Below, piece by piece: positions 1 to 64,000 of a stretch of 64,000 bases of DNA. Under the pieces are notes generated by a model. The model searched no databases and was not told the origin of the DNA. It saw nothing but the letters and a program-made list of their open reading frames with translations. Made by a program: the position numbers and the translations under genes. The stretch covers positions 107,136,001 through 107,200,000 of the forward strand of contig OZ024741.1 in NCBI GenBank assembly GCA_964016885.1, in the 5' to 3' direction. The stretch's first letter is position 1. Each line of letters starts with the position of its first letter. This stretch comes from Eledone cirrhosa. Its lineage: Eukaryota.

Positions 1-370
1 TATATATATATGTATATATATGTATATATATATATGTAATATTGCTACATAATATAATTCGGTATATATAATCAATATATATGAATCGATCATTACGTCT
101 ATTAAAAAATTATACACGGTAGATCATATACCTAGGTATGATATTATTACACCTGAATCATTATATACGAAAAGTCATTATATATTCTGTATATTACATT
201 TAACATAACTTTACATATAACATAAAATATATCAGAATATATAATACCAGGAATATGTTCACGTCAGAAAAGAAATTAAGCGTTGCATGTTATTACACGG
301 TAATAGTATCAATCACCTGTGTATATATGATCAGGACATATATATATATATAAACAAACACACACATAGG

Positions 371-411
<41 letters not shown>

Positions 412-431
412 TTTTATACATTATATGGAAG

Positions 432-495
<64 letters not shown>

Positions 496-529
496 TATAT
501 ATATATTTAATATGCATAAAGGTATAAAG

Positions 530-705
530 GGCCGGGCGATGCGTCATGTCCTTGAGCAATACACTTTATTTCAGGTTGCTTCTTCTACCGAGATTTGCAG
601 CCGTTAGATAGTATTAGCAATTGAAAAGACCAATGGAAACATTGTTCCCTTGGTTCGATATGACAAGCTCCATCCTACGCTGGGAACTTGTTGATAGACT
701 AGATA
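530..705 (+). mobile_element. 5'-truncated tRNA-derived SINE (family 2)
   Basis: Aligns by eye to the reverse complement of 27072-27290 (gtccttgagcaa.acactt...agatagtattagcaatt..aaagaccaa.ggaaacattgttccct). Confidence 0.75.
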
Positions 706-763
706 GGGAGAGAAAGAGTGACAGAGGGAGAGAGAGAGAGATAGAGAGAGAGAGATGTGTATG

Positions 764-832
<69 letters not shown>

Positions 833-989
833 ATATATACAAATATAGATATATCTAAGTAAATATATATGTATGTATATATGTATACACAAATAGATTT
901 AGGGCGGTGCCCCAGTATGGCCTCAGCCGGATGGCTGAAACAGGTAAAAGAGTAAAAGAGTATACACATTCATGTAAATTTATGTATGA

Positions 990-1041
<52 letters not shown>

Positions 1042-1483
1042 TGTGTCTAAAATTAAAATTAAAATAATTATATATAATTATTTTTATTTATGTTACGATT
1101 ATTACAAAATATTATGTAAGTTTAGACATGGGATACTAAACACTATACTACTATGTACATGTTACCTTCATTAAATATAGAATGATTAGTTAAATAATCA
1201 CACTATATTTGTTGAAGGTAACATGTACCTATGGGCATGTACATATAGGCAGATGCAAACACGATGTTCTGCCACGAGGCAACTTGGGCAAGTGTTTCTA
1301 CTAAATCCTCGGGTTTACTAATTCCTTGAGTGCAGTTTGTGACTCGGTCACTAGAGAAGACCCTCAGATATATGTACGTATATATGTATATATATATATA
1401 TATATATACATGTGTATGTATATATACATACACATGTATATATATATATATATGTATATATATATGTATATATATATATATAT

Positions 1484-1560
1484 AGTAACAAGTTTTAAAA
1501 TATCCAAATACCTAAACTCGGCTCGGGTATTGAGTACTTATTCTCACTTACGCCAAACTC
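1484..1560 (+). mobile_element. Penelope-like 3' terminal fragment (family G), copy 1
   Basis: Near-identical inverted copy at 2383-2460; contains ttgagtact; embedded in (TA)n/(CA)n. Confidence 0.5.
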
Positions 1561-1574
1561 ACACACACACACTC

Positions 1575-1630
<56 letters not shown>

Positions 1631-1664
1631 AGAAATCCTTCTATTAATGCTTACCTGTGTTTTC

Positions 1665-1713
<49 letters not shown>

Positions 1714-1765
1714 CACATGTATATTAATATATTCATATTAAACATATATATAATATATATGTATA

Positions 1766-1807
<42 letters not shown>

Positions 1808-1844
1808 CATGTATATAAATATATTCATGTTATGTATATATACA

Positions 1845-1916
<72 letters not shown>

Positions 1917-1944
1917 CATGTACATATATGCACACACACACATT

Positions 1945-1975
<31 letters not shown>

Positions 1976-2094
1976 GTACATTTGCCGCATGTTGATATTT
2001 TGGTATTAGATATATTATTATATACATGTCAATAAATGTAATCGGAATATTTTGACACCTTGTTCCTACTCCTTATTTCCATTTTTATTATCAT

Positions 2095-2283
2095 TGTGGA
2101 TTGGCAGTATCGGTAGAGGGTTGGACGCCATGCTTTGCAGCATAGAGTTACGGCCCTTTAAGGTCTGAGTTCAAATCCCGCCAAGGTTAACTTTGCCTTT
2201 CATCCTTACGGGGTAGATAAAATAAAGTACCAGTAATGCACTGGTGGATTGCTGGCCTTGTGCCAAAGGTAGAAACAATTATA
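2095..2283 (+). mobile_element. tRNA-derived SINE (family 1, Meta-domain-like core)
   Basis: A box tggcagtatcgg, B box gttcaaatcc, core gcctttcatccttacgggg..gataaaataaagtaccag, tail tagaaacaattat; more than 10 copies in the window. Confidence 0.9.
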
Positions 2284-2284
2284 A

Positions 2285-2369
<85 letters not shown>

Positions 2370-2382
2370 GTGTGTGTGTGTG

Positions 2383-2465
2383 TGAGTTTGGCGGAAGTTA
2401 GAATAAGTACTCAATACCCGACCCGAGTTTAGGTATTTGGATATTTTAAAACTTGTTACTCCGCA
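2383..2465 (-). mobile_element. Penelope-like 3' terminal fragment (family G), copy 2
   Basis: Reverse complement of 1484-1560. Confidence 0.5.
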
Positions 2466-2557
2466 GTTACACCTTTTTCCTCAGGACACCAGACACCACA
2501 TACACATATAAAAGAATATATGTATACATAAATAAGTAAATACACCCAAACACACAC

Positions 2558-2693
<136 letters not shown>

Positions 2694-2712
2694 GTATATG
2701 TATATGTGTGTG

Positions 2713-2753
<41 letters not shown>

Positions 2754-2830
2754 ATTTATATATATATATATATATATTTTGATACTTCGATTACATTGCG
2801 GCCAAGCTTCAAGCAAACTTTAACACCCTC

Positions 2831-2930
<100 letters not shown>

Positions 2931-2990
2931 ATATATATATATATATCACAAACAATCTTAAACACACAGCGGAAAACACACACACCTCAA

Positions 2991-3234
<244 letters not shown>

Positions 3235-3499
3235 GGTGTGTTTTTTCCGCTGTGTGTTTAAGATTATTCGTGATTGAGTTTGTTCCCAAACAAGAGGAAA
3301 AGTGTAAAACCGGGATTTAGGAAATAAGTCCAGGGTGGAGCTTGATGCAGTGTCCCAGCTTGGCCACAATGTAATCGAAGTATCAAAATATTCAAGAACA
3401 TGCTTATTTCTATATATATATATATAAACTACACAAGGCCGTTATATATATATATATATAGAGAGAGAGCGAGATATATATGTATATATATAGATATGT

Positions 3500-3663
3500 G
3501 TATCCCGTTTTCAATCTGGGTTAACCACACTAAGTAAGGTGCTCAATACATAGCAGAGTATGAATATTTAATATATGGCTTCTACAGGACTAGAACTGTT
3601 TCATTCGAAAGAAATCATTTCTTCGAATGAAGAGTTCTAGTCCCGTAGAAGCCATTTCTATAT
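3500..3663. mobile_element. Asymmetric fold-back element, family B
   Basis: Arms atggcttctacaggactagaact..ttcattcgaa / ttcgaatgaa..gttctagtcccgtagaagccat; tail on the left; (TA)n flanks. Confidence 0.75.
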
Positions 3664-3678
3664 TAAATATGTATATAC

Positions 3679-3709
<31 letters not shown>

Positions 3710-3719
3710 CATATATATA

Positions 3720-3863
3720 TAGGAATTGTGGTAAGGAACCAGATGGACCATAACGCACCAGAGTACTCAATACTTAGGGTAGTAGAGGTGGAAAATAGGA
3801 AAAAAGTATGACCACGACGGCAGAGCTCAAGCCGTTCCACGGCTATTTCTGGACGGGGTCATA

Positions 3864-3866
<3 letters not shown>
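3720..3866 (-). mobile_element. Diverged family A element (long arm plus remnant short arm)
   Basis: Matches 49181-49316; aagtatgacc...ggtcatactt remnant inversion. Confidence 0.7.
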
Positions 3867-3900
<34 letters not shown>

Positions 3901-4030
3901 GTATATATAAATATATGTATATATGTGTGTGTATATCTGTGTGTGAATCAATAAATATATATATAAATATGCCTAGATAGATAGATATAATTTTTATATT
4001 TAATAACCTACCTGAATTTCATTATTTTGG

Positions 4031-4190
4031 GGGATTGGCAGTATCGGTAGAGGTACGGCCCTTGCCATTCTAAGTTCAAATCCCGCCGAGGTTAACTTTG
4101 CCTTTTATCCTTACGGGGTCGATAAAATAAAGTACCAGTAATGCACTGGGTAATTTGCAGGCCTGGTGCCAAACGTAGAAACAATTATTT
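4031..4190 (+). mobile_element. SINE family 1 (internal deletion)
   Basis: A/B boxes, core and tail as at 2095. Confidence 0.85.
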
Positions 4191-4240
4191 TTTAATTAAA
4201 TATTTATATAGCTATATGTATATAATCATTTACCAATTGT

Positions 4241-4325
<85 letters not shown>

Positions 4326-4670
4326 CACACACACATATATATATATATAGATATACAGGTTTATATCTACACAAACGTACATATCAATAGCTGAATTATT
4401 ATGTACATATAGCTATGAATATTTTAATATACCTATATATATATTTATATGTACATAAATATATATAGGTATATATATGTTTATATACACACCTATATTT
4501 TTATGCCTGTATATATTTATACACACAAAATCAAACTCTTATACACACATATCCATTTAATATATATATATATACATATATATGCCCTTTATCATATTCA
4601 TAGACATATATGCATATATGCATATATGTATATCTATAACGCTCTCTTATTCTCTTCCTCTCTCACCCCC

Positions 4671-4756
<86 letters not shown>

Positions 4757-4891
4757 ATATATATATATATATTATATATCATAATGATCATTTATATATA
4801 TTATATATATATTATATATATCATATATTGAGTTATAAACTCGAAATAGTCCTTTCAACCTTGGTCATTTGCAATTCGAACATATGTATAC

Positions 4892-5260
<369 letters not shown>

Positions 5261-5288
5261 CATATTTACACATATATATGTATATATG

Positions 5289-5345
<57 letters not shown>

Positions 5346-5411
5346 GCATATATATATATTTATATATATATATTATATACACACACATAAACACACACAC
5401 ATACACACACT

Positions 5412-5469
<58 letters not shown>

Positions 5470-5593
5470 CCTTCAGTAATGGGGTAGTTATATTTTGTGT
5501 TCTTGACTTTCTAATTAAATAGCTCTGTTCTATACATAGAGTACTCTTTTTTCTTTTGCTTCTCATTTGGAATAACCTAACACATATATACAA

Positions 5594-5627
<34 letters not shown>

Positions 5628-5809
5628 ATGCATATATATATATATTTGGGTGTATATATATATGTCAATGTATCAGATCTATACTTTACTATCCCAAGTT
5701 TCGAGTACTCTGGTGTGTAATGGTCTAACCAGTTTCTTACTGAATCAATCTTAATGTATGTATGTATATATATATATATATATATACATACTTGTGTGTG
5801 TGTGTGTGT

Positions 5810-6000
5810 GTTTAGAATCCCGAGTTTCGTGGAGTAGTCACAATTATAAAAGCTACTCACTACATTGATAGCGTATAGCTATATCTATTATATATAGAAA
5901 TAATTCTACAGTGTTAAAACTGTTTCGTTCGTATGAAATCACCATGACATTCCTGATAATTTCATTCAAATGAAACATTTTCTAGTAGAAGTCACTTCTG

Positions 6001-6001
<1 letters not shown>
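5810..6001. mobile_element. Old, diverged family B fold-back
   Basis: ttctaca..aactgtttcgttcgtatgaaatcacc / cctgataatttcattcaaatgaaaca..tagaag. Confidence 0.55.
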
Positions 6002-6055
<54 letters not shown>

Positions 6056-6056
6056 C

Positions 6057-6151
<95 letters not shown>

Positions 6152-6152
<1 letters not shown>

Positions 6153-6217
6153 ATTTTGTCTGAAGAGGGATTACCATATTTTTAATAAGATATCCCTGAA
6201 ATATATATAATGAAATA
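6152..6217 (+). ncRNA. Minimal type I hammerhead ribozyme (family C element 6150-6347)
   Basis: tattttgt CTGAAGA gggat..atccc t GAAA tatata TA^ atgaaata; 8-bp stem I including G-U pairs. Confidence 0.75.
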
Positions 6218-6356
6218 AATATGGTTATATAAATGTAGTTTCCATTTGTTTAATATCGTAAAATACTCCAAAATCTGTTGAGTGCTTTTATATCAGTTAT
6301 AAAATATTTACTCGTTGTAACCCAACAATTTTAAATAAAATTTTTGCATATATATA

Positions 6357-6462
<106 letters not shown>

Positions 6463-6480
6463 CCAGTTTATCCAAAATCT

Positions 6481-6589
6481 CTGAAGAAGTGACAACTGTT
6501 TATACATTTGCTATCGAATACTTGCTAACATTATATGATTACGCAAGCAGCGATACATAGGTATTCGGTCTGTTACAGAAACATATGTC
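6481..6589 (+). ncRNA. Hammerhead-like motif with long stem II insert
   Basis: CTGAAGA a gtgaca...tgttac a GAAA catatg TC^; palindromic stem III ACATATGT; stem I weak. Confidence 0.55.
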
Positions 6590-6643
6590 AATACCTAATA
6601 AATTCCTTTTTTAACAAAAGCACTTTCATTTTATATTCATCCT

Positions 6644-6722
<79 letters not shown>

Positions 6723-7269
6723 TATTTGTACATATATATGTGTGTGTATGCATACGTTTATGTGTCTGTTTGATACGTAATTATTTACGCCGTTGCGTCT
6801 GAAAGGGCACGGGCTACGTCTAGACTTTTTTTTATATCTTTAGGGACTTGATCCCTCCTAGCATTGTGCAAAAACCAGTTTACTTTTGGGAATTTTAGTA
6901 ACAGAGGGGACTCATCTAAACGCAGCCAACCATCATATAGAGATGTTAAACCAGGAGAAGGATTACTGTCTAACGGTCACATAATTCCGTCAAGTAGCCC
7001 CGCCACCACCTTCCTTTAACTAGATAGATAGGTAGATGACTATACATGTCTAATCCATATATAGTTTGATAGGCAGAGGAAGATAAGCATATAATCCATA
7101 TGTTTATTTTTTATACGCGTTTCGCTTGTCGATTTTCAATTATACAACTCTTTGCGTACCGAATTTTATACACTGACCCCTACCCCATATCTATATATAC
7201 ACACGCGCACACACACACATATATATATACACACATATATATATATATACATGCATTTGTATGTATATA

Positions 7270-7310
<41 letters not shown>

Positions 7311-7334
7311 TTATATGTATATATATATATATGC

Positions 7335-7372
<38 letters not shown>

Positions 7373-7389
7373 GTGTTTATGTGTGTGTG

Positions 7390-7452
<63 letters not shown>

Positions 7453-9790
7453 TTATATATATATATACACACACACATGTATGTGTACAGACACATATAT
7501 ATACACACACACATGTTTATGTGTGTGTGTTTGTTTATGCATTTTGATATGTCACCTGCGTTACCCATTATACCAAAACGCATCTGGCTCTCTTTTAGAA
7601 GTGTTAAGCTAGAAGTGTTAGCAACATTTGTTCATTCAATTATTTATAGTTGTCTGCATTGTGGTGGCTTCTCCAAAAAGCAAGCATATTTTCAATATAT
7701 ATACAGTATATATACATCTAATCCTCACCATATATATATATATATATATCAATTACACAGCATTGCCTCGTTGTAAGGTTCTATAATTATCCGAGAATTT
7801 TTCTTAATATCCACTGTTTAGTTTCTCTTGAAACGTGTTCTTATATGTATGAAATTAATTTTTATCCCAAACGTTCCTAGCATTCCGGTCCCTAACGCCC
7901 TATGCGACTCATTCGTAATATATGTCAATAGACTTCATATTTTAATTGCTTAAATGACGTATAGCTAATTCCCGCACATTAAATAATAACATGAAGTGAA
8001 AGTGAAATAATTTTAATTAATTTGTAACTATTATTGAACATAATGTTTTTTCCTTTCATTTTATATATTTTAATTCTTAAAATAATTTAAAAAAGAAAAT
8101 TAGCTGGAAACAAATTAACAAAAGGTAAACCACAAATAGAAATAAAATCATTCTTATAATGCATGAAAGCCGGAGTACCTAGTAATACATTACACCTCTA
8201 AACAGTAGAACTAGTCAGGAACAATATTTGAAATTATATAGATATGACATTAAGAATTGTGATGAATTTCGATTTTATGACATTTGGTCTGTTACCATCA
8301 AATCTTTAGGAATTTTGAACACTGTTCTGACAGTATTCCGGATGGATAATAGCTTTGGTTTTACCAGTTGGAGCATAAGTAGATTTGGGAACGACTTCCA
8401 ATTGTTGAGCACAGTACATAATATTAGCCACGAGCAAAGCAGGATTCCCGTTCCTCTGACTCTGCGGTCCTCAGAGTTCACTTGATTTGTCAGCAGAAGG
8501 TGGTGGAAACTTCATTAATAAGAAAACGATTTCAAGTTACAGAGAACTTCAAGTAACGTAACTTTAAATAGAAATGTAATTGTAAGGTAAAAGCACGATA
8601 CAAATATGAGCATTAAGTATCTAAATCGAGTTACTGTGGATATTAATATATAAAGCGTACATCGAAGATTAACCGAAAGAATATGAGAATGATAGAAAAT
8701 GTGAAAAGCGAAAAACAAAGAATAAGAGATAGGGATAAAGCAGAAGTGTGAAGGAAGATGTTATAAGTGTATGAGATAGAAAGTGTCAGCGAGAGAAATT
8801 AAAATGCTACTGAAGTTAAACGGAAATTATAACGGCGAAGAAGGTATCGTAATTGTTAGATAGCTTTTCTATGATATTATTCATGCTTTTCATCCTTTGA
8901 GGATCACTAAAATAAGTACAATTACTGGTTGATGTAATCGATTATTTTTTCCTGCCAATATTTTTGGTCGTGTGCCTATGTAAAGATTATATAAAAGAAG
9001 AAAAGAATACAGATCGAAAGTTAAGGAGAACATGAAAGAATAAGAGATTGAGTGAAGAGATGAGAGAAAGGGATACAGAAAGGAAAGACAAAGGACGAAA
9101 TATTGAGGAAGGTGCAGGTGATTAGAAGTTGGCAGTGGTAATATGAGCGAAGGAGAGTGGCAGTAGGAGGTTGACTCAACATTGAGGACATAGCAGAGAA
9201 GCAAAGGATAACTATATACAAGAGAAAGATGGCAATGGCTACAAACAACAGAAAGTGTGATGTCTTCAGGAGCTCGAAGAAATTATTAAAGCATTACGGG
9301 AGAGATGGGACATAAACACAAACAAACATTAAGAGTTACGTAATAGATTAAGGTCCTGAACTCGGAAAATTGTTGATATATATATGAAAACACTAAAACA
9401 AACAGTTAGCCAGAGCTTTTATACAGTATATATATGACGAAATGTTTCAAGTAAAGGTTAAAGCTTACTATATGTTCACATAAAAAAAAGGTATTGGACC
9501 TCAGTGAGATTCAAACTCCTAAAATTAAAAGCACTACTTGAATAAGGAATGAAATAAAATTGTTTTCTGTTTAGAATTTAAAGAGTAGATGGGACACACA
9601 TTGAGAAGGAACATACACACATACACAAACACACAGGCACATACACACGCGCACGCACGCACATATATACAACACAGAGACACATACACACACAGAAGTA
9701 TACGAGTATATGAATATACTTTTTTCTTTAATCCGACAAAATAATTATTTCTATATTTATTATAGCAAATCATTATTGAAATAAAGAAAT

Positions 9791-9983
9791 GGTGGTGGAT
9801 TGGCAGTATCGGTAGAGGGTCGGGCGCCATGCTTTGAAGCATAGAGTTACCTCCCTTTATGATCTGAGTTCAAATCCCGCCGAGGTTAACTTTGCCTTTC
9901 ATCCTTACGGGGTCGATAAAATAAAGTACCAGTAATGCACTGGCATAATTGCTGGCCTTGTGCCAAATGTAGAAACAATTATT
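9791..9983 (+). mobile_element. Full-length SINE family 1 with TSD
   Basis: Direct repeat attattgaaataaagaaat on both sides (overlapping the ATT tail). Confidence 0.92.
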
Positions 9984-10900
9984 GAAATAAAGAAATATTA
10001 AATGAATTGAAGATTTATAGAATATTTTATGAAACTTAAATTAATTTAATGCAGAAACTATGGAAATATTTGCTTATAATCTTCGATTGACCCCTTATAT
10101 ATCTGTGAGATACGGGGTTTGATTCCTCGGCCGATAGCACTTTATTTTTTATGTCTTTAAGGATCTTCACCCAATTTTATAAGTTATTTTATAGCATCTC
10201 AGCGCAGGAGCCCATCGTTCTTTATATATAATATATGGAGAGAGAGAGAGAGCGAGAGAGAGAGAGAGCGAGAGAGAGAGAGAGAGAGGGGGAGAGAGAG
10301 AGAGAGAGAGACTGTTTGGTGTAAAAAGGTGATGTAAAAGTGCTTTCGAGATAGAGTGTTCATTGGAAACTGGTGATTTAGTCCATGGCTAATCGGCGTC
10401 CCTCGTCACTATGTAACTGCTCAGGCGGATAAAAACATGAATGAACACTATTACATGTGTAAGTAACAGTACAGGCAGGTTTAATTGTCGGGGTTATGTG
10501 TATGCTCGTGTGTGTGTGTGTGCCTGCAAGCGTGTGAGTGCGCACATATACATATGCATACACACAAATGCATGCATACACACAAATGCATGCATACATA
10601 CATACGTACGTACATACATACATACATGCATACACACACATACATGCATACATACATGCATACATGCATACATACATGCATACATACATACATGTATACA
10701 TACATGCATACATGTATGTACAATAGCTCTCCTCCTCTCACGTTATATATATATATACATATGTGTGTGTTTTATATGGATATATTGGATATATATAACG
10801 GATATATATATGTATATATATATATTCACACACACACACAGACACACACACATACACACACACACACACACATACACACACATATATATATATATATATA

Positions 10901-11160
10901 TAAATAATTACAACAGTGACATAAACGGGTACTCAAGTTTCGTTGGGCTTTGGGCCCCAATTTCTTCAGCCTTTCATGAGAAAAATAAAAAACAAATATA
11001 CTTTGTCTTTTATTTTTCTCAGGCTGAAGAAATTGGGGACCAAAACCCAACGAAACTTGAGTACCCGTTTATGTCACTGTTGTAATTATTTATACTAAAC
11101 TCGTGCTATGGACTGAGTGCTCTTACCCTTGGATATTTCCATTTAACTTTTACTTAACAG
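10901..11160. mobile_element. Asymmetric fold-back element (family J) with a hammerhead in each arm
   Basis: Arms about 10901-10995 and 11002-11092; tail 11093-11160 with ctgagtgct; (TA)n flanks. Confidence 0.8.
11022..11065 (+). ncRNA. Minimal hammerhead ribozyme (mirror copy at 10928-10971 on the - strand)
   Basis: gg CTGAAGA aa ttggg gaccaaaa cccaa c GAAA cttgag TA^ cc; stem I only 2 bp. Confidence 0.65.
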
Positions 11161-11177
11161 TATATATATATATATAT

Positions 11178-11478
11178 ATTATTATACTTGGGGAGGGTCA
11201 TATTTGTGTAATAATATTGCCAGAATTAATAACAGAACACACTCACTGTTTGATTGGTTTTCGCTTCTGTGTCTTTTATATCAGTTAATTTAATTTATTC
11301 GGTCCTCAATGTTTACCATTGACTGACCAACGCTCAAAAATACAGATACAATATAGACACAAACACATATATATAGTCTAACAATTATTACACAAATATG
11401 ACCCTCCCCAAGTATAACAATATTTGTGTCGACACACGATTTCATTTCAAAAACCTCGCAAAACTAATTCATCGTTAT
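11178..11478. mobile_element. Asymmetric fold-back element, family F
   Basis: ttatacttggggagggtcatatttgtgtaataat inverted at about 11384-11418; tail ...aaaacctcgcaaaac; relatives at 14938, 19572, 26643, 36855. Confidence 0.7.
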
Positions 11479-11510
11479 TATATATATATGAATATATATA
11501 AATATATATA

Positions 11511-11614
<104 letters not shown>

Positions 11615-11815
11615 TATGTACGCGTACATACATATATGTATACAGACGTGCAGTAGTATGTATATATACATACATACATGCACACATATATATATGTACG
11701 TATGGATTCACCGAACATTTATTATAATGCTCGGTGTGTTTGTAAACAAACATCCCGTATTAAGCCGTAGTGTCCAGCAACCATCGTTGCTCGTTTGTTC
11801 AACACTGACAAAGTA

Positions 11816-11858
11816 ACGCTGTACTAGTTTCAAGCTTATTAGCTATCGTCAGCAACGT
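11816..11858 (-). ncRNA. Minimal type I hammerhead ribozyme
   Basis: acgttg CTGACGA t agct aata agct t GAAA ctag TA^ cagcgt; palindromic stem III ACTAGT. Confidence 0.85.
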
Positions 11859-12216
11859 ATACCTTCCTGCCAGATTGTTGAACGTATATACTTACCTTAT
11901 GCATATTAACGGCTGAGTAGCCCAATTTGCATATCCAGTGGGTTAATCGGCCGGGTGCACCGAAAACGATAAACGGAAAAAATGAAACGAAATTTCATTT
12001 CCCACTCTTAATACGGCTGTTACTTAAATATAAGTATGTACACGTACATACATATATGTATACAGACGTACAGTAGTATGTATATATATATACATAAATG
12101 CACACATATATATATGTACATATGGATTCACCGAACATTTATTATAATGCTCGGTGTGTTTGTAAACAAACATCCCGTATTAAGCTGTTGCTCGTTTGTT
12201 CAACACTGACAAAGGA

Positions 12217-12259
12217 ACGCTGTACTAGTTTCAAGCTTATAAGCTATCGTCAGCAACGT
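12217..12259 (-). ncRNA. Minimal type I hammerhead ribozyme (second tandem copy)
   Basis: Same as 11816-11858 with a stem II loop change. Confidence 0.85.
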
Positions 12260-12439
12260 ATACCTTCCTGCCAGATTGTTGAACGTATATACTTACCTTA
12301 TGCATATTAACGACTGAGTAGCCCAATTTGCATATCGGCCGGGTGCACCGAAAACGATATATAAGTAATTATATTTAAGTAATAGCCGTACTAAGAGTGA
12401 GAAATGAAATTTCGTTTCATTTTTTCCATTTATATATAT

Positions 12440-12470
<31 letters not shown>

Positions 12471-12472
<2 letters not shown>

Positions 12473-12573
12473 GGACTAGCGTCCGAAACGTTAAGACCCT
12501 CTTCCTGCTATATCAAGCGTTAACCTTCCATATACTGTACCGATTGTGTTGTTATATCTGTTTACCTTTTACA
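12471..12573 (+). mobile_element. Family D 3' fragment truncated inside the hammerhead
   Basis: aggactagcgtccGAAAcgttaagaccctcttcctgcta..., reverse complement of 40020-40136. Confidence 0.7.
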
Positions 12574-12613
12574 CACACACAAACACACACACACACACAT
12601 ATATATATATATT

Positions 12614-12690
<77 letters not shown>

Positions 12691-12695
<5 letters not shown>

Positions 12696-13083
12696 TATTG
12701 AAGTTTGCTTGAAGCATTGTGGAACAATAAGTAAATATCTTTAAGTCGTTTGGAAGCCTCGACAATGCAAACAGCGAAAGACGCGTTCCGGACTTGTCCG
12801 ACAGACAACCTTTTCTCCCACCCCGGAAAAAACCCCAGTTGATGGATGTGAATCCGAAAGATATGGGGACTATTAAATCTCTCCCAAGGTAACTCTCTCT
12901 TGTGTTGTTATTTTTATTTTTATCCTTTATACTCTTCCCTTCATTCTACACATCTCACACATCTTATACACACCACGCATCTCAACGTACACCCACTTAC
13001 ATCTCTCTCTCCACCACCGGACCTTGTTACCCGGAGATTTACCCATTTGCATTGTCGAGGCTTCCAAACGACTTAAAGATATT

Positions 13084-13086
<3 letters not shown>
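12691..13086. mobile_element. Asymmetric inverted-repeat element, family H
   Basis: gtaaatatctttaagtcgtttggaagcctcgacaatgcaaa (12731-12771) inverted at 13046-13086; tail gcttcaagcaaacttcaatactctc also at about 29098 and 2806. Confidence 0.7.
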
Positions 13087-13126
<40 letters not shown>

Positions 13127-13422
13127 ATGTGCTTGGGTAGGGTGATGTTTTCCCTCCCTCTCACCTCTACTGCTGCTGCGATGGTGGCACCATCTTGGAG
13201 TTCCCAATTCTATAGCCTGTCGTCCAACCTGTAAACCTAAGCAGTTCGTCAATCCTTCCTGCCTGAAACTCCCTCCTTGCTTATATCTTTCCTAAATGGA
13301 GTGAAAACGCAATTTAAACTGAACAAGTGCGGAATCGATTTCTCCTGTGTACACACACAAGCATACAAACACACACACACACGCATATATATATATATAT
13401 ACATACATATATATATACACAT

Positions 13423-13557
<135 letters not shown>

Positions 13558-13601
13558 TATAGACTGGGGCGATCGATTCCGTTCTTGTTCTGCTTAAATT
13601 G

Positions 13602-13655
<54 letters not shown>

Positions 13656-13802
13656 ATATATATATGTGTATATATGTATTTATCTATATATATATATGTG
13701 TGTGTGTGTGTATGAATATATGTACATATATATATATATTCATACACACACACACATATATATATATATAGATAAATACATATATACACATATATATATA
13801 CG

Positions 13803-13926
<124 letters not shown>

Positions 13927-13927
13927 C

Positions 13928-13958
<31 letters not shown>

Positions 13959-14361
13959 AAAATATATAATATATTTACATACACATACACTCACACATAA
14001 ACAAACACACACACACACACACGCCCTTTGCCCCCATATATTTTTATATGATTTCCCCCACATTTGCTCCAGTTTTGAAGAGAGTGGAGCGGATAAGATA
14101 TAATATCATTATCGAGTGATACGATTCAATAATTTAACTTGAAACAAATTGAAAAATGAACATGCTTGAATGACATTGTCTGAACTGGTCAAACTGGTGT
14201 ATCAACACGGTCTTTATACATATTTACTATTTTGTTGGTGAGGTGAAAGGCAATGCACTTGAACCTTTAAAGACACGCCCCACACATACATATGTATATA
14301 TGTATCACACATACATATGTATATATGTATGTGTTTGTTTGAGTGTAGGTTTATGTATATA

Positions 14362-14445
14362 CAGCGTGTCCCAAAAATGTATATACATACACACTTCAAC
14401 AGCATTCTAATCAATATATGTATACATTGTTTTGGGGATACCTCG
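14362..14445. mobile_element. Possible small Tc1/mariner-type MITE
   Basis: TA-cagcgtgtcccaaaaatgtata ... tatacattgtttttggggatacctcg-TA, imperfect TIRs. Confidence 0.4.
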
Positions 14446-14488
14446 TATATATATATTTTAATATAGATGAGATTCTACAGGACTAGAA

Positions 14489-14523
<35 letters not shown>

Positions 14524-14526
<3 letters not shown>

Positions 14527-14720
14527 AACTAGTAAGACCCCGACAGCTGAGCTCAAGCCGTTTCGACGGCTAATTCTGGATAGGTCCAGAATTAGCCGTC
14601 GAAACGGCTTGAGCTCAGCTGTCGGGGTCTTACTAGTTCCTATTACCCACTCTACTACCTCAAGTATTGAGTACTTTGGTGCGTTATGGTCCACCTGGTT
14701 CCTTACCACATTTCCTTCGT
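14524..14720. mobile_element. Asymmetric fold-back element, family A
   Basis: Perfect arms 14524-14580 and 14585-14641 around loop tagg; about 80-nt tail ending ttccttcgt(TA)n. Confidence 0.85.
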
Positions 14721-14915
<195 letters not shown>

Positions 14916-14965
14916 ATATATTATATATTATATATATTATTGGCAACATGAGCCTCCCAAAGTAT

Positions 14966-15026
<61 letters not shown>

Positions 15027-15153
15027 AAAGTTCTATTTAAATTGTTGGGATACAACAAGCAAATATTTTTATAACTGACATAAAGCACTCAACAAATATT
15101 TGGAGTAAAAATACGATATTAACAAATGGAAACTATATTTATAAAACCATATT

Positions 15154-15218
15154 TATTTCATTATACATATTTCAAGGACAACAAGTTAAATTATGGTGTG
15201 CTTTCATCAGATAAAATA
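15154..15218 (-). ncRNA. Hammerhead ribozyme in family C element (15025-15282, - strand)
   Basis: tattttat CTGATGA aag...ctt GAAA tatgta TA^ atgaaata. Confidence 0.8.
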
Positions 15219-15288
15219 TAATATAGATCAGTTTTATAAATAAATATTGACATACCCTTAAAAAATGCAACCATTACTGTTGTATATA

Positions 15289-15350
<62 letters not shown>

Positions 15351-15512
15351 TATAAAATAAAACAAGGACGAGTGGTTACTCCTTCATTACGTTTAATGGT
15401 TGGTGACGCGCGTTTCGCCACCGATCACCTCATGGTTCGGTCTGTATTATATATATATATATATATGTAAGTATGTACACAGACACACACACATACACAG
15501 GCACAGATACAG

Positions 15513-15566
<54 letters not shown>

Positions 15567-15572
15567 GTTTAC

Positions 15573-15721
<149 letters not shown>

Positions 15722-16050
15722 CAGTTTCATGGGTTTGTGTTTACAAGTATTTCTACTTAGAAATACATGCGTGAGGGTAGATTCGTCCTTTATATTATTG
15801 TAGATCTTGTTACTTCAAATCTCATTCTTCATAATATCATACCTGTAGTCAGTAGGCGGTGATGGTTAGTGTTGAAAGCTGTGTAACAATATGAATGAGG
15901 GGAGAGGGAGACATTGTGTCATTTTCTTTGGGTTTCTCCGTCCGTGTTATAAAATGTATCAATATGTTGTATTGGATATCGATTTTTCCTTATATAAAAC
16001 CATTTATTAGAGTTTATATTTTCATCATACACGCACACACAGACACACAC

Positions 16051-16101
<51 letters not shown>

Positions 16102-16161
16102 TATATACATATATATATATATATACGTATATATATATATATACATATATATATATAAGAG

Positions 16162-16195
<34 letters not shown>

Positions 16196-16599
16196 AGGGA
16201 GAGAGGGAGAGAGAGAGAGAGATGGTAGTTGCATATATACTTATATGAATGTATATATGTACACACACAGTCATATGTTTATATTTTGTTTTATGTAAGA
16301 ACACACATAATCACCGTGCATGTGAGCGCATATATAGATAAGTATACATGTATGTACATATGTATATATATCAACGTATATATTATATATAAATGCATAC
16401 ATATGTATATTCATGTTTTGTATATTTTTTCTGTTTATGTATGTATGTATCTCTGTGTATGGGTGTATGTGTCGAGTACTATAAGTGTGAGTGTGTGTGT
16501 GTATGCTTATGTGTGTGTGTGAGTGGTTAATCTAAAGCCAATGAAATATGACTGAAATTCATGTCAAACTGTCACAAGTAACATTTTACACCTTGTTTA

Positions 16600-16743
<144 letters not shown>

Positions 16744-16867
16744 TCAATGAAAGCCATATTTAATGTTTGTAGACGTGATATTTTTTGTTTTGTTTTGTAA
16801 AAAATTCTGTTTCAGTTTTATCCTCGAAATATTAACCTGTTTATAATTTATGAACTTCCCTCTGATA

Positions 16868-17035
16868 ATAGTTTCTGATTAAGGTATTAGGCCAACAATT
16901 TATAGGGAAGGGAACTTCGATTAAAACCACCCCAGTGTATTACTGTTACTTTATATTATCGACCCCGTAAGGATTAAAGGGATAGCTAACCTTGGCTGGG
17001 TTTGAATTGAACTCAGAACGTAAATGGACATAACT
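16868..17035 (-). mobile_element. Diverged SINE family 1
   Basis: tactttatattatcgaccccgtaaggat..aaagg...tgaactcagaacgtaaa. Confidence 0.75.
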
Positions 17036-17339
17036 CTTTCTGTGACAATGGTCGTCGCTTTGTTTACATACTGTAAAGCCTAAGACACATTTTGAGCTGT
17101 TACAACTGACCGTGGTTCCATATTCTCACTACTATCATTTCCAACAGGATATTGATTCATCATCATGAAGTCTTCATTAGACATTTCTTTCCAATGTTGT
17201 TCAATAACTCCACCATATCTTCTTCATTTATTTCATTAAATGTCACCTGGTGTACCAGCGCAACACATCCTGATCAATATTGTTGGTATTGGCTCTTCAA
17301 AATCTAGGAATTATCCAATGCTGTCAGGATCGATGTAAC

Positions 17340-17540
17340 CCAGACAAGAATTATTGTTGCAGCTCCGATACTATGGACAGGTAGTTAGAATGTCAGAGGA
17401 AAGAATCGTTGGGCAGATCTTACGAGCAAAACCAAACGACAGGAGACTCAAGGGTAGACCGCTGAGTAAGATGGTTAGTTAGACAACATCCATGAGCTCG
17501 GCTTGTCTCGCTAGGGGTACCAGCTGGAGTTGCTTCTGAC
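17340..17540 (+). pseudogene. RTE-clade LINE ORF C-terminal relic
   Basis: From 17360: QLRYYGQVVRMSEERIVGQILRAKPNDRRLKGRP, resembling the RTE motif LRWxGHVxRMxxxR...RxxGRPxxRW. Confidence 0.7.
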
Positions 17541-17796
17541 AGGAACCGCTAGAAGGCGTCATTGGGGTCATTGCCCCCCCCCCCCCCCCCCGACCCCTTC
17601 CCCTCCCACGGAATAATTGGGCGAAGAAGAAGAGAATGGAATACTTTATTGTGGTTGTTATCACATCTCACAATGCCAGTGTCAAGTTTTTAATACTTTT
17701 CATGATAGGTAACCACACACAAATTTCAGTTTCACCATCTAGGAACTTAATCAATTACCTAAAAGTGCCCCTAATTAAAGTAGGCTTCTGAATGTA

Positions 17797-18012
17797 ATAA
17801 TTGTTTCTGATTTAGGCAGATGGCCAGCAATTTTGCGGTAGGAAAAGTCGATTAGAGTGATCCCAGTATGTTAATGATACTTTATATTATCGACCTCATA
17901 AGGATGAAAAGCTAACGTCGACAGTATTTGAACTCAGAACGTAAAAGGCTGTTACTTTATGTCTGAAAACATATTGTCCGACGCTCTCCCATTATTGCCC
18001 ATTCACCGCCCT
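17797..18012 (-). mobile_element. Diverged SINE family 1
   Basis: Reverse complement of head, core and tail recognisable. Confidence 0.75.
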
Positions 18013-19185
18013 TTCGAATGTAATAATAACTCCTAGGTCCATAGGTTGATTAAGCTTGTATTTAGAGACGGAAATGTTACTTGATCATGATCTGTCATGT
18101 CATCCATGTTAGCTGTTTTAGGATAGTCACACTTTCTTTCGTAGCTTTGATTCCTCTTGCAGTTTTGTCCCTTTTTTTAGAAATGTGAGTTCATCTTTTG
18201 CATTTACAATGCATTAATGCAATTTAGTTATTAGTTTTATTTTTCATAATATATTTTATATTTTAAGTAGCGTCTCATTTTAAAGGAAATAAATTTCAGT
18301 GAAGTAGACGAGAATAGATATATAAAGATTGTAACTTAGGTGACGATCCTGAAATGAAAGAAGTTAAATGATATATATCTTTTCTTATCATCGTTTGTAA
18401 TCTACATTTTACTGTAAAGCAAAATGTAACAGGTGACACGAGACAGAAATGAATAAAATCAAATAAAAATTCAGTATGTTAGAAATTCATATAGGGATTT
18501 ATATTTCATAGTGTTAGGTTATATATTTCATCAAACATTATAACAAATCTGCTTCAAACGAAACAACTCTAGGTGAGGACTGCTTCTTTATCAATTATAG
18601 TAGACTTTTCCCCTAGTTAATGCGTTTTACTTTAATGAATTCTACATTTTTTCTTCATTTCAACATATACGTAGATGTAGATATATGAATATAGTAAGTA
18701 ATTATAAAGACAAACACACACTTTATTAATTTGATTACTACGGGATAATAAAATGTTCACCATTAAAACCAATGCAACAACAGTTGTTGAGAGTGATGTA
18801 ATAATATTGAACACAACATATTTGTTTATGATTAACAAAAATCGGTTGTGTTCAGACCTAAGCGATGGGTTTCACTCGGGCTAAAATATGCATCCCTACA
18901 ACACCATTAAGAATGCCGGGAATATATATATATACATATGTATAAATATACACACATACACACACACACACATATATATGTACGTAAAAATATATATGTA
19001 TATATATATATATTAAAAAATTCATCATTTTACGATCGTATCTAGGATATATATGTGTGTGTTGGTATATATGTGTGTGTTGGTATCATATAGATCTATG
19101 TAAACATTTTACAAAATATCACAGGAAATATACATACCTACACATATATATACTGTCTTCAGAAATAATGTATATATATATATAC

Positions 19186-19579
<394 letters not shown>

Positions 19580-19710
19580 ACTTTGGGAGGGTCATGTTGC
19601 CAATAAGAAACACACGCACCAGTTGTTTTCACTGTATATATATGTGTCTGTATATATATGTGTGTGTATATATATTTATACATGCATATATATATATATA
19701 TATATATATT

Positions 19711-20051
19711 TAAAAGAATAGAGGTGTAACACACAAGTTATGATATATTGGTAAACGGAATAGAAAATGGTGACAAATTGTTCACAGTGAAAAATAGTTT
19801 AATTAGGAATAAGTGATAATTAGTAATAGTATTGGTTAGTATTAAGTTTTGGTTTTAAGTTTTACCGGTTGCGCATTTCTAATGCTTTTCAAAAATAATT
19901 TTGAGATAGAGCGTCCGAGATGTTTGCTCTGATCTGGTCAGAACTTAAAACCAAAACTTAATACTAACCAATACTATTACTAATTATCACTTATGCCTAA
20001 TTAAACTATTTTTCACTGTGAACAATTTGTCAGCATTTTCTAATCCGTTTA

Positions 20052-20060
<9 letters not shown>
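19711..20060. mobile_element. Asymmetric fold-back element with about 118-bp arms
   Basis: Arms 19743-19861 and 19942-20060; tail on the left; arm translates [13 protein letters not shown], like the LKPxLN end of Penelope endonucleases. Confidence 0.75.
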
Positions 20061-20150
<90 letters not shown>

Positions 20151-20303
20151 ACATATACATGTATATATATATACATATATATGTATACATATATATGTAT
20201 ATATATATATATATACATACATATATATGTATATATATGTATATATATGTATACATATATATATGTATATATATATACATATATATATATACATATATAT
20301 ATG

Positions 20304-20352
<49 letters not shown>

Positions 20353-20353
20353 G

Positions 20354-20385
<32 letters not shown>

Positions 20386-20391
20386 TGTATA

Positions 20392-20483
<92 letters not shown>

Positions 20484-20570
20484 CATACACACACATATAT
20501 ATACATATATATATGCATATATATATATATATGCATATATATATATATATAATATATATATAATATATAC

Positions 20571-20965
20571 AATATATTAATAAATGGAAACTATATTTAT
20601 AAAACCATAATTATTTTAGATAAAATACAGATTTATTTTATAAATAAATATTGACATACCCGGAAAAAAAGGCAACCTCAACGGTTGAAATTCGGTGGAT
20701 AGTCTATCCAGCGAATTTCAACCGTTGAGGTTGCCTTTTTTTCCGGGTATGTCAATATTTATTTATAAAATAAATCTGTATTTTATCTGATGAAAGCGCA
20801 CCATAATTTACCTTGGTCGCCCTTGAAATATATATAATAAAATAATTATGGGTTTATAAATATAGTTTCCATTTATTAATATATTGTATATTTACTCCAC
20901 TAATTTGTTGAGTGCTTTATATCAGTTATAAAAATGTTTAAGCTTGTTGAATTAAATATAACCTC

Positions 20966-20968
<3 letters not shown>
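20571..20968. mobile_element. Asymmetric fold-back element, family C
   Basis: Apex at about 20703; left arm lacks the ribozyme core; tail 20890-20968 with ttgagtgct. Confidence 0.85.
20779..20844 (+). ncRNA. Minimal type I hammerhead ribozyme
   Basis: tattttat CTGATGA aagcgcacca..tggtcgccctt GAAA tatata TA^ ataaaata; perfect 8-bp stem I; predicted cut after 20836. Confidence 0.88.
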
Positions 20969-21029
<61 letters not shown>

Positions 21030-21178
21030 TTCATACATAAGAAGGTTTGCTACATGCAAGCCGGAATCGCGCTAGGTGTCGCAGTCGGTTTCTTTTATTA
21101 CCACTCTACTCCTTAGCATGCATAAAGTCCTACTCTGATTTCTGATCGCCCCAGTCACGGCACCACACGCTCTCGATG

Positions 21179-21210
<32 letters not shown>

Positions 21211-21441
21211 TATACATATAAATAATTATATGTACATATATATTTACATATAAGCACACACACACACCTATATATATACATACATCTATATTTATATATA
21301 TATATATTTGTAACTGACTACTAAACTGAAATATATATATATATATATAATAAATCTGCCCCCCCCCCCCCCACTCTCAAGAGCGTGAAACTAATAAACC
21401 TTTGTTCGTACTGCCTCTCTGTTTTGTTCCCGTTCCATTTT

Positions 21442-21484
<43 letters not shown>

Positions 21485-22111
21485 CAATGCATATACATTC
21501 TAATATTCACTTATTCTACATTACTTATTAATGTATTCTATTATGAAGACTTTCGTCAAAATTCCGTTATCACTTCATTGATACAAATGCCACTACACCA
21601 TAAATGAAACCAATATTCTATAATCATTCTAACAGGCATAATTATCATTATGTTAATAACATTACATGCATTATGAAAGTTATATGAATTAATTTTATAG
21701 TATGAATTAATTTTTCAGATATTTTGATATGTAGTATCTTAATATATTAAATAAAATTTCATCAATTTATAATTTAATGAATTTTTATGTTAAGAGTGTT
21801 AAGGAATGTGTGTAATAAATAAAAGGTTAATGGGATGTTATTTATAATTTCGTCTTTATTGTATTGTATATTGTATATTATAGTAGAAGACAGTTTTAAT
21901 GTAGAGTGGGACAATATGTTTATACAAAATAGCTAAGAATTTGCAAAACTTAGAAAATGTTTAGAACATTTTAAAATTCTGCTAGAAGAAATCAGTACTG
22001 TGAATGCTCTAATATTCATAATAAAACAAAAATAGTTTCACCAGCATCGATGAAATTTAAGGTGGAGATTGATAAAGACGAAATTTAGGAGAAAAAATTA
22101 TATATATATAT

Positions 22112-22160
<49 letters not shown>

Positions 22161-22264
22161 CTTGTATTATTATTATATCGCCGAGGTTAACTTCGGCTTT
22201 CATCCTTACGGGGTCGATAAAATAAAGTACCAGTAATTCACTGAAATAATTGAAAGATTTTTTA

Positions 22265-22384
22265 CTTCAATAAATTTGAAGACTAAAATCCAAAGAAGGA
22301 TCGATAAGGATAAATAAAGTTTCAGAAGAACCCGTTAAGGGTGAAAGCAGCGATTCTTTGCTTAAACTTTAATCTGTTATTTTA

Positions 22385-22440
<56 letters not shown>

Positions 22441-22462
22441 TAAAATAACAGATTAAAGCATA

Positions 22463-22531
<69 letters not shown>

Positions 22532-22587
22532 TTTCTGAAATAACATAATGATATATATATATATGTGTATATATATGTATATATTTG

Positions 22588-22643
<56 letters not shown>

Positions 22644-22699
22644 AATATATATATACATATTAGAGTGAGAAATGAAATTTCGTTTTCATTTTATTACAA

Positions 22700-22760
<61 letters not shown>

Positions 22761-22809
22761 ACACATATATATATATATATATATACATACATATATGCAT
22801 ATATATGTA

Positions 22810-22882
<73 letters not shown>

Positions 22883-23038
22883 TTATTAAAATAACAGATT
22901 AAAGTTTAAGCGAGGAATCGCTGCTTTCACCCTCAACGGGATCTTCTGAAACTCATTTGCTCTACGGTTCTTATATATTTGATATATATTTATCCTTATC
23001 GAGCCCAGTTTGGATTTTAGTCTTGAAATTTATTATTA

Positions 23039-23040
<2 letters not shown>
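22265..23040. mobile_element. Inverted pair of family E repeats separated by (TA)n
   Basis: 22265-22390 versus 22881-23040; more copies at about 22437, 26241, 48948; cagaaga.cccgtt.agggt.GAAA is a degenerate hammerhead-like motif. Confidence 0.65.
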
Positions 23041-23082
<42 letters not shown>

Positions 23083-23893
23083 TATATACATATATATGTA
23101 CATATATACACATATATATATATATATACTTACACACTCACTAATATAAAAATCTCTTTCTACAGAACTAGAACTGTGTATATATATATGCATATATCTA
23201 TATATAGATATATATATAGATGCATATATCTACATCTCTCTCTCTATATATATAGATATATGCATATATATGTATATATATATATCTTCATTGGAAATTT
23301 AAGACGCTGGTCTGAGACTTTTACTTCCCTCCGAAGAAGAGATATTATCTCGAAAATTAAGGACATTTAAATAAATTCAAGGTGAAAGACGAATTCTCAT
23401 CAATATCTCTCACTATTGCATCCTTTTTCTATGTCCATATCTGCATTTTCTTGGCCTTATTACACATATTCTAACGTTTATATATATATATATATATACA
23501 CACACATACATTGCACTTAAGCAATTTCCGTCTACCAAAACGTATTGACAACGCACTGGTCTAGTAGGAAACTCATCTTCAATGGTACTGAACTCAGAAA
23601 CACGTGGATGTGAAGAGAACGTTAATCTCATTGTATATACTATATGTCTTTTCCACTCGGTATCGTTCTTACATTTGTGTTTATTACTTACTGTCATCGT
23701 TCATGAGTCTGCTTTGATGAAGTGTAGAAGCCGAAACGTCAAATCAACTTTTTTTAATGTTTATTGTTCTTAGTTTTGAGAATATATTTTGACAACGACT
23801 TGTTTTCTCTTATCAATTTGTTTTCAACTTTTGATGCCATTGTTTTAAACTTGCTACCCCGTCGTTTTGAGGTGGCCCGACCAATACACACGC

Positions 23894-23974
<81 letters not shown>

Positions 23975-24326
23975 CATGTACACACATATATATATGTATG
24001 TGTGTGTGTATATATACATACATATATATATATATGTGTATGTGCGTGTGTGTGTATATATGTATATATATATATATGTATATATATGTGTGTGTGTATA
24101 TATATGTATATATATATATATTTGTGTGTGTGTATATATGTATATATATTGTGTGTATATATGTATATATATATGTGTGTGTATATATATATATGTGTAT
24201 ATATGTATATATATATATGTGTGTATATATATATATATGTCTGTGTGAGTATATATATATATGTGTGTGTGTGTATATATGTATATATATATGTGTGTGT
24301 ATATATATATGTGAGTGTGTTAGTGT

Positions 24327-24386
<60 letters not shown>

Positions 24387-24726
24387 TTATATGTATATAT
24401 ATATGTGTGTATATATGTATATATATATGTGTGTATATATATATATGTGTATATATGTATATATATATATGTGTGTATATATATATATATATGTGTGTGT
24501 GTGTATATATATATATGTGTGTGTGTGTATATATGTATATATATATATGTGTGTGTATATATATATATGTGTGAGTGTGTATATATATATATATATATAT
24601 ATATGTGCGTGTGTGTGTATATATGTATATATATATGTGTGTATATATGTATATATATATGTGTGTATATATATATATGTGTATATATGTATATATATAT
24701 ATGTGTGTATATATATATATGTGTGA

Positions 24727-24766
<40 letters not shown>

Positions 24767-25066
24767 GCAAATATAACATTCACAGGGAGATTCAGTATGA
24801 CATAGTTACAAACATTTATTTCCATCAGAATCAATTGAAGCAACATGATATCTAGTATCTGGCTCAAGAACCTAATGTGCCGACGGGAATCGAACTCATG
24901 ACCTTTGGAGCATAGCCTTTCACCTTCATATGTATATACCTAAATACATACTTTCCTATCCTATAGAGTCTTACATAATGTAATATATAAAATAATTCTA
25001 ATTTCAGATGTAGGAAAGTATTCTCAGCCACGGGAGTGTTTGATACATTATTGTACACACACACAC

Positions 25067-25148
<82 letters not shown>

Positions 25149-25232
25149 ACACATACACACACATATATATATATATATATATGTGTATGTGTATCTCTCT
25201 ATCTCTCTATCTATCTCTATATATATATACAT

Positions 25233-25309
<77 letters not shown>

Positions 25310-25423
25310 TAAGATGTATGGTAGGTCGTATGTGAATCGCGATGATATATATATATATATAAAGATATATATGTATGTATATACATATTTATATAAATAT
25401 ATATATATAAAAATATACATACA

Positions 25424-25502
<79 letters not shown>

Positions 25503-25620
25503 ATAAATACACACTCACATATATATATATATAAATATAAATGCATATATGTATGTGTGTGTTTTTATGTATAAATATATATATGCATGTATATATATGG
25601 ATGTTTGTGGATATGGATGG

Positions 25621-25659
<39 letters not shown>

Positions 25660-26016
25660 AACCATCCATATCAATATATATATATATATATATACATACA
25701 TACATACATATATATAAAGTTATTATGCATATATATATGTGAATACCTAAGTATTGCGGTATATTCTCACCTAATATATTCCATACAATAATGAAGCTAC
25801 CTATGAGAAATATGTTATAATTGTTCTTCTTTTTCAACTCTATACAGCTGTTATTATTTTGCTGTAAGATCCAAACAATTCATAGAATGACATATTGTAG
25901 AGAACAACAGAATCAATAACACTAAGTAGTAGACTAAATATTCCATTAATTTTTTTTACTGGTATTGTAAAATATATTTATATATAGTATGTTTTGAAAC
26001 AGTGAGCAGGTTTGAA

Positions 26017-26191
26017 ATTAGTAAACAGGATAGCTTTCACCGTATTTTTGACTAAAGGAATTTTAGCCTGATAATGTGGTTTATTGACGTCATTACTCAT
26101 CTTTTTCCATTTATCTGAGGGTTCTAAACCCCATTATCAGGCTAAAATTCCTTTAGTCAAAAATACGGTGAAAGCTATTCTATTTTCTAAT
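26017..26191. repeat. Fold-back inverted repeat (about 65-bp arms)
   Basis: tagctttcaccgtatttttgactaaaggaattttagcctgataatg and its reverse complement at about 26132-26177. Confidence 0.85.
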
Positions 26192-26329
26192 ATTTATATA
26201 TGTTTTCTAATATATCCTGCGTTGAATATATATATATATATTTATTAAAATAACAGATTAAAGTTAAAGCAAAGAATCGCTGCTTTCACCCTTAACGATT
26301 TTAGTCTTCACATTTGTTATCATCATTAT

Positions 26330-26567
26330 AGTTCAAATCCCGCCGAGGTTAATTTTGCTTTTCATCCTTATGGGGTCGATAAAATAAAATACCAGTAATA
26401 CACTGGGTAATTTGCTGGCCTTGTGCCAAAAGTAGAACCAATTATTATTATTATTATTAAAATAATTATTAACTTTGCCTTTCATCCTTACAGGGTCGAT
26501 AAAATAAAGTACCAGTAATGTACTGGGTAATTGCTGGCCTTGTGCCTAAAGTAGAAACAATTATTAT

Positions 26568-26570
<3 letters not shown>
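26330..26570 (+). mobile_element. Two tandem 5'-truncated SINE family 1 copies
   Basis: 26330-26460 and 26469-26570, each with core and ATT tail. Confidence 0.88.
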
Positions 26571-26641
<71 letters not shown>

Positions 26642-26642
26642 A

Positions 26643-26910
26643 CTGTTATACTTGGGTAGGGTTATATTGTGGTAATAATTATTTCTACTTTTTGGCACAA
26701 AGCCAGCAATGACCCAGTGCATTACTGGTACTTTATTTTATCGACCCTGTAAGGATGAAAGGCAAAGTTGGAATAATATTGCCAGAAATAATAACAGAAC
26801 ACACTGTTATTATTTCTGGCAATATTATTACAACAATATAACCCTTATATAAGTATAATAATATTTTTTTCGATATACGATTTCAAATCAAAAACCTTGC
26901 AAAACAAATA
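26643..26910. mobile_element. Family F fold-back interrupted by a SINE family 1 fragment (26673-26771, - strand)
   Basis: aataatattgccagaaataataacag / ctgttattatttctggcaatattatt hairpin; outer left arm displaced by the SINE. Confidence 0.75.
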
Positions 26911-27071
26911 TATACATATGCATATATATATATATGCATATATATATATATATTATAAGGATATCTGTGTATATTTATGTATGACAAGCGCATATAATTA
27001 AATGCAAACATTATATATACATATAAATGTATATACACACCAACACGCGCACACACACATATATTTTTTTT

Positions 27072-27290
27072 AGGAACGATCGACTTTCGTCAAATCGGAC
27101 CGAGGGAACAATGTTTCCGTTGGTCTTTCCAATTGCTAATACTATCTATCGGTCGCAACTCCAGGTAGAAGGAGCAGCGTGAAATTAAGTGTCTTGCTCA
27201 AGGACATAACGCATCGCCTGGACCAGGAATCGAACTCACAACCTTACGATTGCGAATCGAATTCTCTAACCACTCAGCCACACGCCTTCA
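27072..27290 (-). mobile_element. tRNA-derived SINE family 2, near full length
   Basis: Minus strand: A box tggctgagtgg, B box gttcgattcc, then gtccttgagcaagacactt conserved-domain-like segment. Confidence 0.88.
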
Positions 27291-27314
27291 CATATATATA
27301 TATATAGTCTTCAA

Positions 27315-27566
<252 letters not shown>

Positions 27567-28125
27567 GATTTGAAGACTATATATATGTATATATATATAT
27601 GTATATATATATATTTATATATATATATATGGTGGCTGCCAACTCGTTTTCGAGTACGGCCACTACTTTATATCCATGTAGGAGAACCTCTACCGATGCG
27701 CTGAACGAGTGTGACTTTTTAGTCCAGCCTGCGACTTGAAAACTCTGTTACAAACACTACACTTGTGACAATTATTGACACATAGTGCTGGCCCCATGGT
27801 GCCATGTGACGACAAGTGCAGAGAGATATCCAGATATAAAGCAATGCCTGTGCCGTGAAGCTTTTATAGTGAGCAAAGGCACTGCACAAAGCCAGTCCCA
27901 CTCTCTTAACCAAGATGATATTTACCAAAAAAAAGAACAAGTTAACATCATTGGATACCATCAGGGTTGCAGGTGTTATATCATAGTTTTCCTTCTCCTA
28001 GAATTCTGCCTTGACAAAGGCTAAGGGGTCATCTCTCCCGGATATATGTATGACAAGCGCAAATAATTAAATGCGAACATTATATATACATATAAATGTA
28101 TATACACACCAACACGCGCACACAG

Positions 28126-28178
<53 letters not shown>

Positions 28179-28355
28179 CGCGTGTTGGTGTGTATATACA
28201 TTTATATGTATATATAATGTTCGCATTTAATTATATGCGCTTGTCATACATAAATATACACAGATATCCTTATAATGCACACGTTCATAAATATTCAGAT
28301 GCCACGAACATCCACACACAAACTTATGCACCTATATATATTTACAGTTAAAGTT

Positions 28356-28410
<55 letters not shown>

Positions 28411-28413
<3 letters not shown>

Positions 28414-28695
28414 TATCCCGGGTTCAATCGGGGGTAACCACAGTAAGTAAGGCACTCAAAATATACCAGAGTATAAATATTTAATATAGAATAGAAATGG
28501 CTTCTACAGGACTAGAGCTGATTCATTCGGGAGAACTCATCAGGAAGCCGGGTTAAGAGGGGCACAGTAAAGTGGTAAAATATATGTTTATCCCGGGATC
28601 AGTCGGAGGTAACCACAGTGAGTAAGGTACTCAAGGACTTCCTGATGATTTCTCCCGAATGAAACAGCTCTAGTCCTGTAGAAGCCATTTCTATA
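28411..28695. mobile_element. Family B fold-back with an extra tail copy captured in the spacer
   Basis: Arms 28491-28547 and 28638-28693; ggact tc CTGATGA tttctcccgaat GAAA cagc tc tagtcc at 28635-28676; tail duplicate at 28586-28634. Confidence 0.8.
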
Positions 28696-29309
28696 ATACA
28701 CTCTGTATAGCTCTACACCTCGACACTGAAGTGAACCTAAACATCGAGTGCTCACCCGGGTGAATCTACAGTAACTCCAAGTTACACTCCCTGGATATAT
28801 ATATATATGATGTGAGAAAGACTACAAACCCTCCATCTCAATTGTACTTTTAAAAAGCATAAGAACTGTGAAACCGGTAAAAGAGACAAATAAATATTCT
28901 TAAAAAGACTCCAGTTGCATTTTCGATTTCTTTTCCTTATACATATATATATGTATATACGTATTGTATATGCTGGTGGTTTGGTGCGTATGTGCATAAA
29001 TATGCATGTAAATATTTGCCCACATGTCTGTATATATATATATCTATGGCATCGACAACTTAGACTCAAAGCCAATATTACAGACATATTCCACAATGCT
29101 TCAAGCAAACTTCAATACTCTCATATATATATATGTCGGATTTTGCACTTTTCTAATGCTGCTCACACACACTCCAACGCCACCATCAACGCCGCCATCA
29201 CCACCACCCACATGACCACCACCATTAAACAAATCTATCTTTGATATTAAGATTGTAGGTGTGAGTCATAGCAGCAGGCATAAGGCAGCACTTATTACGA
29301 TCGTCATCT

Positions 29310-29712
29310 TGTTGAGAGCACGGTGGTGGTTGTGGTGGTGATGGTGTTTCTAGTAGTGATGGCTGTTGTTGTAGTTGTTGATGTTGTTGTTGCGGTGGTG
29401 ATGGTGTTGGTTGTATTGTTGTTGATTGTGGTGGGATTGATGGTGGTGCAGGTAATGGTGGTAGTGGTGATGGTTGTGAAGGTGGTTGTGGTGTCGGGAC
29501 TGATCATGGTCGTAGTGGTGATATTGTTGTTGTTGTAGTTGTTATTGTTGATGTGATGGTGGTGCTGGTGGTGATTGTACTTTTGGCGATGGTGGTGGCG
29601 GTGATGGTTTTGACGGTGGCTGCGGTGTCGGGGTTGATGGTGGTGGTGGTTGTTGTGATCATGGTCATAGTGGTGATATTGTTGTTGTCTTTGTTGGTGG
29701 TGTTGTTGGTGA
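29310..29712. repeat. Degenerate (GTG/GTT)n trinucleotide repeat
   Basis: Direct reading; gives poly-V/poly-T pseudo-ORFs. Confidence 0.9.
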
Positions 29713-30499
29713 CTGGAAGATATTCCGTGTCTGTGTGTTAGACTGGCTCTTCAATATCTTCCTGTTATTTACTTCACTCCACCTACATCGCTTACTACAT
29801 ACGATCATACACACACACACACACATGCACCAGTACACACGTCCACCTTGGCGTAATCTTTAATGTGTCGTTTAAGATCATCTACACAACATCCAAATAT
29901 CTTGGTGCATCTGCCAGACATCTGCTCAGCTATTTTCACCATAGATATTATTGTTACACAGACACACAGTCACTTAGACACATATACGCACGGATACACA
30001 GACACATAAACACATCTATGTGCTTACATACACTCAATACACAAAGTGCCCCCCCCCCCATTTCCCGCCCCCCGCCCCCCGCCCCCCACTCACACACAAG
30101 CCTCCCCCCATATATATATATATATACTATATATCTATCTATCTACCTATGTATATATGATGTATGCATGCATGCATGTATGTATGTATCTATCTATCTA
30201 TTTATCTATTTATCTATCTTTATTTATTTATTTATTTATATACATATGTATAGTGAAAATGTGAACAAGACAGAATATTTATTTATTATAAATTGTGTAC
30301 CTGATATTATATCTGCAACCAAAGTTTTCATGAGATAACAAAGCATGCAGAACTGCAAGCCATGGTTGTTTTCATATCAGGGGAAGGGGTACACACGCAC
30401 ACATACACACACACACGTACACACACACACATACACACACACACGCACGCAAGCACACCCATCCACCACACACACACACACACTTATTTATATATGTCT

Positions 30500-30700
30500 A
30501 AATAATTTCTACAGGACTAGAGCTGTTTGATGCGCACGTCCACTGCCCATTACTGATGATTTCATACGAATGAAACAGTCCTGTAGGAATCATTTCTATA
30601 TATAAGATGCCCTATACTCTGCCAATGTATTGAGTACCTTTTTTTAACAGTGGTTAACCCCCCCCCCCCCCCCCCCTCCGACACAACTTAGGAATCCATA
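30500..30700. mobile_element. Diverged family B fold-back
   Basis: tctacaggactagagctgttt ... CTGATGAtttcatacgaatGAAAcagtcctgtag; tail with ttgagtacc. Confidence 0.7.
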
Positions 30701-31160
30701 TAAATACACACACACACACATATATATATATTTTACTATTTCTCTCCTTTCTATATATTTTCCTCCTTTGGCTAAGCCCTTGCGCACTGTTCTCACCCTT
30801 CTTTCTTAGTTACCGCACTTAGAGCAATTTTTCTTCTATATTTGTGTAATTTTCCTCAAGGCATAACTTCTCTCTACCTGTTTTGTTATGTCCCAATGTG
30901 CACTGGAATGAATTGTATCACCCGTAATACACCGATACTGTAATGATTTCCAGAGGTTGACTGAGATGGGATTTTCCATCTTTCAGTTGTTTTTTCCAAT
31001 GCCATTGTCCTGTGTACCCCTAATTTTGAATATATATATTTATTCAAAATTAGGGGTACACAGGACAATGATATTGGAAAAAGACAACTGAAAGATTCAA
31101 AATTTGGGGTACACAGGACAATGACATTGGGAAAAAACAACTGAAAGATGGACCCCCCCC

Positions 31161-31208
<48 letters not shown>

Positions 31209-31584
31209 TTCGTCTCAAATAATTTAAGGCATCTCAATGGAAAGCTAAACGGATGAAGATTGTATATAAGTAAAAATGACTTATTTTACTTTATCTAGCT
31301 TGTATCCCACCAAATCGAAATGCTGGCCTAAATGTTTATAGATGTATATTGACGAGGTTATTGGAAATATTCGCTATAATCCCTTTTTCTCACAATTACT
31401 AATTCAAAAGTATCTCATGGTGTTAACCAAGTGTATATTCGTAACGTGGCAGTAACATGTGCTTGTCCGGACGCCAGGGTCTCTGTTAATGCATCAAACT
31501 TCGAAAATGGGAGATTTGTTTCTCGATTGAAGGTTACATTTGTAAACAATTGTAAAACATCAAATCCTTATCTATCTCAATTTG

Positions 31585-31800
<216 letters not shown>

Positions 31801-31821
31801 TTGTGTGCGTGCATATATATA

Positions 31822-32256
31822 TACAATATATTAACAAATGGAAACTATATTTATAAAACCATATTTATTTCATTATACATATTTCAAGGACACCAAAGCC
31901 AATTATGGTGCGCTTTCATCAGATAAAATATAATATAGATCAGTTTTATAAACAAATATTGACATACCCTTAAAGAATGCAACCATGTCGGTTGGAAGCT
32001 CCCGACATGGTCGCATTCTTTAAGGGTATGTCAATATTTGTTTATAAAACTGATCTATATTATATTTTATCTGATGAAAGCGCACCATAATTGGCTTTGG
32101 TGTCCTTGAAATATGTATAATGAAATAAATATGGTTTTATAAATATAGTTTCCATTTGTTAATATATTGTATTTTTACTCCAATAATTTGTTGAGTGCTT
32201 TATATCAGTTATAAAAATATTTGCTTGTTGTATCCCAACAAATTAAATATAACTTC

Positions 32257-32260
<4 letters not shown>
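31822..32260. mobile_element. Family C fold-back with about 170-bp near-perfect arms and two hammerheads
   Basis: Hammerheads at 31866-31930 (-) and 32063-32127 (+); apex about 31997; tail to 32260. Confidence 0.9.
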
Positions 32261-32300
<40 letters not shown>

Positions 32301-32597
32301 GTAGATTGACTTCGGCCAGTATTAGCCTAGGCCATGTCTAATTTAATAGCACTACCTGGCGAAGTCTTTCAAATCAGAATTTGGACACCGTGGCCCACAT
32401 AGGTAGAAAATAATTGTTTTCGGAGACATATCGGGGTGTAGGGATTTATCCGGAATATCTTGGAGGATTTTGAACAAAGACTTTTAAAATTTTATGGGAC
32501 ATCTTTCTGAAAATATTTATTTTGGTGTAATGTTAAAGAGAGTGGAATTCATTGAGGCGAAACAATTCTGCTGCAATTATTACGAGCTGCCAGTTTG

Positions 32598-32635
<38 letters not shown>

Positions 32636-32784
32636 TCATATATATACATAATATGGAGTTTCATAATTACTATAGATTAGTTAAAATATCGATTTCTCTC
32701 ACCAATAAAACTTCCGAAACTACCGTAAAACAATGAACTAATTAAACACCAAACTTCGCCTTTTGATTTCATTGTTCAACAGCC

Positions 32785-33003
<219 letters not shown>

Positions 33004-33102
33004 CCCTTTACGTAATTGTCTTGCGAAGTTCTTACTGCGTAACTGCACTGCAAAAACATTTATTAATCAGGTAACCAATCCGTTTATTATTTTTTAAAAC
33101 AA

Positions 33103-33292
33103 CGGTGGATTGGCAGTATCGGTAGAGGGTCGGACGCCATGCTTTCCACCATAGTTATGTCCCTTTACGATCTGAGTTCAAATCCCGCCGAGGTTGACTT
33201 TGCCTTTCATCCTTACGGGGTCGATAAAATAAAGTACCAGTAATGCACTGGGTAATTGCTGGCCTTGTGCCTAAAGTAGAAACAATTATTTT
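33103..33292 (+). mobile_element. Full-length SINE family 1
   Basis: A/B boxes, core, tail; imperfect TSD ttattttttaaa(a)caac. Confidence 0.92.
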
Positions 33293-33582
33293 TTTAAACA
33301 ACAAATACCCTATATCTGTCCATGTATTTATATATCTCTATTTCTCTGCGTCGAAATATGTTTGCCATCAGTCACTAGGAATTAGGGCTGTTACAATTTC
33401 CGTTCGGTTTATTAATAAGTGTCAATTTTGTTTCTTGCTACATGAGTGGCTTCATTAGCAGTTAGCTAATTGCTTGTTTAAATGCCTTATGTATGGATTG
33501 GCTACCTGATTGTGATTATCAATACAAACTGAAGAGAATCCTAACCCGTGCGCGTATTTCTCTTTGCAGCATATGTATAAGA

Positions 33583-33997
33583 ATTCGTAGAATAATGAGA
33601 AGAGCCTAACGCAAGGAAGCTGCTCAAACAGCAAAATGCGGTCAATGACAGGGTCGGCTAAAATGATCCTCAAAGGATAGAAATCAGTGGCTAGAAGTAT
33701 GTTGGCCTGCAGAAGTGATAGGAAGAAAGGGGGAAAGGAAGAAAAATGAACAAGAGAAGATCACGCAATCATTTATATACATCATCAGATTTTGGACAAG
33801 CTGTTAAATCGTGTGAAACCATAGCCGATCTTCTCTTGTCCGTTTTTTTTCCTTTTCTCCTTTCTTCCTATCACTTCTGCTGGCCAACACACTTCTTGTC
33901 GTTGATTTCTTTGAGGTATATTTTACCCGACGCTGTCATTGACAGCATTTTGCTATTTTAACAGCTTCCTTACATTGAGTTCTCATTATTCTACGAA
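33583..33997. repeat. Diverged fold-back with about 175-bp arms
   Basis: 33583-33762 versus 33827-33997 (for example gcagaagtgataggaagaaagg / cctttcttcctatcacttctgc). Confidence 0.8.
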
Positions 33998-34006
33998 CCC
34001 GGGATG

Positions 34007-34120
<114 letters not shown>

Positions 34121-34201
34121 CACACACGCACACACACACGCACACACACACACGCACACACACACGCGCACACACACACGCGCACACACACACACACACA
34201 C

Positions 34202-34260
<59 letters not shown>

Positions 34261-34825
34261 TACACACACATATATATATATATATACACACACACATATG
34301 TGTGTGTCTGTGTGTCTGTATATCTATCTAACTACACGTCGATATTACTATATATATATATATTTATTTATTTATATATATTTTTATGTATCAACCTGTC
34401 TGTCTATCCTTGGATGTATGTATAATTTAAATTACGTGTCACAAAACAAGGCGGGTTATTTTCAACTAAATCGACTTCTATATGACTTTAATCTCATCTT
34501 CATAACTTTATGAACTTTCAAGAGAAAGAAAGAGAGAGAGGGGGAGATGATTGATAATAGTCGCCTCCACACCTCCCTCCGCCAGGCCTCATAGAAGCAC
34601 CCAGAAAAATTCGAGGGACGTTCCAGTAAATTGAAGTAAATACTGCAATGTATTTAATCCGGCGCTTTATTGTCTGAGAGAAGGAGAGATTGGAGGCGTC
34701 TCTGTGGTCGCTATAATCAATTTCATCTCAAATTGATGTTATTTAATATTGCTAGAAAAGGGGAGAAAGCGAGAGAGAGACAGAGATAGGGAAACTGATA
34801 CATATATATATATATATATATACAC

Positions 34826-34912
<87 letters not shown>

Positions 34913-34926
34913 CACACACATATATA

Positions 34927-34959
<33 letters not shown>

Positions 34960-35145
34960 GGAGAGGGAGAGGGAGGGAGGGAGATAACGAGAGAGACTGG
35001 GATAGAGACAGAAAGAGAACTAATATTAAAAAAGTTGAGAAATGTCAGACGATAGGAAAAATTACATGAAAAAATTGTGTATATAATGAAATTAAAATCT
35101 ATTGAATGGAATCAGTGTTGTATATATACATATGAATAATGTGAA

Positions 35146-35203
<58 letters not shown>

Positions 35204-35288
35204 CATATAAATATATATATACATATATATATATACATATATATATACATATATATATATACATATTTATATATATACATATATATAT

Positions 35289-35362
<74 letters not shown>

Positions 35363-35615
35363 CTATATGTGTGTGAGTGTGTGTGAGTGTATGTGTGTCG
35401 TTAATATGTGTAATCAGCGTTAGACACAGTGGCGGTTTAAATATCTGATTTAATTATGCAGCACAGTTTAGAAATTGTTTACTTTTTCTTTACTGTAGAC
35501 CATAGTACAAACAACTATATCAACGGTATCAACGATAGCAACAAATGTACAGACAAAATAAAAACTTGACATACCATAGTACAGGACACGCAAACACACG
35601 CACACTTGCACAGTG

Positions 35616-35653
<38 letters not shown>

Positions 35654-35816
35654 ATGTGTGTGTGTGTGTGTGTGGGAGAGAGAATTTGTGTGTGCATTTT
35701 TATCCTGGCGCCCGATAAGAGGCCAGCCAGTATTGAAACGGCTCCTCGACTATACAGTGGTGGCCATAACTGGATCCGAACCTAAGGTCATGCATACACA
35801 CACACGCACACACATA

Positions 35817-36142
<326 letters not shown>

Positions 36143-36149
36143 TAAATAA

Positions 36150-36196
<47 letters not shown>

Positions 36197-36594
36197 AGTA
36201 TATATGTGGGTGGGTGGGTGCGTTTATGGGCGTGTATGTGCTTAGTTTTTCTATTTCCATTGCAAAAATATTGAATTGAAGTCGCTTGTTAAAACAGGTA
36301 TTGTTATAACTTGAGCTATGTTGCCCAAATAAAATAAACACATGCAGGAGTTGAGATTTACCTCAGTTTTATTATTAGATACGTAACTGCTGGCCTTGTG
36401 CCTATAGTAGAAATCATTATAAGATACGTAACTAATCCATTCCTCGTTTAGTTTAGTAACCGGATGGCTGTTTACTTATATTTAATTGTCAAAGCTGTTT
36501 CGTCAAAGAATGTGACAAAAGAGCTTTAACAGTTAAATAACAACCCAGTTACTAAACTAACCGAGGAATCAATTAGGTATCTAACTAATAAAGT

Positions 36595-36805
36595 TTTCTG
36601 ATTCAAGCAGCTGGCTAACAATTTTTGGGGAGGGAAAGGTAGGGTAAATCGACCCTAAACGTTTCTGGTACTATATTTTATCGATCTTGAAGGTATGAAA
36701 TGCAAAGCTCACCTCGGTAGGATTTGAAGTCAGAACATAAAAGGACGTAAGAATATGCCGCAAAGCATGTTATCCGACGCTCTACGGATACTGTAATCGA
36801 CCACC
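36595..36805 (-). mobile_element. Diverged SINE family 1
   Basis: Reverse complement of head and core recognisable. Confidence 0.75.
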
Positions 36806-36900
36806 TTTAACTAATTTATATTAAAATAGAAGTGAAATTCAGATGGCACGTGTATTGTTATTGGTGATATGACCTTCCCAAATTATAATAATGTGTGAGT

Positions 36901-37205
36901 AAAGGCGCATGGTTAGAGCGTTGAGGTTGTGATTTCGAATCTCGGACCGGGTGGTGCGTTGTGTACTTGACCAAGACATTTTATTTCACGTTGCTTCACT
37001 TCACTCAGCTTTAGAAATGCGACGTCACTGATGCCAAGCTGTATCGGCCATTGCCTTTCTCTTGGACATCATCCGTGGCGTGGTGAGGGCGAGACTGCAT
37101 TCATGGTCGACTGCTAGACTTCTGCAAATACACCTTGCCTAGGGTTGTGCCTTGGAGGGGAACATTCTAGGTGCAAAACCATGGTCACTCGTGACCGAAT
37201 GTTGC
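36901..37205 (+). mobile_element. SINE family 2 variant
   Basis: gtacttgaccaagacattttatttcac...gtcactg.tgccaagctgtatc; paralogue at 54705-55025. Confidence 0.75.
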
Positions 37206-37211
37206 CTACGA

Positions 37212-37325
<114 letters not shown>

Positions 37326-37433
37326 GTGTGTGTGTGTGCGTGTGCGAAAGGCAAACAGAAATAAGAAAGCAAACGACTCAGTACAATGAAGAAATATATT
37401 ATTAGTTTTACGCTGGGTATAGTACGAAAAGGG

Positions 37434-37469
37434 TCTTTACGTTTCGGATGCTAGTCCCTCATCAGAAAA
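37434..37469 (-). ncRNA. Minimal hammerhead ribozyme (family D relative)
   Basis: tttt CTGATGA gggactagcatcc GAAA cg TA^ aaga. Confidence 0.75.
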
Positions 37470-37879
37470 TAGAATCAGAAATTAAAGAAGTAATAGAAAG
37501 ATAGTGAGGAGCGGGCAGTGGCAGAAACGAAAATGAATTTCTTTGAGAAAATAACACGTCTATTCATGTCGCCATCTCTTGGAAAACTGTTGATTCCCCC
37601 TTGTTGTATAAGAAAACCAGTTAGTTTTGTTTTAAAGGGCTGTGATCTAATTGATAGGAAAGAAAATTGTTTTGTATATAAAGCGTATGCGTGTGCGTGC
37701 GTGTGTTTGTCATTTGTCCATACGAAGCCAAGATGATATGTGTATATAATATATATATATATAAATATATTTCGAGGGCGGCCGACTGAGGTAGAAGCTG
37801 CTAAATGGTCGGTCGTCCTCTTGTCTCTGATTTTCAGCCCCATGGATTGTATCTGTTATATTCCTTTGTTATATTTTGA

Positions 37880-37937
37880 ATACCTGATGATATCACTGGA
37901 TTCATACTGAACCCGGTCATTGAAATGATCATAGTAT
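37880..37937 (+). ncRNA. Minimal type I hammerhead ribozyme
   Basis: atac CTGATGA t atcactggattca tac tgaacccggtcat t GAAA tgatca TA^ gtat, then aataaa; palindromic stem III ATGATCAT. Confidence 0.85.
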
Positions 37938-38264
37938 AATAAACCTTTCAAGGATTTACACCAGTTATTTTATAATAATTAACTCCGTACTCGCACCACC
38001 AACTACACAAACGAAGACGGGTGAGTTGCATTACGTTGAGTGCTCTCCATAATATTACACCAAGATTGACCATACGGAATGACCAGTTCTATCCAGTGGT
38101 GAACCAACAAACCTAAATAAATATATTTATATATATATATAGAGAAAAAGTAGAATTCGAAATAGCACGGAAAATATGTTTAAGGATCTTTTGTTCTCGT
38201 TTTCTTCTTTGATTCGTCATACTGACATAAAAAGGGGTATTATAATGTATATAAAATATATGAA

Positions 38265-38310
38265 ATATAACCGGTTTCGATGTATGATTGTAAACCATCT
38301 TATCAAATGT
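38265..38310 (-). ncRNA. Decayed hammerhead ribozyme
   Basis: TTGATAA gatg...catc GAAA ccgg TT^; two transitions from CTGATGA. Confidence 0.55.
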
Positions 38311-39689
38311 TGAATATTACAATTAAAAAAGAATTAAAAATTAAAACTTAAAAAATTTAAAATTAAGTGTTGAAAAGGTCTGTTCATCTTTCCTGTTGCG
38401 ATGACTGTGTCTAAAATGGAACCTTATATATATAGAGAGAGAGGGGTATCAAATTTTTATAGCAACAATTGTGATGTGTTCCCTGTCATGTTTCCACCAT
38501 TTCGGAAAATATTGACCTAGACAATGTCTAACTAAATAGCACCACCTGCGATGTTGAGGGGAGCTCGAGGTAAAACAACTGTACCAATGTCATCATGGTG
38601 TTGCGAGTCGGACGAATATTTCTCTTAATGTAGTGACAACAGAATAAATATTTTCTCTGTAGGGATTTCAACAAGCTCTTCTGGAAGTCATCACTGCTTG
38701 CTTAAAAACCTAATGGATTACGGTTGAAAGATGATATGTAAGGAATAACCTTACATGGCCATCATTTCCAGCTAAATGGAGCAGGCTATTTGAAATTTAT
38801 TGATTTTAATAATGGTCACATCCACCAGAGAGCAATTCAAATGGGACACGGGAATAGGAGGAATGAAGGGTGAAATGGTGAATCCTCTCTCTGCTATCAC
38901 ATACATAATGTGACACGATATATCAACCAAGTAATGAAGACTACACACATTAATCATATCTACCACCCCTTCATCCCACCTAACTCCCAATAATCACTTC
39001 TACCACCTGACTGCATGTATATACTCCATGAGAACTAATCTGTGGCTACAAATAAACAAATTGGAGTGGGAAAGGATTTGCGTCCCGCGGAAAAACAAGC
39101 CTTTTTTTTATAAAAAAGAAATTGTTTCATATAATTTTATAGACTGTTCGGAAAATAAACCATTACACATGCTTTACGTGTTGTGGTAATATTATAAAAA
39201 ACAAATAACGAGGAGACGGTGTGTAAGTTTAGAACTCGCTGAGAAATACGATAAAGTTTCACATATGTAATATAGGACATATGTAAGGCTCTAAGATGTC
39301 ACTAGTGGCTACTAAATTTACATTTCTCTCAACATAACCACGATGAAGTCATGAACAGCGATGCTCTAAATAGCGTATTGAGTACTTCTTTTGTTTTCTA
39401 CATAAATACAAACCCACTTAGGCTCACGCACACACACATAGACACACAAATAGATACGTAAACGTGTGTGTGTGCATGTATATGTGCCTAAGCACACATG
39501 CACACGCACACTCACACGCATATATATATATATATAAGTAGTTCCACAAAAGTTAGTTCACTATACCGAGAACAAATATTTCACCTTATTCGGATCCTCA
39601 GCTACCAAACTCGTCCCACGGACTGAGTGCTCTACTACTACGGATATAACACGCCAGTGTTCTACTATTATATATATACACACCTTTAT

Positions 39690-39882
39690 TATATAGAGAA
39701 ATGCTATATAAAGGACTACAACTCATTCCTGTCAGGAATGTCCTGATGATTTCATACGAATAAAACAGTTCTAGTCCTGTAGAAGTCGTTTCCATATATA
39801 ATAAAGATTCCTATACTCTACCAAGTTATTGTATACCTTGTTTGACTGTGGTTACTGCCCGACACAAATCAGGAACCTACAT
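39690..39882 (+). mobile_element. Diverged family B element
   Basis: cCTGATGAtttcatacgaataaaacagttctagtcctgtagaag plus tail. Confidence 0.7.
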
Positions 39883-39957
39883 ATTATATATATATGAAAC
39901 TAATGCACTTCATGTTATTGCATCCTCTTGTTCGACTCTTGTTTTCTTGACTTATAT

Positions 39958-40019
<62 letters not shown>

Positions 40020-40110
40020 ATGTAAAAGGTGTAAACAGAAATAACAACACAATCGGTACAGTATATGGAATGTATATATTAGGTTAACGCTTGACATAGC
40101 AGGAAGAGGG

Positions 40111-40146
40111 TCTTAACGTTTCGGACGCTAGTCCTTCTTCAGAAGA
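40111..40146 (-). ncRNA. Minimal hammerhead ribozyme (family D element about 40020-40290)
   Basis: tctt CTGAAGA a ggac tagc gtcc GAAA cg TT^ aaga; palindrome AACGTT. Confidence 0.8.
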
Positions 40147-40377
40147 AATAATGAGAAATAAAAAAGATTGAGGGGACGGGCGGGATGGAATTGGAAAAAA
40201 TATCTTTAGATAAAAATAACAGGTCCATTCATGTTGACATCTCTTGCAAAACTGTCGGTGCTAACGTTTTGTGTATGATTTGTTTTTTAGAAAAGTAGAT
40301 GATGGAGCACGTCTACCTGAAATGGAAAAAAAAAACGTTTTGTAAAAAGTGCTCTACCCGAGCACGTGCGTAAGCAT

Positions 40378-40492
<115 letters not shown>

Positions 40493-40501
40493 TGTGTGTG
40501 C

Positions 40502-40583
<82 letters not shown>

Positions 40584-40705
40584 ATAGGTCCGTACGAAGC
40601 TAAGAAGAGATATGTGTATATGTGAGTAAAAGAGTGTGTGTGCATGTAAGTACGAAGCTATGAGCAAAGAGAAAGCGATAGGAATCCAGGGGTGAGGTAA
40701 TGGAC

Positions 40706-40751
<46 letters not shown>

Positions 40752-40753
<2 letters not shown>

Positions 40754-41262
40754 TAGAAAGGGCATTTGTTGGAAGTCCGACAAATATAAATGTTTATAAC
40801 TGATTTAGAGCACTCAACTGGTTACTGGAGTAAATATTCAATGATATTAAATAAATGGAAACTATATTTATAAAATCATATTTATTTTATTATATATATT
40901 TCAAGGGTACCAAGACAACATTGGTACGCTTTCATCAGATGAAATACAAAGTTTGTTTTATAAATAGAGATATACCCATGAAAATCATACCTTATCGGTT
41001 GGAAATTCACTCCACTATCCAGTGAATTTCTAACCGATAAGGTATGATTTTCATGGGTATATCTCTATTTATAAAACAAACTTTGTATTTCATCTGATGA
41101 AAGCGTACCAATGTTGTCTTGGTACCCTTGAAATATATATAATAAAATAAATATGGTTTTATAAATATAGTTTCCATTTATTAATATATTGTATATTTAC
41201 TCCACTAATTTGTTGAGTGCTTTATATCAGTTATAAAAATGTTTAAGCTTGTTGAATTAAAG
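40752..41262. mobile_element. Family C fold-back with two different tails and two hammerheads
   Basis: Hammerheads at 40883-40946 (-) and 41086-41149 (+); apex about 41016. Confidence 0.88.
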
Positions 41263-41582
41263 GTTGCGTTCGTGCAGTGGTGGTGTGTGTGTAGATGGAG
41301 TGCACATTACCATCTGTTTGCGCGTGTGTGGGTATTAAGTGTGTTGTTGGTATAGGTGTGTGTTCGTACATATGTGTGAGCGAGTGTATGCTGGTATGTG
41401 TGGCAGAGATGTGTGGTTGTTGGTGAGTATTCCCTGGTTGCATGTATAGGTCTATCCGTGTGCGTTTGTGTGTGTGTATTGTGTGGTTTCATGGATAGGT
41501 GTATGCGTATGCGCGTGTGCGTGTGTGTGTGCGTGTGTGTAAGTAGTGGGGTGGGCTTTTGAGTCTAGATGGGTAAAATCCA

Positions 41583-41649
41583 GGTAGATAAGTTTCCAAG
41601 AGTGTAAGAATCTAGGTTTGAATCTTACCCTCTTGGAAACTTATCTACC
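41583..41649. repeat. Short hairpin with 27-bp arms
   Basis: ggtagataagtttccaagagtgtaaga / tcttaccctcttggaaacttatctacc. Confidence 0.85.
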
Positions 41650-41782
41650 AAAGAGTCCAAAGTCGGGAAAAACCGAGGTAAAATGGAATAGAGAATGTAA
41701 TTGTGGGTAGTTGCAGAGAATGTGTGGGTGCGTGTGGGTGGGAGTTGGTGGTGGCAGAGTTCTAGGGAATAAATATATATAA

Positions 41783-41975
41783 ATAATTGTTTCTACTTTT
41801 GGCACAAGGCCAGCAATTATCCAGTACATTACGGGTACTTTATTTTATCTACCCTGTAAGGATGAAAGGTAAAATCTAACCGCGGCGGAATTTGAACTCA
41901 GACAATAAAGGTCCGTAACTCTATGCATCAAAGCATGGCGGCCGATCCTCTACCGATACTGCCAATCCACCGCCC
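41783..41975 (-). mobile_element. Full-length SINE family 1
   Basis: Reverse complement of the consensus from head to tail. Confidence 0.9.
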
Positions 41976-42221
41976 TTATATATATATAAATAATAATATA
42001 TTCAGGAGTTTCAGGAGAAATTACACCATTTCGTTAGTTTTAAGTAGGTTTCACCAGATGACGAACAACTTTAATAACTTTGATAACTTTTAAGGTTTCG
42101 ACTAGCAGTAGCGCAAGCGATGCCTAACGTAATACCAACACCTGGATACACACACACACCACACACACACACACACGCACGCACGCACGCACACACGCAT
42201 ACACATACACACACACATACA

Positions 42222-42354
<133 letters not shown>

Positions 42355-42595
42355 ATATATAAGCTGTCATCGTGAATTTCAACTCGTTTTTTGCTGTTAG
42401 CACAACTTGAAATAGGTACACGTTTGTAAGGATGCACTTACTCATTAACCCTAAAACATACGAACACAGACACACAACACACAAACGCGCACACAGAGCA
42501 TACACACGCAGATAACACTCTCATAACAATAACACACACAGATCACACGCATACACAGAGCACACATACGCATATAGCATACACATAGACAAACG

Positions 42596-42643
<48 letters not shown>

Positions 42644-43037
42644 CATGCTACTGACATACAAATACATTGACACACGTGCATAAATAGTGCGTGACCGAAC
42701 AGACCTAACTGAAATGACATAGATTCGGAAGTTAAAATGGCTGCCATAGTTACGTATGACAACTCTACAACATAGATATAACGACGCGCATTAATACAAC
42801 AGGTCTGACGTTTCACATGAGCGTTGCTGTAACGACACATATCTAATCCTTTCCTCAGAGATAGTGTGATAAAGAGAGAACAGGTGAGAGAGAGAGAGAG
42901 AGAGAGGTAGGGAGAGAGAGAGAGGTAGGTAGAGAGAGAGAGAAAGAAAGAAAGAAAGAAAGTAAGAAAGAGTGTGTGTGTCTCTGAGAGAAAAATAGAA
43001 AGTTGAGGGTAACTTGAGACACAGACACGTATATACA

Positions 43038-43167
<130 letters not shown>

Positions 43168-43417
43168 CACATATATATTTATATATTCTTAGTAAATGAC
43201 GAAATTTGAAACGCAGAAAACAGCTGTGAACACAGAAAATGCTATAATTAGTAGTTTACAAAATCGGGTATCGGGTAAAATACCCCTGTAGACGGGAAAA
43301 ATATGAACAGCAGCTGCTACGAACAACCTACTTCTCAACCTACTTTCGTATATCTGTTTACACACACACCCTTACACACAGCCACACGCTCTCACATACA
43401 CACACACACACACATAT

Positions 43418-43454
<37 letters not shown>

Positions 43455-43488
43455 TGTATGTATGTATGTATGTATGTATGTATGTATG

Positions 43489-43550
<62 letters not shown>

Positions 43551-43882
43551 AAACCTGCGGCTCAGTAGTTACCGATGATATTGATCTTTTCTTCTTTTCG
43601 GGTTATAGCTACTGTCGCTCAGAGAGTGGGATTGGCTCAGTGCACAGTCTTTCCTCACTTTAAAAAATATCTATATATATATATATAAAAATAAGGATTA
43701 ACAAGGATTTAAATTAAATCTTTTAATTGATTTTCGATCGTTTCGTTAAAATAACTGGAATATTGTACTATCAACTCATTTATATTATATTATATTATAT
43801 TATATTATATTATATTATATCATCGAAATATATATAGCAGTAAATAAAGGATTATGAGTTCATGCAATTGACTTATGTTTCG

Positions 43883-43962
<80 letters not shown>

Positions 43963-43984
43963 CGAAACATAAGTCAATTATGTC

Positions 43985-44058
<74 letters not shown>

Positions 44059-44181
44059 TATATAATATGATATAATATAATATATTATATTATATTATAT
44101 CATATATATATATATATATATATATATAAGTATATAGTGACGAAACATAAGTCAATTGCATGAACTCATAATTCTTTATTT

Positions 44182-44237
44182 ACTGCTATATATATTTCGA
44201 TGATAGCCATTGTATGGCTATGACCTCATCAGGCAGT
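44182..44237 (-). ncRNA. Type I hammerhead ribozyme with canonical core
   Basis: actgc CTGATGA ggtc atagccat aca atggctat catc GAAA tatata TA^ gcagt; G10.1-C11.1 pair. Confidence 0.9.
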
Positions 44238-44291
44238 TAGTCTGTTCTTAGATATGCCAGCTCTGTGTTTATGGTGTTGATGGTATCAGAG

Positions 44292-44341
<50 letters not shown>

Positions 44342-45191
44342 GGGGAGAGAGAGAGTGAGAGAGGGAGAGTAGGAGAGAGAGAGAGGGACAGAAGTACGGA
44401 CTGTGAGATTGTGAGAGTGAATGAGTAAATATGTGTTTTTTTATAGACACTGAATGCAGCATAGCCGAACGGTTAAAACGTTCTCTTCGTAATCATAAGA
44501 GACCAGTTCGGTTCCCCTTCGTGGCGCATCGTAATTTACTATGGCCTTCATTTTTTTTTGCCGTTTTCACTTTTGATAATTTTTTTTTTACACTTGTATT
44601 GCACGAGAAAATTGCAATAAATTATACTATAAATATTATTAAAACAGGGATAAATTTCCAAATTTAAGGAAAATATTAGTCACAAAAATTCTTCTATCGT
44701 GACCCATAAAAAAATATTTTGCAGGTCACATGTTAGAGATACCAGATCAAGACATACTCTCAATAGACTTCGGTAATGCTGTTTTGCTTCTTTGAGGATA
44801 TCTTTATTGGAAGGAGCTGTTTGGTCATCTGTGGGATACCTGTCTCTCATATTCGTCAATCACCACTACATTACTTTTGTAAATGGTTTTAGAAACAATT
44901 ACCCATTCTATGGGCTTGTAGGCTACTCACACTGTTTACATCCTTTCTCTGTTCCATTAAACAATTGAAACATCTTAATTAGCAATGTTCCTTCTAGTTT
45001 GTAGTGAAGCGCGTATGTAACTAGTTCTTTGTATGTACGGATGTATGTATCTATGTATGCATGTATGTATGTAGGAATGTATGTATGCATGCATGTACGT
45101 ACGTATGAATGTATGTATGTATTCATGTAGGTATGTATGCATATATATATATATATAATTATGTATATGTATGTATATATGCAGGTATGCA

Positions 45192-45251
<60 letters not shown>

Positions 45252-46069
45252 TGCAAGATAAAAACATACATATTTTCATACATTCATATATTCATAAAAA
45301 CATACATGCATACATTCACACCTACATACGTATATACATACATACATACATAAACACATGCATACGTACATGCGTACACATACATCCATACATACACACA
45401 TACATACTTACATACGTACATACATACATACTTACATACGTACATCCATCCATCCATGCATACATATATACGCATACATTCATACGTACGTGCGTACACA
45501 CATGGATACATGCATGCATATATACACATATACTTACATACAATCATACACACACACACACATACGTACATACGTACATACATAGAGACACACACACATA
45601 CATACACACATACATACATGCACACATACAAGCATACAACCACACATACATGCACACACACACACATGCATACATACACACATACACACATCCACACATA
45701 ATACACACATACATATATACATAAATACATGTATACATATATGCATACATACATGCATACATATCCTGCAGAACATCTTTTCCTTCTAACACAAAATAGA
45801 AGAAATCATGTCTGTGTACGCCAGTCTGTAGTTAAAGAGCCCTAACGTATTTCTATCTTCATAGCTGTAGGCAAATGATGCGTGTAACTAAATGAGAGCA
45901 GGTCGGTGTGAACAGTTGAATGGCCCACGACAATTTCACGCCCCAATAGCACTTGTCTTATGTTACATTACATCGTTTTATATCTAGCTCTTATAATTGA
46001 CGTATTTTCACATACGTTTCATTTGACACTGAACACATAATGCAAATAATTGTTGCTGCTGTTGTTGTT

Positions 46070-46465
46070 TGTTTGTTTGTTTTGCTTTGTTTTCAAAACT
46101 GTTGGTATTACTGTTGTTGTGGTTGGTTGTTATTGTTGTTGTTGTCGACGTCATCAATATCGTTGTTGATGTTTTATTTATTAGAGTCGTTCATTGTTGT
46201 GTTGCGGTTGCTGTCTTTATTGTTGTCCTTGTTATCATTATTCTCATTGCCATCGATGTAGTCATCGCCATCACCATCTTCGTTATTTTCCTTTGTCATG
46301 GTTGTCATCGACGTTGTTATTTTGTAGTTGCTGTTGTTGTTGTTTTTGTTGCTGCTGTTGTTGTTGTTGTTGTTGTTGTTGTCATTACTATTGTTGTCAT
46401 CATTTTTGTAGTATCAGTTAGTTTTGATAAAGTGCTTGTCGTTGCTTTTGTTGTCATTCTAGTCA
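46070..46465. repeat. Degenerate (GTT)n repeat
   Basis: Direct reading. Confidence 0.9.
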
Positions 46466-46634
46466 ATATTTAACAGTTGATTGAACAGCCAATTATTTTA
46501 AGTATAAGTTATCTAGAAGTAGAATATGTTCTTCCTGTTTAAGGTGTTATAAAGGATTTCTGTGAGTTTGGGCTGTTGTTTCGGAGGAAATGGAAGGTGT
46601 TAAAACATGTTGTTAAATCTGGTATCATATAGAG

Positions 46635-46946
46635 CAGGGGTGTGCCACATATTCCATTGGCGGGCCATTTTTGAACATTGGAACAACTATTAGGGCCATT
46701 AATATTTATTAAGCAGTATTCCAAGGATTCACCACAACTTCTTTCCATAACATGGAAATTATAACGCTTATAGCCCTATCAGTGAAGCCCTTTAGTATAG
46801 GTCAACTAACAGAAAATTGTATTACGGTTACGAAAAAAATTCTAAATAATCCTACAAGGTAAAAAGTAAAAACGGTCATCGTGAGCCACTCTGACTGGTC
46901 TGGTGGACTGGATTGTGGCCCGCAGGCCGCCTGTTGCATGCCCCTG
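46635..46946. mobile_element. hAT (Charlie-like) MITE
   Basis: Ends caggggtgtgc ... gcatgcccctg; perfect 8-bp TSD atatagag (46627-46634 and 46947-46954); subterminal ggcccgcaggccg. Confidence 0.85.
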
Positions 46947-47104
46947 ATATAGAGGAACAGTATAACCATACTGTATGTAACTCCTTCAGATTGGTGTGTA
47001 GTTGATGCAATTAATGTTCTGTTGATGGTGCAATGCAGTTGGTGCAACTGAGACAGCTGATGGAGCTAATGCAGTTGGTAAACCTGATGCATCTCATGCT
47101 GTAA

Positions 47105-47400
47105 ATGTTTAGTTTGAGCATAGTAAGGTTTGGTACATTTAGGTTTGATATATATAGGTTTGGTATACAAAGTTTAGGTATACAAATGTTTCTCATACAT
47201 ATGGTTGTCATACTAATATTTGATATACACACGTTTTGGATGCAAAGATTTGGTGTACGTAGGGTTGATGTACATATATTTGTCATACATGTTTGACATA
47301 CAAAGTTTTGTTATATACAGATTTACAATATATAGGTTTATATTGCATAGGTTTGTCATACGTTGGTTTGGTATACTGAGGTATGGGTTGTAAAAGTTTT
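47105..47400. repeat. Degenerate 15-bp minisatellite
   Basis: Unit about tttg(g/a)tatacatagg. Confidence 0.7.
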
Positions 47401-48086
47401 AACATATATATTGATCGGTCTGCACGTACAGTTTAGCCTCGGAAACGATCGTAAAACAGCGATTAATTAACTACTATATCAAGCTTTAACTTTTACATAA
47501 AAACATATTGACGCAAGCGCACCCCACCCCACAGAAATATATATATATACAAATATATGTATATATATATATATATCCGATTGGCGCTGCGGTCGGAACT
47601 ATATATACATATATATATATATATGTAATAAGAACAAAGTGGAGATGTTACATAGGAGATTTATTGCTCAATCCTGGTTACAAATGTTTCCCAAGCAGCT
47701 GGCTCATGATCTGGAATAGAACTCCCAGACCAGACTCCAAGACTGCTTGATCCTCAGACCAGTGTTAACAAAACAAAAATCACATCAAATCTGTGAATGA
47801 ACCAGCAAAAACACAAAGAAGCATATAGAATAAGCAAACACGGGCCTAGAATTCAACGGAAATACATACCCCGAGCATTACAAGAAAAAAACCCCCGTTA
47901 TAAACAAAAACAAAAACAAAATAAACGGCTATAAATAAAGAAATAAAGAAATATCCACGTATACACGATCACACACATACACACACACGTGCATAAAATG
48001 GTAGGCACACAAACTCTCACACGTAGAAATTGTACATGTACATACATACACACATCCTCACACACCCATACGCATATATACTTACA

Positions 48087-48130
<44 letters not shown>

Positions 48131-48145
48131 TGTAAGTATATATGC

Positions 48146-48206
<61 letters not shown>

Positions 48207-48257
48207 AAGATTGAAGAATAATATGGTCAGCTGTACAACAAGGGGCTTTATTTCAAG

Positions 48258-48351
48258 TATTAACAATTGTTTCATTGATCAGGTGAGTCTAAAGGCCGCT
48301 AAACACTCGACCTTAAATACGGTGTTTACCTCTGATCAAATCCTCAGGATA
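48258..48351 (-). ncRNA. Hammerhead ribozyme with extended stem II
   Basis: CTGAGGA t ttgatcag...ctgatcaa t GAAA caattg TT^; palindromic stem III ACAATTGT; stem I imperfect. Confidence 0.75.
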
Positions 48352-48578
48352 TATGTTGTTATCCCTTAAATATATATATATGCACGCACACACACACATA
48401 AAAAAGAATAAAATAAAAATTTTATTTCTCGCCCTAGCACAGCTGAACAAAGTCAATGTTGAAAAAGCAGGTGACAATCGGTCATCGGCACAGCTTCAAA
48501 TTGAGCCGTATTTTACAAACGAATCGAACATTATTATTAATGTTCGATATAACCCATATGTATATATGTATATATGTG

Positions 48579-48636
<58 letters not shown>

Positions 48637-48816
48637 TAATTTGTACGTGTGCATACTTACATTCATATATATATATAGTTTCGTTGACAAATATATCAAT
48701 GTGCCCAGACACGCAGATATATTGCGCTGGCCTCGGGACCCCCTGCTGGTCCTTTATCCTTGTTCTGGTGACGCAGCTTGATGGAGCATGCAACTATTGA
48801 TATACTCTTACTTATA

Positions 48817-48863
48817 GGCTCTGATGATTCCTGCCATAGGGTATGGATGAAACACTGTTAGCT
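48817..48863 (+). ncRNA. Minimal hammerhead ribozyme
   Basis: ggct CTGATGA t tcctgcc atag ggtatgga t GAAA cactg TT^ agct, then aataaa and (TA)n about 40 nt later. Confidence 0.8.
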
Positions 48864-48908
48864 AATAAAACAATGTATTTCTAAGCACTCTTTGGTTATT
48901 CCTATAAT

Positions 48909-48947
<39 letters not shown>

Positions 48948-49100
48948 TTATTAAAATAACAGATTAAATTTTAAGCAAAGAATCGCTGCTTTCACCCTTA
49001 ACGGGATCTTCTCAATCTAAAAAATCAATCTGTGAACGCAGAAGTAAATGTTTCGAAAAACGTTGCATATACACTCTCACACACACACATATATATATAT

Positions 49101-49180
<80 letters not shown>

Positions 49181-49182
<2 letters not shown>

Positions 49183-49380
49183 CGAAGGAAATGTGGTAAG
49201 GAACCAGGTGGACCATAACTCACCAAAGTACTCAATACTTGAGGTAGTAGAGTGGGTAATAGGAACCAGTAAGACCCCGACAGCTGAGCTCAAGCCGTTT
49301 CGACGGCTAATTCTGGCTAATTCGAGTCCAGAATTAGCCGTCGAAACGGCTTGAGCTCAGCTGTCGGGGTCTTACTGGTT

Positions 49381-49383
<3 letters not shown>
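49181..49383. mobile_element. Asymmetric fold-back element, family A (tail on the left)
   Basis: Arms about 49259-49316 and 49328-49385. Confidence 0.85.
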
Positions 49384-49419
<36 letters not shown>

Positions 49420-49498
49420 GCAAACACATCACAAAAATGCAAGAAAAAGGGTGTTGGTACTCTGGGACGAGTAATGGGGCTACTGTGGCATGACAGGG

Positions 49499-49774
49499 TC
49501 AGTAGGTCACTAAGGTGCGCCCACCTGCGAGATGGGTGAACAGATGGGTCCTTCGGTGCATACAATTACTCAGCATCTCGAACTTAGAGTTGATCGCCCA
49601 CTCCCGTAGCTTTAGGATTTCCACGCTTTCACAGATACAGAGCCGACAAAGTTCGCTGCCCAGCCCCTCGGGGGCCGCAAAACGGAGAATTTTCCACCTC
49701 AATTTGAAGTTCCGGCTCTCATTCTTGAGCCTCCACACGCTCTGGGCTAGACTAGTGTTGGACCTCTTGCTTCT
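49499..49774 (-). pseudogene. C-terminal end of a Penelope-like retroelement GIY-YIG endonuclease (5'-truncated)
   Basis: TSLAQSVWRLKNESRNFKLRWKILRFAAP...CRLCICESVEIL...INSKFEMLSNCMHR matches from memory the PLE pattern TxLSxxxWxLK...WxIL...CxLCxxE...LNxxxExxxxCxH; stop at 49499. Confidence 0.75.
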
Positions 49775-50182
49775 GTGTTTATATAAACATGAAAGATGGC
49801 ATGACCAGAGAGCAACACATTACAATGATTGTATATCAACAAAACGATAAGTGTCTTAACGTTTCGAATGATAGATACAAGAGGAAAGGGGATAGAAGAA
49901 AGAAAATAAAGTATATCAAAGGAGATAGAGAAAAGGAAAAGGAAGAAAAGATATCACGCGTAAATGTTAGTGAAACATCTTAGAAGAAGAATACGAACAC
50001 CCACACTTACACATACATACCTGTATATATACATACATACATACATACATACATACATACATACATACATACATACATACATACATACGTGCATACATAC
50101 ATACGCGCATACATATATACGTGCATATATACATACTCGCATACATAGATACATAAATGCGTACAGAAATACAGACAGACGT

Positions 50183-50278
<96 letters not shown>

Positions 50279-50944
50279 TGTGTGTGTGTATTTGAGTGTT
50301 AGTGTGTCTGTGTATGTGTAAGCAGCGTGAGTAATGGGAATTCCATTGGTGCCTATTAAGATAGAACCTCTTTCTAAAAGACATCTACGCCATATCTCTT
50401 CAAGTTTTTTCTACGCTTGTTCATCGTTGGTTTGTAGCAAATATAATCTACAAATCTATCAATAAGGTTATTGAGAACAATCGAATCTAAGCTATTATTC
50501 TAGGATCCTCTGTTCAATGTTCCTTCTAAACGCAAGATTAGGGAGTTAATCCGGGAAAAATTGATTTGTCTCAAATCACAGAGAATTGGTATTGTTTCTT
50601 TTTCTTCTATCAATCAATAAGACTATAAATACACACATATATACACACGCACATATCCCCGCATATACACACTCACATTCACACATACTCATATATACAT
50701 GTATGCATATGAATGGATATATATATACACGCATATATGCGTGTGTGTGTGTGTATGTGTATACATATATCTTGATTTTATATATTCGTTTCTTGATAGC
50801 AAACATAAAAGTATTAAGGTGGAATTAACACCATAGTTGCATGTATGTATATGTGAATAAATGCATGATTTATATATTAAAGAATTGACTGTACTGTAGT
50901 ATGTATATGCAGTATGTATGTATATATGGCTGGATTTATATATG

Positions 50945-51000
<56 letters not shown>

Positions 51001-51006
<6 letters not shown>

Positions 51007-51026
51007 AAGATGGGTGTATGAAGGAG

Positions 51027-51060
<34 letters not shown>

Positions 51061-51084
51061 TGTAAAGATGGGTGAATGAAGGAG

Positions 51085-51118
<34 letters not shown>

Positions 51119-51144
51119 TATGTAAAGATGGGTGTATGAAGGAG

Positions 51145-51150
<6 letters not shown>
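51001..51150. repeat. Three tandem copies of tgtaaagatgggtgtatgaaggag plus (TA)n, about 60-bp period
   Basis: Direct reading. Confidence 0.9.
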
Positions 51151-51207
<57 letters not shown>

Positions 51208-51210
51208 AAG

Positions 51211-51301
<91 letters not shown>

Positions 51302-51696
51302 TAACTTGTTTATTCGTGTATATGTTTATAAATCTATGTGTCTACTTGACCTCTGGTTAAAACAATATCCGCATTGAATCAAAAGCAACAGCTTGGTTAA
51401 TCGATAAAATAGGTACTAGACTGAAATAAGTAATGGGATCGCTACGACGGAATAAATACCTTTGAAACCATTGAACCATAACACCTGGAGTACAATTTCT
51501 GGTGAACCCAATGAGAGAATAAACGAGTAAAGGAATATACGAATAATGGCATCGATTTTAAATACATGTGTTTATCTCTCTAGTCTCCATTCGAGAAGTA
51601 CTTGATTGTCGCATTGAGACGGCTGGAAAAATGCGCGGAGACACAAAAATCGATGTATAATTTTATGTGCGTATATATATATATATATATGTAAGA

Positions 51697-51766
<70 letters not shown>

Positions 51767-51834
51767 ATTTCTGTTTACCTTTTACATACATATATATATA
51801 TATGTGTGTGTGGTGTGTGTGTGTATAGGTACCA

Positions 51835-52355
51835 CACAAAAACCAATGCTCAGTTATCACAATGGAAACATACCACATCGCTAACGATCCAGAAGTACGT
51901 CAAATGGTGAGCAAAACAAAGGTGAATGTAATCGTTTTCTTCGACTACCGTGGTTTTGTGTATAACCAATATGTACTAGAAGGACAAACACATATATAGG
52001 CGTACTATCACGAAATCTTTCGACGTTTTCATGGGGAAGCTGGACGTAGCAAAACTGGCAGCTGCATCATGACAGCATCCCGGTTCATTCGCCGCAGTTG
52101 ATCGATGACATGTTGGGAAAGAATAGGATGTTGCTCATTTTCCAAGCTCCCTTTTTTCTAGCCATGTCGGCTACTCACTTTTGGTAGTTCTACAAACTAA
52201 AAATGTCACCGAAAAAGTCTAGATACGGCTCCACCAGTGGACGTATCACTGGGCAATGTTTCGAGGCACAAGAGACCTACATTGATGGAAACTACCAATT
52301 GAACATCATCTAGTACTCAATATTTTATCCAAACCTATGGTCGGATGCTTTTTTT
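51835..52355 (+). pseudogene. Decayed mariner transposase fragment
   Basis: SKTKVNVIVFFDYRGFVYNQYVLEGQT...YYHEIFRRF...WQLHHDSIPVHS, resembling mariner VFFDxxG and LHHDNAPxH motifs; frameshifted. Confidence 0.8.
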
Positions 52356-52529
52356 AGAGATTTATTGAACGTGCATATATATATAATATAGAATATTTTC
52401 CCGAGCTGATATCAACATATAATATCAAAATTATCGTATGACTATTACGGAAAGTATATGTCATTGGAAATCACATCAGTGAGATATACTGCGATAACAC
52501 ACAACTAGCTATAGGAAATATATAATATA

Positions 52530-52563
<34 letters not shown>

Positions 52564-53196
52564 CATATACATATTATATATATATACATACACACATATA
52601 TATAATTATATATATATACATACACACACACATACACACACAACACATATATATATATATATTTGTATGTGTACATATATGTATGTATGTATGTGTGTGT
52701 GTGTGTGTATATAATTACTTTTTATTGCCATCATATTATATCAAATATGGGGTGGCTAACGTTGAAGAGACGTATAAACATGGTAGATTATGTGATTTGT
52801 TAATAAATGCTATGATATATCGCATGGGTTTATTTTGTAAATGATGTCCGTCATATTGGTATTACTTCGCATCAGACGTTTTTCATTTGTATTCATTTCG
52901 TTTTGTATACGGTTATGTCAACATATGTTTATTATACGTATTTATTCATTTATATATATATGTGTGTGTGTGTATGCGTGCCTGAACATGTGTCTGAGTG
53001 TATGTGTACTATATATGTTTGTGCGCCGGCGTGTATGTGTGATCCAAGCTGCCATCTGATACATATCGCTAGGGTAGTTGACTAGTTTAGTTATAGGATT
53101 TCGATGTGATTACACATTCGTCGGTCAGCACCTTTATTGTCTGTGCATATATGTATGTGTATATATATTTATACGTGTATATATGTATGTGTGTTT

Positions 53197-53248
<52 letters not shown>

Positions 53249-53517
53249 CGTGTATTTATGTGTTTTGTGTGTATATATATATATATATGTGGGTATATGT
53301 GTGTTTGGGGGGGGGGGGTGATGCGTGTGTGAGTATATATATGTGCGTGTGTTTCTGCATACATTTCCTCGTCATCACATTACAGAAAAACTATCCCTCT
53401 AAATATGAAATGTACACAGATTTTGTTATCAGACCATATGAGGTTTTATGAATTCGTGCAAAGCTGTTTAAGGATGTCTGTATGTGCCTGATTGTGTTTG
53501 TGTGTTGTGTGTGTGTG

Positions 53518-53551
<34 letters not shown>

Positions 53552-54349
53552 CAACACACACAATCAAGCACATACAGACGTCGTTATATCCTATATATAT
53601 ATACATATGTGTGTGTGTGTGTGTGTGTTCATGCGAGTGTGTGCGTATATTTCTGGATGAGTTGAGTGCAGGTATCGATGAATGTTTAATACGGTAAATT
53701 TTCAATATCGAAATCCTGTTTCGATTTACATAACTTAACAAATATCTTCTACCCAAGTCTCAGATCGAACTTAGACATCATAGTGATATTAGTTAAGCAG
53801 AAAACCATTTGGACTACTTTTAATTCAAAAGGCCGGCCTTGTGTCAACGAACTAACCTGAAGATTACTTTAAATGTATTAGCCAACAGATGGTTCCTCCG
53901 TCGGTTTCAGCGGTGAGCATGAAGTTGTTTAACCAACTAAATTACTACTCATTAGATTAAAGTAGCTCACTATTCCAGATATATATATAACTTTAACGTA
54001 ATTTCCTGACAGAATGAGTGTCACAGAATAAGAGAGACGACTGAATAATGGATACTGTCCATATGAAAGTCTTTGTCAACGTAAGACAAACGGAGTCCGT
54101 AATGAAGGAAGCTTGCCATGACAACACGTAGTGGGACCAAATCTGGGACCGCTTGATTGGAAAAAAAAAAAAACTCCAATAACACGACCAAAAGAATCAT
54201 ACTGTAACAAAACGTGCGTCTTGGTCTACTAATTCAGTAGGAAACACGTATTTGATGGACGTATATACCATTCGCACTCGTATTCTTAAATGGAAGAACT
54301 AATTTGTATATAATTAGAGCTCGAGTTGGTAGTAAAAATATAAGATGTA

Positions 54350-54394
<45 letters not shown>

Positions 54395-54638
54395 AAATTA
54401 AAATGAAGAAAGACTATCCATCATCAGTGATCTACAAGCCATCATAGGTATTTCTTCGCATTAAAGACCAGATACCTCAGACTAGCGCGAACAATAACTA
54501 AAATAAGTTATTGTGATAAAAAGAATTGGGTGGAGAAAGAGAGACAGGTAAACAAACATGTAGGTGAGGCAACGTCTATCACATTTGCAACAACACAGCA
54601 CGCCATTTTTCATTCCTATATATACATATATATATATA

Positions 54639-54704
<66 letters not shown>

Positions 54705-54707
<3 letters not shown>

Positions 54708-55025
54708 TGATTAGGGTTTTGGGTTCACAATCTTGTGGTTGCGGTGAGTTAGATTTCCAGAACAGGTGGGGCATTGTATCTGAGCAAGACACTTTATTTT
54801 ACATTGTTCCAGTTTACTAAACTGTAGAAATGGGATGTGATGTCACTGGTGCCAAGCTGTATCAACCGCTACCTTTCCCTTGGAAAACATCATTGGCTTG
54901 CAGAGGTTTGGATTGTATGCATGGGTGACCACTGGTTTTCCACAGAAACACCTCGTCCGGTTTTGTGCCTCGGAGAGTAGCGTTCTGGGTCCAAAACCCA
55001 TGGTCATTCATGACCGACGGAGCTC
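54705..55025 (+). mobile_element. SINE family 2 variant
   Basis: Paralogue of 36901-37205. Confidence 0.72.
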
Positions 55026-55026
55026 C

Positions 55027-55129
<103 letters not shown>

Positions 55130-55239
55130 TAAAAGGAATTCCAACTTTGTCTATTTACTCGTTTTATTTACAATCCTTTAAAATTATAATGATATTATAA
55201 TGAAATAGTATGGTAGAATATTAAATGTTAAGTGTTAAT

Positions 55240-55278
55240 TGAACAAGTACTTTCATGCTTTCGCAATCTTCAGGTTCA
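55240..55278 (-). ncRNA. Minimal type I hammerhead ribozyme
   Basis: tgaac CTGAAGA t tgc gaaa gca t GAAA gtac TT^ gttca; GNRA loop II; palindromic stem III AGTACT. Confidence 0.88.
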
Positions 55279-55438
55279 TATTCAGTGGTGACAGTCAAGT
55301 TTGCAATTTTCAACTGTAATGAGATGGGTAAATTCTGTGCCTTATATACAGTAAAAAGGGGCTACAGAATGCTAAGTTTTGCAAACTGTATTTCGACTTT
55401 TTATTAATATAATCTTCTATACACAATCATTCACACTC

Positions 55439-55555
<117 letters not shown>

Positions 55556-56289
55556 TAAGTAAAATAGATGTTAGTTTTTAAATCGTAGTTTACAACAATA
55601 ACGCAATTCACAAGAATGCTACAAATATAGCATTCATTATATTATTTACAGTATTATAATAATTATTTTATTCAATATGTTTTGTCATGTATGTCTTGTC
55701 CTATTCCATGGAGTCCAGTTACAACAGAATCATTTGTTACTTCAATTATATTTTCTTCAGAATTTCTATTCTCTGTTGGATTTTAGTTTTATGTAATCTA
55801 ACAATACTCACGTTTTACAATATATTGTTCTAGAAATTCTCTATGAAGTGATATTGATGAAGTATATACATATCATGGTGGATTTTAACATTGAAGAATC
55901 TCTAATAATCTTTGAAATATAGAAATTCCCAGCTTGTGCGTTATGTAATTGGATTTCTATGACACTTATAAACTGAATAGATTATGTGTGAAGGGATGGA
56001 TCTTCTTAGAAGATCGCTTTACTTCTGTCTTCTTGGCATTATACCGCTTCTGCAACTGTAGAAACTCTAGTTTGTATTTCATATCTCGTATTCAATTTCA
56101 TAATAGAATTAGAAAGCATCATATTTACATATATATAGCGGCCACCCGATCTTCGCCCCGGTCTGTACTGTGCTCAAATCTATTCATACGGCACCTATTG
56201 TGTTGGGGAACACGTAATTAATTAATATTACAACAGTTTCCACAACAGCACGAAATGAAGGATCAAAACATCTTCATTATCAAGGAATT

Positions 56290-57045
56290 TCTTTTTCTAT
56301 AAATTTAAATGCTGAGGAGTGTTTATCCGTAACTCTGAGTCTCCCCTCCCTTTCCACCTCTGTTATTCGTACTGAAGAAATCTCCGAGGCAGGGAAAATC
56401 AGAAGGTTGCCTCCATACCGTTTTCGGAAAAGAAGGCGATTGCAAGCATCTCGTAGGTCAGGTTAGTAGAAAATGCGCGAAAAAACCTAGGAAAAAAATT
56501 TTTTCACGATTCCCAGCGGATGCTTTTCTATAAATTTAAAAGGTGAACAAGTGTTTATCTGTAACTCCGATGATCCCCCACACTCCATGCCTCTGTTTTC
56601 GGGAAAAGGAGTCGCTGGAAAGTGAATCGGATGTCAGATCGTTTGAAAATAAAATAAATCCCCACAGAAAAAATGTCCAAGCACGGCAATATCCGAAGGT
56701 TACCACATTCTGTTTTCGGAGAGAAAATCGATTGTGAACATGTCGGAGGTCATAATAGCTGAGAACACACGAACAACCTTAATTATTAACAATTTTATTT
56801 AGTATTATTAGTGATCAACGTACAAATAAACTTGCTCTTCCTAAATGTATAGCTGCTGGACGAACGGACAATATCTGTGTACTAAAAAAAGCAGTAAATT
56901 TACACCGATCTCGCTCCCCTCATTTCGATTTCAGAAAATAAGCCATCAGCGAACTTGGGGCAGAATTGAGGAAAACACGAAAAACCTTAATTATTATCAA
57001 TTTTATTTATGATATTGGCGGTCAACGTAGAAATGAACTTCATTT
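56290..57045. repeat. Old diverged tandem duplications (about 210-235 bp units)
   Basis: ttttctataaatttaaa at about 56293 and 56524; aaccttaattatta.caattttattta at about 56775 and 56983. Confidence 0.7.
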
Positions 57046-57051
57046 TTATAA

Positions 57052-57143
<92 letters not shown>

Positions 57144-57146
<3 letters not shown>

Positions 57147-57340
57147 AACGAGTAGGACCCCGACAGCTGAGCTCAAGCCGTTTCGACGGATAATTCTGGA
57201 CTCGGTCCAGAATTAACCGTCGAAGCGGCTTGAGCTCAGCCGTCGGGGTACTACTCGTTCCTATTACCCACTCTACTACCCTAAGTATTGAGTACTTTGG
57301 TGCGTTATGGTCCATCTGGTTCCTTACCACATTTCCTTCG

Positions 57341-57342
<2 letters not shown>
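57144..57342. mobile_element. Family A fold-back (tail on the right)
   Basis: Same layout as 14524-14720; loop ctcgg. Confidence 0.85.
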
Positions 57343-57385
<43 letters not shown>

Positions 57386-57732
57386 AATTGTGGTGCTAAG
57401 TCCGAGGAGACTACTATTTATGGATGTATTCAATGTGTGGGGAGTTGCAGTCTGGGTATACAGATAGGTAAAATCCACCCTCTAAATCTTTATATATATA
57501 TGTGTTTGTGTGAGTGTGTGAGTCTCTGTTTATATGTGTGTGTATGTATACATTCTTTTACTAATTTCACTCATTAGACTGAGGCCATGCTGGGACACCG
57601 CTTCAAATACATACTGTGAATCATATCAACCCCAGAACTTAGTTCATAAATTTCTCTCCACCGAAACTCTATTTTATCGGACATAAACCATTAACACACA
57701 CACGCACACATATATATATATACAGATATGTG

Positions 57733-57810
<78 letters not shown>

Positions 57811-57839
57811 TGTGCGCGCGTGTGTGTGTATATATATAC

Positions 57840-57870
<31 letters not shown>

Positions 57871-57872
<2 letters not shown>

Positions 57873-58057
57873 ACGAAGGAAATGTGGTAAGGAACCAGGT
57901 GGACCATAACCCACCAGAGTACTCAATACTTAGGGTAGTAGAGTGGGTAATAGGAACGAGTAGGACCCCTACGGCTGAGCTCAAGCCGTTTCGACGGCTA
58001 ATTCAGAATTAGCCGTCGAAACGGCTTGAGCTCAGCCGTCGGGGTCCTACTCGTTCC

Positions 58058-58058
<1 letters not shown>
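57871..58058. mobile_element. Family A fold-back (tail on the left)
   Basis: Apex ...gctaattc a gaattagc... Confidence 0.85.
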
Positions 58059-58089
<31 letters not shown>

Positions 58090-58114
58090 CACACATATAT
58101 ATATAGATATATAT

Positions 58115-59085
<971 letters not shown>

Positions 59086-59324
59086 GCATACGTAAATAGG
59101 TAGGTAGATAGGAAAATAGATCAAAATGTTAAACACATACTTTAATGTTTTAATGTTCAACAACTTGAATGCATATGCTGTTGCATGCTGAACATTCATA
59201 GCCAACATCTGGTACTTTATTTATTCAAAACTTTCTATAGATCAAGAATTATGCTCATTTGTTCTCATCTTTTGTTATTATATATATATTTATATATATA
59301 TATATATATCTTTTGTTATTATAT

Positions 59325-59422
<98 letters not shown>

Positions 59423-59849
59423 ATGGGAATTTATATTTGTATATATATATATATATATATGCGTGTGTGTGTTTGCTTGTATTTATTTGTATGTTTATTC
59501 TATTTATTTAAATTTTTCATCTTTTTTTAACAAAGCTTTGCCAATTTGTAAATTTCGTTGTCAGCTTAAAGAGAAAAAAAAAAAAGATATTTTAATTAAT
59601 TGCATATTAATAAATGAATTTCTTAACAGATAAATTCATGCGCCTCAAAGCAGAAAATCAATTTTTACATTTAATATTATAGTGGATCAATTCTATTATC
59701 TAAACCATATACAATTATATATGTTTTTTATAATAAAAAATATTTAAATCACACGCTATTCAGAAATCGATATATTTAATGTATTATCAATAGCATGTTT
59801 CTGTTAGTTCACGTATGTGTATGTTTGTATCTGTGAATATAATATATAC

Positions 59850-60119
<270 letters not shown>

Positions 60120-60120
60120 G

Positions 60121-60151
<31 letters not shown>

Positions 60152-60170
60152 GTATATATATATATACATA

Positions 60171-60358
60171 GGGCGGTGGATTGGCAGTATCGGTAGAGGG
60201 TCGGACGCCATGCTTTCCAGCATAGTTACGTCCCTTTACGATCTGAGTTCAAATCCCGCTGAGGATGACTTTGCCTTTCATCCTTACGGGGTCGATAAAA
60301 TAAAGTACCAGTAATGCACTCGGTAGTTGCTGGCCTTGTGCCTAAAGTAGAAACAAAT
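60171..60358 (+). mobile_element. Full-length SINE family 1
   Basis: A/B boxes, core, tail. Confidence 0.92.
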
Positions 60359-60469
60359 ATATTTATATATACATATGTATATATATATATATATATAAAA
60401 AAAACATGAGAAGAAAGAATACTGCGTGGTTGCACATGGGTTACATATGATAAAAATAGTCCTTCGTCA

Positions 60470-60530
<61 letters not shown>

Positions 60531-60653
60531 CTGGTCTCTTTTGGTCCATGGAGCGCTTGCCAACACAAATCGGAAATTGCGTTTCACTAATTTCTACCCG
60601 CCGAAATGCGATTCTCGCTGAATTTATATTTGTATTTATATATATAAAAAAAA

Positions 60654-60751
<98 letters not shown>

Positions 60752-61001
60752 CAAAATGTTAAAGGAATATTATATGAAGCTACATGCATGCAGCCTTTGC
60801 TCAGTGGTTAAGAAGTTCACATAACGTTTTTACAAGAGTCACATGTTGAACAAAGCCTTGCGATTGAGATTTGCGATATTATTATATGAGGGGACTTCTT
60901 TAACGAATGTAGACCGTTGTGATGTTTCAAGCAATGTTACCATTGTGGTGCTTTAAACGACAAAACAATGTCCAAGCATATTGTGTGTTGCAACGGGTAT
61001 A

Positions 61002-61900
61002 CGAGGTGGGTCAGAAAAGTTCCAGGACTGATGTCACAAAAGATTTATTTTAAACCCAAACTTCACACTAAGAGTTTTCTCCTTCAAAGTAATCACCCTG
61101 GAGTATGTAACTGTAAGCTTAGCTCTCTGAAGCGATCAAACTTTTTCCTTCATAATTTTATATACATGTCCTCTGTTTCAGGTCGTCAAGCAATGAACAC
61201 AGACCAACGAACAAATTTGAAAACTCCATCAGAAGCACTGGCATTGCTACAGCAAGTGTATGGAGATGAGACGATGTCACGCTCACGTGCTTTTGAGTGG
61301 TGCAAGAGGTTTAAAGAAGGACGCGAGGACGTGGAAGATGACTCCAGGAGCGGAAGGCCCTCAACAACCAGGACTGAGGTCAACGTTGAGCGCGTCAGGC
61401 AGATGGTGCGCAGCGATCGTCGGCTGACTGTTCGACTGATGGCAAATGAGCTGGACATGAATCGGGACAGCGACTGGAAGATTCTCACTGAAGATTTGGA
61501 CATGCGGAAAGTCTGCGCGAAGATGGTGCCAAAACTGCTGAACGATGACCAGAAGTGTCGACGCATGCAAGTGTTCCAGGACATTCTCGAGCGTCTTGAA
61601 ACCGAACCAGACTTGCTAGGGACAGTCATCACCGGTGATGAGTCATGGATCTTCGAGTACGACTCGGATCGGAGGGGAACCATTTTGAAGACGTGGGCGA
61701 CATCAAAAAGGCCGTGACGACGGAACTGCGGAGGATCCTGGAAGAATCCTTCCAGGAGTGCATGCAAGCGTGGCAGAAAAGGATGGAAAGTGCATTAGAC
61801 TCCAGGGGATTACTTTGAAGGAGAAAGCTTTTAGTGGGAAGTTTGGGTTTGAAATAAATCTTTTGTGACATCAGTCCTGGAACTTTTCTGACCCACCTCG
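61002..61900 (+). mobile_element. Internally deleted mariner element with about 103-bp inverted ends and TA TSD
   Basis: TA-cgaggtgggtcagaaaagttccaggactg ... cagtcctggaacttttctgacccacctcg-TA. Confidence 0.95.
61220..61833 (+). pseudogene. Mariner transposase remnant (HTH domains, first catalytic Asp, C-terminus)
   Basis: VYGDETMSRSRAFEWCKRFKEGREDVEDDSRSGRP...KVCAKMVPKLL...ITGDESWIFEYD, then a jump to FEDVGDIKKAVT...GDYFEG in other frames. Confidence 0.92.
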
Positions 61901-61977
61901 TATAGCATCAGAAATTGAAACATAATGGAAGTAGACTTCCTTTCGTCCGATCTGACGATTGGTTCTTTTTCACATAC

Positions 61978-62103
<126 letters not shown>

Positions 62104-62443
62104 GCATGCACGCAGACACACACACCAGGAAAACAAAAACATAAAAAAGGAAAAATAAACACGAGAGAACAACATATTACAATGCTGCTATATACTAGTT
62201 TAACGCTTTATATTGTAGGAAAAGTGCCCCATCATTTCGGGCGCTACTACTTTGCCAGACGATATGAAAGAGAGAGGAGGGTATGTTTAGGAGAGACAAG
62301 TAGAAATATTAAGATTGAAGAGAGTTAGAAAAGAATGAAAGCTGAAAAAATTAGATAGGAGGAAACACGTGTGTAGTTAGTCAGCCATTTATTCCCAGAT
62401 TGTGAACCATGGACGATGGTTGATCGTAGTTACTAAATATATT

Positions 62444-62887
62444 CTAGACCTGAAAAATGCGCAAGCTCAAAAGAGCCACTGAATGTTATAATAAACCTTC
62501 AAAAGTGTGGGACTAGAGTTGTTGTTCAAAAATATTGTAATCACTATCTATCGTACACGCTGTGGCATCCTTTTATAAAAAAGAGACTCACAATGAACTC
62601 AAGACGACACGATAATTATTTAAGATAATGTTCAATATCTCATATTAGATGTTTATTAATGATTAATATGAAATGCACTTAAACCGAATTCTATATTATA
62701 AATTCACTTAAATAAATATCGTGTCGTCTTGAGTTCGTTATGAGTTTCTTTTTTATAAAAGAATGCCACAGAGTGTACGATAGAAAATGATTACAATGTT
62801 TTTGAGCAACAACTCTAGTCCCACACTTTTGAAGGTTTATTATAACATTCTGTGGCTCTTTTGAGCTTGCACATTTTTCAGGTCTAG
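62444..62887. mobile_element. Symmetric fold-back MITE-like element with about 180-bp inverted arms
   Basis: 62444-62624 versus 62707-62887, roughly 90 percent identical by eye; no hammerhead, no (TA)n flanks; TSD unclear. Confidence 0.75.
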
Positions 62888-64000
62888 TTTAATATTTTTT
62901 AAGGCAACGCTTGTAATAACTCTAGTTAAACATGATATATATTAATAAAAAATTATCGTTGTAATGTAATTAGATTATATAATTGTTATTTTATAAATGA
63001 TCTTATAAATATTATTGTAAGATGTATAACAATATTTCCAGACTTTTAATATAAACAACTACAAAAAACAATCAATATTAAATAAATATATTTTACATAA
63101 TAATTGTTATATTTGAATTAATAAAAATTAAATATTACATACAAATAGTCTAACAAAATAATAACAAAATAATCTAACATAATAATAATAAAATAATCTA
63201 ACATAAAACGAACAATAATATGGACAAATATACAAGTAAATATGATACAACCAATATTATAAGCATATTATAACGAACTGAAAAAAAATAGTTAATATAA
63301 ATTTAAAACATCATATATAAATTAACAATATAACTTACCAAAACGAGAAAAATATTTTGATGATAAACGACGAAATACAGGAAGAAGATTCGAAAGCGAA
63401 ACGATAAATGAACGTGCAAACAAAATGGCGGATGCTTTTGATCAACAATTACTCTAGTTGGTTGATTAGCCAATAAGACGATGAAATTAGCCAATAAGAC
63501 AATACATTACAAAACATGTTTAGCAGCGATCACCACTGCCAGCGACACCCCTTGAATTTTTTATTCGCAAGCTACGCATATATGTTAGACATGCAGACTT
63601 AAAAAATTCTGTTGTTAGTCACTGCGTGTCTAACAGATACATCGAACATATTTTCGAATAAATCTGAATGTTTGTTGACCCGTTTTGAAATCTGATAAAT
63701 AATTGTGTGATCTTTAAATGCGTAACTGTTCTATTATAGGTCCCAGATTCGTGACAGGGAATAAGGGAATTTGCACAACTTTCCCCATTTCTCATTCACA
63801 CCACTTCTTTGCTTATACATGTCACATTTGGTAGTATTAGTAATTGTTGTTATGGTGGTGGAGGTGGTTTAGTTGTGTTTTATACAAATCAGACAGATGT
63901 TTGCTTGAGGTCGTTGTAGTGACATCTGTACAGTAGATGTAGGACAAAATATAGGGTTTGATTAGAGTGTCATCTGGCTATGTTTCTAGTAGACTAAAAA

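Follow-up and report, generated by a model that had tools for sequence, protein, structure and literature searches.

A two-subfamily mosaic arm in a probable inverted Penelope-type insertion of Eledone cirrhosa and its position relative to a predicted hammerhead cut

Does the change of subfamily along one arm of a short inverted repeat in the genome of Eledone cirrhosa record a template jump at a ribozyme cut, or can it be accounted for in other ways? The repeat lies at 40752–41261 of the 64,000 nt stretch of DNA analysed here and called the window (GenBank assembly GCA_964016885.1, contig OZ024741.1, positions 107,136,001 to 107,200,000 of the forward strand), which is AT-rich, rich in microsatellites and contains many short repeats. 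A preliminary description had interpreted the repeat as the fossil of a jump between the RNAs of two subfamilies at the site where a hammerhead ribozyme cuts. The analysis found a real mosaic of two subfamilies within an otherwise ordinary inverted Penelope-type insertion.

The inverted repeat is 510 nt long, is centred at 41016 and has near-identical inner arms. Its long left arm (40752–41010, − strand) belongs to one subfamily, Y, throughout, reaches about 139 nt past the predicted cut and ends, as do other long arms, in a (TA)n run (40710–40751) that is presumed from the sequence to be the target. The apex loop (41011–41021) is at the same element position as the apex of a related hairpin at 20.7 kb. 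The right arm (+ strand) begins with an inner part (41022–41124) that is a copy of the left arm with one private change at 41031, continues through an interval that holds the subfamily switch (41125–41181; three ambiguous sites at 41151, 41156 and 41157) and ends with an outer part (41182–41261) of a second subfamily, X, identical to a copy at 20.8 kb. The last approximately 13 nt of the tail of that copy are lacking, and the arm adjoins a flank that is not (TA)n; a (TA)n or AT-rich target is thus found at the left end and at other copies of the family, and not at 41262. No target-site duplication is visible at this hairpin, the left end of which is microsatellite. As DNA the hairpin folds at −211.7 kcal/mol (z −35), which none of 100 shuffled sequences equalled, and the 510 nt contain no open reading frame with reverse transcriptase and GIY-YIG endonuclease. 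The hairpin is likely a short Penelope-type insertion. The left flank, at 40033–40650 (− strand), is formed by an older element from a different hammerhead family, with its core at 40142 and a relative at 37353–37747; the hairpin may be nested in this element.

Each intact arm of the family carries a hammerhead-type core that is read outward from the apex. The core of the right arm, found by motif scan and fold at 41094–41141 (+ strand), has its predicted cut after 41141, as the preliminary description had placed it, and the motif scan found it mirrored in the left arm at 40938–40891 (− strand; predicted cut between 40891 and 40890). Core boxes, helix II, a palindromic helix III region and helix I were all found by the scan; helix II is present in the folds, and helix I appears in the best fold of the 32-kb copy only (1 of 5). 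The G10.1-C11.1 pair is missing, an A-U pair adjoining the core instead, both arms of the 41-kb hairpin have a C-A mismatch in helix I, and their best fold is an inactive one. Among Rfam matches none reached the gathering score for a hammerhead and none of the 23 weak ones was named as a hammerhead family; the weak matches reflect the long hairpin. The cut after 41141 is a prediction, since its assignment rests on the motif and on features given in the accessible part of PMC4209133, and the G10.1-C11.1 pair is missing. With the minimal type I hammerheads of metazoan Penelope-like elements (PLEs) described in that part of the paper, the cores share the CUGANGA and GAAA boxes, the long helix II and the short palindromic helix III region, and they differ in the missing G10.1-C11.1 pair, in the C-A mismatch of helix I in both arms and in that cleavage is predicted only.

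The family is represented in the window by eight arms, which form three hairpins (centres near 20703, 31996 and 41016) and two single copies (near 6200 and 15150). The hairpin at 20.7 kb has a long arm at 20704–20969 (+ strand), the 20.8-kb copy, of which 20853–20956 equals 41158–41261, and a short arm at 20574–20702 (− strand) that ends in (TA)n at +55, counted from the predicted cut. The third hairpin (31824–32261), a control, has a long right arm and a short left arm that ends at +53 in a TA run. No mosaic was seen in either of these two hairpins. Inner parts vary more than outer parts among the copies, those at 20 and 32 kb being 19% apart in the former and 7–9% in the latter. The sequencing runs show that the copy number of the family is very high. 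Pattern scans for further copies gave no hits in viral contigs, none and then 12 loci in metagenome contigs, and three loci in genome contigs; the 15 loci from metagenome and genome contigs were dropped as chance, the match extending over only 20–41 nt around the pattern.

The mosaic was tested by pairwise distances and by a triplet test on the eight arms. Along the right arm the triplet columns run as 39 of left-arm type (Y), one X, one Y and then 25 X, and the maximum chi-square of 62 was equalled in none of 20,000 permutations. Beyond the cut, 41151 and 41157 are the only positions at which the right arm departs from the 20.8-kb long arm, with no difference over 41158–41261, whereas the inner parts of the same two arms are 23% apart (28 substitutions and 5 gaps in 123). 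These two arms also have in common an insertion of 2 nt and a gap of 10 nt near 41255, neither of which is present in the copies at 32, 15 and 6 kb. The left arm is 16–26% distant from all other long-tailed copies past the cut and 24–32% distant from other loci before it, and run X1 has 31 contigs in which the outer, Y-type sequence of this arm forms a loose end. Because the distance of the left arm from the other copies is even before and past the cut, and because contigs contain its outer sequence again, the right arm is the mosaic one; the same distances and the 31 contigs rule out a left arm that is itself a chimera or a decayed copy. On sequence grounds Y is a real subfamily. The preliminary description was in these respects correct: up to 41155 the arms have a single mismatch outside the apex loop (41001/41031), where about one difference from apex to cut had been stated, the outer and not the inner part of the right arm matches the 20.8-kb copy nearly exactly, and the hairpin is a chimera of two subfamilies.

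In the right arm, firm Y sites extend to 41124 and firm X sites begin at 41182. The breakpoint interval, 41125–41181, is 57 nt wide (24% of the arm), contains the cut and contains the two longest blocks of identity between Y and X (26 and approximately 25 nt). The arms had been described as diverging strongly from about 41156 outward, which was not confirmed: they agree again over 41157–41181, and strong divergence begins at +41, that is, at 41182. Position 41156 is a lone mismatch, and at the rate of the inner arms 40 nt would contain one mismatch with a probability of 27%. At 41151 the right arm agrees with the left arm and not with the 20.7-kb hairpin, both arms of which carry a different letter; at 41156 the right arm is X-like, with the letter of all other copies that cover the site; 41157 is a private change in the 20.8-kb long arm. 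From the per-run count of G>A places, less than 3% of the contig depth at 41156 would carry the left-arm letter, a figure that is indecisive because Y-type depth is only about 1.3–1.4% of core depth. A simple model that takes the letter of the donor at 41151 as an assumption gave likelihood ratios of 0.16–1.6 for a breakpoint exactly at the cut against one uniform in the interval (1.56 if the donor was without the 41151 letter, 0.16 if it almost surely carried it), and under the uniform model the block containing the cut holds 8–72% of the posterior, depending on the donor. This is a single event in a 57-nt interval, and a tie to the cut therefore cannot be shown. Of the proposed jump between subfamilies at the cleavage site, the chimerism is supported and the tie to the cut is not. 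The switch probably maps near the cut because the two subfamilies are most alike there, and a switch driven by homology would map there.

Arm ends were compared in the three hairpins of the family and in nine of the 22 other inverted repeats of the window, in which a hammerhead-like cut was assigned by eye; the other 13 were left out, no cut site being assignable. The arms match through the assigned cut in all 12 hairpins and part at +13 to +55 (at +20 in three hairpins of family B), and in none of these 12 hammerhead-type hairpins of the window does the point of parting fall within 10 nt of it. In 10 of the 12, the shorter arm passes from there into a microsatellite, in one case into a (CT)n run through a shared TCT. 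Since the other hairpins also part at +13 to +55 without any chimera, parting just past the cut is the normal layout, and the peculiarity of the 41-kb hairpin is that its short arm continues in X sequence. Depth, letters and loose ends were obtained from four of nine sequencing runs over 41000–41300; the 40 of 93 letter entries covered include neither 41151 nor 41156. Among 24 of the 743 loose-end entries, loose ends into (TA)n are found at 41179, 41187 and 41196 and none at 41141/2, and raw-read depth rises by only 2.3–2.4% across the cut.

Further arm ends were noted in the same survey. The hairpins of family B (14525–14720, 49182–49382, 57145–57341 and 57873–58057) have a short arm that ends at the same base in four of four and a long arm that runs about 80 nt further, and their apex lies just before a GAAAC box, possibly inside helix II. 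A second short arm, at 28695–28795, runs on from +19 into approximately 100 nt of non-microsatellite sequence without a match in the window and then into a TA run; the centre of that hairpin holds an inverted piece of tail. The short arm of the 20.7-kb hairpin is missing exactly one core length, 50 nt, at the joint 20619/20618 (− strand) and resumes 1–2 nt past the predicted cut, the long arm keeping its core. This deletion is a sharper candidate for a cut-linked event than the mosaic at 41 kb; it separates no models, because identical ends would be expected if a polymerase skipped over the base of helix I.

The origin of the inner right arm is indicated by rare letters at 41061 and 41091, which make up about 0.4% of contig depth (the other letter 99.6%) and are present in both arms, which also start from one apex; family-B pairs likewise share locus-specific letters between their arms. 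The simplest reading is that the second arm was copied from the first by fold-back and grew outward. As alternatives, two reverse transcriptions of the RNA of one locus would also give shared rare letters, and later homogenisation is a further source of them. A strand that grows outward does not meet the 5′ end of an RNA. For the outer part, the 20.8-kb copy is a candidate donor, in the same orientation and 20.3 kb away. A neighbour as donor is suggested because the rare gap type occurs twice within 21 kb in the same orientation; the type with the 10-nt gap was bounded at approximately 0.6–1.7% of long-tailed depth in the four runs, a rough figure in that summed depth is not copy number. Against a neighbouring donor, even 1% amounts to many copies when the family is very large, and without a local donor the chance that 104 nt show no difference would still be 24%. 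If the 20.8-kb copy was the donor, the switch took place at least 10 nt past the cut, since both arms of its hairpin differ at 41151.

Several explanations of the mosaic were weighed, and the confidence given to each is our own judgement. The one that we favour, tentatively and at somewhat below an even chance, is a fold-back copy of the left arm followed by a switch to an X template through 25–57 nt of near-identity, the upstream 20.8-kb copy possibly being that template. Reverse transcription primed at the left (TA)n would have made the long Y arm, through the core; the new strand would have folded back at the apex and copied itself outward; near the usual end of the short arm (+38 to +55), or during repair of the palindrome, it would have annealed to an X template, copied 80–135 nt of it and been attached to the flank at 41261/2 with no (TA)n run between them. 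None of these steps would require the ribozyme cut. The explanation is built on one event only.

Copying between the arms would equally explain the shared rare letters if a young X arm was already resident at the site and its inner part was replaced, from the apex to the conserved block, by a Y insertion or, as in the alternative named in the preliminary description, by conversion from the left arm. Neither the mosaic nor the interval would then look any different, and nested insertion at (TA)n is common in the window. We consider this overwriting unlikely: two insertions at one site and the loss of the old inner part would be required, and the X part has neither a normal end nor a (TA)n run. 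That the breakpoint arose elsewhere, in an old recombinant subfamily with Y inside and X outside from which the right arm was drawn, would agree with the greater divergence of inner than of outer parts (19% against 7–9%), as exchange of modules would give; yet the inner right arm has the rare letters of the left arm and therefore comes from the same template as a pure Y arm, which leaves little room for such a source. Only a little more room is left for an artefact of assembly or haplotype that fused two copies within the block they share. None of the listed contigs extends over the whole stretch, and inverted Penelope structures are known to trouble assemblies, as the accessible part of PMC8557442 states, but the X segment enters a unique flank that differs from that of the 20.8-kb copy, this right flank is covered at low, flat depth (X1 8.6, X2 6.1), and the two other hairpins of the family are without a mosaic.

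The explanations that make use of the cut are also doubtful. The switch would fall at the cut, which does lie in the interval, if reverse transcription had begun on an X RNA at about +120, had proceeded as far as the 5′ end left by the ribozyme and had then moved, by a template jump, to the 3′ end of a Y RNA; 41156 is X-like, the likelihood ratio reaches 1.56 with a donor without the 41151 letter, and the deletion in the 20.7-kb short arm ends within 1–2 nt of the cut. Of the mechanism invoked for PLEs in the preliminary description, internal initiation has indeed been demonstrated, at two sites, for the Anolis Poseidon element PAc, in which both strands are extended; a template jump is not shown in the accessible part of that study (PMC11167929). 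There, the uncleaved RNA is the main template and cleavage is dispensable in vitro. Position 41151 is left-arm-like; +120, the supposed start, is not where copies usually end; the two rare letters and the stop point of the left arm would have had to recur in the Y RNA; the core without G10.1-C11.1 folds best in an inactive form; and the cut is marked by neither a clear step in depth nor, among 24 of the 743 loose-end entries, a loose end. A jump at the cut is, on this evidence, improbable. In a combined explanation, a second reverse transcription was primed by the right target end on cleaved X RNA; its cDNA would have ended at the 5′ end left by the ribozyme and would then have paired, along the first 40 nt beyond the cut, with the Y strand made by fold-back. 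This is compatible with an inner arm copied by fold-back and with a breakpoint anywhere between +1 and +40; nicking and extension of both strands are described for the Anolis protein in the same part of PMC11167929, and the ends of short arms are stereotyped (family B, four of four at one base). These ends follow microhomology with the target, including the (CT)n case, cleavage is only predicted and there is no direct sign of the second priming; taken as a whole, this combination seems quite improbable to us.

Structures of this kind are already known, and the single breakpoint is uninformative. Endonuclease-bearing PLEs with an inverted, 5′-truncated pLTR, as treated in the accessible parts of PMC8557442 and PMC3846280, are alike in the head-to-head copy, the palindrome at the junction, the shorter arm, the extension at one end, the (TA)n target and joining by microhomology. 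The first of these sources already describes the adjoining inverted 5′-truncated copy, the one-sided tail and (TA)n targets, and in the second, self-priming is put forward as the origin of head-to-head Penelope palindromes and template jumps as that of other inserts. A head-to-head, inverted 5′-truncated copy with a palindrome at the junction was found in the 41-kb hairpin, and extension at one end only is present in the long and short arms at 20.7 and 32.0 kb, where it is longer than the printed 30–40 bp. The insertion at 41 kb differs from those PLEs in having no ORF, in being 510 nt as a whole and in an extension of about 85 nt and not 30–40, and an arm that is a mosaic of two subfamilies is not described for them in the accessible parts. 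Pairs of hammerhead motifs on opposite strands, 100–700 bp apart, had already been noted in Schistosoma (PMC4209133, accessible part). With the Anolis PAc element of PMC11167929, as far as its accessible part describes it, the copies share ends downstream of the ribozyme, two ends that bound the tail, and AT-rich targets. The animal non-LTR retrozymes (bioRxiv 10.64898/2026.07.22.740005, accessible part) are likewise short, non-coding and pLTR-related with a type I hammerhead, but are defined by tandem ribozyme-bearing units, whereas the copies of this family are inverted pairs or singles. A search by titles and the openings of abstracts, outside which most of the subscription literature lay, gave no report of a subfamily mosaic at a ribozyme cut.

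The locus touches on two open questions, to judge from the accessible parts of PMC8557442 and PMC11167929: how the second arm of PLEs is built, and whether template RNA is cut by the hammerhead in vivo. A single mosaic arm is too little to decide either. That the cleaved RNA serves as a template in vivo, reverse transcription of the second arm stopping at the ribozyme-made 5′ end and then jumping or annealing to the fold-back strand, is in our judgement rather unlikely; if it were true, both the mosaic arm and the core-precise 50-nt deletion of the 20.7-kb short arm would be relics of this step, and the very many hairpins of the genome would allow a statistical readout of the Penelope second-strand mechanism. 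With the stereotyped layout of long and short arm in four families of the window and the high copy number, a genome-wide map of breakpoints would be a direct test.

Some other features of the window were recorded. The 9-letter motif TGAGTRCTY occurs at 17 sites, among them 14668, 20909, 32192, 40808, 41214 and 57289, against 1.16 expected (none of 100 shuffles), and spans repeat families that are otherwise dissimilar, copies of the same family not being independent. In a slightly looser form it has 25 sites, 22 of which lie 21–95 nt before a microsatellite, and it is a candidate for a protein-binding or initiation signal near the end of the long arm. A partial tandem of a further hammerhead family is located at 11613–12430 (− strand), with cores at 12253 and 11852, units that are 85% alike and a short inverted piece. 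At 60998–61904 there is a Mariner-type element with terminal inverted repeats of 107 nt and a frame that matches the HTH of Mos1 transposase (PF17906). Finally, a frame at 58369–58950 (− strand) has a weak zf-RVT match (PF13966), just under the cut-off, and is likely the remnant of a LINE.
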